In this document: in pieces, positions 1 to 32,000 of the stretch
Layout: every line of letters begins with the position of its first letter
Position numbering within the stretch: the first letter of the stretch is position 1
Assembly: GCA_030688545.1 (NCBI GenBank)
Contig: JAUYHT010000002.1
Location: 30,001-62,000 of the forward strand
DNA: 32,000 bases
DNA from: Candidatus Iainarchaeum sp.
Lineage (GTDB): Archaea > Iainarchaeota > Iainarchaeia > Iainarchaeales > VGJJ01
Reading direction: 5' to 3'
Made by a program: the position numbers and the translations under genes
Notes under the pieces: model-generated
Databases searched by the model: none
Told to the model about the DNA's origin: nothing
The model's input: only the letters and a program-made list of their open reading frames with translations

Positions 1-1441
1 TGTTCCGACGGAAACGAGGGGGAAAAATAGTCATCTGTTCGACGTGGCGCTTAGTGGTTTCTTTCCATTGCTTCCCCGAATAGTCTATGAACCATTGGTC
101 GGGGAGGATGGCCACCTGCACCTGTTTTCCCGCCCGGGTTTCAGCCGGGCGCGAGGGTTCATAAAGTATGCCACCCATTCCCTTTTCCTGGAGAAAAGCC
201 ACCATCTTATCCTTGGCCTCCTTCACCGGGAGGCCGCTCCACGCCCCATTGAATTGATTTAGCGTCCCTTCATAAAATTCACGCTTGTACAATTCTTCGG
301 TGGCGGCCTGGATGTTTTTGGTCTTTTCGAGTGAAAGGGCTTGGTGAGAAACGAGAAAGGCGTCCATTCCATCAAATCCGGGGAGATCCACAATGGTCTT
401 CACTTCTATGTTTCCCGCGCGGGGATGGCCCTTTTGTTTTAGCTCTTGCAAGGCCACGAAATCCCAGGGGGCATGACCCGGAACGGCGAATACCATTCCG
501 GTGCCCCGGGTGCCGCTAACGAACGTGGCGGGAAGAATAGGCATTCTCATTTGGTCATCCAGGGGATGGAGGACTTCCTTCTGCAGCAATTGCGCAGAAG
601 GAACAGGGGCGATGGTTTCAACAACATGGTTTTGCAACCGCAGTTTCTCCACAGCCTCTTTGGAAATGATCCATTCTGCCCCATTCACACGGGCACGCAC
701 ATACTCCTCTTGAGGGTGCACCCATACATGGGTGGCGCCATAAATGGTTTCAGGGCGGAGGGTGGCGACGACGATGGATGTGTTTTCCCCCACGATTTTA
801 AATGGAAGCCAATAGAACTCCTGGATGCTCACCTTGTCGGTGTCCCCGTCCTTGATGTCATCTTCCCCCACCGCATTCTGGTCCAGAGGAGAATAGAGAA
901 TTGGATAATTTCCCTTCACCAACACCCCTTTCTCTTTCAGCTTTGAAAACTGCCATTGGACGAAGCGTTGGTATTCCGGGTCCATGGTGGTAAAGCGGGA
1001 GCGCCAATCGATGCTGCAGCCCAGGAGATCCAAATCCTCAGAGACTTTTGAACCGAAATAATTGGCTACCGCGAGGGGTTGGGTAAAAGATTGGACGATG
1101 GCATCAATCCGTGAGGGATCATTTTCATAGAGGCCCACATACGAATGGTACAACTCAATCGTTTTGGCATCCTTCCGGGAAATGGCATCGCTAATAGCCA
1201 AAACCGGGGTTCCCGTGACATGGAAACCCATGGGCCAAAACACTTCCTTGCCTTTCACCCTCTGGAACCGGGCGAGGGCATCCCCATTCAGGTAGGTTCG
1301 CCCATGCCCCACGTGCAGGGGCCCAGTGGGATAGGCATAGGGAACGGTGAAATAGAACTTATGCTTGTCCGTGGGAAAAGAAGGCTCGAAGACATGGGCT
1401 TCCTTCCACCTCTGGACCCAGAGGCGTTCCCGGATGGTCAT
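1..1441 (-). CDS. leuS: Leucyl-tRNA synthetase, archaeal type (N-terminal part; continues past the window start)
   Basis: The minus-strand frame is open from the ATG at 1441..1439 to the window edge. It is absent from the ORF track because there is no stop in the window. My translation: MTIRERLWVQRWKEAHVFEPSFPTDKHKFYFTVPYAYPTGPLHVGHGRTYLNGDALARFQRVKGKEVFWPMGFHVTGTPV... This shows the class I HIGH motif (HVGH) and an archaeal LeuRS-like N-terminus. The + strand ORFs 44-262, 331-519, 446-946 and 1145-1471 are antisense shadows. Confidence 0.9.
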   Translation of the reverse strand, partial: MTIRERLWVQRWKEAHVFEPSFPTDKHKFYFTVPYAYPTGPLHVGHGRTYLNGDALARFQRVKGKEVFWPMGFHVTGTPVLAISDAISRKDAKTIELYHSYVGLYENDPSRIDAIVQSFTQPLAVANYFGSKVSEDLDLLGCSIDWRSRFTTMDPEYQRFVQWQFSKLKEKGVLVKGNYPILYSPLDQNAVGEDDIKDGDTDKVSIQEFYWLPFKIVGENTSIVVATLRPETIYGATHVWVHPQEEYVRARVNGAEWIISKEAVEKLRLQNHVVETIAPVPSAQLLQKEVLHPLDDQMRMPILPATFVSGTRGTGMVFAVPGHAPWDFVALQELKQKGHPRAGNIEVKTIVDLPGFDGMDAFLVSHQALSLEKTKNIQAATEELYKREFYEGTLNQFNGAWSGLPVKEAKDKMVAFLQEKGMGGILYEPSRPAETRAGKQVQVAILPDQWFIDYSGKQWKETTKRHVEQMTIFPPRFRRN

Positions 1442-1481
1442 GTCCCAACCTGGCCCAAAAAGGCTTTTTAACTAACAAGGC

Positions 1482-1871
1482 TTATCCGAGGGTTTCCCAA
1501 CGCGTCTGGGATCGCCAACGCTGGAATATCTGGTTGACTTTAGCATGCGTGACATGCGGGCGGTGCTGACGAAACCCCCCTCCAAATGAATGGGGAATAT
1601 GCATCAATTCATGAATCAATGTCTTGATCTGCTCCTCTTCGGTTTGGCGGTCGAATCGTTCTGAAATGAGTTCAATGGCATAGAAAGGAGGTTGTTGCGT
1701 TCCCATTTGGATGATCTTGGGCATGGTATGAATGCGGGCGATGGTGCGCCTGGATTTGCTTCCTTTTGACATAAAGCACGCGATGCGATCGGGGGGGATG
1801 TGAGAAAATGCCAATTCGCTCGCCAGTTGCCGCGTGCGTTCCGTCCACTCGGGGGAAGGGATATACTTCAT
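1482..1871 (-). CDS. Putative small HExxH zinc metallopeptidase (archaeal predicted-metallopeptidase / SprT-like)
   Basis: 129-aa ORF with the motif LIHELMHIPHSFGGGF (HExxH plus a downstream His). Family assignment is from memory only. Confidence 0.55.
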   Translation of the reverse strand: MKYIPSPEWTERTRQLASELAFSHIPPDRIACFMSKGSKSRRTIARIHTMPKIIQMGTQQPPFYAIELISERFDRQTEEEQIKTLIHELMHIPHSFGGGFRQHRPHVTHAKVNQIFQRWRSQTRWETLG

Positions 1872-1903
1872 GGAATAATTGTGAGACGCACTCCCATAAA
1901 TGC

Positions 1904-2896
1904 CTATGTTCTTTTTTGGGCCGGCATAACAGCTGGGTTATGTTGGGACAAAGTTTCCTGTTCCAGGAATTTTTGCTCGAACAGCAACTCCAATAACGCC
2001 ATCCGGATAAACAATCCATTCTGGGCCTGGCGAAAATAAGTGGCGCGGGGATCGGCATCGATGGAAGGGTGGATTTCATTCACTCGGGGGAGGGGGTGCA
2101 TGATGATGGTGTGGGGAGACAAATAAACCAGGTTCCGGGCATCCAATACACAGGAGTTCCTAACCTTCTGGTATTGGGCATCATCGACAAATCGCTCCCT
2201 CTGGACACGCGTCATGTACACTACATCCAGGTCATGCGTGATGGGCGACAAATGAGGGTGCTCGGTGAATGGAATCCCGTGGGTTGACAAGAGTTGTTGA
2301 TAAACCTCTGGCAACCTAAGCTCGGGAGGCGACACGAGAATTATTTCCACTCCCTCATAGAGGATGAGTAAGTTGATTAACGAGTGCACCGTCCGTCCAT
2401 ACCGGAGATCCCCCATGAGGGCGATGCGCTTTCCTCGAACATCTCCCAATTCTTTTCGGATAGTGTACAAATCCAATAAGGCTTGGGTGGGGTGTTCCCC
2501 ACTCCCATCCCCGGCATTGATGATGGGCACCCGTGAAACCTTGGCGGCCCGGGCAGCCGACCCTTCTTCGGGGTGACGAAGCACGATGGCATCCGAATAG
2601 CCCGCGATAATCTTAATGGTGTCCTCGAGTGTTTCCCCCTTGGTCATGGAAGAAAATTGGCTCGCGCTTTCCGTGCTAATTACGCGTCCCCCCAACCGAT
2701 GCATGGCCGCCTCGAAAGAAAAACGGGTGCGGGTACTGGGTTCATAGAAAACCGTGGCGAGGATCTTCCCCTGGAGGGATTGAAAGAGCTTCTGGTCGGT
2801 ATTCCTGGATTCCATTTCGTCCGCGAGAGCAAACAGGCGTTCCAGCAATCGGGTGTCCGAAAACTGAGAAGTGGATAGGACGTGATTGACTTTCAT
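1904..2896 (-). CDS. pyrB: Aspartate carbamoyltransferase catalytic subunit
   Basis: Motifs STRTR, HPTQ and HPLPR in the canonical order. The ATG at 2896 is one codon inside the TTG listed at 2899. A TATA-like cttaaata lies about 27 nt upstream. No pyrI follows it. Confidence 0.93.
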   Translation of the reverse strand: MKVNHVLSTSQFSDTRLLERLFALADEMESRNTDQKLFQSLQGKILATVFYEPSTRTRFSFEAAMHRLGGRVISTESASQFSSMTKGETLEDTIKIIAGYSDAIVLRHPEEGSAARAAKVSRVPIINAGDGSGEHPTQALLDLYTIRKELGDVRGKRIALMGDLRYGRTVHSLINLLILYEGVEIILVSPPELRLPEVYQQLLSTHGIPFTEHPHLSPITHDLDVVYMTRVQRERFVDDAQYQKVRNSCVLDARNLVYLSPHTIIMHPLPRVNEIHPSIDADPRATYFRQAQNGLFIRMALLELLFEQKFLEQETLSQHNPAVMPAQKRT

Positions 2897-2974
2897 CAAA
2901 AAAGGGCGAACGATCTTCTAGTATTTAAGAGTGCCTTGGAAAAAAAGATAGAGGCAGAGAAATAAACCGCCACC

Positions 2975-5020
2975 TTACAACAAGAACAAAGGAGCCAGCA
3001 CCAGGCTCAATGTCCCCACGAGCTTGATGACCACGTGCAGGGAGGGGCCGGCGGTGTCCTTGGCGGGATCTCCTACTGTATCTCCGACTACGGCGGCCTT
3101 GTGGGCATCGCTTCCTTTTCCCCCATGGGGGCCGGATTCGATGTATTTCTTGGCATTGTCCCAGGCCCCCCCGGCATTGTTGAGGGTGAGGGCCAGCATA
3201 ATCCCTGTGAGGGTGGTGACTAATATGTAGGCTCCCGCGGCTTCCGCTCCCAGAATCATTCCCACTCCCAAGGTAAGCCCCACCACGAGCAGGGAGGGGA
3301 GCACCATCTCCTTCAATGCGGATTGGGTGGCGATGTCCACGGCTTTGGCATAATCGGGTTTGGTTTTACCTTGCATAATCCCTTTTATCTCACGGAATTG
3401 GCGCCGGACTTCCTGCGCAATGGCTCCGGCGGCCCGGCCAACGGCACGCATGGCAAATGAAGAGAATAGGAACACCAGCATCGCCCCCATCATTCCCCCC
3501 ACGAACACGGGGAGGGAGGCCAGATTGATGACCACTAAACCTGTTTCTACCATGTAGGCGGAGAACAATAGGAAGGCCGCCAACCCGGCTGAACCAATGG
3601 CATACCCTTTGGTCAACGCTTTGGTGGTGTTGCCCGCGGCATCCAGGCGATCCGTTATCGCCCGCACCTTTTCAGGGGCATGGGACATCTCCACGATGCC
3701 GCCCGCATTATCAGAAATAGGACCGAAATTATCCATCGCCAACACATACCCGGCCGTCAATAGCATTCCTATTGTCGCCATGGCGGTGCCGAACAACCCC
3801 CCTTGGGGAAGACTCGTGGCATCGCCCAAGGCAAAGGATACGAGAAGGGCGACACCAAGTACTACCGCGGGCAACGCCGTGGTCTCCATCCCCACCGCTA
3901 ACCCGGCGATGACATTGGTTCCCGCTCCCGTCTCGGAGGCGGCCGCGATATCCTTCACCGGTTGAGAATCGCGCTCGGTGTAGTGCATGGTGATATACAC
4001 CATCGCCAAACCCGTGAGCAACCCAATGATTCCCGCGCCGAAAAGGAGGAGGTTGTTATCCAAATACACGTAAACGGCGGCGTACAAGAGCACGGCCGCG
4101 AGAAGGGTGGTGAGCCAATAGCCCCGCTTCATAGCTTTCATGGGATTTTCCTGGTGTGAAATTCTTACGCTCATTATTCCCACCACGCTGGCCACCAAAC
4201 CTAATGCCATGGCCACCAAAGGGAATAGAATACCCGCGATCCCGAATATTGGGAACAAGGCCACCCCCAAAATCATGGCTCCAATGTTCTCGGCCGCGGT
4301 GGATTCGAACAAATCCGCGCCCCTTCCCGCGCAATCCCCCACATTATCCCCCACCAAATCCGCGATGACCGCGGGGTTGCGAGGATCGTCCTCGGGGATC
4401 CCGGCCTCAAGTTTCCCCACCATGTCGGCGCCCACATCCGCCGCTTTAGTATATATTCCTCCTCCCAACTGAGCGAACAAAGCAATGAGACTCGCTCCGA
4501 AACCAAAGCCCACGATCTTCAATGGGGCTTCCATAGGATCATCTCCCGAAAACACGAAGAAGAGAATAGAGATACCCAATAATGACAGCGCGAGAATAAC
4601 CAATCCGGATACTGCCCCTCCGCGGAACGCGGCGAGGAACGCCTCATTCAATCCCTCATTAGCAGCCGTGGCCGTGCGCAGATTGGCTTTCACCGCGACG
4701 CGCATACTGACATAGCCCGCGAGTCCCGAGGAGAAAGCCCCCAGGATGAAAGAAATGGTTGTTACGAAAGCCAAATTAAAATTACCCCACCAAGTATATC
4801 CAATGAGGATGACAAGAGCAATAATGATGCCAATACTCCCGATGCTGGTATATTGACGCTGAAGGAACGCATTGGCCCCTTCCTGAATAGCCAGGGCAAT
4901 CTCCTTCATGCGTGGGGTTCCTTCCTCCCCCTGCATGACGCGGTCGAGCATCCATTTGGCCATGAGGATGGCAAGGAGGCTGATCCCCCCCACCAAGTAG
5001 AGCATGTCGATTCCTTCCAT
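2975..5020 (-). CDS. hppA: Membrane-bound proton/sodium-translocating pyrophosphatase
   Basis: Signature GDNVGDCAGRGADLFES, DVGADMVGK and a polytopic membrane profile. I start it at MEGIDMLYLVGG (ATG 5020), because the first 49 codons of the listed ORF overlap the upstream gene and look non-coding. Confidence 0.93.
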   Translation of the reverse strand: MEGIDMLYLVGGISLLAILMAKWMLDRVMQGEEGTPRMKEIALAIQEGANAFLQRQYTSIGSIGIIIALVILIGYTWWGNFNLAFVTTISFILGAFSSGLAGYVSMRVAVKANLRTATAANEGLNEAFLAAFRGGAVSGLVILALSLLGISILFFVFSGDDPMEAPLKIVGFGFGASLIALFAQLGGGIYTKAADVGADMVGKLEAGIPEDDPRNPAVIADLVGDNVGDCAGRGADLFESTAAENIGAMILGVALFPIFGIAGILFPLVAMALGLVASVVGIMSVRISHQENPMKAMKRGYWLTTLLAAVLLYAAVYVYLDNNLLLFGAGIIGLLTGLAMVYITMHYTERDSQPVKDIAAASETGAGTNVIAGLAVGMETTALPAVVLGVALLVSFALGDATSLPQGGLFGTAMATIGMLLTAGYVLAMDNFGPISDNAGGIVEMSHAPEKVRAITDRLDAAGNTTKALTKGYAIGSAGLAAFLLFSAYMVETGLVVINLASLPVFVGGMMGAMLVFLFSSFAMRAVGRAAGAIAQEVRRQFREIKGIMQGKTKPDYAKAVDIATQSALKEMVLPSLLVVGLTLGVGMILGAEAAGAYILVTTLTGIMLALTLNNAGGAWDNAKKYIESGPHGGKGSDAHKAAVVGDTVGDPAKDTAGPSLHVVIKLVGTLSLVLAPLFLL

Positions 5021-5105
5021 TCCAATTCCCCTCCACCCCTCCAGGGGGGTGTGATGGGGGAACCCAACACGGAACCATTTAAAAAGGTGCGAGCGAACCC
5101 CGTGA

Positions 5106-6065
5106 TCAGGATACCCCAAACCCATTTCCAGATGACAGAGCCAATTGCACCGCCACGAAAACCACATACAGACCGATTAATGCATACCCTTCTCTCTGGG
5201 TCAATTTTCCCCCGCTATCCATGAGTGTCGTCACCAAAAGGGCGGCGAACACCATAAAGAGAGTGGCAATCCCTACCGCTCCCACATCGACGGCCACCGG
5301 GGAAATAAGCGCCAACACCCCCAAGGCAAACGTCGAATCAATCATCACATTTCCCATGATGTCTCCCACCGCAATGGCTTTATGGCGGGACAGCACCGCT
5401 TTAACAGAAAGGGTGAGTTCGGGCAATGCCGCTCCAATGGAAATGAGGAACAACCCCGCGAAAAGCGCCGGGATGTTCAATCCATCCGCTACATTCACTG
5501 CCGACTCCACCACAAAATGGGCGCTCCCAAACATCACCAGCATGGCCGCCCCAAAAAAAAGGAGGGGCTTCATGAGCAAGTGGCGCCGGACGGGCCTCTT
5601 TTTATCCTGCATCGCGTGCTGGGAAAAGATACGGATGAAATAAATGAGCGCCGCGATAACGAGTAACAACCCATCTAACCTATTGAGATTGCCATCGAGC
5701 ATGAGTCCTAATGGTAACCCTACCATGATGAGGAAAGGCAATGCCCCCGAACGCTCAGATCTGGAAACAGGAATATCTTTTCCCAGGATGGCAATAATAC
5801 CAAAAACCAAAGTGAGGTCCACGATGTTGTTTCCGATGAGCGTGCCCACCCCCACGATGGGAACCCCTTCCAGGGCTGAATTTACTCCCACGAAGAACTC
5901 GGGGAGCATGGAAATGAATCCCCCCAGGACGAAAGCAGTGATGAATTCGGAGATATAGAACACCCGCGCCAGATTGGTCACTTCTTTCACGGCCATGGAT
6001 GCCGTCTTTACCAGAACGATACTCGAAAGAAGGAAAACGGCTCCCTGCACGTAAAGGTCTTCCAT
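5106..6065 (-). CDS. Ca2+/cation antiporter (CaCA, YrbG-like sodium/calcium exchanger family)
   Basis: Two alpha-repeat-like segments (GNNIVDLTLVFG, GDIMGNVMIDSTFALG) in a protein with about 10 TM helices. The start is set at MEDLYVQGAV (6065). The longer listed ORF would overlap the divergent gene at 6117. Confidence 0.8.
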   Translation of the reverse strand: MEDLYVQGAVFLLSSIVLVKTASMAVKEVTNLARVFYISEFITAFVLGGFISMLPEFFVGVNSALEGVPIVGVGTLIGNNIVDLTLVFGIIAILGKDIPVSRSERSGALPFLIMVGLPLGLMLDGNLNRLDGLLLVIAALIYFIRIFSQHAMQDKKRPVRRHLLMKPLLFFGAAMLVMFGSAHFVVESAVNVADGLNIPALFAGLFLISIGAALPELTLSVKAVLSRHKAIAVGDIMGNVMIDSTFALGVLALISPVAVDVGAVGIATLFMVFAALLVTTLMDSGGKLTQREGYALIGLYVVFVAVQLALSSGNGFGVS

Positions 6066-6116
6066 CTCATCCCGCAGCCGATTTGCTCTTATAAGGATTC
6101 TCCACCCCACCTCACT

Positions 6117-7304
6117 ATGGAAGACCCCTTTTCGATCTGTCCGCATGCCACAGTATGTAATGGATGTCCCGACATGAACACCCCTTACGAGGAACAAATT
6201 GGGCGCAAGAAAGACAGGGTGGTGGAGGTATTGAAGCCCTTCACGGATTATGTGGAAATGGTTCCGGCCCACGCCCTATCTTTCTACCGCAACCGCGCCG
6301 ACTTTTGGTTTTCACCCACTCGACAATTGGGGTACCGTTCCAAGGAAAATCCCTACTCCGGTATTCCCGTTCCCGAATGTCAACTTGTGTCCCCCCGCGC
6401 CCAAAATCTTTATCAAACCCTCGAAAAGCGGTTCCATTCCAACACATGGCCACCCTACTCGGTGCTCGAACACCAAGGGTTTCTCCGCTATGCCACGGTG
6501 CGCGAATCCAAGACCTCTGGAAAATTGCTTCTGATCCTCAATACATTCACCCGCACTCCAGAGGATGAAGAACGAATAACGGGTTTGGCCCAGGAGTTAT
6601 TGTCTGAACGTTTAGCCGATGGCATCATATGGATGCATAATCCTCATTTCAATGATGCTGTTCAGGGAGACACGATAAAAACATGGGGGGAGAAAGAATT
6701 AGTGGAAGACATGTCAGGAATCCCTTTTCACTATAATTCCTCCTGCTTCTTCCAGACGAACCCCCGCATGGCCGAAAAGGTGCAAGAGCATGTGGTTCAA
6801 TGTATCCAAGAAATACAGCCCGCCCCCCGCGTACTGGACCTGTATTGCGGAGTGGGGTTGTTCGCCATCCCATTGATCCAAAAAGGGTTTTGGGTGAAAG
6901 GGATTGAAATGAACACCGAATCAATTGGATATGCCCGTCAAAATGCCCAAAAATTAGATTTGAATGGAAATTCCTATTCATTTGAAATCGGGGACGTGCC
7001 TAAAATTTTACAAGAAATGGAAAAAACGGATGAGCAATATGACACCATCATTTTTGATCCTCCCCGATCCGGACTTTCCAAAAAGATCTGGCGGCGCGCC
7101 CTGCGATTGAAACCCACGCAACTCCTATACGTGGCCTGCCGTCTTTCTTCCCTAGAGCGCGATCTGGAATGGCTGGGGGAGTATGCGGTGTTTGACATTA
7201 CATCGGCGCGGGCATTCGACCTGTTTCCCCACACCCCTCACGTGGAAACGGTGGTGGATATCCGCGTGAATGCCACTAAGGATTATCCCAAGGGTGGATT
7301 CTGA
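6117..7304 (+). CDS. RNA (uracil-5)-methyltransferase, RumA/RlmD/TrmA family, with an N-terminal Cys cluster
   Basis: Motifs FFQTN, VLDLYCGVGLF (SAM motif I), DPPRSG, YVAC (nucleophile Cys region) and FPHTPHVETV. The N-terminal CPHATVCNGC plus a later Cys resembles the RumA 4Fe-4S ligand pattern. Confidence 0.85.
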   Translation: MEDPFSICPHATVCNGCPDMNTPYEEQIGRKKDRVVEVLKPFTDYVEMVPAHALSFYRNRADFWFSPTRQLGYRSKENPYSGIPVPECQLVSPRAQNLYQTLEKRFHSNTWPPYSVLEHQGFLRYATVRESKTSGKLLLILNTFTRTPEDEERITGLAQELLSERLADGIIWMHNPHFNDAVQGDTIKTWGEKELVEDMSGIPFHYNSSCFFQTNPRMAEKVQEHVVQCIQEIQPAPRVLDLYCGVGLFAIPLIQKGFWVKGIEMNTESIGYARQNAQKLDLNGNSYSFEIGDVPKILQEMEKTDEQYDTIIFDPPRSGLSKKIWRRALRLKPTQLLYVACRLSSLERDLEWLGEYAVFDITSARAFDLFPHTPHVETVVDIRVNATKDYPKGGF

Positions 7305-7505
7305 CTAAAAAATACTCCCATGATCTCCTAATTGGTATGATTATTTTACCCACCCAATGAGGAGGCCACTCATCCAGAGAAGAAGGTCCATTGTTCTGGT
7401 TCAAATTAGGAGTTTAAAACGATTGAGATGTTGAGCCGTTTGAGTAGACCAAAAATTATAATTGTGGGGTGGGGTTCACGGGCTTTTTCTGAGATGGATC
7501 GTCAA

Positions 7506-7970
7506 CTATTGCAATTCGAATCGGAAAAAAATGCGTTCGTCCTTTTCTTTCGAATTGAGGATTCCTTCAATGGTACCACTAATCAATCCGCCCGTTCTCA
7601 AACACAGCAGGATGGAGGCTATGTTCTTGTTCTGCGCATCCGCAAAAAGCTTTTCAATTTTATTTCTTTTTGCACGTTTTTTCACGAATTCGATCAGTCC
7701 TCGGCCAATCCCCATTCGACGATATTTTTCATCAACGGTCATTTGTTCCAAATACCACAATTGCGATCTTCCAAGGAATTCATTATTCCAATAAATCAAA
7801 CCGACAATTTCCTTTCCTTTTTCGCACACTGCTACTCTATTTAACGGAATGATTCTTGCGAACATCTCCTCTTGTCTTTTCTTAAATTTTTTCTCTTTAC
7901 CCACATTGACTTTTACTACTTTTTCAAGGTCCTTCATCAAGGCCATCCTTATTTTTGGTATTTGTATCAT
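7506..7970 (-). CDS. GNAT family N-acetyltransferase
   Basis: Acetyl-CoA motif A: VDEKYRRMGIGRGLIEFVKKRA. An ATG at 7970 sits 2 nt after the alaS stop; a GTG at 7976 is the alternative start. The gene is visibly more A/T-rich than its neighbours. Confidence 0.8.
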   Translation of the reverse strand: MIQIPKIRMALMKDLEKVVKVNVGKEKKFKKRQEEMFARIIPLNRVAVCEKGKEIVGLIYWNNEFLGRSQLWYLEQMTVDEKYRRMGIGRGLIEFVKKRAKRNKIEKLFADAQNKNIASILLCLRTGGLISGTIEGILNSKEKDERIFFRFELQ

Positions 7971-7972
7971 GA

Positions 7973-10669
7973 TCACACCCGCATCAGCGCCGCATCCAAT
8001 CCATCCAGGGATTGTAGCCGCGCTTGACCCATCTTTTCGCTCCCGCCCCCACTTCCTTTGGTATGGGAGAGAATGGTCTGGATGGCGTTCTTGGCATTGA
8101 AGGTGGAGGCGCTTCCACTCATGGCGATGACCATTTTTTCTGATTCCGAAACGAGGACAATTCCCAAGGTGGGATTTTGGTTGATGAGCATTTGCCCCAA
8201 TTTGAGCAACGCATCGGGTTCCAATTCCCTAATACGCTCCACGAGCTTGCTGCCTTTCACCTTGGTTTTCAATTCCGCGGACACTCCTTCCAAGTAATAG
8301 GCCTGCAACCCCTCGGCTTTCTTCCGGGCATTTTTGTATTCCTCCCTCATTTTTTGGGCAGCGGTTTCCACATCCTGCTCGGTGGTGTTCAATATTTGCA
8401 CCACGCGCCCCAATTTTTCCTCTTTGGCCTGCACCCATTCCAGGGCGGGAACACCGGTGGCAAAAGTGATGCGCTCAATCCCATCCTGAACGGATTCCAC
8501 CCGAAGGATTTTGAAGAAACCTATTTCACCCGTGTTGTCAATATGCGTTCCCCCGCAGGCCTGGATGTCAATTCCCTCAATTTCCACCAACCTAAGCTCC
8601 TTACCTGGGACAAAACCTCCCTGGTAGATGCGAAATCCATATTGTTGTTCCGCTTGAGTACGGGAGAGCACGAACTTTTTCACGGGAATCATGGCCTGAA
8701 CATGGGTGGTGACTAATCGTTCTATTTCATTGATTTCCTCATACGTAATTTTCTTGTAATGCGTCACATCCAAGTGGGCTTTATTCCCTTCCTTGGAGGC
8801 CCCAGCTTGCCAGATGTGGGGGCCTAACACCTTCCGGCACATCGCATTAAGCAAATGGGTGGCGGTGTGGTTGTGCATGAGGTTGGCTCTCCTTTCCCGG
8901 GAAATGATACCTTTCACTTTTTTTCCGGGGGAAAAGGAAGCAGGGTTTTCTATTTCATGGAGAATGCGGTTCTGCACCTTCTGCACGGCTTTTACTCCCA
9001 CTCCCTCCAATGTTCCCGTGTCGAAGGCCTGGCCGCCTCCTTCGGGATAGAAAAGGGTTTGGTCGAGAATAATCTGGTTGCCGACTATTCCTAAAATAGT
9101 GGCTTCGAATTGGTCCTCGTACAATTTATCATAATACAATGTTTTGGTCTCGGGATACTTTTCTACTTCCAAGGCCACGGGGGATTTCTTTTCTTTCTTC
9201 TTCTCATTCTTCACCGAGAGCTGGTCATAGAAATCATAGACCTCTTCCGTTTCCACTCCCCCCTTCCGGGCGATGTCCACCGCGGTCTCATACGGGATGC
9301 CGTGGCTTTCATACAGGGTCACCATTTCTTTTTTTTCCAGGGGCTTGGCTTCCTTCTTCAACCGCTCCACGAGCACCTGCATCTTCTTCTTTCCCGTTTC
9401 CTGGAGGGCAGCGTATTTCTTCTGTTCCTCCGCAATTACCGCGAGGGTAGTTTCCAACCCCTCCCGCACACTATCATCAAATCCCGCGAGTTCCTTCACA
9501 TGATCTTCCACGATGCGCGCATAATCCAGGTTGAAGGCATAATCCGCATTGAAACCGAAGACGCGGCGCAGGAGGAGACGTAAATTGTACCCCCCACCCC
9601 CATTGGAGGGAAGCATGCCATCGGTGGAGGCGTATAAAATGGTCTTCAAATGGTCGGCGATGGCGTACAACGCCTGCAACGACCCCACCTTGCGGAACAA
9701 TACCTCTTCCTCCATCCCCAATTTTTGGGCGATGACCTGGCGTTTCTTCTTTACTTCCCCCCCTTCCATATCCAGCATGCCCGAAAGCTTTGAATATTCA
9801 AGGAACAATTCGTCCTCGAAATGCACCCCGGTGTTCTTCTTCATGTTCCGCAGGACATCCCCGAAAGTGGTGTCGTATGACGTAGGGGTGCCCGTGGTGT
9901 ACCAGGCCAACCGTTCCAAACCCGCCCCCATGTCAATAACTTTGGTCTTCAATTCTCTCGCCGACCCATCATCGAGGGACTCATACTGCATGAACACGCA
10001 ATTCCCCAGCTCGGCCCCATTAGCGGCATATTCGATGGAGGGACCAAATGTTCCTCCCCCAGCCCATACTTCTTCTTGAAAGGTCAAATCCTCTGGTTTG
10101 ACTCCAATAACTTGGGTCAAATACTGATAATCGTGCTCCAGGGCCTCGTTTTTCCAGTAGAACAATCCAGTTTTTTCATTGTTGAATGCGTGCTGGCCAA
10201 ACATGACAAACCCCGTATGGTGGCGCCCGGTGACCCCCACGTTGGCCACATCATTGAAACGCAAACACATCTGGGGAATAATCAATGGATTCGCTGGCGG
10301 CTCCACTTCTCCTGACACGACATAGGGTTGAAAATCGATTATACTGGCATTGGTAAAATATAAATCGTCCCGCCACCGCGACACCACGGGAAAACGCTTG
10401 ATTTCCGTATGCCCATGCTTAGTGAAATAGTTTGAAATCTCTTTCCAAGTCTGCGTGTAGGAATAATTCTTGGTTTTCTGTCCAATGAAAGCATACCCCA
10501 TGCACTCCGAATCCGCACAGTGCGTGCGATCCGGGGTGAGCGTCCAGAAGAAACGGTGGCAACTGGCACAGGATTTTCGCGCATACCCTTTGGAGGTGAG
10601 GGCGTCTATCTGGTAATGCTGTTTCCAATCCCCCGAAAAACGAGTCCGTAATTCGTCTTTATCGACCAT
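7973..10669 (-). CDS. alaS: Alanyl-tRNA synthetase, archaeal type
   Basis: 898 aa. It has an archaeal N-terminal CxxC...FW region (CASCHRFFWTL), editing-domain motifs HNHTATHLL and CGGTHI, and a C-terminal DHHA1-like GSGGG tail. Confidence 0.95.
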   Translation of the reverse strand: MVDKDELRTRFSGDWKQHYQIDALTSKGYARKSCASCHRFFWTLTPDRTHCADSECMGYAFIGQKTKNYSYTQTWKEISNYFTKHGHTEIKRFPVVSRWRDDLYFTNASIIDFQPYVVSGEVEPPANPLIIPQMCLRFNDVANVGVTGRHHTGFVMFGQHAFNNEKTGLFYWKNEALEHDYQYLTQVIGVKPEDLTFQEEVWAGGGTFGPSIEYAANGAELGNCVFMQYESLDDGSARELKTKVIDMGAGLERLAWYTTGTPTSYDTTFGDVLRNMKKNTGVHFEDELFLEYSKLSGMLDMEGGEVKKKRQVIAQKLGMEEEVLFRKVGSLQALYAIADHLKTILYASTDGMLPSNGGGGYNLRLLLRRVFGFNADYAFNLDYARIVEDHVKELAGFDDSVREGLETTLAVIAEEQKKYAALQETGKKKMQVLVERLKKEAKPLEKKEMVTLYESHGIPYETAVDIARKGGVETEEVYDFYDQLSVKNEKKKEKKSPVALEVEKYPETKTLYYDKLYEDQFEATILGIVGNQIILDQTLFYPEGGGQAFDTGTLEGVGVKAVQKVQNRILHEIENPASFSPGKKVKGIISRERRANLMHNHTATHLLNAMCRKVLGPHIWQAGASKEGNKAHLDVTHYKKITYEEINEIERLVTTHVQAMIPVKKFVLSRTQAEQQYGFRIYQGGFVPGKELRLVEIEGIDIQACGGTHIDNTGEIGFFKILRVESVQDGIERITFATGVPALEWVQAKEEKLGRVVQILNTTEQDVETAAQKMREEYKNARKKAEGLQAYYLEGVSAELKTKVKGSKLVERIRELEPDALLKLGQMLINQNPTLGIVLVSESEKMVIAMSGSASTFNAKNAIQTILSHTKGSGGGSEKMGQARLQSLDGLDAALMRV

Positions 10670-10756
10670 GCACGAATCAATCTCATCAAGGATTAAAAAG
10701 GAGGCCCGGTTCCACCCCTCTATCCGACCTGCTAAAGGTCAAAGGAGGATCAAAAC

Positions 10757-11170
10757 ATGATTCCATTGCCCGTGAATTGGGTGGCGGTTATTGTCGCGGC
10801 GATTGCCGCCCAGGTAATCGGCTACCTATGGTATTCTCAAGGAGTTTTCGGGAAAGACTGGATGAAGGAATTAGGAATTTCTCCCAAGGAAATGAAAAAG
10901 GAAATGAAGGGGATGGAAGCCACCATGATCAAGGGCTTCCTGGGTTCCCTCATCATGGCCTACATTCTTGCCCAATTCCTGTTGCATACGCTTGCCGTGT
11001 CCCTCGCGGACGGAATGCTCACAGCCTTCTGGGCCTGGCTGGGATTCATCGCCGTGGTCATGTATGGCGGGGTGCTCTGGGAGAAGAAATCAGAGAAATG
11101 GTTCTGGATGAGCAGCCTCTACTATTTAGTGTCCCTGCTCGTGATGGCCATTATTTTGGTTTCGTTATAA
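10757..11170 (+). CDS. DUF1761-like small membrane protein
   Basis: The N-terminus NWVAVIVAAIAAQVIGYLWYSQGVFGKDWMKELG resembles the DUF1761 consensus as I remember it. There are four predicted TM helices, and an aaaggagg site lies 8 nt upstream of the ATG. Confidence 0.6.
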   Translation: MIPLPVNWVAVIVAAIAAQVIGYLWYSQGVFGKDWMKELGISPKEMKKEMKGMEATMIKGFLGSLIMAYILAQFLLHTLAVSLADGMLTAFWAWLGFIAVVMYGGVLWEKKSEKWFWMSSLYYLVSLLVMAIILVSL

Positions 11171-11228
11171 ATTAAAACGGGGGAGTTGCATTCCCCCGGA
11201 ACTATTTTTTTTCCACTGAAACTATTAA

Positions 11229-11313
11229 TGCGAGGGGGAGGATTCGAACCTCCGAAAGGCACTGAGCCACTAGGCCCTCAACCTAGCCCGGTTGACCACT
11301 GCGGCACCCCCGC
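11229..11313 (-). tRNA. tRNA-Leu (anticodon GAG), class II with a long variable arm, no encoded CCA
   Basis: Reverse complement: GCGGGGG TG CCG CAGTGGTCAAC CGG G CTAGG TTGAGGG CCTAG TGGCTCAGTGCCTTTC GGAGG TTCGAAT CCTCC CCCTCGC A. It has a 7-bp acceptor stem with one G-U pair, anticodon loop UUGAGGG and a T-loop TTCGAAT. Confidence 0.9.
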
Positions 11314-11398
11314 AAACTTTTTGGAAAAAAGTTTGATCAAAAGAAACTTTTTAAGAAAAAGTTTCATCAAAAACCAAACTTCTCCTTTTAGGAAAAGG
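11314..11398. repeat. A/T-only palindrome cluster A (AAACTTTTT-N2/3-AAAAAGTTT twice, TTTGATCAAA, CCTTTT-agg-AAAAGG)
   Basis: Palindromes read directly at 11314-11334 and 11344-11364. About 65 nt of this cluster aligns at roughly 80 percent with 21794-21860. Confidence 0.75.
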
Positions 11399-11483
11399 TT
11401 GGTCAGATTTAAGGATCAAACTCTTCTTCCCTATCCAAAAGGGAATCGAACGGCATTTAAAGAAGGGCCTTGGTTGAGATGGT

Positions 11484-11978
11484 ATGCTTTCCATGTGGCC
11501 TGTAATCCAGAAGCCCTATTTCTGTGGCCCCGCCTGCCTGAAAATGGTACTCCGGCATTATGGGATAAAATCCCCCCGCCAAGGGGAGCTGGCCAAGCTC
11601 TGTCGATCAAAAGCCTACCGGCATGCCAATACGGGAACAGCCGGGAAGAATATTTTGGCTGCCGGAAAATCATTCGGCCTGGATGGGTTTCTCCAGGATA
11701 TGTCCACCTTTGGGGAACTGCGAGGATGGGTGGAAAAAAAGAAGGTCCCCGTGATCGTGAGCTGGTTCGCCTTTGATGAAGGGCACTATTCGGTGGCGGT
11801 GAAAGTGACCACACGCAAGATATATCTGCAGGACCCCGAATTGGGACACATCCGGGTGATGGATAAACCCAAATTCCTCCGCCTCTGGTTCGATTATTCA
11901 GGAGCATTTATCCGAGAGAAAAAAGATGTGCACGTGCGCCGGATGATCGTATTATATCCCAAGAAGAAAAAAAGCTAG
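11484..11978 (+). CDS. Stand-alone papain-like cysteine peptidase, C39-like family
   Basis: QKPYFCGPACLKMVLRHYG (Gln plus nucleophile Cys context), GHYSVAV (His) and LQDPE (Asp), in the order expected for C39-like peptidases. It has no signal peptide and no fused ABC transporter. A TATA-like atttaaag lies about 22 nt upstream, suggesting a leaderless transcript. Confidence 0.65.
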   Translation: MLSMWPVIQKPYFCGPACLKMVLRHYGIKSPRQGELAKLCRSKAYRHANTGTAGKNILAAGKSFGLDGFLQDMSTFGELRGWVEKKKVPVIVSWFAFDEGHYSVAVKVTTRKIYLQDPELGHIRVMDKPKFLRLWFDYSGAFIREKKDVHVRRMIVLYPKKKKS

Positions 11979-12847
11979 TCGGCGGGATGGAAAAAGCCAT
12001 CACTAAAAGAAAATCCTGGCATGGGAGTCATTCGGATTTTCAACCCAAGCTTTTTTAATTGGGTGACGGCCCGTTCCAATTGGAGGAAAAGAGAAAGAGC
12101 ACGATGTCGAGGAATAGCTTCACGGGTCACTTCACGGATATAATCCAGGTCACGCAAGACTTGGTTAAGTAATTTTTTAGCTTCTTTGGGTTCCTTGAAA
12201 TGGGTGTGGCTATTTTTTCCTCCGAGCAATGATTCCAACCGATTACCGATCATAATTGAATAGTATCCCATCAATTTTCCATTGGATGACATCACTCCGA
12301 TGTGCGAAAATTTCAATTTTGTAGCGGGGATTTGGTATTTGTATTTGTTTAACAGATTTAACAAGTCATCCGCAGAAGGAAAGTTGTCCATCTGAAGATC
12401 TTTTTTGGACATCAATTCCATTTTAGAACGTGTATTAGGGGTTTGGGTGGTGTGAGTATGGAATGACGAACGGGTTTTTTTGTCCGGGAAATAAGTCGTG
12501 ACTTTCGATGGCGATCGTTCCAAATCCGCTTGTTTTAAACGACCTGGGGCGTCCTTATAGAAAAAATATTCTTCATTGGCGATTTCCGGCATGGATTCTA
12601 CAACCTTTTTCACGCTGCTTCCCGTGCGATGGGCGGTAATGAAAGGAGGTCTCTTTTTGGCTTGGGCCACCTTTTGGATATAATTAATCTGTTCCGGTGT
12701 CAAGGGGATAGTGCGACAGCCGATAACACCCATACCTGCTAAAGTAATGCCCGCTTTCATGAAATTTCTTCTCCCTATGGAGAAGGGAATGGGTTTTGAT
12801 GAACGGGTCCGGACTATTTTCGCCAACCTATTTTTCCATGAGGGCAT
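11975..12847 (-). CDS. Hypothetical Tat-signal lipoprotein, possibly a divergent JAB/MPN-like metalloprotease
   Basis: Twin-arginine signal GRRNFMKAGITLAGMGVIGC ending in a lipobox-like Cys. FHTHT...FPSADDLLNL resembles the JAMM motif HxH...PSxxD but carries an insert of about 25 residues. Function is speculative. Its 3' end overlaps the convergent C39-like gene by 4 nt. Confidence 0.5.
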   Translation of the reverse strand: MPSWKNRLAKIVRTRSSKPIPFSIGRRNFMKAGITLAGMGVIGCRTIPLTPEQINYIQKVAQAKKRPPFITAHRTGSSVKKVVESMPEIANEEYFFYKDAPGRLKQADLERSPSKVTTYFPDKKTRSSFHTHTTQTPNTRSKMELMSKKDLQMDNFPSADDLLNLLNKYKYQIPATKLKFSHIGVMSSNGKLMGYYSIMIGNRLESLLGGKNSHTHFKEPKEAKKLLNQVLRDLDYIREVTREAIPRHRALSLFLQLERAVTQLKKLGLKIRMTPMPGFSFSDGFFHPAD

Positions 12848-12924
12848 ATAGGAAGCTTAGACCCGATTCGAAAATAAAAATGAATTTGAATCGATTTTTT
12901 TGGAAATAAGTCTTTGCGAAAAGA

Positions 12925-13236
12925 AGGTGAGTCGCCGGCCGTAAGCGGCCTTCTGTTCTGTCCCCATTCGCCTAAGCGTCGTCGCGACTTGCACTCCTCC
13001 GGCGGGAACCCGTTTCAATGCGCGTGCCGGAACGTCCTCTCTTCGATTCATCCTGCCCGGCAGGGCAGACCGTTTCTGTGCTCCCGCGGCCGCTCCCGCA
13101 GCCGGACGGAGATTGACCGAGTGGGCCGACTTTCCTCAGCAGTCGTTCGCAAGAGAGGCTGACAGTCGGTGCCCCATCCTAGGGGCGGGAGGCCGACCTC
13201 TCCTATTGACCACCGTCGGGGGACCACCGGCGACTC
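12925..13236 (-). ncRNA. rnpB: RNase P RNA (archaeal type)
   Basis: The minus strand reads GAGTCGCCGG...CTGAGGAAAGTCGGCC (CR-I GAGGAAAGTC at 13128-13137)...GCACAGAAACGGTCTGCC...GGACAGAACAGAAGGCCGCTTACGGCCGGCGACTC. The 5' GAGTCGCCGG (13236-13227) and 3' CCGGCGACTC (12938-12929) form a perfect 10-bp P1 helix. Length is about 310 nt and the region is GC-rich. ORFs 12857-13051 and 12914-13162 are artefacts. Confidence 0.85.
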
Positions 13237-13258
13237 GTATATAAATGGGGATATTATG

Positions 13259-13266
13259 TTTATAAA
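13259..13266 (-). promoter_or_regulatory. Self-complementary TATA box TTTATAAA, positioned for the RNase P RNA and possibly bidirectional
   Basis: The box is centred about 26-27 nt upstream of the predicted P1 5' end at 13236, which fits archaeal promoter spacing. It reads the same on both strands. A second tatataaa lies at 13238-13245 on the + strand. Confidence 0.5.
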
Positions 13267-13350
13267 GAATAAGGGCCTCTATGTATATTGTTGAGTCCCC
13301 TTGAAAGGGAGCTTTTCGATCTTCAATCGCCGGAGAAAAGGAGGATGATC

Positions 13351-13590
13351 ATGAAAACGTTCATCGCATTGGGATTTGTCACATTGGTAATCGGTATTGT
13401 ATTGGCAGGGGCCGTGTCTGCTCAGGCGACGAATCAATTCCATGTTTCAGGATTTGTCACTCCCGGGGGTACCGTTCAGGGGCCGGCCGCACCGGAACCG
13501 TGTCCTGATAATGCAAATGGTGTTCCAATGGGACCTTGTGTGCCTCGAGGCGCATATGTGGGAACGGTAATCTCTCCCCTGCGATTTTAA
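13351..13590 (+). CDS. Small secreted protein, 79 aa, FHVSGF family, paralog 1
   Basis: aaggagg lies 6 nt before the ATG at 13351. Signal peptide MKTFIALGFVTLVIGIVLAGAVSAQA, then TNQFHVSGF, then a Pro/Gly-rich tail with 2 Cys. Confidence 0.6.
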   Translation: MKTFIALGFVTLVIGIVLAGAVSAQATNQFHVSGFVTPGGTVQGPAAPEPCPDNANGVPMGPCVPRGAYVGTVISPLRF

Positions 13591-13615
13591 TTAATAAAAA
13601 AAGTGAGGTGTAACT

Positions 13616-13855
13616 ATGAATCGAATAATGGCATTAGCAACAGTGGCCCTCTTCCTGGGAGTCATGCTCGCGGGTGTGGCAATCGCCCAACCGACGACGT
13701 CTTTCCATGTATCCGGGTTTGCCAAAACTTCTTATGCGGATAAAAGAGATATTTGTTTTCCCGATGTGGCCGGTTGCCCCTGTTTGGATGGGCCAGGAAC
13801 CTTTTGTAGAAAGCACACATATCCCATTGTCGGAGTGTGCGCGGAAGACCAATAA
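13616..13855 (+). CDS. Small secreted protein, 79 aa, FHVSGF family, paralog 2
   Basis: gtgaggtg lies 6 nt before the ATG. Signal peptide MNRIMALATVALFLGVMLAGVAIAQ, then PTTSFHVSGF, then a tail with 5 Cys (ICFPDVAGCPCLDGPGTFCRKHTYPIVGVC). Confidence 0.6.
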   Translation: MNRIMALATVALFLGVMLAGVAIAQPTTSFHVSGFAKTSYADKRDICFPDVAGCPCLDGPGTFCRKHTYPIVGVCAEDQ

Positions 13856-13903
13856 CCTATCGTTGGGATCTGCGAATAGTATAATCAGCGTATTTACAAA
13901 TGA

Positions 13904-13948
13904 GCCGGTCTCTAGTGGCCGGCTAATATTTTTTTCTATTTTTTTTAT
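13904..13948 (+). terminator. Hairpin plus oligo-T tracts
   Basis: AGCCGG..CCGGCT stem followed by tatttttttctatttttttt, directly after the second small gene. Confidence 0.45.
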
Positions 13949-14095
13949 GGACAATTTTTTCTGAGTGAATATCCCGCCTTACTAGAGATAACCCACCTCA
14001 CGAGAGATAACCCAACTCCCTCGAGAAAATCGTTTTTCAATTGGAAAAAATATAAATTACGGTCTAATTCAAAAGGGCCCATTACCCATGGCTAA

Positions 14096-14386
14096 TCACT
14101 CCATTACTCCCACAAAGGTACGGCAGAACTGTTCCTTCGCATAGTGGAGGGCGGATTTCCCTTCCGGGGTCAGGGTATACTGGATCATCTTGCCATCCCG
14201 TTGTTCCGAAACGAATCCATTTTCTTTCAAGCTTTTCAACGCGGGGTAGATGGTTCCTGGAGAAGGTTTGTCTCCTTTTCGTTTCCCAATTTCCTCGGCC
14301 AACTCCTGCCCGTGCATGGGTCGCTTGCTCAAGAGAAAAAGAATGAGAAAAGAAAGCATCCCCCGCATGTCGCAACATTTTTCCAT
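14096..14386 (-). CDS. PadR family transcriptional regulator
   Basis: MEKCCDMRGMLSFLILFLLSKRPMHGQELAEEIGKRKGDKPSPGTIYPALKSLKENGFV...YTLTPEG is a typical PadR winged helix. The start is moved to the ATG at 14386, internal to the listed ORF. Confidence 0.8.
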   Translation of the reverse strand: MEKCCDMRGMLSFLILFLLSKRPMHGQELAEEIGKRKGDKPSPGTIYPALKSLKENGFVSEQRDGKMIQYTLTPEGKSALHYAKEQFCRTFVGVME

Positions 14387-14412
14387 GGAACGCAATGAAA
14401 ACACCTGTCTAC

Positions 14413-14430
14413 ATATCGGATACCCGATAT
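14413..14430. promoter_or_regulatory. Perfect inverted repeat ATATCGG-atac-CCGATAT abutting a TATA box (tttttata, 14433-14440); candidate PadR operator
   Basis: Read directly in the padR / DUF5320-like divergent intergenic region. The operator-on-TATA layout is typical of archaeal repressors. The binding partner is inferred. Confidence 0.4.
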
Positions 14431-14498
14431 CCTTTTTATAGGCAACAGGTATCATATCGTACAACCAATATGTCCCTTTTGGGATAGGAGGCCAACCT

Positions 14499-14651
14499 AT
14501 GAATTGCTATGGATCCTGCGGCCCCGGTTATTCGCGGGGCTTTCTGACAAGAGAAGAGAAGATCGAGCTGCTTTCTGAATATCAGGCCCAGCTCGAGAAA
14601 GAGGCCCAAGGGGTGAAGGAGAAGATCTCCCAGCTCCAGAACGCCTCATGA
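14499..14651 (+). CDS. DUF5320-like small protein (50 aa; below the ORF-track size cut-off)
   Basis: ataggagg lies 8 nt upstream. My translation: MNCYGSCGPGYSRGFLTREEKIELLSEYQAQLEKEAQGVKEKISQLQNAS. It has a Gly/Cys-rich head plus a C-terminal coiled coil, and the divergent pairing with PadR matches what I recall for DUF5320. The hairpin GGCGGGA..TCCCGCC follows. Confidence 0.5.
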   Translation: MNCYGSCGPGYSRGFLTREEKIELLSEYQAQLEKEAQGVKEKISQLQNAS

Positions 14652-14872
14652 ATGAAATAGGACCCCGGGCGGGAGGATTCATTCCCGCCTTCCCCTCTAT
14701 TGGAGAGCGTCCATGAAAACGATTCCTAATAGCCCGCGAAACCCTTCCTTGCCCACGGAACGCCCTCATGCCCTGGACGAAGACGTTCCTCGGTTGCCGT
14801 GGCACTAAAGGCGTTTTTAGTTTTAGGTATCCTCAAGTCGCCATTCCCTAACTAATGGGGTAATTAAAACGA

Positions 14873-15541
14873 TCAGGATTTTTCGAGCAATTTCATCGTT
14901 TCGGGATTCTTTTTGATGAACTCGTCAACAAATTTAATCAGTTCATCATGGTCGACCGGGATGGCCTTGAAGCGTGATTTTTTGAATAGCATAGGCGTCG
15001 AATCCTCCATTACACTTGGTTTTTTCCATTTTATGAATGTTTGCACACTTTGCACGATTTCCAAGGGAGAGAGGTATGATATTTTTGGATTTGCGCCGGC
15101 CAATTCAAATAACAGCGTGATTAATCGAAAATCTGGGGATTCTGAGTTTTTCCCAAAAATCTCGTTGATTGCATCGAAAGGTTTTGATCCTTGATTAATT
15201 TTCTGATTTATTTGAATCAACTTTGATTTGATATTTTCTTCGTCATAAGTAGGGTCAAATTGGTTATTATGCAAGAAAAAATTGAATGAAATGAATGCAG
15301 TCCGTTTGTTCCCATCATTAAAACAATGTCCTTTAACAAGATGAAAAAGGAGATAGGAAGCGCAGTAAACTACTTTTTCCTGGGGGCTTCTCGGTTCAAT
15401 ACCTGCTAATTCAGGGAAATCCTTAATCTGGTCGATAATAAAGTTAAGATTCTCGGAAGACATGAAGCCATTGGATTGGACATGAATCCGGTCGTGTATA
15501 TCAAGGATATCTTCCCTTGTCAAATAACGAAAAGAAGCCAT
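14873..15541 (-). CDS. Fic/Doc family protein (Doc-like toxin core plus a C-terminal extension of about 110 aa)
   Basis: Fic motif HCFNDGNKRTAF (HxFxDGNKR) and a Doc-like N-terminus YLTREDILDIHDRI. The gene is A/T-rich. TATA tttatatt (15564-15571, minus) lies 22 nt before the ATG, suggesting a leaderless transcript. No upstream Phd-like ORF is present. Confidence 0.85.
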   Translation of the reverse strand: MASFRYLTREDILDIHDRIHVQSNGFMSSENLNFIIDQIKDFPELAGIEPRSPQEKVVYCASYLLFHLVKGHCFNDGNKRTAFISFNFFLHNNQFDPTYDEENIKSKLIQINQKINQGSKPFDAINEIFGKNSESPDFRLITLLFELAGANPKISYLSPLEIVQSVQTFIKWKKPSVMEDSTPMLFKKSRFKAIPVDHDELIKFVDEFIKKNPETMKLLEKS

Positions 15542-15563
15542 AATTCATGACATAATACCTGTC

Positions 15564-15571
15564 AATATAAA
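15564..15571 (-). promoter_or_regulatory. TATA box for the leaderless fic/doc transcript
   Basis: The minus strand reads ctTTATATTgacaggtattatgtcatgaattATG. Confidence 0.45.
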
Positions 15572-15606
15572 GCTAGGGATGGCCCGCCGCCAATTAAAAT
15601 CTGGTA

Positions 15607-15620
15607 ATCAGAAAAAATAT
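15607..15620 (-). terminator. Oligo-T tract immediately after the outer 23S flanking helix
   Basis: The minus strand reads ...gaggtcatcagatattttttctgat. A T6 run follows directly after the helix arm. Archaeal RNAP terminates at oligo-T. Confidence 0.35.
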
Positions 15621-15646
15621 CTGATGACCTCGCCATAGGTTTAGTT
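15620..15646 (-). repeat. Outer 23S flanking inverted repeat, 3' arm (pairs with 18775-18801)
   Basis: The + strand tctgatgacctcgccataggtttagtt matches the reverse complement of 18775-18801 (tccgatgacctcgtcataggtttagtt) at 25 of 27 positions. In RNA that gives one C-A mismatch and one G-U pair. Confidence 0.8.
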
Positions 15647-15649
15647 CGT

Positions 15650-15777
15650 AAGTTTTTGAAAAAACGGTTATTTCAAAAAGTTCTGTGAAAAACTTTTTTC
15701 CAAATCGTTTTTTTGATAAAACTTTTTTCCCAAAAAGGAAATTCGTTTTTTGATAAAACTTTTTCCTAAAAAGTTTT
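15650..15777. repeat. A/T-only palindrome cluster B, lying between the inner and outer 23S flanking helices
   Basis: Contains AAAACTTTTT-cct-AAAAAGTTTT (15755-15777), AAAAAGTT-ctgtg-AAAAACTTTT, and repeated gataaaactttttt units. Confidence 0.75.
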
Positions 15778-15789
15778 GTGTAAGAATTC

Positions 15790-18740
<2,951 letters not shown>

Positions 18741-18774
18741 GAATCTCTTACACTCACTTAAAATTTTGGGAACA

Positions 18775-18801
18775 AACTAAACCTATGACGAGGTCATCGG
18801 A
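18775..18801 (-). repeat. Outer 23S flanking inverted repeat, 5' arm
   Basis: See 15620-15646. Confidence 0.8.
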
Positions 18802-19142
18802 TAAGCGTCAAATGAGGCGCTGGAAGCCCTAATCAAAGGGTTGTTCCACGGGTCCCCTCCCCCTAATTTTTGGGACAGAAACCCGGATCCTCCTCCTGTG
18901 ACCCCCACGCCGGCGAAGGACATCGGGGGCTGCAACGCGCCGCTTCCGATCGGCGGCACCGGGGGACTACAAGAGGGTCTTGCAGACCCTCGGTAGGCCT
19001 TCCAGGCTCCGAGCGAAAAAGGTCATAGAAAAAAGAGAGTTTTGGCAAACCCGCTTTCTGGTCTACAACCCAAATCGGCGGTAAATCCACTATTTTTCCC
19101 GGTCAAAAAACCGGGAACCTAACCACTATCCCGGGGCCAAAA

Positions 19143-19150
19143 ATTATAAA
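19143..19150 (-). promoter_or_regulatory. Candidate TATA box (TTTATAAT on the minus strand) for the 23S transcription unit
   Basis: This is the only good TATA-like element I found upstream of the 23S leader. It would give a leader of about 370 nt. Position only; unverified. Confidence 0.35.
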
Positions 19151-19479
19151 GGGAATGGAAAAATGGGGTGGCTTCAAAATGCTGGGTGTTTTTTATGAGG
19201 GGTAAGATAGCATGAAGCACGTATTATGTAGTATATTATGATCTGATAAAGCGTCGTTAAGATTAGAATAATATGCCCCCGGCGAGCTTAAGCCCCTGAA
19301 CAATGAACCCTACTGAATAACTTTTATAAGTCATTCTTGAATCGGTCCGACTTAATAATTTTGACTGTGTCCTCAAACTAGACCTCTTTCTATAGGGTAT
19401 GTCCCCTTCTATAAATCCAGGTTTTTAATACCTGGACACTATTTATGCGTTCATAACTACCATTTGATAGTGGTGTGAA

Positions 19480-20205
19480 ATGGAACATTCAATGAATTCC
19501 GTCGATATTGATGCCTATAAGGAATACAATAAGTACATGGATTTTCAGAATCGGCGCTTAGATTATGTGAAAGCCATCAAAGAATCGATACGATTAGCAG
19601 CGAAGTATACCCAGAATAAAGAAGGTCTTGTAGTTGCGGATTTTTGTTGCGGAACGGGGAATAATACCAAGTTACTCGCAGAGAAGGTTGGCTCTCTTGC
19701 CAAGGTTTTGCTGGTTGATATTAACAAGGGTTTTTTGGATATTGCCAGGCAATCCGAAATAAAAAGCAATGAACTAAAATTTTATAATGAAGACATTTTG
19801 AACGTGGAGTTTGAAAAGGAATGCGACCTTGTCTTATCCGTATTTGCGTACCATCATGTTAAAGATTCTGAGAAGCACCGATACATTGAGCAGATTAAAA
19901 GCTGCCTAAAAGATGGTGGATTTCTAATTCTCACAGAGATTTTTCTCGAAAACAGACAAAAGTGTATTAATTATTATGAAAAACTATTCTCTGCTATTCC
20001 AGTCCAAGACCGAATTCCAGGGTTGGAAAACTTTTTGATGCAAACCGCTCTGAGCAATGATTTTGAATTTAAGATTGGAAAAAAAGTCGCTGATGCCCAG
20101 TTTAGAAATGCTGGCTTCAAGCTTGTTGAGGAAACCAAAATATGGCCTTTAGATAACGCGATGAAAAAAGATGAAGGAACGTTCGTCCAAGTTTACAAAT
20201 TTTAG
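19480..20205 (+). CDS. Class I SAM-dependent methyltransferase
   Basis: Motif I VVADFCCGTGNNT, acidic post-I LLVDIN, and motif II/III region DLVLSVFAYHHV...LKDGGFLIL. The gene is markedly A/T-rich. Confidence 0.8.
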   Translation: MEHSMNSVDIDAYKEYNKYMDFQNRRLDYVKAIKESIRLAAKYTQNKEGLVVADFCCGTGNNTKLLAEKVGSLAKVLLVDINKGFLDIARQSEIKSNELKFYNEDILNVEFEKECDLVLSVFAYHHVKDSEKHRYIEQIKSCLKDGGFLILTEIFLENRQKCINYYEKLFSAIPVQDRIPGLENFLMQTALSNDFEFKIGKKVADAQFRNAGFKLVEETKIWPLDNAMKKDEGTFVQVYKF

Positions 20206-20402
20206 GTCGTTTTCGGGAGAACCCTTCCTGCTTTAGCAGGCCGATGAATCCCGCCACCGTTTGCTTCGGTTATCCTTTTTTCCGTTCATTTAATCGGACG
20301 CGGGGCACTTCAGTGCCCCCTAGTTCACAAGTCAAGCCATGATTGAAAAATTTGTTTTTTTAAGTGAATAATGATTAAATAGGGTATATCTGTCTAAAAT
20401 TG

Positions 20403-20915
20403 ATGGAAGTTCTATTAGTCATTGATATGCAAGAAGGCTTTCGATACTTGGATTCCGAACGTATTTTGGAAAGGGTTGGAAAAATCCTGCAAAAAATCTC
20501 TCCTAACTACTACTTTTCTCGTTTCAAAGACAAGAAAAATTCAACTATTGAGAAGCACACATTGTGGAAAAAATTTCAAGACCAAAAGGCATGGCCCATA
20601 ATGAGTGAAATTCGTCATTTTTCTAATAAAAATAACACATTCGATCACTATACTTACACCGTGCTAACTCCATATTTGAAAAAGGCATTCACGAAAAGAC
20701 ACGTCAAAACTGTATATTTAGCTGGAATATATACCGACGTCTGTGTAATCAAAACGGCAATGGATCTCATTGATGAAGGAATCCAAGTAAAAATAATCCA
20801 AGATGCATGTGCTTCATTACATGGAGAAATTAATCATAAGCAAGCAATTGACTCACTCAAACACATCATCGGGAGAGATAACGTCATCAAGTCCAATATG
20901 ATCAGGAAAACTTAA
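20403..20915 (+). CDS. Isochorismatase/cysteine-hydrolase family protein (nicotinamidase-like)
   Basis: LLVIDMQEGF (catalytic Asp) and GIYTDVCVIKTAMDLIDEGIQVKIIQDACAS (catalytic Cys context). The ATG at 20403 is one codon after the listed TTG. The gene is A/T-rich. Confidence 0.8.
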   Translation: MEVLLVIDMQEGFRYLDSERILERVGKILQKISPNYYFSRFKDKKNSTIEKHTLWKKFQDQKAWPIMSEIRHFSNKNNTFDHYTYTVLTPYLKKAFTKRHVKTVYLAGIYTDVCVIKTAMDLIDEGIQVKIIQDACASLHGEINHKQAIDSLKHIIGRDNVIKSNMIRKT

Positions 20916-21034
20916 TCAGTTGCCACCAAAAATAAATATCCCTAATCCCGTCCGTTTTTTAACCAACGTCATCCGAATTCTATACGGATTTCCGGACGTT
21001 TTTCGGACTGGTGGCTTGCATGCCCCGAGCGAAA

Positions 21035-21042
21035 TTTATATA
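21035..21042 (+). promoter_or_regulatory. TATA box TTTATATA 23 nt upstream of the ATG at 21066 (leaderless mRNA)
   Basis: Read directly: gaaaTTTATATAagggtaaacccgttccctcttctATG. Confidence 0.5.
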
Positions 21043-21065
21043 AGGGTAAACCCGTTCCCTCTTCT

Positions 21066-21785
21066 ATGCCCCCCCTCAAACGAGTCCGGCGGATGCTTCG
21101 CATCCCCATCCTTTCCGATGCCCGAGAGGTGCGCCGGCTGGAGACCCTGACCAAGGTGAGCCCGCGCGTCCGGAAATCCACTTTTTCCCCAACCGCTCTC
21201 AAGCGCCGACTGAGGGAGATCCAGCGTATCCAAAAACTGAAGGAGAACTTACGTCAAAGCAAGATGAAGTGGAAAAGGATGTTGGACGATTGGAGCCAAA
21301 ATCGTCGATTTGGGTTGCCCACTCAGCGCATATTCAACTACAACTATGCCAAATATCCCCTTGGAGAAATGGTCCTGGAAATCATGCTCAAGCCGGAAGC
21401 GGTAGGTCCTGATATTGATGGTGTCCGCTGGCGCATGCGGAAGAGCCAAAAGTTTGAATTAATTCCCATCTACCACTGGTCGACACCCCAATTCGTTGAG
21501 GGCGAATTTATAGGGAAAGCCACTATTACGGTCCATGGGAAGAATTATTTTGTGGCCCTCACTTACTCACGAAAAGAAGACGCTGTTAGGGCCGGAAGAA
21601 GTTTCTCACGCCAACCAAAAATTGAGCGAAGTGAGTCCGGTAATCCAGCATATATATTCCATTTCGATGGATGGTTCCCCCAACGAATTATAGATGAATA
21701 CATTAAGTTCAAAAATCTGAACAACCAATTCGTGGCCGCGCGCACCGCTTACCAAAGTCAATACTACAAACGGGGCTACCTCTGA
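21066..21785 (+). CDS. Hypothetical basic protein, no recognisable domain
   Basis: 239-aa ORF with an Arg/Lys-rich N-terminal third. The start is supported by the TATA spacing. Confidence 0.55.
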   Translation: MPPLKRVRRMLRIPILSDAREVRRLETLTKVSPRVRKSTFSPTALKRRLREIQRIQKLKENLRQSKMKWKRMLDDWSQNRRFGLPTQRIFNYNYAKYPLGEMVLEIMLKPEAVGPDIDGVRWRMRKSQKFELIPIYHWSTPQFVEGEFIGKATITVHGKNYFVALTYSRKEDAVRAGRSFSRQPKIERSESGNPAYIFHFDGWFPQRIIDEYIKFKNLNNQFVAARTAYQSQYYKRGYL

Positions 21786-21793
21786 ACGTACTC

Positions 21794-21875
21794 AAACAAA
21801 CTTTTTAGAAAAAAGTTTGATCAAAAAACTTGTTATAAAATAGTTTCATCATAAAACCATTTTTGAAAAAAGTTT
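21794..21875. repeat. A/T-only palindrome cluster C (AAACTTTTT-ag-AAAAAAGTTT, TTTGATCAAA)
   Basis: The stretch 21798-21818 is identical to 11314-11334 except for one loop base. It lies between convergent genes. Confidence 0.75.
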
Positions 21876-21942
21876 AATTGCTTCCTCATTCGACCTAAAG
21901 GCCGAGGAATTAGACCGTGAGACTGAAACAATCATTGGTTCG

Positions 21943-22497
21943 TTAAGGGTTGGGAATCATGGGTTCACAAGATCCCCAGAATGTTATCGCGCAGAGTGTT
22001 TTTACCTTGGGAACATCTGGAGGGTCATCGTAAAAAGAAGGTGTTGGAAAACAAGATGGTCTTTGATTGTTACCTAATTCTACAAAAATGGGACAATCGG
22101 TTTGAGTGGAACAAAACTGGCTTGAGATATTGCGGACATCAGCGATTGCGGCATCACAATGAGCCTGGGAATCAGAGGGACAAGAAACGCCATAATGAAT
22201 ATCTTCGTTCACATGTGGCCAATTTATATTGGTTCCACAGGAATACGGAACCCTCCTACCTGTCTGGGGATCGGTACAAACTATTTGAAATTCTCCTTGC
22301 TCATTAAACTCCCCGTTACAAATGGGTTCACCAGGGGGATGAATATCGCTTTCTGTAGAACCCGTGGTTCGGACTCCCTGAATGGCAAGACCGGTATTAG
22401 GATTGTTGCCAATGAGGTAAATGGATATCACCAAAATAGCTACTAATGCTATTACCAATGAAAACTGGTCCATCGAAAGGGTTTGGAATTTAGGCAT
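21943..22497 (-). CDS. Hypothetical extracytoplasmic Cys-rich protein (10 Cys) with an N-terminal hydrophobic anchor or signal
   Basis: MPKFQTLSMDQFSLVIALVAILVISIYLIG, then a domain with 10 Cys. The N-terminus vaguely resembles a class III (pilin-type) signal, QxxSxDxF followed by a hydrophobic stretch, but it lacks Gly/Ala at position -1. Confidence 0.6.
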   Translation of the reverse strand: MPKFQTLSMDQFSLVIALVAILVISIYLIGNNPNTGLAIQGVRTTGSTESDIHPPGEPICNGEFNEQGEFQIVCTDPQTGRRVPYSCGTNINWPHVNEDIHYGVSCPSDSQAHCDAAIADVRNISSQFCSTQTDCPIFVELGNNQRPSCFPTPSFYDDPPDVPKVKTLCAITFWGSCEPMIPNP

Positions 22498-22552
22498 GCA
22501 TTTTGATAAAAACCGGCCTTTTTAATTTTATGTTATCCTTTTTACTTTTCAT

Positions 22553-22624
22553 TGGACCCGGCGGGACTTGAACCCGCAACCTTCTCGTTGCAAACGAGAC
22601 GCGCTACCATTGCGCCACAGGCCC
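22553..22624 (-). tRNA. tRNA-Ala (anticodon UGC), no encoded CCA
   Basis: Reverse complement: GGGCCTG TG GCGC AATGGTA GCGC G TCTCG TTTGCAA CGAGA AGGTT GCGGG TTCAAGT CCCGC CGGGTCC A. The G3-U70 alanine identity pair is present. Confidence 0.92.
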
Positions 22625-22829
22625 GGCACGCTTCCTCGGCACGCTTTCGATGGCCGTTTTCGTCCGGCCGCACCGAGGGACGAGGGAGGGTTACACCCCC
22701 CCGGCGGCCGGTAGACCTAATAGGGATTAACCATTTCATCCAAAGCAAGCCTTAAATATCCCAGACGGGAAACGCCCAATGGAAATCCAGAATGAGGGGA
22801 TTTATCCTATTTTAATAGGGGATTATTTC

Positions 22830-23438
22830 CTATTTGATTCCAAGGACATTGAGCTTGGGCAAATGTTCCTTGGGGAAATGACCGAAAATGATGAGCCAGG
22901 CGATGTACATGAAGATGGCCCAGAAGAATATCATAACTTGTCCCACCGAATCATGATGCAAGATCAAGGCCTCCGGAGAGAATTGCAATCCTACCAACAC
23001 GTCAGCCACAATGCGGAGGGTATTGCCTAAGAAGAGAAAGGGGACAAAGAGGAGCGACGCCACTCGGTGGGTCAATGGAAAAACCGGCATGAGGAATATG
23101 GTGAGGGGAAAAATGAGCATGAGCACCACGCCACTGCATTCCGCGGACACCTCCAGGGGTGGAAGACCCTCCACCACCAAATAATTTCCCCATGGAGCCG
23201 AAAACACCCCAATAAGGTTGAGGATAATGGCGGCCAACCAACTCGTGAGCTCGGGGAAAGGATAATAATAGGGAAATTCGAGCACCGCATAGGCTAAGAT
23301 GCCCCCCACCACAAGAAGGACAATGCCCCATTTGAGGATGTTTTTCCCCTGCTCCCTAAACGAAGATGTGGATGTGGCCGGCGTAGAGGTGTTTGGCTTG
23401 AGCGCCGCCGTTTGGGGGGTTGAATGATGTTGCATCAT
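22830..23438 (-). CDS. Archaeosortase/exosortase-family transpeptidase, short form (about 200 aa)
   Basis: Polytopic membrane protein with the family hallmarks in order: LEVSAECSGVVLM (Cys), LGNTLRIVADV (Arg), ILHHDSVGQVM (His). The ATG at 23438 overlaps the TGA of the upstream GT2 gene (ATGA). Confidence 0.8.
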   Translation of the reverse strand: MMQHHSTPQTAALKPNTSTPATSTSSFREQGKNILKWGIVLLVVGGILAYAVLEFPYYYPFPELTSWLAAIILNLIGVFSAPWGNYLVVEGLPPLEVSAECSGVVLMLIFPLTIFLMPVFPLTHRVASLLFVPFLFLGNTLRIVADVLVGLQFSPEALILHHDSVGQVMIFFWAIFMYIAWLIIFGHFPKEHLPKLNVLGIK

Positions 23439-24625
23439 CGGGTCCCCCAATGGGTATTCTTCATGGTGAGGAGGGCATAGATACGGGTGGGGATGAGAAG
23501 GAACACGTGGACTAATGCATACACGGGGAAGATAGTCAATCCCCAATCCCGGGTGCGGTAAATCCCATACATCCCCCGGATGAGGGCAATCCCAACGAGC
23601 ACGGCCAGATATCCTAACAAATAATACGGGCTAATCAGGGTAGAACGATAAATTGTGTAGCCTAAGGACAAAACGAGGAGCAAGGGCAGGATGAGCTGGA
23701 TGATCATGTCATAGATGATATAGGGATGGAGTTTCCTGGGGTGTCGAATCACCATCTTAATGGTCCACAATAGCTCGCGATAAAAACTCTTATTCCATCG
23801 CGTCTGCTGTTTGAGAAAACCTTGGATGGTTTGAGGGACATGGGTGAAAGCTACGGCGCGACGCTCGTAATGAACTTTGTAGCCTTTGTTCAGAATTAAA
23901 TTTGTCAGATGGCGGTCATCCCCATATGTGCATTTTTCTCCCAAGAAGACCTGGGAGATGTATTTCTCTTTCACATCATGGATGATGGAACTCCGATACG
24001 CCGCCAGGGGACCGGAGCAGCAGAGCACGGTGCCGAAAAGGCTTTGGGCGGCCCGCTCCTGATTGAACGCCGTCCAATACCTCCCATCAATAATCCGTGA
24101 AAGGATCTTCTTGGTCTTCACAACTTTCACATGACCGGTGGTGGCCCCCACTTGAGGGTCCTGAAAACGTTGAACCAGGTTGGCCACCGCATCCGGGAGT
24201 AATTGGGTGTCCGAATCAATGGTAACCAGTATTTCGGCATCGGAAGTCAAATGAATGATGTCAAACGCCTGCTTCTGGGCATGACGCTTTCCATTATTCT
24301 GGGGATTATGGACGAATCGAACGCGGGGGCTCCAGAGAAATTTTTTCCTAACTGCTAGAAAACCGGTTGGATCCTTGGAACCATCGTTCACCACGACAAT
24401 ATGGATGGAACCATTGTATTTCTGCTCCATGCATGATTGGACACAATTGGAAAGGGATTGGGGGTCCTCGTTATAGGTAGGGATGACGATGGATACGCTG
24501 GGAGTGAAGGAGGGATTGAAAGTGGATTTCAACGATCTCAGGTATTCAGCATGGGATAAATTAATCTGAACGAAGAGGTGGGTGAGGGCGAGAAGGCCGT
24601 AGATTGAAATGAGTTCTGCGATCAT
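23435..24625 (-). CDS. Processive family-2 glycosyltransferase, class I hyaluronan synthase / NodC / chitin synthase-like
   Basis: IVIPTYNED, VVVNDGS, NNGKRHAQKQAF, TIDSDT, ATGH, ERAAQSLFGTVLCCSGPLAAYR, YGDDRHLTN, LKQQTRWNKSFYRE and the C-terminal MKNTHWGTR. N- and C-terminal TM helices are present. From memory, this matches streptococcal HasA almost motif for motif. Confidence 0.88.
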   Translation of the reverse strand: MIAELISIYGLLALTHLFVQINLSHAEYLRSLKSTFNPSFTPSVSIVIPTYNEDPQSLSNCVQSCMEQKYNGSIHIVVVNDGSKDPTGFLAVRKKFLWSPRVRFVHNPQNNGKRHAQKQAFDIIHLTSDAEILVTIDSDTQLLPDAVANLVQRFQDPQVGATTGHVKVVKTKKILSRIIDGRYWTAFNQERAAQSLFGTVLCCSGPLAAYRSSIIHDVKEKYISQVFLGEKCTYGDDRHLTNLILNKGYKVHYERRAVAFTHVPQTIQGFLKQQTRWNKSFYRELLWTIKMVIRHPRKLHPYIIYDMIIQLILPLLLVLSLGYTIYRSTLISPYYLLGYLAVLVGIALIRGMYGIYRTRDWGLTIFPVYALVHVFLLIPTRIYALLTMKNTHWGTR

Positions 24626-24697
24626 CTCGTCCCCAACCTCACGTGTCGTTCATCCTATTTCCTGGAGGAGGTATTCCCGATGTGGTTTGATTCACCG

Positions 24698-25411
24698 CTA
24701 CAGTCCTTTTACGCGGCGTGTGTATAGGAAGAATCCACTTCCCAGCATGAGGGTAGCCAGCATTCCAGCCACGAGGGGGTGGATAGGCACTTTCAGGTCG
24801 CCCGACTCTGCCACGGGGGCATTGTCAGCGAAGGCACGAAACCATATTTCACCCGTCTGCATGATGGGACCTGGTTCCTGGTCGTCGCGGGTCACCGTGT
24901 AGGTGACTTGCGCGCTTTCCCCGGGAAGGATGATGCCAAACATATGGCTTCCATTCGTGTTCCCCTGGTTATTGGTGGGGGGACTCACTATCCAGGAATC
25001 GGGGGTATTGCGCAAATCCCCTCGCGTATTGAGGGAGGGAACATTGCCCACATTGGTTACGGTTACTTCCACCTGGAAAGTGTCTCCCGCATTGGCCGCG
25101 CTCCCGATGATCGACGCTTGGACCAGCAATAATGTCTGCTGGGCCGGCTGGGACTGCTGAACATCTCCCGTGATAGGGATGGGTTCGATGTCTGAAACTA
25201 TATCATTAGGCGCCGCATCCGAAATGGGATCAGCTATCTCATTTTCCTGGTCGGCTGCCTCTTCGGTTTCCTCAGCCAGTTCAAATGCATCCGTGTCGGA
25301 TATCTCATTGTCTTCCGGTCCAATAGAATCGGTAAACGCGTCCTGAGTCATTCCCCACACGACCGGGGCGCTCAATATGGCAATTAACGCCAAGACTACA
25401 GTGAATCGCAT
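24698..25411 (-). CDS. Secreted surface protein A with a C-terminal VPIHPLVA-TM-RR sorting signal (putative archaeosortase cargo)
   Basis: An aggagg site precedes the start. Signal peptide MRFTVVLALIAILSAPVVWG, an Asp/Glu-rich linker, then a CARDB-like beta-sandwich pattern (GDTFQVEVTVTNVGNV...GESAQVTYTVTRD). The tail is KVPIHPLVAGMLATLMLGSGFFLYTRRVKGL. Confidence 0.75.
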   Translation of the reverse strand: MRFTVVLALIAILSAPVVWGMTQDAFTDSIGPEDNEISDTDAFELAEETEEAADQENEIADPISDAAPNDIVSDIEPIPITGDVQQSQPAQQTLLLVQASIIGSAANAGDTFQVEVTVTNVGNVPSLNTRGDLRNTPDSWIVSPPTNNQGNTNGSHMFGIILPGESAQVTYTVTRDDQEPGPIMQTGEIWFRAFADNAPVAESGDLKVPIHPLVAGMLATLMLGSGFFLYTRRVKGL

Positions 25412-25560
25412 CGTTATCATCCTCCTGATGGTTAAAGTTTGCGTTAAACGGTATTCTTCGTCGCGTGCTTAAATACATGCTTTACGAAACCTTTATGCCA
25501 AGGTAGGGTTAACTTTTGTCCCTGAAAATGAATAGAAAACTTTATCTCTTGAGAAAAATA

Positions 25561-26103
25561 TTAGCTGGGACAATGTGATTGGCCTGTTTTTTCCAAATAC
25601 ATTTGATGATATTCCTCGGCCCGATAGAAGACTGAAGCCGGTTCGATGGTCGTCGTGATGGGAAGGGGGTATTTTTTTGAAGCGATTTCCTGTTTTATTG
25701 ACTTTTCAGCCGTCGCCAGTTGCGCTTGGGAATGATAGAAAATGACACTCCGGTATTGGCTCCCCCTGTCAGGACCTTGCCGGTTTCCCTGGGTGGGATC
25801 ATGGATGTCCCAGAATACGCGCAAGAGGGCATCATATGAGACTTTTTTAGGGTCGAATGACAAGTGGCACACCTCCACATGCCCGGTTTTTCCCGAGCAT
25901 ACTTGGGCATACGTCGGGTGAGCCTTTGTTCCCCCCATAAAACCAACCGTCGTATCCACTACGCCATTCACCCGGCGGAAGGATTGTTCCACCCCCCAAA
26001 AACAGCCGGCCCCGAAGGTGGCTAATTCGAACTTACCTGGGATGGGTAGTGGAGTCACGCCTACTCCAAATACGTTCCACTCTATAAAAATAGGTGCCGG
26101 CAC
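25561..26103 (-). CDS. msrA: Peptide methionine-S-sulfoxide reductase
   Basis: GAGCFWGVE active site, [19 protein letters not shown] and YHQMYL. GTG start as listed; the true start is uncertain. Confidence 0.92.
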
Positions 26104-26269
26104 CTGGCACGAACGACTGGGGAGATAATAATAGGGTTCATCCTTCCCTGTGCCGACACAATGTTATTTCATTTCGATATTACTCAATTCATACCACTCA
26201 TTCTTCTGATTTTTTCAGCACTGGCTCAAGCGAAACGTACACCCATCATTATTGAAGGGTCTTGTTTCC

Positions 26270-26965
26270 TCAGCTTACCTGTTTCCGGCGCAAATACACC
26301 CCGTACCCGCCCAGCATCGAACCCACGAGGGCGAATGCCACGAGCGGATGGATAGGGACCCTCAACGCATTAGAAGTGGCCTTATTGGTATTATCTCCTT
26401 TCGCTTCGAAAACGAGGGTTGAATCTTCGGCGTCGCGGGTGATAGTATAAATGAATTCACGACTATCTCCTGACGGCAAATCGCCGAAATCCGCCATCTT
26501 ATCGGCCGGTGTCACTTGCCACCCTTCTGGTACGAACATGAGTTCGCCCATCACATTTTCAGCGGTCACCATCCCCACGTTGGAAATGATAGCTTTCACC
26601 TTGAAGGTGTCGCCCTCTTCCTGGTAGGGGCCATCAATGAACAGATGGGCAATCAACAACGTCCTTCCATTGTCTTTCATCGTATTGATGAGAATTAAGT
26701 TTTTTACCAGTACTTGCTGGGTCGATTTAAGGACTACTCTTTCCTGCAGTCCGTCATCACTATTGATGAAGACCTGTTTAGCATTGCCTACTGACGTTTC
26801 ATGATCCACCTGGACTGTCACGGATTGAGTTTCCCCTTCCACGGAAGCATGGTTCTGGTTGTCCACGCTCGCTTCCGAAGAAGAATCCATGGACGTCCCA
26901 TCGGCCCACGCGGGGGACCCCAGTAGGAACAATGACGCCACGGCCAGGACTAAAAGATTCTTCAT
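26270..26965 (-). CDS. Secreted surface protein B with a C-terminal VPIHPLVA-TM-RR sorting signal (paralog of 24698-25411)
   Basis: taggaggtga lies 4 nt before the ATG at 26965. Signal peptide MKNLLVLAVASLFLLGSPAWA, then a CARDB-like segment (GDTFKVKAIISNVGMV...GDSREFIYTITRD). The tail is RVPIHPLVAFALVGSMLGGYGVYLRRKQVS. Confidence 0.75.
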   Translation of the reverse strand: MKNLLVLAVASLFLLGSPAWADGTSMDSSSEASVDNQNHASVEGETQSVTVQVDHETSVGNAKQVFINSDDGLQERVVLKSTQQVLVKNLILINTMKDNGRTLLIAHLFIDGPYQEEGDTFKVKAIISNVGMVTAENVMGELMFVPEGWQVTPADKMADFGDLPSGDSREFIYTITRDAEDSTLVFEAKGDNTNKATSNALRVPIHPLVAFALVGSMLGGYGVYLRRKQVS

Positions 26966-27176
26966 TGATTCACCTCCTAAGTTGAATATCCACACACCCC
27001 ACGGCCTGCGGCATTATTATTCATACTTTCTGACACTTTACGGGTTTTTTCTAATGCAGCAAGATATGTTCGAAACTTGACAGGAGTGTCTGTAATTAAT
27101 TAAAATAAGTGATGAAATGTCCATTCCCTGACATGACGGAAGATTATATGAAAAAGCGCTGGAATATTTTTCCCGC

Positions 27177-27818
27177 TCACTTCTGTAGCAATTTGAAGGC
27201 GTGGTTCCAGTGATTATTGAAGAATCCATAGTGGGTCCACAGGATAGCCATGTTTTCAAGGAGGTAACTTTGAGTGATGTCTCCCAGATCATGGACCTCC
27301 CACCCCACCCCCTTTACAAATTCACTCACTTGCTGTTTGGTGGGGGCATCGTTTCCGCAAATGAATAAGGTGGGGGTTCCATCCTTTAATGCAGGATTAA
27401 GCATGTAGGCCGCGGTAACGATGTTGAAGCATTTCACCACTTTGGATTGGGGTAACAAGTCTTGCACCCGCTTTCCCATGGAATCCGGATACACGATTCC
27501 GGGCACCGGAGGCTTTCCTTCAACCTCGAATTTCAATGGGTTGGTGGTGTCGATGACTATCTTCCCAGAAAAATGCTCCTTTTTGGCCAATTCAATGGCA
27601 TTTTCCACCCCATCCCACTTGGTGCAGAGCACGAGCCACTCCCCAAATTTAGCCGCCTCCTCATTCGAAGCTGCGCAGGCAGAAACTCTTTCCTTCTCCA
27701 ACTCCGCATTCGCCTTTTCAGGGGAACGCGTTCCCAGCACGACTTGGTGCCCCAAGCGAATAAAATCCTTAGCGAGGGTCCTTCCCACGGACCCTGAACC
27801 AATGATGCCTACCTTCAT
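27177..27818 (-). CDS. NAD(P)-binding oxidoreductase of the F420_oxidored / NADPH-dependent F420 reductase (NpdG)-like family
   Basis: Rossmann motif KVGIIGSGSVGRTLA and the overall NpdG-like length and pattern. The start is chosen 8 nt after aggaggg; alternatives run up to 27827. Confidence 0.7.
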   Translation of the reverse strand: MKVGIIGSGSVGRTLAKDFIRLGHQVVLGTRSPEKANAELEKERVSACAASNEEAAKFGEWLVLCTKWDGVENAIELAKKEHFSGKIVIDTTNPLKFEVEGKPPVPGIVYPDSMGKRVQDLLPQSKVVKCFNIVTAAYMLNPALKDGTPTLFICGNDAPTKQQVSEFVKGVGWEVHDLGDITQSYLLENMAILWTHYGFFNNHWNHAFKLLQK

Positions 27819-27904
27819 ACTCATCACCCTCCTTCTGGTGATAGATTAGGACAGGTACACTGGGGCCAATTAAAGATATGCCAATATGTTTTTCTCAAAA
27901 AGAA

Positions 27905-28297
27905 TTAGGTTGGATGGGATTTTTTGATCCTCTTTTCTCGTTTCCAATCACCCATTTGATAAAAAGGCCACTCATAACGGCCTGTTTTTGCATTGGATCG
28001 AACTAAGGGTCGTTGCGAAATTGGATCCAGAGGGATCTCGTTGAAAGTGGCGACATACGTGTTGGCTAATTCATTAAACTCTCTGAGCATCCGCGCCTTT
28101 TCCCTGCGGTTGAAAAAAGTGGTGTCACTAACGGATGGCCAAAGATTTTTCCATAAAATGCTTAATCTTATTTCTAAAATTTCTCTATTTTTATTCAATA
28201 TTCCCCCTTCCATTTTTGGGGATGTGGACGGCCGCCTATTCAAAGCCCGGATGTGTGGCGATTCGCGTCGCTCCCGTCGTCGATGCGGATGGGTCAT
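27905..28297 (-). CDS. Hypothetical protein (possibly starting at the internal ATG 28213)
   Basis: ORF only, with no recognisable motif. The Arg-rich first 28 codons may be non-coding. Confidence 0.4.
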   Translation of the reverse strand: MTHPHRRRERRESPHIRALNRRPSTSPKMEGGILNKNREILEIRLSILWKNLWPSVSDTTFFNRREKARMLREFNELANTYVATFNEIPLDPISQRPLVRSNAKTGRYEWPFYQMGDWKREKRIKKSHPT

Positions 28298-28404
28298 ACG
28301 GAGTGAAGGAGTTTTGCCAATAAATATGCTCGGTTGGCGTTGGGTCCATCTCCTTGTCCGTGATTTTCAATTCCGCTGTTACCATGTCTACCATATCAGA
28401 GGCT

Positions 28405-29115
28405 TCAGATGATGGACGCAGCCATATACAACCCTAATGCAATGAGGAATAGACCAATGCCCAACCGCATGAGTCCGCGGTTCTCTTTCCGCCAGGCCTC
28501 CATCTTCTTGGAGGTGGTGCCAAAATACATCAGGCCGATGATGACGAACAAGGGAAGGACGAAGACGAGGTTATACAAAAGGAGTAAGGGAATTCCCTCC
28601 GCTAAATTGCCTGCCGATAACAATCCCAACACCGCCAGATAGGGCGCTCCCGTGCAGGGCAATTCGATGAAAACCACGAATATCCCTAACACGAATGCGA
28701 AGGCAATCGCGAGGAAGGGGTGTTTCATCTCCAAGTTTTTGAAAATGGAGGTATAGTGTTTGACCCGTTCCGCCCCCCCGGGAAGGATTTGGAGGGAAAA
28801 CCCTTTTCCGTACCAAAAGTAATCCTTGATCTCCAACAACCCGGCTAAAATAGCGATGATGGCCGCTAACCAATAGAAACTGATGGATAGGCCGGTGTTC
28901 AGGGCCAGGTGAAGGATGCCTAATCCCAAAACGAGGTAGGTGAGGTAGACGGCCACCACATAAATCAGGCCGGCGATGAGCATCCGACGCTTGTCTTTCT
29001 TGAAAACGGCCTTCATGTAAGCCAGGAGGAAGATGAGCACCCCGAAGACGCAGGGATTAATGCTGTCCGCAAGCGCCGCCCCAATGACTAATGGGAGGGT
29101 GAGTTCTGTGACCAT
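28405..29115 (-). CDS. CcdA/DsbD-family thiol:disulfide electron-transfer membrane protein
   Basis: Six to eight TM helices with the two hallmark membrane-embedded Cys motifs, SINPCVFGVL and ELPCTGAPYL. Confidence 0.8.
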   Translation of the reverse strand: MVTELTLPLVIGAALADSINPCVFGVLIFLLAYMKAVFKKDKRRMLIAGLIYVVAVYLTYLVLGLGILHLALNTGLSISFYWLAAIIAILAGLLEIKDYFWYGKGFSLQILPGGAERVKHYTSIFKNLEMKHPFLAIAFAFVLGIFVVFIELPCTGAPYLAVLGLLSAGNLAEGIPLLLLYNLVFVLPLFVIIGLMYFGTTSKKMEAWRKENRGLMRLGIGLFLIALGLYMAASII

Positions 29116-29132
29116 TTGTCCCTAACTCCCTG

Positions 29133-29525
29133 TCACGCGCCCGTCCCCGGATAGGGACACCCGGTCAATTCTTCCAACTCCTGATAGGTGGCCAACCCTT
29201 CAATGCGCCCTAATTCCTGTCCATCCACTTCCCTCACCCACGTGGGGGTTTTGGCGATATTCTTTTCCAGGCATAATTCCACTTGGGGATTTTCCCCATT
29301 GGGATGGCATTCTATTTCGATGATTTTTTCGAACGCGGGACCAAACTCCTCCCGCTGCTTCTTGCAGGAGAGGCAGGTGAACGACCCATACATGAGAGTG
29401 TCGCTGTCGGTAATACATTGGGCGAAGGCCGTGAACGCCGGGGTTTGCGGATGCGCCGTGCTTCCCCCGACACAGCCTGCTAATACGATGAGGGCAATCA
29501 TTCCGATGGCTAACATAGTTTTCAT
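29133..29525 (-). CDS. Extracytoplasmic thioredoxin-fold CxxC lipoprotein (DsbA-like partner of VKOR)
   Basis: Lipobox LAGC after MKTMLAIGMIALIV, and a CLSC redox motif. It resembles the Trx-like domains fused to bacterial VKORs. The ATG at 29525 overlaps the VKOR TGA (ATGA). Confidence 0.7.
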   Translation of the reverse strand: MKTMLAIGMIALIVLAGCVGGSTAHPQTPAFTAFAQCITDSDTLMYGSFTCLSCKKQREEFGPAFEKIIEIECHPNGENPQVELCLEKNIAKTPTWVREVDGQELGRIEGLATYQELEELTGCPYPGTGA

Positions 29526-30055
29526 GCGCGTTTTCCTCCCGTTCTTCGCCAATGGACAAAGGCCCAAAGGACGATTAAAAGTAATACCGTATGTGAGAAT
29601 ATACACCAGGTGCAGATGGCGTCCAAAACATAGAGCATGAGATAGACGAAATACATCGCTCCCAGGAACATCAGACCGCCCGCGATGGCAATAATCTTTA
29701 ACGCGGTTTCCTGGGCTAATCGCTTATGCCATCCCCCCCAGGCGATGAGGAAAAAGAAGGCGAATCCTAATATTCCGAATACCGAAACAGGAATGCCAAA
29801 CATCTCGGAGTACACACTGTTATTCACAAAATCACAATTACCCCCAATAGGGCAGGCCGTGGAGGTGTCCGAGAGTTTGTTATAGAGGAGGATGGAATCA
29901 ATGCCAATTCCAATGAGCGCCAGAACCAGGATGACCATCCATTTGGTATTATGGGCTTTCTGGGAAGCGTTTTTGGAAGAAGGAGATGACAGGCCGGGTG
30001 AGGAAACCTTGGGTTTCCTCTTATTACGAGCGGGAGGCATGCCTGCAACACCCAT
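29522..30055 (-). CDS. Vitamin K epoxide reductase (VKOR) family protein
   Basis: Loop Cys pair ACPIGGNC, and the TM CxxC motif ICTWCIF after the conserved SxxGxP-like segment (SEMFGIPVSVFG). Four to five TM helices. Confidence 0.85.
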   Translation of the reverse strand: MGVAGMPPARNKRKPKVSSPGLSSPSSKNASQKAHNTKWMVILVLALIGIGIDSILLYNKLSDTSTACPIGGNCDFVNNSVYSEMFGIPVSVFGILGFAFFFLIAWGGWHKRLAQETALKIIAIAGGLMFLGAMYFVYLMLYVLDAICTWCIFSHTVLLLIVLWAFVHWRRTGGKRA

Positions 30056-30112
30056 TTCCCATTTTTAAATGATATAGTTTCACCCCCGTTATCCGTTACG
30101 CGCAGGTTTAAG

Positions 30113-31435
30113 ATGCGGAAAACCATTGTGGAGAGGATGCCGGGGGCCCACCTCACCAAAATCATCTCCTGCCTGGACGAAAACCAAAAGGGCTTGCTCA
30201 AAGAAAGCCCCCACTCGGTGATTGTTGCCGATATGGAAGGGCATGTGGTGGCCTGCAATGCGGGGGCCGGGGACTTATTTGGGTATACGAAAACAGAGAT
30301 GATTGGCACCCATGTCAAAGTTTTCCATCCCCCCCAAAATTATGCCCGGATCCTCCCTGAATTGTTTCGCACGGCCCTGCAGAAAGGAATTTATGATCAG
30401 ATTATTACCCTCCAGAAGAAAGACCACCAACCCTTTCTCGCCCGCATCATCGTTACGCGCATCCTCGGAACGGATGGAAAGCCCATTGCCCTCATGGGGG
30501 TTACCTCGCCCGCCCAAAAAGCCCCCTCTATTGGTTTTATCGCCACTTGGATTAGGGCCCTCCGCGCGCCTTTCTTCACGGCAACCCTCATCCCTATTTT
30601 TTTAGGAACCGCCATTGCCTTCTCCGCTACGGGAACATTTTCATTCTGGCCATTCTTCTGGACGGTATGGGGCATGCTCTTCATCCACGCGGGAGTAAAC
30701 TTAGCCAATGATTATTTCGACCATCAAACAGGGAATGATGAATTGAATCCGCACCCCACGCCCTTCAGTGGGGGCAGCCGGGTGATTCAGGAAGGATTGG
30801 TGGCTCCGAATACGATAAGGAATGTCGCCCTCCTCTGCCTCGCCGTTGGATCCCTCATCGGATTATATCTCAATTCCCTTGTCCCGGGGAACCTCATCCT
30901 GGTTTTAGGGGTTTTGGGAGTGGGTATCGGATTCTTCTATAGCAGCCCACCCCTCGCGGCGAGCTACAAACGATTGGGGGAATTATGTGTCGCTTTAGGA
31001 TTCGGGCCCCTCATTGTATTAGGCAGCTATGTCGTCCAAACACAATCCTTTTCCATTATCCCCTTGGTGGCCTCCATCCCCATCGCTTTGCTCATCGTTG
31101 GGGTCCTATTCCTCAACCAGTTCCCCGATTTTGAGGCTGATGTGAAATCACAGAAGCGAAACCTGTTGAACACTTGGGGCAAACCCACGGGGGTCAAACT
31201 CCTCACCTATGGAGTGGCGGCTGTTTTCATATTCACGGGAGCAGGGGTCATATCTGGATTATTTCCCCCGCTCGCGGGACTTACATTACTGGCGCTCCCC
31301 TTCGCCTACGCCATGCTCACCACGCTCCGCACCCACTATGATCAGGTGCTCGAATTGCTCCCCGCCAACGCCAATATGATCAAATTGCATTTTACCTATG
31401 GATTGCTTTTTACTATTGCTTTCCTGGTGGGATGA
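30113..31435 (+). CDS. menA: PAS domain fused to a 1,4-dihydroxy-2-naphthoate polyprenyltransferase-like UbiA-family enzyme
   Basis: Residues about 25-135 form a PAS fold (SPHSVIVADMEGHVVACNAGAGDLFGYTKTEMIG...KDHQPFLARIIVTRILGTDGKPIALMGV). The remainder is a polytopic UbiA enzyme with MenA-type motifs NLANDYFDHQTGND and NQFPDFEADVKSQKRN. Confidence 0.82.
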   Translation: MRKTIVERMPGAHLTKIISCLDENQKGLLKESPHSVIVADMEGHVVACNAGAGDLFGYTKTEMIGTHVKVFHPPQNYARILPELFRTALQKGIYDQIITLQKKDHQPFLARIIVTRILGTDGKPIALMGVTSPAQKAPSIGFIATWIRALRAPFFTATLIPIFLGTAIAFSATGTFSFWPFFWTVWGMLFIHAGVNLANDYFDHQTGNDELNPHPTPFSGGSRVIQEGLVAPNTIRNVALLCLAVGSLIGLYLNSLVPGNLILVLGVLGVGIGFFYSSPPLAASYKRLGELCVALGFGPLIVLGSYVVQTQSFSIIPLVASIPIALLIVGVLFLNQFPDFEADVKSQKRNLLNTWGKPTGVKLLTYGVAAVFIFTGAGVISGLFPPLAGLTLLALPFAYAMLTTLRTHYDQVLELLPANANMIKLHFTYGLLFTIAFLVG

Positions 31436-31441
31436 TATCGC

Positions 31442-32000
31442 ATGCCTGTTCATTTTTCTATGCCATTTGAAAAGAATATAACTCTTGAAATGGATTCAAA
31501 TTACACCCAAAAAGTGCAGGAAGCCGTGCGCCATGGGAAACACGTCCGACCTTGGCTCATGCGCCGTGTCTGCGAAAAAATGGATCTGGATTACAAACCC
31601 CTCGAAGCGGCCGCGATGGGCATCGAAATGATCCATCAAGCCTCCCTTCTGCATGACGATGTCATTGATGGGGACCTGGAACGCCGGGGAACAGAAAATG
31701 ATGCCGCCCAGAATGGGGTTTCCCATTCTATTCTTTTTGGAGATTTCCTTTTCCTCCAAGGGATGAAACACTTCCATGAATCTCAATACCCCCCTGCCAT
31801 CCCCCGCGCCGTCGTGGAAACGGTCAGCGGAATGGCCGAGCACCAATTGAAAGAGAGCGAGGGACGGATAACGGATTTGGATGCCTACCTCGCCTACGCG
31901 GAAGCCAAAACCGGAGGATTGTTCGCCCTCTGCGCCCGCATTCCTTTGCTGTATTATGAAATGAATCATCCCCCTGCGGAAACATTTTCCCACCACTATG
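31442..32000 (+). CDS. Polyprenyl diphosphate synthase (trans-isoprenyl diphosphate synthase family), N-terminal part; continues past the window end
   Basis: Open frame from the ATG at 31442 to the edge (not in the ORF track). My translation includes AAAMGIEMIHQASLLHDDVIDGDLERRG (first DDxxD / FARM motif) and KTGGLF. The listed minus-strand ORF 31496-31996 is its antisense shadow. Confidence 0.85.
   Translation, partial: MPVHFSMPFEKNITLEMDSNYTQKVQEAVRHGKHVRPWLMRRVCEKMDLDYKPLEAAAMGIEMIHQASLLHDDVIDGDLERRGTENDAAQNGVSHSILFGDFLFLQGMKHFHESQYPPAIPRAVVETVSGMAEHQLKESEGRITDLDAYLAYAEAKTGGLFALCARIPLLYYEMNHPPAETFSHHY

Follow-up and report, generated by a model that had tools for sequence, protein, structure and literature searches.

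A three-gene unit on a 32,000-nt stretch of archaeal DNA (hereafter the window), composed of genes for a cargo protein, a processive family-2 glycosyltransferase (GT2) and a sortase-like protein, probably encodes a dedicated archaeosortase system, in which a sortase with one or two targets is tied obligately to a polysaccharide (GlcNAc-polymer) synthase. The window carries archaeal 23S rRNA and RNase P RNA, and one of its proteins is identical to an NCBI protein named from a Candidatus Diapherotrites archaeon; its source is a genome of Candidatus Diapherotrites (Iainarchaeota, DPANN). A first-pass annotation had described five minus-strand ORFs as one tightly packed cassette, and all five are present, with the following features:

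22830..23438, minus strand: mini archaeosortase, 202 aa (TIGR04178), with approx. four membrane passes and an outer-face helix/hairpin (predicted)
23136-23138, 23013-23015 and 22953-22955, minus strand: candidate catalytic codons for Cys101, Arg142 and His162, respectively
23435..23438, minus strand: ATGA overlap of GT2 stop and sortase start, read off the sequence as ...CGATGATG...
23435..24625, minus strand: processive family-2 glycosyltransferase, 396 aa, of the NodC / class I hyaluronan synthase / chitin synthase type
24698..25411 (or ..25420), minus strand: cargo A, 237 aa, with signal peptide, acidic disordered linker, beta-sandwich (residues 95-202) and C-terminal sorting signal
24698..24790, minus strand: tripartite sorting signal of cargo A, VPIHP, then LVAGMLATLMLGSGFFLYT, then RRVKGL
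25561..26103, minus strand: msrA, peptide methionine-S-sulfoxide reductase (TIGR00401, 203 bits), between the two cargo genes
26270..26965, minus strand: cargo B, 231 aa, beta-sandwich paralogue of cargo A, likewise carrying the VPIHPLVA signal
26270..26359, minus strand: tripartite sorting signal of cargo B, VPIHP, then LVAFALVGSMLGGYGVYL, then RRKQVS

The tight packing holds for the genes of cargo A, GT2 and sortase (a 72-nt gap followed by the 4-nt overlap), but not for msrA, which has gaps of approx. 140 to 210 nt on either side. An in-frame GTG at 26058 is preceded, at a distance of 25-32 nt, by a TTTTTATA box (26090-26083), and after the msrA stop codon there is a T5 run; msrA is probably its own transcription unit. 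In three related loci (L001-L003) it is found 1.3 to 3.9 kb downstream, its placement thus not being conserved, and there is no msrA within 5 kb of the trio in L011, L012 and L014. The gene, previously counted as part of the cassette, is an interposed neighbour whose position varies among relatives, and the core module is the three-gene unit of cargo, GT2 and sortase. The cargo B ATG is preceded by a ribosome-binding site, AGGAGGTG. The window genome has two cargoes and one sortase, and most relatives have a single cargo.

Judged from its sequence, the 202-aa protein is a small polytopic member of the exosortase/archaeosortase superfamily with conserved Cys, Arg and His. In profile searches it scored 37.5 bits with the superfamily signature model TIGR04178 (curated cut-off 23), in agreement with the family originally proposed for it, and the same model was matched by 40/40 sortase relatives. 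An identical NCBI protein bears the annotation 'exosortase/archaeosortase family protein'; Pfam PF09721 did not match the window sortase itself and is on record for most of its close homologues. No cut-off of a named Art/Xrt subfamily was reached: the best subfamily match was to ArtE (TIGR04124; 29.1 bits, cut-off 95), with which relatives of the clade scored 27 to 42 bits, XrtG (TIGR03110) gave 23.4 bits (cut-off 102.75), and ArtB (TIGR04144, cut-off 150 bits), ArtA, ArtC, ArtD, ArtF, ArtH, pacearchaeosortase and heimdallarchaeosortase were unmatched at E ≤ 0.1. Relatives gave only sub-threshold partial matches to those other named archaeosortase models (ArtA and others). The protein was earlier called minimal, but its approx. 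200 aa are nothing out of the ordinary in a family where lengths of 150 to 190 aa are normal, and the models for ArtE, ArtB, XrtH, XrtX and XrtG span 153 to 187 positions.

The three residue contexts reported at the outset were all located in the sortase sequence (ECSG at 100-103, NTLRI at 139-143 and HHDSVG at 161-166). Nearly invariant Cys, Arg and His residues form the putative catalytic triad of the superfamily (Haft, 10.1101/2023.06.07.544157), and Cys173 and Arg214 of Haloferax ArtA were validated by mutagenesis (PMC9263693); the Cys-to-Arg spacing of 41 residues in the window sortase equals that of Haloferax ArtA. C101, R142 and H162 are invariant in one alignment (A1), and in another, of 40 relatives (A4), Arg and His are invariant and Cys is at least 90% conserved. 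All three align, as had been expected of catalytic residues, with their counterparts in the 40 relatives and in archaeosortase-B-like proteins (hhalign probability 98%). No solved homologue of the window sortase was found. Secondary structure in its AF2 model (pLDDT 75.6), combined with hydropathy and K/R-rich termini (positive-inside rule), would place C101, R142 and H162 at outer helix ends.

The neighbouring GT2, announced as a HasA-like processive enzyme, proved to be of that type. It has a GT-A domain, the motifs NDGS80, DSD137, GDDR235, QQTRW273 and C-terminal WGTR393-396, and four hydrophobic segments, one near the N-terminus and three in the C-terminal membrane region; its best solved relatives are the Chlorella virus and Xenopus hyaluronan synthases (class I; E ~1e-57), the alignment with the former (Cv-HAS) spanning residues 110-396. 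The NodC model (TIGR04242) matched across the full length with 317.2 bits, below its equivalog cut-off of 550; the PgaC model gave 136 bits, the model for the XrtG-associated glycosyltransferase (TIGR03111) 72.4 bits (cut-off 363.95), and Pfam Glycos_transf_2 and Chitin_synth_2 were both above cut-off (the latter 60.9 vs 27). Class I hyaluronan synthases and NodC share with the window GT2 the full-length architecture and the DxD, GDDR, QxxRW and WGTR motifs, whereas the latter ends exactly at WGTR, has an archaeal host and is coupled to a sortase. Genes for UDP-GlcA or UDP-GlcNAc (UDP-sugar) are absent from the 32,000-nt window. Direct reading confirmed the overlap of the GT2 stop with the sortase start, and the same WGTR*/ATGA junction occurs in L001, L002, L010, L011, L012 and L014 and in the L004/L007/L008 subclade; on the strength of this gene junction, the sortase is translationally coupled to a NodC/hyaluronan-synthase-type GT2.

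Each of the two cargoes begins with a signal peptide, consistent with the Sec signals initially assigned to them, and both end in VPIHPLVA, approx. 18 hydrophobic residues and RR/RRK, so that the near-identical tripartite C-terminus noted at first reading stands. Over 142 aa the two are 37% identical, yet VPIHPLVA is the same in each. An acidic linker, ascribed to both, is strong in cargo A (21 D/E and no K/R in 70 residues) and merely mild in cargo B (11 D/E and 6 K/R in 86). In the cargo A model, residues 95-202 form a beta-sandwich with good confidence; its fold matches are generic Ig-like sandwiches and, among them, PF1109 with its CARDB domain (E 2.6e-4), in line with the CARDB-like fold suggested before; an identical NCBI protein (P0011) is annotated as hypothetical. 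In the alignment of the cargo family, VPIHP does not vary. Cargoes in all related loci have a signal peptide and a tripartite C-terminal signal, in which the motif (VPIHP, VPVEP, VPVSP, VPIFP, MPINP, IPVFL or IPISM) abuts the helix. In its general form the signal is [VIM]-P-[IV]-x-P adjoining the membrane helix and followed by a basic tail.

It is very unlikely, in our estimation, that the cargo is no substrate at all and serves instead as a permanent, helix-anchored accessory of the synthase (a polymer-handling partner), with the sortase-like protein acting elsewhere or as a non-proteolytic scaffold. Some processive GT2 synthases are known to have single-pass partners, none of the curated NCBIfam CTERM models, Firmicu-CTERM included, recognised the cargo tails at E ≤ 10, and in the most distant loci the motif is degenerate, IPVFL and IPISM lacking the second Pro, and no more than 1-2 K/R are left of the basic tail (KSVK in L011, one R in L012), all of which would suit such a role. 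Against it stand the conservation of Cys, Arg and His throughout the clade, which argues for catalysis, and the Pro-containing motif, which abuts the helix in every cargo and is identical in two such divergent paralogues; furthermore, no other ORF in the window has such a motif-helix-basic tail.

The trio of cargo, GT2 and sortase is kept in the window and in L001, L002, L003, L007, L008, L010, L011, L012 and L014; the contig of L006 ends before the sortase position, and in L004 the cargo position is off the contig end. The gene order is conserved at every related locus with readable flanks, which answers the neighbourhood check proposed in the first-pass annotation. Across the trio loci, identity to the window proteins falls as low as 33% for the sortase, 49% for the GT2 and 25% for the cargo. 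Homologues of cargo A lie directly upstream of the GT2 in L001, L002, L003 and L006, and the two families agree in size, with 10 clusters for the sortase and 8 for the cargo. Several of the loci are from related Iainarchaeota, with msrA and a DnaQ-like exonuclease gene partly syntenic too, as would be expected if the adjacency were merely inherited and GT2, sortase and cargo were functionally unlinked. That explanation is disfavoured, and we regard it as highly improbable: among L010, L011, L012, L014 and the window the surrounding genes are wholly different, whereas the trio and its 4-nt overlap persist.

Adjacency of enzyme and target, by which Haft delimits a 'dedicated system', is found here. 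In dedicated systems such as MrtJ/JDVT-CTERM, sorting enzyme and target are one-to-one and encoded by adjacent genes (10.1101/2023.06.07.544157), side by side as in the window; MrtJ is Rce1-like, in contrast to the exosortase-like window protein, and its system has no polysaccharide synthase partner. ArtA/PGF-CTERM of Haloferax volcanii is likewise polytopic, Cys/Arg-dependent and directed to a motif-helix-basic signal, and with its cleavage and lipid anchoring is the best-supported mechanistic analogy for the window sortase, but ArtA has approx. 300 aa, many targets including the S-layer glycoprotein, and no GT2 partner. ArtE (TIGR04124) and ArtB/VPXXXP-CTERM (TIGR04144) are similar in size (models of 153 to 156 positions), and ArtB shares a motif starting with Val-Pro, although that of the window is VPxxP rather than VPXXXP. 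We know of no GT2 coupling in the ArtE and ArtB systems. In bacterial exopolysaccharide loci an exosortase-family enzyme was reportedly linked, in Haft's account of 2006, with polysaccharide biosynthesis genes. PEP-CTERM/exosortase A (EpsH) resembles the window system in this tie of an exosortase-family enzyme to polysaccharide biosynthesis, but involves large multi-gene Wzx/Wzy-type EPS loci in outer-membrane bacteria and many scattered targets, whereas the system described here has only one GT2, of synthase type, with its one or two targets encoded alongside.

The closest parallel in logic is the Firmicutes XrtG system, which consists of one Firmicu-CTERM protein, XrtG and glycosyltransferases (PMC12854382) and which removes the earlier claim that an arrangement of this kind had not been described. 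Both cassettes are compact and combine GT2(s) with a small member of the exosortase family and one protein tagged at its C-terminus, in hosts without an outer membrane, and the window sortase and GT2 show weak partial matches to the XrtG models, albeit with scores far below the cut-offs. The window GT2, unlike that of the XrtG system, is NodC/HAS-type. Further differences are the order (cargo, GT2, sortase, the last two overlapping by ATGA), the sorting motif, the fold family of the cargo and the archaeal host. The window and about ten related loci thus resemble the XrtG cassette in logic, not in membership. Taken as a whole, the module reading in the first-pass annotation is upheld in family match, conserved residues, gene order and GT2 type, and not in msrA as a core member, unusual smallness or undescribed logic.

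Under the dedicated-system reading, which we favour, the cargo would be exported by Sec and then retained by its C-terminal helix; the sortase, with its active site at the outer membrane face, would cut at or next to VPIHP and swap the helix for another anchor, most likely a membrane lipid because of the analogy with ArtA. The coupled synthase would extrude a beta-linked GlcNAc-containing polymer, chitin-like or hyaluronan-like, and the anchored beta-sandwich protein together with the polymer may make up a coat or adhesion matrix at the surface of the wall-less DPANN cell.

Plain lipid anchoring alone does not explain the strict coupling of GT2 and sortase. From the same parts, the sortase could instead act as a transpeptidase that links the cleaved C-terminus of the cargo, by a covalent bond, to the polymer being made by the GT2 or to the primer of that polymer. 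Protein and polysaccharide would then be conjugated where the synthase channel opens, and the 1:1 translational coupling would point to a physical complex of synthase and sortase. We hold this to be an unlikely alternative. The ATGA coupling is kept down to the lowest sortase identity, a GT2 is present in every clade member looked up, and a relative without a GT2, from Micrarchaeota, is more distant and outside the clade; polymer exit and sortase active-site residues are both predicted on the outer face, and the independent XrtG system of bacteria also couples sortase, glycosyltransferases and a single CTERM protein. In addition, one-step transpeptidation by exo/archaeosortases is an open question in the field (Haft, 10.1101/2023.06.07.544157). 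On the other hand, a fully N-acetylated chitin or hyaluronan chain has no amine nucleophile and the cassette contains no deacetylase, there was no sortase-GT2 fusion among the ten longer matches scanned, and the only characterised archaeosortase substrate is lipid-modified.

The trio, as a probable dedicated archaeosortase system, is an uncurated archaeal counterpart of the bacterial sortase/glycosyltransferase arrangement, and offers a simple system for asking what exosortases and archaeosortases attach proteins to.

The five co-oriented minus-strand ORFs that the first-pass annotation had read as one cassette (cargo B, msrA, cargo A, a HasA-like GT2 and an archaeosortase-family protein) are all present at exactly the places proposed:

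26270-26965, minus strand: cargo B, a tagged surface protein
25561-26103, minus strand: msrA
24698-25411, minus strand: cargo A, a tagged surface protein
23435-24625, minus strand: GT2
22830-23438, minus strand: 202-aa membrane protein (the sortase)

The sharing of an ATGA by the GT2 stop and the sortase start codon is likewise seen in the sequence. The overall interpretation of that annotation is supported, with three corrections that concern msrA, the size of the sortase and the existence of a bacterial analogue. The window is archaeal, since the 23S rRNA and the RNase P RNA that it encodes are both of archaeal type, and the sortase matches at 100% identity an NCBI protein encoded on a 418-kb contig of a Candidatus Diapherotrites archaeon, a lineage corresponding to Candidatus Iainarchaeota (kingdom Nanobdellati, DPANN).

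The module is surrounded by housekeeping genes (ATCase, H+-PPase, AlaRS, methyltransferases), amid which lie an ORF with a 'putative phage metallopeptidase' domain (1482-1871, minus strand, 69 bits) and a Fic/DOC-family ORF (14873-15541, minus strand). The RNase P RNA match (12929-13175, minus strand) barely passed the Rfam gathering score (84.9 against 84), as would fit a DPANN RNase P RNA of reduced or divergent form. The rRNA genes do not lie together: the 23S rRNA gene occupies 15779-18750, and neither 16S nor 5S rRNA was found within the 32-kb window. Some 3.8 kb with four ORFs, two of them unknown and the others encoding a methyltransferase and an isochorismatase, separate it from tRNA-Ala(UGC) (22553-22624), which is situated immediately downstream of the sortase gene. 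A 184-aa Cys-rich ORF at 21943-22497 has a hydrophobic N-terminal segment and no family match, and 30113-31435 (plus strand) encodes an unusual protein in which PAS sensor domains (residues 29-131) are fused to a UbiA-family prenyltransferase (residues 159-407).

With 37.5 bits, the sortase scored above the cut-off (23) of TIGR04178, the generic exosortase/archaeosortase signature, in agreement with its initial family assignment. Scores with named subfamilies were 29.1 bits for ArtE (cut-off 95), 23.4 for XrtG (102.75), 22.7 for XrtX (170) and 14.1 for XrtH (86), while the ArtA, ArtB, ArtC, ArtD and pacearchaeosortase models gave no match in the NCBIfam profile scan, nor did any model in a Pfam scan. 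Close homologues form only ten 90%-identity clusters (52-63% identity), in whose alignment E100, C101, N139, R142, D146 and H162 are invariant. An exhaustive profile search recovered 259 representatives at E<=1e-3 and about 40 at E<=1e-10, nearly all of the latter 160-235 aa long; in an alignment of these 40 sequences every member has R142 and H162, and at least 90% have C101. Profile-profile comparison with JGI-named archaeosortase B proteins (probability 98%) aligned SAECSG with IGECTG, GNxxRI with xTLIRL and HDSxGQ with HTYLWQ, so that the Cys, Arg and His of the family are indeed kept. The Cys-to-Arg spacing of 41 residues is the same as that between Cys173 and Arg214 of ArtA, which mutagenesis showed to be critical (PMC9263693).

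The AF2 model of the sortase (pLDDT 75.6) comprises helices 26-53, 62-75, 102-116, 122-152, 155-163 and 165-185 and a hairpin at 80-89; in this model C101, R142 and H162 would lie at the outer face, with the K/R-rich termini inside. Neither sequence profile nor fold retrieved a solved structure resembling it (best Foldseek E 1.2). The small size stressed in the first-pass annotation proved unremarkable: about 200 aa is ordinary in this branch, because the ArtE, ArtB, XrtH, XrtX and XrtG models span 153-187 positions. Ten of the longer profile matches (302-575 aa) contained exosortase domains only, plus one HTH fusion, and none was a 'Rosetta stone' fusion of sortase and GT2.

The NodC model covers the full-length GT2 with 317 bits, under its equivalog cut-off of 550; PgaC/IcaA scored 136 bits and the XrtG-associated GT2 model was weaker still (72 bits). 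Both Glycos_transf_2 and Chitin_synth_2 of Pfam are above cut-off, and the closest solved proteins are class I hyaluronan synthases from Chlorella virus and Xenopus (E ~1e-57, residues 110-396). The protein possesses the motifs DSD137, GDDR235 and QQTRW273; three hydrophobic segments lie in its C-terminal part, and it terminates exactly at WGTR396. On the strength of these matches, motifs and segments, the GT2 is predicted to be a processive synthase that forms a membrane channel and makes a beta-linked polymer with GlcNAc in it, chitin-like or hyaluronan-like, which bears out the HasA-like reading.

Cargo A and cargo B share 37% identity across the beta-sandwich and tail, and both start with N-terminal hydrophobic signal sequences. 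In the cargo A model the linker is disordered, the sandwich (residues 95-202) is confident, and a helix (212-235) lies at the C-terminus; its fold matches are generic Ig-like sandwiches, among them the CARDB domain of PF1109, and Pfam hints on the cargo (NPCBM_assoc, DUF11) are sub-threshold. The architecture expected of both proteins was thus found as regards signal, sandwich and shared tail; the acidic linker is pronounced in cargo A (70 residues with 21 D/E and no K/R), but only mildly acidic in cargo B. Their tails are tripartite, with the octamer VPIHPLVA, identical in both, then a hydrophobic helix and lastly RR(K). Curated sorting-domain models (PGF, PEF, PIP, VPXXXP, Firmicu-CTERM and others) did not recognise any of three cargo tails at E<=10, the sole matches being srtB_target and NPXTG, both sub-threshold and irrelevant. 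No further ORF with such a tail occurs elsewhere in the window. With 8 clusters, the cargo family resembles the sortase family in its small size, and VPIHP is invariant among the cargoes.

Comparison with related loci confirmed that the grouping of cargo, GT2 and sortase recurs:

L001, L002, L003: 164-166-aa cargo ending EVPIHPIVGG...RKK, then after 15 nt a GT2 of 394 aa; GT2 stop overlapping a sortase of 185 aa
L006: cargo and GT2 as in L001-L003; contig ends inside the GT2
L004: GT2-sortase junction; contig starts within the GT2, cargo position off the contig
L007, L008: long-N-terminus sortases; GT2-sortase pair preceded by a cargo with the ending KVPVEP or KVPVSP
L008, 30-326: upstream of the trio, a second sortase gene of this family, truncated at its 5' end
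L010, L011, L012, L014: 33-38% sortase identity; GT2 of chitin-synthase type (380-397 aa) sharing an ATGA with the sortase start; beta-sandwich cargo adjacent, with RVPIFP, RIPVFL, NIPISM or PMPINP plus helix at its end

In L011 the cargo gene is divergently oriented from the GT2, and all GT2s across the loci end in WGTR. Mere synteny is disfavoured as the cause of the trio, as the flanking genes are wholly different among L010, L011, L012, L014 and the window. The GT2-coupled clade is bounded by P0056, a more distant Micrarchaeota relative, which has no GT2 neighbour. Searches for extra loci gave nothing beyond the L002 contig in GTDB species genomes and none in a JGI metagenome pattern scan. 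The L008 arrangement suggests two tandem modules in that organism, as opposed to two cargoes with one GT2-sortase pair in the window genome. Cargo B could be an L007/L008-type orthologue whose signal was converted to the motif of the resident sortase; this is only suggestive, as cargo B is about equally far (37-38%) from the cargo A and L007/L008 types. In four loci an approximately 190-aa gene, absent from the window, precedes the cargo (L001 4332-4907, L002 1203-1781, L006 7317-7892, L014 179-730); the first three copies match Pfam DNA_pol_B_exo2/RNase_H_2 (DnaQ-like exonuclease), whereas the L014 copy has no recorded Pfam match and is alike only in its N-terminal sequence (FYxDxET).

The msrA product is a genuine MsrA (203 bits), but the gene is not part of the cassette to which it had been assigned. 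A TATA-like box of its own, TTTTTATA, precedes an in-frame GTG at 26058 by 25-32 nt, and its stop is followed by a T5 run; in L001-L003 unrelated genes separate it from the sortase, 1.3 to 3.9 kb upstream of it, and it is absent within 5 kb in L011, L012 and L014. A co-oriented thiol-redox cluster (28405-30055, minus strand) is situated just upstream of the module:

29522-30055, minus strand: VKOR-family protein (84 bits)
29133-29606, minus strand: thioredoxin-like protein with a lipobox-like LAGC (weak Thioredoxin_2 match)
28405-29115, minus strand: CcdA/DsbD-like membrane protein (weak matches)

Counting this cluster, redox-repair genes recur near the module: the window also has msrA, L010 has msrB, and L011 has a glutaredoxin+DsbD_TM protein; speculatively, they might keep an outer-face catalytic Cys reduced.

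Exosortases have long been associated with exopolysaccharide loci (Haft 2006, cited through a review), and dedicated one-target sorting systems whose genes lie side by side form a recognised category (10.1101/2023.06.07.544157). The logic of the module is therefore not undescribed, as had been supposed: its closest analogue is the exosortase G system of Firmicutes, annotated as a Firmicu-CTERM protein, XrtG and two XrtG-associated glycosyltransferases (PMC12854382), although in membership tests the window proteins fall outside this system and every named Art/Xrt subfamily. Neither NCBIfam 20.0 nor Pfam contains a specific curated model for the sortase, GT2 or cargo family; the three proteins are annotated as generic or hypothetical only, and among the twenty papers listed by a full-text literature search none joined an archaeosortase with chitin/hyaluronan synthase or Diapherotrites. 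We class the system as an uncurated subfamily of DPANN archaeosortases that has a sorting signal and a cargo family of its own and is obligately coupled to a synthase of HAS/NodC type.

The analysis thus shows the family membership, the conserved residues of catalytic type, the tripartite tails, the kind of GT2, and the conservation of adjacency and coupling, from which a mechanism can be inferred. In the mechanism we favour, the cargo would be exported by Sec and retained through its C-terminal helix, and the membrane-embedded sortase would cut at the [VIM]P[IV]xP motif abutting it, putting another anchor in place of the helix. Lipid is the most likely acceptor if ArtA/PGF-CTERM is taken as the analogy; ArtA is the only member studied experimentally and is described as lipid-anchoring, with no glycan partner. 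Translational coupling of GT2 and sortase has been kept over deep divergence, and such obligate coupling would be better accounted for if the sortase, complexed with the GT2, moved cleaved cargo straight onto the emerging polysaccharide or a primer, yielding a covalent protein-glycan conjugate. This route, the main rival, offers no obvious amine nucleophile, and we regard it as improbable; if true, three genes would build a minimal prokaryotic 'proteoglycan' or tethered capsule, and the first acceptor would be defined for any polysaccharide-linked exosortase-family enzyme. Under the lipid-anchoring mechanism, polymer extruded by the coupled synthase and the anchored sandwich protein may together form a surface matrix.

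What exosortase-family enzymes attach their targets to is a standing question in the field. Here the exosortase-polysaccharide association is cut down to a single tagged protein, a single GT2 of synthase type and a single sortase of about 170-200 aa, and because only three genes with conserved coupling are involved, the module is a small, clean test-bed, open to reconstitution, for asking whether the acceptor is polymer, lipid or water. The cell surfaces of DPANN archaea mediate host attachment and are almost uncharacterised; for these organisms the module records an enzyme resembling hyaluronan/chitin synthases, together with a C-terminal sorting signal that is new.

Follow-up and report, generated by a model that had tools for sequence, protein, structure and literature searches.

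The locus described here raises three related questions: what kind of enzyme is encoded by an archaeal gene resembling those for hyaluronan synthases (HAS), what this enzyme makes, and why its gene is joined to one for a sortase-like protein. We analyzed a window of 32,000 nucleotides from Candidatus Iainarchaeum sp. (contig JAUYHT010000002.1). The protein-coding genes of the locus and their motifs are located on the minus strand, and positions are counted from the first letter of the window.

Organization of the locus

The genome represented in the window is archaeal, because an archaeal LSU (23S) rRNA (2488 bits) and an RNase P RNA of archaeal type lie in the window, and because a protein identical to the synthase is carried by a MAG record of 'Candidatus Diapherotrites archaeon'. 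The synthase gene (23435–24625, ATG start) codes for 396 aa; its assignment to the processive GT2 enzymes of the HAS/NodC superfamily draws on the ORF, on Pfam, NCBIfam and PDB matches, on AF2 and Foldseek, and on a family alignment. Its TGA stop overlaps the ATG start of the next gene in an ATGA sequence (23435–23438), which suggests that the two genes are translationally coupled. This second gene (22830–23438) encodes a short-form exosortase/archaeosortase-family protein of 202 aa, recognized by a match to TIGR04178; the NCBI annotation of that MAG (P0121) uses the identical 202-aa start.

On its other side the synthase gene is preceded by a 72-nt spacer (24626–24697), which contains a GAGGT Shine-Dalgarno-like element approximately 12 nt upstream of the synthase ATG. 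Beyond the spacer is the gene for a dedicated target protein, target 1 (24698–25420), delineated by ORF, AF2 and Foldseek analysis; the ORF has 240 aa and the NCBI model, starting at 25411, has 237 aa. We infer that the genes for target 1, the synthase and the archaeosortase-family protein form one operon. A paralog, target 2, was identified by ORF and homology at 26270–26995, with the called gene starting at 26965. An att-like direct repeat, the signature of a mobile island, was not found beside the tRNA-Ala.

Motifs and predicted fold of the synthase

The sequence-only reading of this DNA had claimed that the protein carries the full HAS motif set. All of the quoted motifs are present, and their coordinates were checked by translation. 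The DSD (DxD) motif for metal and nucleotide binding (24209–24217) is invariant in the family and aligns with the DxD of two structurally solved enzymes, CvHAS and XlHAS1 (PMC12987647). The GKR motif is encoded at 24284–24292 and the catalytic GDDR motif at 23912–23923; the latter is of HAS type, NodC having GED at the same position. The QQTRW (QxxRW) motif (23795–23809), in which R276 is the equivalent of XlHAS1 R381, lies on the interface helix. WGTR, the gating-loop motif whose role in HAS is taken from PMC11750622, forms the last four residues (23438–23449) and is followed by the stop codon ending at 23435. ERAAQS, CSGPL..YR and KNTHWGTR are also present in the translation.

These motifs are not coincidental: in an alignment of 85 family sequences DxD, GDD, QxxRW and WGTR are invariant or near-invariant columns, and matches of the whole protein agree with them. 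Pfam searches gave Glycos_transf_2 (2e-27) and Chitin_synth_2 (1e-16), and sequence comparison with the PDB gave CvHAS and XlHAS1, both at 1e-57. The possibility, raised in the earlier reading, that the best homologs might be non-processive GT2s was checked and did not hold, as these homologs are GT2s of the processive type.

The protein begins with an N-terminal transmembrane helix (residues 2–32), followed by a GT-A domain (44–261), the interface helix with QQTRW (267–294), three membrane helices (301–386) and the WGTR gating-loop tail. The AF2 model has a pLDDT of 94.1 and a pTM of 0.92, with pLDDT below 50 at residues 394–396. When this model was submitted to Foldseek, the top 13 matches were all HAS structures (TM-score 0.86–0.90 over the query, E~1e-29), separated by a gap of 13 logs from the next protein; chitin and cellulose synthases appeared at E~1e-13. 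Normalized to the HAS target the TM-score is only ~0.7, the synthase being a short form: counterparts of TMH1 and TMH5-6 of CvHAS and XlHAS1 are missing and the sequence stops at the gating loop, which is shortened from the WGT(S/R)G type to a terminal WGTR. A complete intrinsic channel (TMH1-6 as in the Class I-NR enzymes) is not present.

Taken together, the sequence and the model indicate that the synthase is a GT2 of the Class I HAS/NodC superfamily with a predicted HAS fold. The description 'Class I HAS-like' holds, since the closest solved structures by both sequence and fold are Class I hyaluronan synthases. Two of the earlier statements need to be narrowed. As a set, the motifs are a mark of the HAS/NodC superfamily and taken alone do not diagnose hyaluronan. 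The likeness to vertebrate HAS extends to the fold but not to the full complement of transmembrane helices, three of those in the viral and vertebrate proteins being absent here.

Relation to known hyaluronan synthases

The best matches of the synthase in sequence and fold, the Class I-NR enzymes CvHAS (PDB 7SP6-7SPA) and XlHAS1 (PDB 8SMM-8SMP), have in common with it the DxD, GDDR and QxxRW motifs, the WGT(R) gating loop, the switch-loop cysteine and the priming-loop cysteine. The XlHAS1 channel residues H72, R287, R296 and K448, which touch GlcA in the channel (PMC11750622), correspond to H16, R182, R191 and R350 of the synthase. The latter are kept in 18–19 of the 19 clade members; in NodC the first two positions are occupied by Tyr and Glu. 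Identity is only ~34%, however, and the Class I-NR enzymes have 570–600 aa compared with 396 aa; they also lack the archaeal origin, the archaeosortase coupling and the dedicated target seen with the archaeal synthase. The idea that the synthase family is the specific sister of Class I-NR HAS could not be upheld, as the deep nodes of the neighbor-joining tree reach bootstrap values of at most 55%. CvHAS K177 and R341, which contact GlcA in the active site, were considered as markers of GlcA use; NodC and PgaC carry equivalents of both, so these residues are not diagnostic.

Class I-R HasA enzymes (the streptococcal HasA and those of the Bacillus anthracis/cereus pXO1-type hasACB operons) also have ~400 aa, a terminal WGTR and the same motif set, and are 38–40% identical to the archaeal synthase. 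Nevertheless, they form a separate clade (91% bootstrap) and their operon contains galU and a UDP-glucose dehydrogenase gene. The cysteines of the switch loop and the priming loop and the equivalent of His16, all of which are found in the archaeal synthase, are missing from HasA. Against CvHAS, HasA scores 122 bits whereas the archaeal synthase scores 199 bits. The synthase is not a HasA of streptococcal type.

Nature of the polymer

The earlier observation that a UDP-glucose dehydrogenase or chitin-related gene is not visible is true of the entire window and also of 10 kb further downstream. No sugar-nucleotide genes were found in the 10 kb beyond the right end of the window, nor was a UDP-glucose dehydrogenase gene detected in about 445 kb flanking the homologous cassettes at 61 archaeal and metagenomic loci; in the Firmicutes relatives, by contrast, such a gene is always adjacent. 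The earlier reading was right to leave the polymer unnamed. We estimate that the product would be a GlcA-containing hyaluronan-like polymer (~45%), a chitin-like GlcNAc polymer (~40%) or another polymer (~15%).

A chitin or chito-oligosaccharide synthase would use UDP-GlcNAc only and make a beta-1,4-GlcNAc chain, to be either exported or passed on at the membrane. We put this at worse than even odds. It would agree with the lack of a nearby gene for UDP-GlcA supply and with the match to Chitin_synth_2, and Class I HASs given UDP-GlcNAc alone make chitin oligomers. The best NCBIfam model is that of NodC (TIGR04242), matched over the full length; NodC has an equal length, helix number and helix layout and is 33–36% identical to the synthase, and R350 has an aligned counterpart in R349 of S. 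meliloti NodC. The score on this model is nevertheless 317 bits against a cutoff of 550, true NodC scoring 750 and an enzyme linked to UDP-glucose dehydrogenase 319, and assignment to NodC was rejected. Twelve positions discriminate between HAS-type enzymes and NodC, and the synthase is of HAS type at all of them; it has GDD, WGTR and Arg182 where NodC has GED, WLSR and Glu, and the tunnel-cap position L19 is Ala and not Leu as in NodC. Real nodC sits after nodB, while nodA, nodB and nodIJ are absent near the synthase and at the homologous loci. Solved chitin synthases are distant: a eukaryotic or oomycete-type enzyme was rejected at E about 5e-5 by sequence and E~1e-13 with a TM-score of 0.5–0.65 by fold.

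A true hyaluronan (GlcNAc-GlcA) capsule, with UDP-GlcA supplied by a dehydrogenase encoded elsewhere in the genome and the sortase and target merely decorating or anchoring it, is in our view a somewhat unlikely alternative. The predicted HAS fold and the presence of all HAS signature residues, which are suggestive of alternating GlcNAc and GlcA incorporation (EC 2.4.1.212), speak for it, as does the equivalent of XlHAS1 R287, which lies beside GlcA-2 of the nascent chain and is invariant here but Glu in NodC and PgaC. Furthermore, the closest relatives with informative context (48–51% identity) adjoin UDP-glucose 6-dehydrogenase. Only eight consistent differences distinguish the archaeal clade from these linked relatives: seven exchange one hydrophobic residue for a similar one, and the eighth is Tyr/Ile at position 70. 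Against hyaluronan stands the absence of the dehydrogenase gene near about 61 cassettes and from 42 kb around the archaeal synthase. DPANN genomes are metabolically reduced, and the product of the linked relatives could be a different GlcA polymer, for example that of the pneumococcal type 3 capsule. The Daviesbacteria relative is paired with DUF2334, which we take to belong to a deacetylase/glycoside-hydrolase clan and which would point to a GlcNAc polymer.

The archaeosortase-family protein and its targets

The partner of the synthase had been called a sortase. The coupling is real, but the partner is a homolog of exosortases and archaeosortases (TIGR04178) and not a classical sortase. The 202-aa protein scores 37 bits on this model against a cutoff of 23, and seven orthologs score 36–47 bits. 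It has the signatures ECSG (23130–23141), GNTLR (23013–23027) and HHDSVGQ (22938–22958), and the Cys, Arg and His are invariant among 20 orthologs. These data assign it, as judged by sequence, to the exosortase/archaeosortase superfamily. None of the named subfamilies (ArtA-F, XrtA-Z, heimdallarchaeosortase) could be applied, the best being ArtE, where the 202-aa protein scores 28 bits and the overall range is 28–44 bits against a cutoff of 95.

The XrtG/TIGR03111 system of Gram-positive bacteria follows the same concept, with an exosortase-family protein kept beside a membrane GT2, and both of its models match weakly. Membership was rejected as the GT scores 72 against 364 (TIGR03111) and the sortase 18–33 against 103 (TIGR03110). 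From its NCBIfam description we take this system to involve another GT2 subfamily, to be bacterial and to have other accessory genes.

The ArtA-ArtF systems, with PGF-, VPXXXP-, PEF- and other CTERM signals, and the PEP-CTERM/EpsH system have in common with the archaeal module the Cys/Arg/His family signature, the substrate plan (a signal peptide and a tripartite C-terminal signal) and the association with polysaccharide loci (PMC6098224; PMC1569441). They differ in having many targets, compared with one or two in the archaeal module, which in addition is obligately paired with a HAS-type synthase.

Target 1 consists of a signal peptide, an acidic disordered linker, a beta-sandwich (residues 98–205, AF2 model) and a C-terminal tripartite signal (24701–24790) composed of VPIHP, a hydrophobic helix and the basic cluster RRVK. 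The corresponding signal of target 2 is located at 26273–26359, and the two proteins are 37% identical over sandwich and tail. The tail follows the pattern [V/I]-P-[I/V/L], transmembrane helix and basic cluster, and its motif is essentially confined to the cassette protein. The system has only one or two targets. The C-terminus of the target is predicted to be a sortase-type sorting signal, although the curated CTERM and sorting-domain models gave no match to it even at E=10. Foldseek with the target 1 model returned a generic sandwich of Ig-like/CARDB/TRAP-beta type, too generic to be used as a functional clue.

Conservation of the linkage

The coupling of synthase and sortase proposed in the sequence-only reading is borne out beyond the ATGA overlap. 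At all 20 loci of the archaeal clade (DPANN and Thermoplasmatota) the sortase gene is directly behind the GT gene and a target homolog is adjacent. Starting from the sortase side, the GT was found at 37 of 37 metagenome loci with enough upstream sequence, and the tail protein at 34 of 41. The GT and sortase genes overlap or directly abut across phyla. The target gene has no fixed place: DPANN carry it upstream of the GT, Thermoplasmatota downstream of the sortase. Sortase-linked GTs form a single clade (79–87% bootstrap), and bacterial relatives pair with UDP-glucose dehydrogenase, DUF2334 or an EAL domain instead of a sortase. Saccharibacteria neighborhoods contain housekeeping genes only, with no consistent partner. 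A search for a Rosetta-stone fusion of GT and sortase yielded one candidate of 575 aa (P0177), which proved to be an exosortase-HTH protein outside the subfamily.

These sequence comparisons indicate that synthase, archaeosortase and target make up a real and conserved module, apparently undescribed. In the literature searched, no paper joins an exosortase with a hyaluronan synthase, or HAS with DPANN, Thermoplasmatota or CPR. There is precedent for such a module, in that exosortases occur in exopolysaccharide loci (PMC1569441) and an XrtG-associated GT2 family, TIGR03111, exists in NCBIfam.

The linkage could be regulatory only, the sortase lipid-anchoring the small protein as ArtA does with PGF-CTERM while the polymer of the synthase is independent and the operon reflects a shared envelope program. 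We regard this as somewhat unlikely. ArtA substrates are indeed anchored to lipid and not to glycan (PMC6098224), and disruption of EpsH, the founding exosortase, left exopolysaccharide production unaffected (PMC1569441), so that genetic linkage need not mean chemical linkage. The differing position of the target gene in DPANN and Thermoplasmatota also speaks for this reading. On the other hand, the GT-sortase junction never varies, and the sortase subfamily, which comprises about 38 clusters among 1.84 billion proteins, never occurs without the GT at testable loci. Having only one or two targets, the sortase looks like a dedicated partner and not like a general envelope sortase.

Finally, it is very improbable that the exosortase homolog, instead of being a protease, is a membrane subunit completing the synthase channel in place of TMH5-6. 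It is true that the synthase ends right at the gating loop, after which CvHAS and XlHAS1 go on with two channel helices, and that the next, translationally coupled gene encodes a polytopic membrane protein. However, Cys, Arg and His of the signature do not vary, the neighboring gene always supplies a tripartite substrate to match, and streptococcal-type HasA and the relatives linked to UDP-glucose dehydrogenase are equally short without such a partner.

A proposed cell-surface assembly module

The interpretation that we favor, with a probability of roughly 60%, is that the three genes constitute a cell-surface assembly module of synthase, secreted target and archaeosortase. The analysis directly shows the family and fold of the synthase, that its catalytic and gating residues are intact, that the sortase carries its signature and the target its tripartite signal, and that the genes are obligately linked. 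The synthase would polymerize UDP-sugars at the cytoplasmic face, certainly including UDP-GlcNAc-type chemistry, and the chain would most likely be threaded outward through the enzyme's own transmembrane region. The co-encoded target of 160–290 aa would be secreted via its signal peptide and held transiently in the membrane by the C-terminal [V/I]-P-[I/V/L], transmembrane helix and Arg/Lys signal. The translationally coupled short archaeosortase would then cleave this signal with its Cys, Arg and His, and would move the beta-sandwich protein to a surface acceptor, either a lipid (as with ArtA) or the nascent glycan. The joint outcome would be a polysaccharide coat that carries, or is anchored by, one dedicated protein.

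Operon expression, polymer export, target cleavage, the acceptor and the sugar composition are presumed in this scheme. NodC, which has the same short architecture, has been modelled as a dead-end tunnel releasing oligomers into the cytoplasm (PMC9795070). Given this model and the lack of TMH1 and TMH5-6 in the short form, export by the archaeal synthase is a step that we infer. The earlier suggestion that polymer and sorted protein are assembled together on the surface thus has strong backing as regards the linkage of GT, sortase and target, while a physical joining of polymer and protein is presumed.

A bolder version of the module, which we consider improbable, is that synthase and sortase form one membrane complex and that the acyl-enzyme intermediate of the archaeosortase is resolved onto the chain being made by the synthase or a derived sugar-lipid, joining the C-terminus of the beta-sandwich covalently to the polysaccharide. 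If true, this would amount to a 'proteoglycan' or GPI-like linkage in a prokaryote, with a hyaluronan- or chitin-like coat tethered to wall-less archaeal cells (DPANN, Thermoplasmatota). A corollary of this bolder version is that the wider WGTR-ending family of ~395 aa, present in archaea, CPR bacteria, Firmicutes and Actinobacteria, may be the prokaryotic source pool of viral and vertebrate Class I-NR HAS.

Implications

Class I HAS are currently listed for streptococci, one chlorovirus and vertebrates, with candidates in Bacillus and Cryptococcus (PMC10939387). The 396-aa synthase belongs to a large and tightly conserved prokaryotic family of minimal enzymes with the HAS fold, no more distant from viral and vertebrate HAS than streptococcal-type HasA is. 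The channel and loop residues that this family has in common with viral and vertebrate HAS, and that are absent in HasA, bear on the origin of HAS. The synthase is probably also a robust scaffold for structural and engineering work.

The attachment partner of exosortases and archaeosortases, and the reason for their placement in polysaccharide loci, is a question dating from 2006. Consisting of a single synthase, a single sortase and a single substrate, the module described here is about the simplest possible test bed for it. Since DPANN and Thermoplasmatota are often without conventional walls, a coat of glycan plus protein could aid the integrity of their cells or the attachment of episymbiont to host.

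The synthase gene and its surroundings

The synthase ORF (23435..24625(-), ATG start) encodes 396 aa. All of the motifs quoted for it in the sequence-only reading were found, and the coordinates of GKR, DSD, GDDR, QQTRW and WGTR were verified by translation, which placed WGTR right before the stop codon. The archaeal origin of the DNA was borne out by a complete archaeal 23S rRNA gene (15779-18750(-), 2488 bits) and an archaeal RNase P RNA gene (12929-13175(-)), the latter barely reaching the Rfam gathering score (84.9 vs 84). Within the window the 23S rRNA gene has neither a 16S nor a 5S rRNA gene beside it, which suggests that the rRNA genes are unlinked. A protein identical to the synthase is on record from a 418-kb contig of a 'Candidatus Diapherotrites archaeon' MAG, which belongs to a DPANN lineage.

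Other genes of the window encode aspartate carbamoyltransferase, H+-pyrophosphatase, alanyl-tRNA synthetase, MsrA, VKOR, a PAS-UbiA protein and similar products. As had been claimed earlier, UDP-glucose dehydrogenase and chitin genes are absent: zero sugar-nucleotide or chitin-related genes were found across the window, and none in 10 kb further downstream. The UbiA-family prenyltransferase with its fused N-terminal PAS domain (30113-31435(+)) is followed, just beyond the window edge, by a polyprenyl synthase (contig L052). Three AT-rich 19-nt direct repeats spaced by 28-29 nt (21803-21878), intergenic between ORFs 21066..21785(+) and 21943..22497(-), could belong to a promoter region or otherwise act in regulation.

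Relation to hyaluronan synthases and NodC

The synthase matches the Pfam families Glycos_transf_2 and Chitin_synth_2. Its proposed identity as a hyaluronan synthase (HAS)-like enzyme was upheld by PDB sequence searches, where the only strong matches were the HAS of Chlorella virus (CvHAS) and Xenopus (XlHAS1) at 1e-57, compared with about 5e-5 for chitin synthases. An AlphaFold2 model obtained with 85 homologs was very confident (pLDDT 94.1, pTM 0.92). Foldseek comparison of this model with the PDB returned CvHAS or XlHAS1 as all of the top 13 matches (E~1e-29, with TM-scores over the query of 0.86-0.90); the first non-HAS protein had 4e-16, and chitin and cellulose synthases lay near 1e-13. 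In the predicted layout a single N-terminal TM helix is followed by a GT-A domain, by the interface helix with QxxRW and by three more membrane helices, and the modelled chain ends at the WGTR gating loop. Compared with viral and vertebrate HAS the synthase lacks TMH1 and TMH5-6, a short form which it shares with Bacillus HasA and the chitooligosaccharide synthase NodC.

The top NCBIfam model was NodC, matched over its full length with 317 bits against an equivalog cutoff of 550. The same model gave 750 bits with a real NodC, 205 with Bacillus pXO1 HasA and 319 with a Lactococcus enzyme encoded next to UDP-glucose 6-dehydrogenase (Ugd); because the last scores like the synthase, the match is not diagnostic of the product.

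Residues were read from a 47-sequence alignment of sortase-linked archaeal proteins, bacterial relatives, two NodC, pXO1 HasA, two Listeria relatives, the PDB-aligned (partial) parts of CvHAS and XlHAS1, and PgaC as an outgroup. Twelve positions discriminate, in that NodC departs there from a residue common to the validated or Ugd-linked enzymes; the archaeal clade is HAS-type at all 12, with, for example, GDD, WGTR and Arg182 where NodC has GED, WLSR and Glu. In XlHAS1 the channel residues H72, R287, R296 and K448 lie beside GlcA units of the nascent chain, and the gating-loop residues W, T and R are essential (PMC11750622). The channel residues align with H16, R182, R191 and R350 of the synthase and the loop residues with W393, T395 and R396, all conserved in the clade; at the positions of H16 and R182 NodC has Tyr and Glu. 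CvHAS K177 and R341, which sandwich the donor GlcA carboxylate (PMC12987647), were rejected as GlcA markers, since NodC and PgaC carry both and they thus say nothing on the product. The tunnel-capping residues L19 and R349 of NodC (PMC9795070) align with Ala13 and Arg350, a comparison that is uninformative because XlHAS1, with its open channel, has Lys at the second position.

Bootstrap values in a tree built by neighbour-joining only, with CvHAS and XlHAS1 entered as partial sequences, were 79-87% for the archaeal group, 100 for NodC, 91 for HasA + Listeria and 95 for CvHAS + XlHAS1; the branching order among these clades was not settled. Taken together, the separate clades and the HAS-type residues place the synthase, as judged from its sequence, in the HAS/NodC superfamily with HAS-type signatures and outside NodC, Class I-R (bacterial HasA type) and Class I-NR (viral/vertebrate type).

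The sortase and its putative targets

The coupling to a sortase was upheld, with a correction to the class of the enzyme. The neighbouring gene (22830..23438(-)) overlaps the synthase gene, whose TGA stop shares the sequence ATGA with its ATG, and the NCBI gene model for the same MAG starts at this ATG; the 202-aa product is not a classical sortase but an exosortase/archaeosortase-family protein (TIGR04178, 37 bits vs cutoff 23). The motifs E-C-x-G, G-N-x-x-R and H-x-[ST]-x-G-Q, bearing the Cys/Arg/His signature residues, are invariant in 20 orthologs. No curated NCBIfam subfamily cutoff was reached by this protein or seven orthologs, the nearest being short-form ArtE (28-44 bits vs 95). The subfamily is small: of 1.84 billion representatives, those above a clear score break make up about 38 clusters at 50% identity. 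By these profile scores the sortase belongs to the exosortase/archaeosortase superfamily and to no named subfamily. A tRNA-Ala(TGC) gene (22553-22624(-)) lies 205 nt downstream; att-like direct repeats of an integrated island were sought there and none were found.

Target 1 (24698..25420(-), 240 aa), encoded 72 nt upstream of the synthase, starts with a signal peptide and an acidic disordered linker, continues with a confidently predicted beta-sandwich domain and ends in a tail of VPIHP, a hydrophobic helix and RRVK. Target 2 (26270..26995(-)), a paralog with the same tail, is encoded two genes further upstream. The Asp/Glu-rich linker of target 1, about 75 aa long (residues 19-95, 25136-25366(-)), is missing from orthologs of ~160 aa; the N-terminus of target 2 is extended by a different, unrelated segment. 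In the tail motif, [V/I]-P-[I/V/L] precedes a stretch of about 20 hydrophobic residues and then a basic cluster; the motif is essentially confined to the target protein within cassette loci and is recognised by none of the curated CTERM models.

Linkage across genomes

A synthase-first survey of named GTDB genomes and public contigs found the sortase gene directly behind the synthase in 20/20 archaeal loci of the clade, which include MAGs of uncultured DPANN, Woesearchaeota, Iainarchaeum, Pacearchaeota, Thermoplasmatota, 'Methanobacteriota' and Euryarchaeota. Most of them also have a homolog of the tail-bearing protein next to the pair; in DPANN it lies upstream of the synthase, in Thermoplasmatota downstream of the sortase. 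The reverse survey took members of the sortase subfamily on metagenome contigs as its starting point and gave 41 loci: a HAS-like synthase precedes the sortase in all 37 with enough upstream sequence, the remaining four being cut by the contig end, and the tail protein is present in 34 of the 41.

Genes for MsrA, an F420_oxidored-like reductase, a C39 peptidase and a DUF1761 protein (25561-26103(-), 27177-27827(-), 11484-11978(+) and 10757-11170(+)) are also found around the cassette of closely related DPANN contigs (L001, L011, L038), msrA lying between the two target paralogs in the window; this probably reflects local synteny rather than function. The only kind of sugar-activation gene seen near archaeal copies was a GalU-like sugar-1-phosphate nucleotidylyltransferase; in four metagenome loci (L054, L057: Thermoplasmatales-type contigs) it lies 1-3 kb downstream of the cassette. 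More distant archaeal HAS/NodC-like GT2s (33-43% identity) occur without a sortase in Woesearchaeota (L043:68-1333), Methanosarcinales (L046) and Bathyarchaeia (L048); behind the first lies the gene for a 700-aa Lamin-tail/Ig-like surface protein, and ahead of the second one for a PMT_2-family glycosyltransferase.

No sortase was found beside any bacterial family member examined (45-51% identity). In Lactococcus, Pseudolactococcus, Vagococcus and Pilibacter the family member (44-51% identical to the archaeal protein) is directly beside Ugd (Lactococcus plasmid pUCCL639B, L007:4747-7164; also L026, L027, L031, L036, L041 and L042), in one case on a mobilizable dairy plasmid. These are probably synthases of GlcA polymers, hyaluronan-like or type-3-capsule-like, distinct from streptococcal HasA. 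Candidatus Daviesbacteria (CPR) combines the enzyme with other partners: its synthase gene lies immediately next to that of a 692-aa DUF2334 protein (L005:2921-6194; L025), and two small unannotated ORFs of 74 and 208 aa follow. In Solirubrobacteraceae MAGs a C-terminal EAL domain is fused after WGTR (L032:7944-10034, L033:6277-8646, L034), which suggests a c-di-GMP-linked variant. No consistent partner gene was found beside Saccharibacteria members.

Possible product and function of the cassette

A GlcA-containing chain, to which we assign a probability of roughly 45%, is suggested by the HAS-type residues of channel and loops and by the Ugd-linked relatives. A chitin-like chain is a close second, favoured by the absence of Ugd from about 445 kb of cassette-flanking sequence and by the reduced metabolism of DPANN; any other polymer is less likely. 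The short architecture may mean a NodC-like dead-end tunnel, but export fits better with the extracellular sortase and substrate and with the lack of nodIJ-type exporters.

It is an old idea that exosortases go together with polysaccharide loci (PMC1569441). Both synthase and sortase fall far below the cutoffs of the XrtG-associated GT2 family (NCBIfam). In the set of papers searched, none was found to link an exosortase with hyaluronan synthase, or hyaluronan synthase with DPANN, Thermoplasmatota or CPR; a 2023 HAS review does not mention archaea, and public annotations go no further than 'glycosyltransferase', 'hyaluronan synthase' (a JGI label) and 'exosortase/archaeosortase family protein'. 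The cassette amounts to a minimal synthase-sortase-substrate module.

At the level of sequence, the analysis establishes a HAS-fold processive synthase with residues for catalysis intact, a sortase-type transpeptidase homolog with intact catalytic residues, a secreted substrate bearing the right tripartite signal, and obligate genetic coupling of the three. By analogy, the synthase would work like a Class I HAS, though in no characterised subgroup, polymerising UDP-sugars and threading the chain outward (PMC11750622, PMC10939387). On the ArtA/exosortase model, the sortase would cleave the target tail and move the protein to a surface acceptor (PMC6098224, PMC1569441). Candidates for this acceptor are a lipid, the kind used by ArtA, and the glycan itself, the most interesting possibility.

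What the first reader, a model, noticed from the sequence alone, without database searches (positions are those of the whole stretch)
24698..24829. Apparently unnamed C-terminal sorting signal (K/R)VPIHPLVA + TM + RR, present twice
The two tails are KVPIHPLVAGMLATLMLGSGFFLYTRRVKGL (24698-24829) and RVPIHPLVAFALVGSMLGGYGVYLRRKQVS (26270-26400). They share an invariant VPIHPLVA motif, a Gly-rich hydrophobic helix and a basic stop-transfer cluster, which is the architecture of PGF-, PEF-, PIP-, VPXXXP- and PEP-CTERM signals. The Pro spacing (VPxxP) fits none of those named motifs as I remember them. That suggests a new cargo class matched to the adjacent short sortase.
Basis: partly seen in the sequence, partly recalled or inferred. 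Interest (0 to 1): 0.7.

Follow-up and report, generated by a model that had tools for sequence, protein, structure and literature searches.

The report
Unnamed archaeal sortase signal with sugar-polymer synthase
Two small surface proteins of a DPANN archaeon end in a proline-containing membrane tail that matches no named sorting signal. The tail always sits beside a miniature archaeosortase and a chitin-synthase-like enzyme, so this looks like an undescribed three-gene system for fixing a protein to the cell surface.

Summary
Two paralogous secreted proteins (24698-25411 and 26270-26965) end in (K/R)VPIHPLVA, a hydrophobic helix and an RR/RRK cluster.

No named C-terminal sorting model in NCBIfam release 20 reaches its cutoff on either tail or on relatives' tails. 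The adjacent 202-aa enzyme passes only the generic exosortase/archaeosortase signature, not any named subfamily. Its Cys/Arg/His triad is invariant.

A NodC/chitin-synthase-like GT2 lies between cargo and sortase, and its stop codon overlaps the sortase start (ATGA).

- **Conservation:** the trio cargo + GT2 + mini-sortase recurs in more than 20 distinct loci. These come from Diapherotrites, Thermoplasmatota and unassigned archaeal contigs. Every cargo-first and sortase-first look-up with enough flanking DNA showed it.
- **Motif:** across 42 cargo clusters (≤50% identity) the signature is Φ-P-Φ-x-(P). The first Pro is present in 42/42 and the second in 22/42, and His is not conserved. VPIHP is therefore a clade-specific form.
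- **Cargo type:** the tail nearly always follows one NEW3/CARDB-like Ig domain. This is a dedicated system, not a broad cargo class.

The closest analogue is the bacterial XrtG/Firmicu-CTERM/GT2 system. Cleavage and the acceptor are inferred, not shown.

The parts
24698..25411 (-). Cargo 1. It has a signal peptide, an acidic linker of about 65 aa, a NEW3/CARDB-like Ig domain and the C-terminal tail. It is 237 aa from NCBI's start (the ORF extends to 25420).
   Evidence: ORF and translation. Identical to P0001, annotated 'hypothetical protein, Candidatus Diapherotrites archaeon'. AF2 gives a beta-sandwich followed by a C-terminal helix. Fold matches are to CARDB and other Ig-like domains. Pfam DUF11/NEW3/CARDB hits are sub-threshold.
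24698..24793 (-). Tail of cargo 1: K-VPIHPLVA (motif 24767-24790), the hydrophobic helix GMLATLMLGSGFFLY, then T-RR-VKGL and the stop codon.
   Evidence: The AF2 helix starts at the second Pro of the motif, so the motif abuts the helix without a spacer.
26270..26965 (-). Cargo 2, a paralog with a signal peptide, a Ser/Glu/Asn/Val-rich N-terminal region, the Ig domain and the tail. It is 231 aa from the ATG (the ORF from GTG extends to 26995).
   Evidence: It is 37% identical to cargo 1 over the Ig domain plus tail. It equals P0019. The Pfam NEW3 hit scores 19.8 bits, below the cutoff.
26270..26362 (-). Tail of cargo 2: R-VPIHPLVA (motif 26336-26359), the helix FALVGSMLGGYGVYL, then RRK-QVS and the stop codon.
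23435..24625 (-). Processive family-2 glycosyltransferase of the NodC/chitin-synthase type, 396 aa. It has one N-terminal and three C-terminal hydrophobic segments.
   Evidence: Pfam Glycos_transf_2 96.5 bits and Chitin_synth_2 60.9 bits, both above cutoff. The best NCBIfam match is NodC at 317 bits, below the 550 cutoff. Motifs DSD137, GDDR235, QQTRW273 and a C-terminal WGTR393 are present. It lies adjacent to the sortase in 25 of 26 metagenome loci and in all protein look-ups that reach that far.
22830..23438 (-). Mini-archaeosortase, 202 aa, with Cys101/Arg142/His162. Its start codon overlaps the GT2 stop codon (ATGA at 23435-23438).
   Evidence: TIGR04178 scores 37 bits against a cutoff of 23. 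No named subfamily reaches its cutoff: ArtE 28.5/95, XrtG 22.9/102.75, XrtX 21.6/170. The triad is invariant in 14 homologues down to 35% identity. Overlap. Helices.

Best explanation
This is a dedicated archaeosortase system made of three co-transcribed genes.

**Proposed mechanism.**
1. The small Ig-like proteins are exported through Sec by their N-terminal signal peptide.
2. They are held temporarily in the membrane by the C-terminal helix, with the basic cluster on the cytoplasmic side.
3. The proline signature (Φ-P-Φ-x-P, here VPIHP) sits exactly at the outer end of that helix.
4. The neighbouring 4-5-helix mini-archaeosortase recognises this signature and cuts there with its Cys-Arg-His centre.
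5. It passes the protein's new C-terminus to an acceptor, so the protein stays on the cell surface without its original helix.

The sortase gene is translationally coupled to a NodC/chitin-synthase-like processive glycosyltransferase in every locus. The protein's destination or function is therefore tied to that enzyme's GlcNAc-type polymer. Either the protein is anchored (to lipid, as with ArtA) beside the polymer and binds it, or it is joined to the polymer itself.

**Shown:** the tail architecture, the lack of any named model, the enzyme family and its invariant triad, the GT2 type, and the conserved three-gene neighbourhood.

**Inferred:** that the sortase cleaves this tail, where it cleaves, and what the acceptor is.
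For: - **Tripartite tail.** It is at the very C-terminus and the motif abuts the helix without a spacer. PEP-, PGF- and GlyGly-CTERM signals, which are cut by membrane-embedded enzymes, are built the same way (Haft 2023, 10.1101/2023.06.07.544157).
- **Family-wide conservation.** In 42 clusters at ≤50% identity: Pro 42/42, flanking I/V/L 39/42 and 42/42, 14-20 uncharged residues, at least 2 K/R in 40/42, and an N-terminal h-region in 37/41.
- **Enzyme.** It passes the exosortase/archaeosortase signature. SxECSG, NxxR and HxxxGQ are invariant in 14 homologues at 35-57% identity.
- **Cargo-first co-occurrence.** Look-ups gave L001, L010, L011/12, L013, L014/15, L016/17 and L018. All show GT2 plus sortase next to the cargo, or GT2 cut by the contig end.
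- **Sortase-first co-occurrence.** Look-ups gave L004, L006, L007 and L009 with tailed cargo. The metagenome scan gave GT2 in 25/26 loci and tailed cargo in 21/26, and the exceptions are explained by contig ends.
- **Two gene orders.** Both cargo-GT2-sortase and GT2-sortase-cargo keep the trio together.
- **L044.** The gene in the cargo position has a signal peptide and the tail NIPVPINPLVGIGF..., but an ectodomain the cargo HMM does not recognise. Only the tail aligns. The tail is what is kept.
- **Gene overlap.** The ATGA overlap of GT2 and sortase points to co-expression.
- **Accepted standard.** Haft's published criteria accept regular adjacency of enzyme and target as the evidence for dedicated systems.
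- **Domain relatives.** Giant DUF11-repeat proteins with a related domain carry other signals, such as LPXTG-like ones.
Against: - There is no biochemical evidence of cleavage.
- With one exception (L044), the tail is always attached to the same Ig-like domain in a gapless register that extends upstream (N at -11, S at -5). It could therefore simply be the conserved end of one protein family.
- The invariant information is small: one Pro flanked by aliphatic residues. A Pro at the start of a membrane helix is common.
- Whole-genome presence/absence profiling could not be done, because only loci were available, not genomes.
- The side of the membrane on which Cys101 lies is inferred from secondary structure only.
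- The link to a GlcNAc polymer rests on GT2 family resemblance. The NodC equivalog cutoff is not met.
- A polysaccharide deacetylase that could create an amine acceptor is nearby in only one locus family.
Confidence: 0.65

Rival explanations
1. The Ig-like protein is a permanent, helix-anchored accessory subunit of the glycan synthase. This would resemble BcsB, whose single C-terminal helix packs against cellulose synthase BcsA. On this view the conserved Pro motif is only the junction between ectodomain and anchor. The sortase-like protein would act on something else, or serve as a non-proteolytic partner.
For: The tail is almost never separated from the Ig domain, and the conserved block runs continuously from the last strands into the helix. 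Only one residue is strictly invariant. The best fold matches include TRAP-beta, an Ig-like domain with a permanent C-terminal membrane helix. The trio is always together with a membrane-embedded processive GT2.
Against: The Cys/Arg/His triad of the sortase is invariant across 35-57% identity, which argues for a working enzyme that needs a substrate, and no other candidate substrate is conserved nearby. In L044 the ectodomain is replaced but the tail is kept. The tripartite layout with an Arg/Lys cluster and a Pro motif abutting the helix is the hallmark of exosortase-family substrates.
Confidence: 0.2
2. The tails are a divergent form of an already named signal (PIP-CTERM/ArtD, VPXXXP-CTERM/ArtB, PEP-CTERM or Loki-CTERM), and the sortase is a divergent member of a named subfamily such as ArtE.
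For: Many distant relatives read IPIP(I/V), which contains 'PIP'. Named exosortase-family signals also start with V/I-P (VPEP, VPXXXP, VPLPA, IPTL; from my own knowledge). The best named match for the sortase is ArtE. One distant tail comes within 1 bit of IPTL-CTERM and 0.2 bit of PEP-CTERM.
Against: No tail, of about 20 tested whole or isolated, reaches any curated cutoff. The near-misses align only the helix and the Arg cluster, starting after the motif. No sortase of the module, of 7 tested, exceeds 41 bits against subfamily cutoffs of 86-425.
Confidence: 0.08
3. The resemblance is trivial. Two paralogs share a C-terminal membrane anchor by descent, and the neighbouring sortase is there by coincidence.
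For: The two window proteins are paralogs. Eight identical residues in a row is only mildly improbable at 37% identity.
Against: The trio is conserved in more than 20 distinct loci, in two gene orders and in at least two archaeal phyla. The motif Pro is kept in 42/42 clusters.
Confidence: 0.03

Closest known systems
XrtG / Firmicu-CTERM / XrtG-associated GT2 system of Gram-positive bacteria (TIGR03110, TIGR03111; described as a 'complete Exosortase G system' in PMC12854382)
   Same: Both are dedicated systems. Each has a short exosortase-family enzyme (model length 187 aa), a neighbouring family-2 glycosyltransferase, and a single adjacent target protein with a C-terminal tripartite sorting domain.
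   Different: This one is archaeal. The enzyme scores 22.9 bits against the XrtG cutoff of 102.75. The GT2 scores 72 bits against the TIGR03111 cutoff of 364 and is instead of the NodC/chitin-synthase type. The tails give no hit to any Firmicutes signal model. The cargo is an Ig-like NEW3/CARDB-type domain.
ArtA / PGF-CTERM (Haloferax volcanii archaeosortase A)
   Same: It belongs to the same enzyme superfamily with the same Cys/Arg/His triad. The substrate has a signal peptide plus a Pro-containing motif abutting a C-terminal helix and a basic cluster. ArtA removes the helix and the protein becomes lipid-anchored (PMC6098224).
   Different: ArtA serves one to dozens of unrelated substrates per genome. 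It is larger and is not coupled to a glycosyltransferase gene. The PGF-CTERM model does not match these tails in any meaningful way: 6 bits against a cutoff of 24.5, and that hit lies at the N-terminus.
ArtE (TIGR04124), a short archaeosortase family protein
   Same: It is the best-scoring named subfamily for most module enzymes and is of similar size (model length 153 aa).
   Different: Scores are 21-41 bits against a cutoff of 95. I could not retrieve a description of ArtE's cognate signal, because Haft 2012 is not held.
VPXXXP-CTERM / ArtB and PIP-CTERM / ArtD
   Same: The signals start with V/I-P and contain a second Pro a few residues on. Many distant relatives here read IPIP.
   Different: The Pro spacing here is P-x-x-P, and the second Pro is dispensable (22/42). 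Neither signal model reports a hit. ArtB scores 9-23 bits against a cutoff of 150, and ArtD 13-22 bits against 125.
JDVT-CTERM / MrtJ and other dedicated one-enzyme-one-target sorting pairs (Haft 2023)
   Same: There is one target per genome, and it is adjacent to and co-operonic with its membrane-embedded processing enzyme. The evidence is of the same conserved-neighbourhood kind.
   Different: The enzyme family is unrelated (CPBP/Rce1-like), and the motif there has an invariant Cys. No glycosyltransferase partner is described in the passages read.

Membership tests
Exosortase/archaeosortase superfamily | Matches the signature domain model TIGR04178 above its curated cutoff | tested here: met
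   37.0-37.5 bits against a cutoff of 23 for the window enzyme. Six homologues from other loci score 37-48 bits.
Exosortase/archaeosortase superfamily | Conserved Cys, Arg and His (the putative catalytic triad) | tested here: met
   C101, R142 and H162 are invariant in 10 close homologues and in 14 homologues down to 35% identity.
Exosortase/archaeosortase superfamily | Polytopic membrane protein | tested here: met
   Five hydrophobic segments. AF2 gives helices 26-53, 62-75, 102-116, 122-152 and 165-185.
Named archaeosortase/exosortase subfamilies (ArtB-F, heimdallarchaeosortase, XrtB, D, F, G, H, M-S, V, W, X, CrtA) | Score at or above the subfamily's curated cutoff | tested here: not met
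   The best score is ArtE at 28.5-29.1 against 95. All others are lower. The same holds for six homologues. ArtA never appears in the hit lists.
Tripartite C-terminal sorting signal (criteria of Haft 2023) | 1. [quoted passage not shown] | tested here: met
   The motif lies 29-30 residues from the stop codon in both window proteins. The same holds in the relatives.
Tripartite C-terminal sorting signal (criteria of Haft 2023) | 2. [quoted passage not shown] | tested here: inconclusive
   There are two in this window. Only one is seen per locus elsewhere within ±6-10 kb. Whole genomes were not available.
Tripartite C-terminal sorting signal (criteria of Haft 2023) | 3. [quoted passage not shown] | tested here: inconclusive
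   V-P-I-H-P is invariant within the close clade. Family-wide, only Pro is invariant (42/42). Its neighbours are restricted to I/V/L (39/42 and 42/42), and the second Pro is present in 22/42.
Tripartite C-terminal sorting signal (criteria of Haft 2023) | 4-5. A hydrophobic helix followed by a cluster of basic residues | tested here: met
   14-20 uncharged residues follow the motif, and 40/42 have at least 2 K/R. AF2 gives a helix from the second Pro.
Tripartite C-terminal sorting signal (criteria of Haft 2023) | 6. N-terminal signal peptide on most members | tested here: met
   An h-region heuristic finds one in 37/41 full-length members. Some of the rest are fragments. No dedicated signal-peptide predictor was available.
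Tripartite C-terminal sorting signal (criteria of Haft 2023) | 7. Many pairs of carriers that share nothing but the signal | tested here: not met
   All carriers share the same Ig-like domain except one, L044. N-terminal additions do vary: an acidic linker in cargo 1 and a DNRLRE domain in P0069.
Tripartite C-terminal sorting signal (criteria of Haft 2023) | 8. Homologues elsewhere that lack the signal or carry a different one | tested here: met
   Giant DUF11-type repeat proteins hit by the same profile end in LPXTG-like or other tails, or in none.
Tripartite C-terminal sorting signal (criteria of Haft 2023) | Dedicated-system alternative to criteria 2, 7 and 8: enzyme and target regularly encoded by consecutive or nearby genes | tested here: met
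   More than 20 distinct loci. All cargo-first look-ups qualify, and so do 21/26 sortase-first loci, with the exceptions lying at contig ends.
Named CTERM signals (PGF, PEF, PIP, VPXXXP, PEP, IPTL, Loki, LPXTG, JDVT and others in NCBIfam r20) | Score at or above the model's curated cutoff | tested here: not met
   Window tails: the best hit is LPXTG at 14.3 against 15.9, covering the helix only. Relatives: the best hits are IPTL 19.5/20.5, PEP 15.8/16 and Loki 17.2/19.9, all starting after the motif.
XrtG system | XrtG enzyme, TIGR03111 glycosyltransferase and a Firmicu-CTERM target, each matching its model | tested here: not met
   XrtG 22.9/102.75 and TIGR03111 72.4/363.95, with no Firmicu-CTERM hit. 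Only the three-part layout is shared.
NodC / chitin-synthase-type GT2 | Pfam Chitin_synth_2 and Glycos_transf_2 above cutoff, plus the motifs DxD, (E/D)DR, QxxRW and WGT(R/K) | tested here: met
   60.9 bits against 27 and 96.5 bits against 23.3. DSD137, GDDR235, QQTRW273 and WGTR393 are present. That these motifs define the group is from my own knowledge.
NodC (equivalog TIGR04242) | Score at or above the equivalog cutoff | tested here: not met
   317 bits against a cutoff of 550. The L016 homologue scores 312 bits. The product (chain length, sugar) therefore remains unknown.

The most novel reading that the evidence does not exclude
The mini-archaeosortase does not hand the protein to a lipid. 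Instead it joins the protein's new C-terminus covalently to the GlcNAc-type polymer made by the coupled chitin-synthase-like enzyme, or uses the protein to cap or prime that polymer. This would be an archaeal counterpart of sortase attaching proteins to peptidoglycan. It would also be direct evidence of a chitin-like surface polymer in DPANN and Thermoplasmatota archaea.
Probability: 0.15. Interest if true: 0.85.

Novelty: new variant of a known kind. Interest (0 to 1): 0.6.

Why it matters
Archaeosortases are known mainly from ArtA of haloarchaea, and most short family members have no assigned substrate. This finding supplies three things:

- an unnamed enzyme subfamily with an obvious, testable substrate next door
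- a new flavour of proline-based C-terminal signal
- a strict genetic link between an archaeosortase and a chitin-synthase-like polymerase, in lineages (DPANN, Thermoplasmatota) whose cell envelopes are almost unstudied

It gives annotators three new family models to build. It gives experimentalists a minimal three-gene cassette for asking what acceptor an exosortase-family enzyme uses, which is still unresolved even for ArtA and the exosortases. It also suggests that some archaea make a GlcNAc polymer.

Tried and rejected
- **Plus-strand reading.** Translating the stated intervals on the + strand gives nonsense.
- **Tail-only search of the 5.8-billion-protein collection.** With 45 columns, only 8 candidates shared words and none scored E ≤ 10. 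The exact tail is therefore rare, but the search was too insensitive to find unrelated carriers.
- **First sortase scans.** The GTDB genome scan with the narrow alignment gave only one genome. The first metagenome scan gave nothing. A more diverse alignment was needed.
- **PDB searches for the sortase.** Sequence and fold searches found no relative, so there is no structural template for its topology.
- **Haft et al. 2012 (PMC3256604).** The paper is not held. Statements about ArtB-E signals rest on NCBIfam model names and my own memory.
- **Chitosan-amine acceptor.** A polysaccharide deacetylase and GlmM/GlmU-like genes flank the module only in the L016/L017/L024 locus. I rejected this as general support.
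- **TRAP-beta as top fold hit.** I treat it as a generic resemblance between Ig-like domains with a C-terminal helix, not as homology.
- **Other C-terminally anchored proteins.** L001 7687-8382 and L004 11685-12398 have tails (...GIEPIWLVVG...) that lack the Φ-P-Φ register, and they are not part of the module.
- **Motif form versus sortase clade.** Inspection shows no clean relationship between the presence of the second Pro and the sortase clade.
Full report
**1. The observation**

The stated intervals translate to nonsense on the + strand. The features are on the minus strand.

- ORF 24698-25420(-) ends ...GDLKVPIHPLVAGMLATLMLGSGFFLYTRRVKGL.
- ORF 26270-26995(-) ends ...NALRVPIHPLVAFALVGSMLGGYGVYLRRKQVS.
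- Public annotation starts them at 25411 (237 aa, P0001) and 26965 (231 aa, P0019).
- A six-frame scan finds VP.HP near a C-terminus only in these two ORFs.
- Both have an N-terminal signal-peptide-like segment and a single C-terminal hydrophobic segment that begins at the motif.
- The source is a 418,565-bp contig of a 'Candidatus Diapherotrites archaeon' MAG, a DPANN archaeon.

The two proteins are paralogs, 37% identical over their last 142 residues. Taken alone, the shared octapeptide is therefore only weak evidence.

**2. The cargo proteins**

An AlphaFold model of the last 150 residues of cargo 1 has a mean pLDDT of 75.7. It is an eight-strand beta-sandwich followed directly by a helix that starts at the second Pro of VPIHP. 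The motif therefore abuts the helix with no spacer.

Fold matches are to generic Ig-like domains, including CARDB, FnIII-like domains of glycosidases and TRAP-beta. Pfam hits to DUF11, NEW3 and CARDB are sub-threshold for the window proteins. NEW3/NPCBM_assoc passes its cutoff for a relative, P0029 (33.8 bits against 24.4).

Close orthologues (P0002-P0008, about 165 aa) are simply signal peptide, this domain and EVPIHP(V/I/L)VGGLL...SRKK.

**3.

I scanned NCBIfam release 20 (June 2026) with several query sets:

- the full window proteins
- the isolated window tails
- a full-length cargo and three isolated tails from related loci
- four distant full-length cargo proteins
- eight isolated distant tails

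No named C-terminal sorting model reaches its cutoff. The nearest misses are LPXTG 14.3/15.9, IPTL 19.5/20.5, PEP-CTERM 15.8/16 and Loki-CTERM 17.2/19.9. They align only the helix and the basic cluster, beginning after the motif.

The neighbouring enzyme (22830-23438, 202 aa, P0009) passes only the generic exosortase/archaeosortase signature TIGR04178 (37 bits against 23). Every named subfamily is far below cutoff: ArtE 28.5/95, XrtG 22.9/102.75, XrtX 21.6/170, ArtB 9.4/150. Six homologues from other loci behave the same way.

**4. The enzyme**

- Ten close homologues and fourteen homologues down to 35% identity keep SxECSG (Cys101), NxxR (Arg142) and HxxxGQ (His162) invariant. This is the Cys/Arg/His set proposed as the catalytic triad of this family.
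- Hydropathy gives five hydrophobic segments.
- AF2 (pLDDT 75.6) gives a long helix 26-53, a short helix 62-75, a beta-hairpin 80-89, a helix starting right after Cys101, a long helix carrying Arg142, a short helix carrying His162, and a last helix 165-185.
- From this I infer, without coordinates, that helix 62-75 and the hairpin lie outside the cell and that the triad sits near the outer leaflet. That is where the cargo motif would be.
- No solved structure resembles it by sequence or by fold.

**5. The missing third partner**

Between cargo 1 and the sortase lies a 396-aa family-2 glycosyltransferase (23435-24625).

- Pfam Glycos_transf_2 (96.5 bits) and Chitin_synth_2 (60.9 bits) both pass their cutoffs.
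- The best NCBIfam match is NodC at 317 bits, below the equivalog cutoff of 550.
- It carries DSD, GDDR, QQTRW and a C-terminal WGTR. From my own knowledge, these are the hallmark motifs of NodC, chitin synthases and hyaluronan synthases.
- Its stop codon overlaps the sortase start codon (cgATGAtg), which suggests translational coupling.

**6.

Cargo-first look-ups:

| Query | Locus | Result |
|---|---|---|
| P0005 | L001 | cargo-GT2-sortase |
| P0004 | L010 | cargo-GT2, cut by contig end |

A profile of domain plus tail, searched against 1.84 billion representatives, found 233 relatives. About 45 of the best 150 are small proteins of 92-340 aa whose match runs to a helix-plus-basic C-terminus. 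I looked up six of these distant ones, and all six sit in the same trio:

| Query | Locus | Gene order and notes |
|---|---|---|
| P0042 | L011/L012 | cargo-GT2-sortase |
| P0069 | L013 | GT2-sortase-cargo |
| P0170 | L014/L015 | GT2-sortase-cargo; a Thermoplasmatota MAG |
| P0128 | L016/L017 | GT2-sortase-cargo |
| P0029 | L018 | cargo-GT2-sortase |

Sortase-first look-ups gave L004, L006, L007 and L009. Each has GT2 and a tailed cargo.

A metagenome scan with a diverse sortase alignment returned 26 loci. My own HMM scan of their ORFs gave these results:

- GT2 is adjacent in 25 of 26. The exception is a contig that begins at the sortase.
- A tailed cargo is adjacent in 21 of 26.
- Of the five without a cargo hit, L026, L033 and L041 end within about 120 bases of the sortase, and L045 is a fragment.
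- L044 has, in the cargo position, a 148-aa protein with a signal peptide and the tail NIPVPINPLVGIGFALFAFAKLY. The cargo HMM does not recognise its ectodomain, and only HMM positions 115-136 (the tail) align.

After removing duplicates, this is more than 20 distinct loci, in two gene orders and in at least two phyla. I found no counter-example. Whole-genome absence could not be tested.

**7. What the signature really is**

Aligned on the motif, 42 non-redundant cargo proteins fall into a gapless register:

| Position | Residue | Count |
|---|---|---|
| -11 | Asn | 40/42 |
| -5 | Ser | 39/42 |
| 1 | I/V/L | 39/42 |
| 2 | Pro | 42/42 |
| 3 | I/V/L | 42/42 |
| 4 | variable | H 11, S 10, F 8, N 6 |
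| 5 | Pro | 22/42 (otherwise L, W...) |

After the motif come 14-20 uncharged residues, and 40/42 have at least 2 K/R.

In loci with the second clade of close sortases, the tails read KVPVSP, KVPVNP and KVPVEP. P0020, a close cargo-1 relative, reads VPVSP. VPIHPLVA is therefore a lineage-specific form of Φ-P-Φ-x-(P), and His is not part of the signature. Many distant members read IPIP(I/V). Named exosortase-family signals also start with V/I-P (my own knowledge), which fits recognition by an enzyme of this family.

**8. Judging it as a sorting signal**

Haft's published criteria apply as follows.

- Met: C-terminal location, helix, basic cluster, signal peptide, and homologues with other signals. 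LPXTG-like tails occur on giant DUF11-repeat relatives.
- Partly met: the 'three invariant residues' criterion.
- Not met: 'many carriers sharing only the signal', apart from L044.

The same paper states that for dedicated systems, regular adjacency of enzyme and target replaces those criteria. That adjacency is met strongly here. Within ±6-10 kb, each other locus holds one cargo. This window is unusual in holding two, of two sub-types. Cargo 2 resembles the cargo of the second sortase clade (...KATSxxxKVP).

**9. Mechanism**

- Best supported (0.65): Sec export, transient anchoring by the C-terminal helix, cleavage at the Φ-P-Φ motif by the mini-archaeosortase, and transfer to an acceptor. 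The whole process is functionally tied to the GlcNAc-type polymer of the coupled GT2.
- By analogy with ArtA, the acceptor would be a membrane lipid.
- The more novel possibility is attachment to the polymer itself (about 0.15).
- The main rival (0.2) is a permanent BcsB-like anchored subunit of the synthase.
- Nothing here demonstrates cleavage.

**10. Comparison with known systems and novelty**

The closest described system is the XrtG system of Firmicutes, which consists of a Firmicu-CTERM protein, XrtG and XrtG-associated glycosyltransferases (PMC12854382). The layout is the same. Membership fails on every model: XrtG 22.9/102.75, TIGR03111 72/364, and no signal hit.

Full-text searches found no paper that joins 'chitin synthase' with exosortase or archaeosortase. 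They found nothing on such a system in DPANN, and no recent paper on a new archaeosortase subfamily.

I therefore rate it a new variant of a known kind. It comprises an unnamed archaeosortase subfamily, an unnamed proline signal, and an obligatory chitin-synthase-like partner.

Noticed in passing
window 15779-18750 (-): A complete archaeal 23S rRNA gene (2488 bits). Rfam found no 16S or 5S rRNA anywhere in the 32-kb window, so the rRNA genes appear to be unlinked.
   Followed up: no
window 12929-13175 (-): An archaeal RNase P RNA that only just passes the gathering score (84.9 against 84). It spans 247 nt against a 288-position model, so it may be a reduced RNase P RNA.
   Followed up: no
window 30113-31435 (+): A 440-aa protein that fuses an N-terminal PAS domain to a UbiA-family prenyltransferase, which is an unusual sensor-enzyme fusion.
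   Followed up: no
window 25561-26103 (-); also L001 7174-7665, L004 11189-11650, L018 9014-9496, L027 2252-2788: A methionine sulfoxide reductase (MsrA) gene lies within a few kb of the module in five loci. One of them is a distant clade (L027). In the window it separates the two cargo genes. This could be lineage synteny or a functional link; it is untested.
   Followed up: partly
L044 1035-1481 (+): The protein in the cargo position has a signal peptide and the VPINP tail, but an Asn/Asp-rich ectodomain that is not Ig-like. Its basic cluster is reduced to a single Lys (…FAKLY).
   Followed up: partly
L007 30-326 (+): The C-terminal part of a second mini-sortase lies just upstream of the cargo-GT2-sortase cassette. 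That organism may therefore carry tandem modules.
   Followed up: no
L014 1859-3598, 6869-11405; L015 2633-7169: In the Thermoplasmatota loci the module is flanked by large secreted cysteine peptidases (C11+PKD, C1+lectin-like, C25). None of them carries the tail.
   Followed up: partly
L016 3212-5675 and 10271-12370 (same in L017, L024): In this one locus family the module is embedded among GlmU-like and other sugar nucleotidyltransferases, a phosphohexomutase and a polysaccharide deacetylase. This fits a GlcNAc/GlcN polymer, but it is not seen elsewhere.
   Followed up: yes
window 25210-25350 (-), cargo 1 residues about 25-90: Cargo 1 has an acidic, low-complexity insert of about 65 aa between the signal peptide and the Ig domain. 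The insert is absent from all 165-aa orthologues. P0069 instead carries a DNRLRE domain there (46.6 bits against 34).
   Followed up: partly
window 21943-22497 (-): A 184-aa Cys-rich protein with an N-terminal membrane or signal segment lies just downstream of the sortase, beyond tRNA-Ala. It matches no family, and its position is not conserved in other loci.
   Followed up: partly
L001 7687-8382 (-), L004 11685-12398 (-): A conserved protein of about 235 aa lies near the module in two Diapherotrites-like loci. It has a different C-terminal helix tail (…GIEPIWLVVGVLALGFGAFFAMKK) with no Φ-P-Φ register and no family hit.
   Followed up: partly

Follow-up and report, generated by a model that had tools for sequence, protein, structure and literature searches.

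A PAS domain fused to a MenA-class membrane prenyltransferase beside a VKOR operon in Iainarchaeota

In menaquinone synthesis, prenylation is usually regarded as a membrane reaction that stands alone and is not regulated. Prokaryotic VKORs hand electrons to UQ or MK (PMC4555120, PMC13486548). We analysed a 32-kb stretch of DNA (hereafter the window) of archaeal origin (Iainarchaeota, DPANN), in which a preliminary description had pointed to a PAS sensor domain fused to a MenA-type prenyltransferase, flanked by genes for quinone tail synthesis and quinone use. Below we establish that this fusion is genuine and recurrent, place it among its relatives and its neighbouring genes, and weigh what the PAS domain might do.

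A PAS domain fused to a membrane prenyltransferase

The fusion gene is an uninterrupted open reading frame with zero in-frame stops, closed by a TGA at 31433-31435, and comprises the following features (window coordinates):

30113..31435, + strand: PAS-UbiA (MenA-class) fusion gene, 440 aa from an ATG; probable true start M9 at 30137 (432 aa)
30143..30205, + strand: two-helix N-cap before the PAS core, residues 11-31 (AlphaFold2/DSSP); weakly conserved, 38% mean identity
30209..30505, + strand: PAS core, residues 33-131, a five-stranded sheet with a long F-alpha helix (74-91)
30506..30547, + strand: variable linker, residues 132-145 (~14 aa), 35% identity, without frameshift or stop
30548..31432, + strand: MenA/UBIAD1-class UbiA domain, residues 146-440, nine TM helices, N-in
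30707..30739, + strand: first Asp-rich motif (cytoplasmic loop 2-3), N199-D-Y-F-D203-H-Q-T-G-N-D209, which aligns with that of UBIAD1
31127..31141, + strand: second Asp-rich motif (cytoplasmic loop 6-7), D339-F-E-A-D343, from the translated sequence

The protein probably begins at M9, which is the likelier start because NCBI calls a protein of 432 aa, homologues begin at M9 and residues 1-9 have a pLDDT below 50. Profile and structure comparisons bear out the two-domain architecture originally proposed. The N-terminal part passes the cut-offs of three Pfam PAS models (PAS_9 over residues 33-125, 39.4 vs 27 bits; PAS_4, 38.0 vs 23.1; PAS, 28.3 vs 22.6) and of the NCBIfam sensory_box model TIGR00229 (34.4 bits vs 22.9), and the remainder belongs to the UbiA superfamily, with 105.8 bits vs 34.2 on PF01040 (residues 159-407), two Asp-rich motifs and nine long helices. 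AlphaFold2 yields a canonical PAS fold, with strands at residues 35-40, 44-48, 93-101, 107-118 and 124-133, followed by the nine helices; pLDDT in the PAS region is 76-96 per 10-residue block and about 90 for most, and Foldseek matches the PAS part to the 3lyx PAS (TM 0.88) and to the FAD-PAS of NifL (2gj3, TM 0.85). The whole chain is modelled with pLDDT 91.9-92.0 and pTM 0.83-0.85, the latter suggesting, for a two-domain chain, a defined packing of PAS and prenyltransferase. Loop K+R counts of nine on the cytoplasmic side and zero outside give an N-in topology, which places the PAS on the same membrane face as the active-site loops.

The fusion is genuine and not an assembly artefact, since the same PAS/UbiA junction occurs in 16 Iainarchaeota-type clusters and, beyond these, in over 100 clusters that stem from separate assemblies (NCBI, JGI, ENA and Logan), including the complete genomes CP064981.1 and CP075526.1. 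An identical protein is present in both a Logan assembly and an NCBI MAG, the 24.7-kb Logan twin contig (L002) carrying the window locus and an extra 10 kb downstream. The preliminary description had itself named two things that would undo its reading, a failure against PAS HMMs and a frameshift or assembly join. The PAS HMMs are passed; no frameshift or join was found, the frame is continuous, and the linker is modelled with a pLDDT of about 86, which together leave a frameshifted or chimeric union of a PAS gene and a MenA gene with a vanishingly small probability.

Within the Iainarchaeal group, the PAS core has a mean pairwise identity of 69% vs 64% for the catalytic domain (linker, 35%), and across 118 fused proteins the corresponding values are 59% and 47%. 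The PAS core, the better conserved of the two domains, is therefore functionally essential, and the fusion stands under strong selection. Its polar invariants in Iainarchaeota (H67, H72, N76, R86, T87, Y94, D95) are not conserved in other lineages in alignments of the fused proteins, and the invariants held across lineages (G43, F56, E62, G92, G129) are only generic structural, fold-determining residues. An HMM of the Iainarchaeal PAS scores 63-72 bits on the Micrarchaeia, P0134 and P0166 PAS domains and 27-52 bits on those of the Neomarinimicrobiota/Chloroflexota group, the latter about the same as on the unrelated 3lyx PAS.

The suggestion that the fusion implies ligand, redox or light control of prenylation goes beyond the sequence and is inference only. 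Light sensing is rejected because the position of the photoactive LOV Cys is occupied by Val68, invariant in the 118 fused proteins, if the LOV motif GxNCRFLQ is placed on the PAS as we assume; the position of the LOV Gln is His, Ser or Tyr. Heme sensing of the FixL/DosP type is likewise rejected, as the alignment to FixL has no conserved His where FixL carries its own (Ile80 region) and hence no proximal His on F-alpha, with His67 and His72 lying before F-alpha and not conserved outside Iainarchaeota. Neither the sequence alignments nor the cross-lineage invariants yielded a ligand or cofactor signature, and it is as a possible ligand or redox input that the PAS is considered below.

Turning to the prenyltransferase domain, both Asp-rich motifs are invariant in alignment A2 (105 fused and unfused relatives) and in alignment A5, and all 30 columns invariant across the 105 relatives are retained (including N199, D200, D203, D209, D339, D343 and K348); with its catalytic motifs intact, the enzyme is predicted to be catalytically competent. 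On profile evidence, MenA/UBIAD1 is the best class assignment within the UbiA superfamily: the ten best NCBIfam matches are nine MenA-type models and PRK05951 'prenyltransferase' (46-151 bits; top three 137-151), while the remaining UbiA classes score about 30 bits or less (PRK12884, 30.6; ChlG, 26.6). The best PDB match to the catalytic domain is UBIAD1 (E=5e-26 by sequence; Foldseek TM 0.80). The epithet 'MenA-type' therefore holds for the class but not at the level of equivalogs, as all MenA equivalog cut-offs are missed (TIGR00751, 78.1 vs 102.15; TIGR02235, 150.8 vs 225; NF004749, 143.2 vs 277; NF004751, 137.5 vs 264). On TIGR00751, unfused relatives (P0044, P0049, P0122) pass with 120-137 bits and other PAS-fused proteins fail with 96.7-101.1 bits, and PAS-fused catalytic domains are systematically farther from canonical MenA than unfused ones. 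Since the cut-offs are missed while unfused relatives pass, the head group may not be DHNA.

Distribution of the fusion and its genomic neighbourhood

N-terminal accessory domains are common in the MenA subfamily to which the fusion protein belongs, and the premise that MenA/UbiA enzymes normally stand alone fails for it: of the 150 best representatives at 50% identity that an exhaustive search gave, 41 carry an N-terminal domain (9 PAS, about 30 PNPOx-like, 2 with an unassigned domain). The PAS and UbiA combination, for which a domain-architecture search had been proposed, is present in about 118 of the best 120 clusters at 90% identity in a profile search, spread over many phyla. Hosts include Chloroflexota, Bacteroidota, Ignavibacteria, Neomarinimicrobiota, Thermoplasmatota and DPANN, and seven or more lineages of bacteria and archaea have the fusion, a recurrence with a parallel in the PNPOx-like fusions; in many other members of the subfamily, a PNPOx-like FMN-binding domain takes the N-terminal position. 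A neighbour-joining tree of catalytic domains, which carries no support values, puts PAS-fused proteins in four groups and PNPOx-fused proteins in about four; such a tree does not establish monophyly of the fusion, and we likewise do not claim independent origins. We found no description of the PAS-UbiA/PAS-MenA architecture, or of the Iainarchaeal quinone/VKOR module, in the literature searched for them; the architecture is widespread yet unstudied.

In the window, the fusion gene has the following neighbours:

28405..29115, - strand: CcdA/DsbD-TM-like thiol-disulfide membrane protein, 236 aa, with NPC and LPCTGAP motifs; weak SfLAP/DsbD_TM matches
29133..29516, - strand: Trx-like VKOR partner, 127 aa, with signal peptide, LAGC lipobox-like motif and CLSC
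29522..30055, - strand: VKOR homologue, 177 aa; loop cysteines in ACPIGGNC, active site CTWC
30056..30112, no strand: divergent VKOR/fusion spacer, 57 bp, TATA-box-like TTTTTAAATGATATAG, 60% A+T
31442..32000 (cut by the window end), + strand: short trans-polyprenyl diphosphate synthase, 246 aa when complete in L002

The VKOR homologue scores 84.2 bits vs 27.5 on PF07884 and has ACPIGGNC, NSVYS and CTWC in its translation; its K/R-rich N-tail suggests an active site facing outward. Its partner is similar to the Trx-like part of the Synechococcus VKOR (3kp9, E=4e-13). The divergent arrangement across a 57-bp gap is as first described, and the gap had been taken for an A/T-rich shared promoter: a TATA-like box is present, but the A/T richness is only mild (60% vs a window mean of 51%, with 18% of all 57-nt windows equally rich). 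Because the host is archaeal, a shared promoter would be of TATA/BRE type, and with a start at M9 the spacer would be 81 bp, not 57 bp. On the other side, the polyprenyl synthase ATG at 31442 lies, as reported, 6 nt past the TGA of the fusion gene. The synthase scores 90.6 bits vs 27 on PF00348, with FARM DDVID and a SARM-like DDLSE (last Asp replaced by Glu), and falls below all chain-length-specific NCBIfam cut-offs.

The preliminary description had noted that genes for making the tail, for prenylation and for using the quinone (VKOR) lie together; this arrangement is real and extends beyond this genome. A module of CcdA-like protein, Trx-like lipoprotein, VKOR, PAS-MenA and short polyprenyl synthase is common to four independent Iainarchaeal genomes (window/L002, L001, L003 and L004/L005), whose flanks otherwise differ. 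The fusion and IPPS genes share 4 nt in L001 and L004. Micrarchaeia have the fusion gene immediately ahead of an operon for another quinone user, succinate dehydrogenase/fumarate reductase (complex II). No quinone-related neighbours of the fused gene occur in free-living bacteria and Thermoplasmatota, and no shared neighbours surround it in Anaerolineales, Ignavibacteria, Thermoplasmatota and Neomarinimicrobiota. The window and the extra 10 kb of L002 contain no naphthoate-pathway (men/mqn), UbiE/MenG-grade methyltransferase or quinol oxidase genes. Two candidates in the window were rejected: a methyltransferase (19480-20205) reaches 51 bits on UbiE models vs a cut-off of 216, and an isochorismatase-family ORF (20400-20915) resembles nicotinamidases/hydrolases and bears no relation to MenF or MenD.

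Possible roles of the PAS domain and the module

Architecture, conservation, distribution, topology, catalytic motifs and synteny are observed; the identity of the head group, the coupling of quinone to VKOR and, above all, a regulatory role for the PAS are what we infer. The explanation we propose, to which we give roughly even chances, is that PAS-MenA is a two-domain enzyme at the centre of a self-contained lipoquinone module for extracytoplasmic disulfide-bond formation, with the PAS as its allosteric input. Through the short linker, a cytoplasmic PAS is tethered to the first helix of an aromatic polyprenyltransferase of MenA/UBIAD1 class. The short polyprenyl synthase would supply the tail, which PAS-MenA would join to a naphthoquinol head group (DHNA or an analogue obtained by salvage). 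The membrane quinone so formed would then accept electrons as VKOR re-oxidises the secreted Trx-like lipoprotein, a presumed equivalent of DsbA, and the CcdA-like protein would supply an opposing reducing branch. Within this scheme the PAS would most likely be a built-in input through which a cytoplasmic small-molecule or redox signal tunes prenylation.

The PAS could instead be a non-sensing structural module that dimerises the enzyme or docks a partner (e.g. the polyprenyl synthase or VKOR-side components), a real possibility if an unlikely one. Cross-lineage invariants that only determine the fold and the failure of the sequence and FixL/LOV comparisons to reveal a cofactor motif would both fit such a module, as would the predicted two-helix N-cap, PAS domains often dimerising via N-cap helices, and the 4-nt gene overlap in L001 and L004 is consistent with stoichiometric co-production. 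However, a core more conserved than the catalytic domain, with many Iainarchaeal polar invariants, looks more like a ligand pocket or specific interface than a generic dimeriser, and the N-cap, the usual dimer element, is itself poorly conserved (38%). We consider it rather doubtful that the PAS handles the head group, binding a flavin or naphthoquinone so as to capture, present or keep reduced the aromatic acceptor (prenylation requires the quinol form), although this would permit an organism with a genome of ~1 Mb to salvage exogenous naphthoquinones. The position it occupies seems to be a recurrent docking site for cofactor-type domains, given PNPOx_N at the same place in about 30 of the 150 best representatives and a third domain in two; its best structural matches besides 3lyx bind flavin (the NifL FAD-PAS, LOVs and Aer); and the position that we take to correspond to the LOV phosphate-binding Arg, in the motif GRNCRFLQ, is always K/R in the 16 Iainarchaeota-type proteins. 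The distance of PAS-fused catalytic domains from canonical MenA points the same way, as does UBIAD1, the closest solved catalytic homologue, which prenylates a salvaged, menadione-derived head group. Against this, no PAS domain is known to serve an enzyme fused to it as reductase or substrate carrier, no recognisable conservation is seen at the residues through which LOV and NifL contact flavin (Val for the LOV Cys; His, Ser or Tyr for the Gln), and the PAS and PNPOx folds are unrelated, making any functional equivalence an analogy only.

Quite improbable, finally, is that the catalytic domain prenylates another acceptor (a lipid precursor, a pigment or another aromatic) and that the VKOR neighbourhood is coincidental. 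The missed equivalog cut-offs, an NCBI label that reads only 'UbiA family prenyltransferase' and the lack of men genes in the window and L002 would allow it; but MenA-type models outscore PRK12884 and ChlG, the protein is 45-51% identical to unfused proteins that pass TIGR00751 and keeps all of their invariant residues, and there is conserved synteny, with VKOR in four genomes that otherwise differ in their flanks and with the complex II operon in Micrarchaeia.

If the PAS is an allosteric input, as we propose, a built-in domain that is better conserved than its enzyme would convey a signal directly to a polytopic biosynthetic enzyme, and not via transcription. The conserved operon suggests that reduced DPANN archaea maintain a quinone pool of their own whose main use is the oxidative folding of proteins that are secreted or lie at the surface, which raises the questions of the head-group source and the quinol re-oxidant. 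MenA is an antibacterial drug target, and natural regulatory modules on it could inform on it as such. More speculatively, and in our judgement with a rather low probability, the N-terminal modules of MenA-class enzymes (PAS, PNPOx-like FMN barrels and the third domain type) might constitute a layer of lipoquinone biosynthesis, for control or for handling the substrate, that has so far gone unrecognised. They would sense or bind the naphthoquinone head group or keep it reduced, or else follow the redox state of the quinone pool, and so gate prenylation directly at the enzyme. Iainarchaeota with genomes of ~1 Mb and no evident respiratory chain might thereby salvage exogenous or host-derived naphthoquinone, add their own tail and power VKOR-driven disulfide formation on surface proteins.

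Comparison with known systems

Canonical MenA (TIGR00751/PRK06080) shares with the fusion protein the UbiA fold, both Asp-rich motifs and an N-terminal W..ALRAPFF motif. The fusion protein differs from it in adding a 145-residue N-terminal PAS module, in missing the equivalog cut-offs, in having no men operon context and in its archaeal (DPANN) host. UBIAD1, the eukaryotic MK-4 synthase (PDB 8djk), is likewise of MenA class and uses a salvaged naphthoquinone head group, but it has no PAS, is 22% identical to the fusion protein and, according to the PDB title, has its own regulation via binding of HMG-CoA reductase. A parallel in architecture is offered by the uncharacterised PNPOx-like-MenA fusions (e.g. 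P0127, P0128, P0165), which combine the same catalytic subfamily with a soluble cofactor-type domain of ~150 residues at the same cytoplasmic N-terminus and occur in some of the same phyla, e.g. Neomarinimicrobiota; their N-terminal FMN-binding split barrel, however, has a fold unrelated to PAS, and their catalytic domains pass the MenA cut-off (P0128, 116 bits).

Signalling PAS domains (3lyx of a GGDEF protein, NifL 2gj3, LOV, Aer and FixL/DosP) have the same fold as the fusion PAS (TM 0.82-0.88, rmsd 1.8-2.9 A) and the S-box signature FGY..E.IG in common with it. Their outputs are a kinase, cyclase or transcription factor, whereas here the output is a polytopic biosynthetic enzyme, and unlike the flavin and heme sensors among them the fusion PAS has no LOV Cys, FixL His or recognisable flavin set. 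As for the neighbouring operon, Synechococcus VKOR-Trx (3kp9) and bacterial DsbA/VKOR systems have four catalytic Cys and a CxxC Trx-like partner, as here, with a quinone as the electron acceptor. The Iainarchaeal partner is a separate lipoprotein-like gene, unlike the 3kp9 fusion, and in contrast to both of these systems the Iainarchaeal VKOR operon is physically linked to its own genes for quinone prenylation and tail synthesis.

A PAS domain fused to a MenA-class prenyltransferase

The fusion of a PAS domain to a membrane prenyltransferase proposed in the preliminary description is confirmed by PAS HMMs, the AlphaFold2 fold and Foldseek matches. It is encoded by a single gene:

30113-31435, + strand: PAS-UbiA fused ORF, a single uninterrupted 440-codon frame

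Pfam assigns residues 159-407 to UbiA (105.8 bits; cut-off 34.2) and residues ~29-131 to PAS, where three models exceed their gathering scores (PAS_9, 39.4 against 27; PAS_4, 38.0 against 23.1; PAS, 28.3 against 22.6); the NCBIfam sensory-box model also passes its cut-off. Two AlphaFold2 runs, one using 105 fused and unfused relatives and the other 118 fused proteins only, were concordant (mean pLDDT 91.9 and 92.0; pTM 0.83 and 0.85), both predicting a two-helix N-cap (11-31) and then a canonical five-stranded PAS core (33-133), which a short linker and an interfacial helix (142-150) join to nine long helices. The N-terminus matches 3lyx (TM 0.88) and the NifL FAD-PAS (0.85), as well as LOV, Aer, DosP and FixL, and the remainder matches UBIAD1 (TM 0.80), archaeal DGGGPS and AfUbiA. 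Translation probably starts at M9 (30137), as the NCBI protein has 432 aa, homologues begin at M9 and both models leave residues 1-9 disordered.

The exact protein is present in NCBI ('UbiA family prenyltransferase [Candidatus Diapherotrites archaeon]'), and the same gene was recovered independently from a Logan assembly. Fifteen more clusters (54-62% identity) equal it in length and architecture. In a profile search, PAS+UbiA clusters make up ~118 of the 120 best matches, two of them from complete chromosomes (CP064981.1 and CP075526.1). An artefact caused by a frameshift or assembly join between 30500 and 30560 can thus be set aside, and the N-terminal region passes the PAS HMMs.

Nine of the ten best NCBIfam matches are MenA-type models, the tenth being PRK05951 'prenyltransferase', and the three strongest score 137-151 bits, compared with only 30.6 for PRK12884 and 26.6 for ChlG. 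UBIAD1 is the closest solved homologue (E=5e-26). When the protein is aligned with 89 unfused relatives, it keeps each of the 30 invariant columns, both Asp-rich motifs (N199, D200, D203, D209; D339, D343) among them. Because MenA models lead, UBIAD1 matches best and every invariant column is retained, assignment to the MenA/UBIAD1 class, substrate apart, is sound. The description as MenA-type therefore holds for the class but not for the strict TIGR00751 equivalog, on which the fused protein scores only 78.1 of the required 102.15 bits. Two other PAS-fused proteins reach 96.7 and 101.1 bits, unfused relatives (45-51% identity) 120-137 and a PNPOx-fused relative 116. The PAS-fused catalytic domains thus consistently lie somewhat further from canonical MenA, which explains NCBI's generic name.

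Distribution of N-terminal fusions

We searched 1.84 billion representatives exhaustively with a fused profile (HMMER) and examined the best 150. These hold the Iainarchaeal family together with eight other PAS+UbiA clusters and ~30 clusters of 50%-identity representatives with an unrelated N-terminal domain, identified by Pfam as PNPOx_N, an FMN-binding split barrel; to call MenA 'stand-alone' was accordingly an overstatement. PAS fusions with a named source come from Micrarchaeia, Neomarinimicrobiota (a 97-member cluster), Chloroflexota/Anaerolineales/Dehalococcoidia, Saprospiraceae, Ignavibacteria and Thermoplasmatota, and PNPOx fusions (434-594 aa; P0127, P0128, P0131, P0146 and P0165 among them) from Neomarinimicrobiota, Endomicrobiia and Hodarchaeales. 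The PNPOx-MenA architecture appears uncharacterised, and hints that prenylation is coupled to a redox or cofactor function. Two MenA-class clusters among the 150 (P0138 and P0175) carry a third type of N-terminal domain, ~190 residues long and unmatched in Pfam. P0121 (4799 aa, 31 PAS-like stretches) ranked second through its PAS repeats only and is unrelated to the fusion.

PAS-fused catalytic domains do not group together in a rough neighbour-joining tree without support values, a scatter that repeated gains, losses or swaps could produce. The literature searched holds no description of PAS+UbiA or related N-terminal-domain architectures; PAS-MenA is common in sequence databases, where it goes under generic names, but uncharacterised in that literature.

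A proposed quinone and disulfide module

The fused gene belongs to a module whose order and orientation are conserved in four independent Iainarchaeal genomes, represented by window/L002, L001, L003 and L004/L005, with differing flanks:

CcdA/DsbD-TM-like protein, same strand as VKOR: 233-236 aa; NPC and LPCTGAP motifs
Small Trx-like partner, VKOR strand: 123-127 aa; signal peptide with LAGC, plus CLSC
29522-30055, divergent from the fused gene: VKOR; loop cysteine pair and CTWC site
31442-32000 (8774-9514 in L002, the Logan contig), + strand: short polyprenyl synthase of 246-261 aa across the loci

VKOR scores 84 bits, and the small partner matches the Trx-like domain of Synechococcus VKOR (3kp9, E=4e-13). 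The divergent VKOR, the 57-bp spacer and the synthase ATG 6 nt past the stop are all as first described. The spacer, previously called A/T-rich, is only mildly so (60% against 51% for the window; 18% of all 57-nt windows are equally rich); it holds a TATA-box-like TTTTTAAATGATATAG, with comparable boxes in homologous spacers of other loci. An archaeal 23S rRNA (2488 bits) and archaeal RNase P RNA in the window fit the Diapherotrites/Iainarchaeota (DPANN) label, so that promoter logic should be TATA/BRE rather than sigma-70.

The synthase has a FARM of DDVID with Ala/Ser at -5/-4 and a SARM-like DDLSE, a pattern compatible in enzymes of this kind with a product longer than C20; it falls below every chain-length-specific NCBIfam cut-off. 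At 246-261 aa, against ~320 typically, it ends ~50 residues past DDLSE. The polyprenyl synthase would make the tail, PAS-MenA would prenylate the head group, and the quinone would drive extracytoplasmic disulfide formation via VKOR. This simplest reading, a self-contained unit, draws on the conserved module, which bears out the proposed clustering of tail synthesis, prenylation and quinone use, and on the use of UQ or MK as electron acceptor by prokaryotic VKORs (PMC4555120, PMC13486548). It gains support from Micrarchaeia (L008 1240-5966), where PAS-UbiA, preceded by a NifU-like gene, lies directly ahead of a co-directional succinate dehydrogenase/fumarate reductase operon (sdhA/sdhB/CCG-subunit genes). 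The loci examined from free-living bacteria and Thermoplasmatota have no quinone-related context at the fusion gene, and from ~42 kb (the window plus L002) men and mqn genes, a convincing MenG/UbiE and a quinol oxidase are all absent. A class I SAM methyltransferase (19480-20205, +) has UbiE/MenG models as best matches, but at 51 bits against a cut-off of 216 it scores too low to be assigned as the quinone C-methyltransferase.

Several further features were observed. VKOR here has 177 aa with a ~40-residue Lys/Ser/Pro-rich N-tail, and its orthologues in three other loci (L001, L003, L004) are tail-free at 140-155 aa. Just beyond the module, in this genome only, MsrA (25561-26103, -) and a sub-cut-off NADPH-dependent F420-reductase-like gene (npdG-like; 27177-27827, -) could form a local redox-repair neighbourhood. 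L001 has a different methyltransferase ~2 kb away from its module. In a Neomarinimicrobiota locus (L006 7823-11984), PAS-UbiA has a HamA_HO-like gene upstream, a TENA/Haem_oxygenase_2-like gene downstream and a radical-SAM gene (UPF0004); the heme-oxygenase-like and radical-SAM genes could take part in making an aromatic head group. The 23S rRNA gene (15779-18750, -) has no adjoining 16S inside the window, and tRNA-Ala(TGC) (22553-22624, -) lies 3.8 kb away with three plus-strand protein ORFs between, so the rRNA operon appears dispersed. The RNase P RNA match (12929-13175, -) spans only 247 nt, scores 84.9 against a gathering threshold of 84, and may be a reduced form. A membrane H+-translocating pyrophosphatase (2975-5167, -; 843 bits) is a possible route of membrane energisation, with no respiratory genes in view.

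Role and position of the PAS domain

Mean pairwise identity among 16 Iainarchaeota-type proteins is 69% in the PAS core, 64% in the UbiA domain, 35% in the linker and 38% in the N-cap (59% and 47% for PAS core and UbiA domain across 118 fused proteins). Since the core exceeds the UbiA domain while linker and N-cap drift, the PAS core is functionally indispensable. Invariant polar PAS residues in Iainarchaeota are H67, H72, N76, R86, T87, Y94 and D95, with K or R at position 69, and only fold-type residues (G43, F56, E62, G92, G129) are invariant across lineages; the 118 fused proteins share G43, F56, Y58, E62, V68, F71, P73 and G129, and G92 nearly so. The earlier suggestion of light control is unsupported, and so is FixL-type heme sensing, because the position aligned with the LOV cysteine is Val and the FixL heme histidine has no aligned counterpart. 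The domain may or may not bind a flavin or small molecule.

The interpretation first offered is borne out in part. We regard the fusion architecture and module as very probable, and the whole chain of our preferred explanation, in which a PAS-regulated MenA-class prenyltransferase supplies the quinone for a VKOR disulfide system, as evenly balanced. A true sensor role for the PAS domain is a tentative reading, somewhat short of even. That the domain is instead a structural or dimerisation module would fit the invariance of only fold-type residues across lineages, though less readily a core more conserved than the catalytic domain, and seems unlikely; by analogy with the PNPOx fusions it might handle the head group or serve as a redox module, which we think less likely still.

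All nine loop Lys/Arg residues and both Asp-rich loops fall on the N-terminal side of the predicted helices, with no loop Lys/Arg opposite. This shared side, with an N-in topology, places the PAS domain in the cytoplasm, tethered beside the catalytic cap by a ~14-residue linker; the high pTM hints indirectly at a fixed packing of PAS against cap. The predicted topology agrees with UbiA-family structures (ApUbiA, AfUbiA), which are N-in with a cytoplasmic active site.
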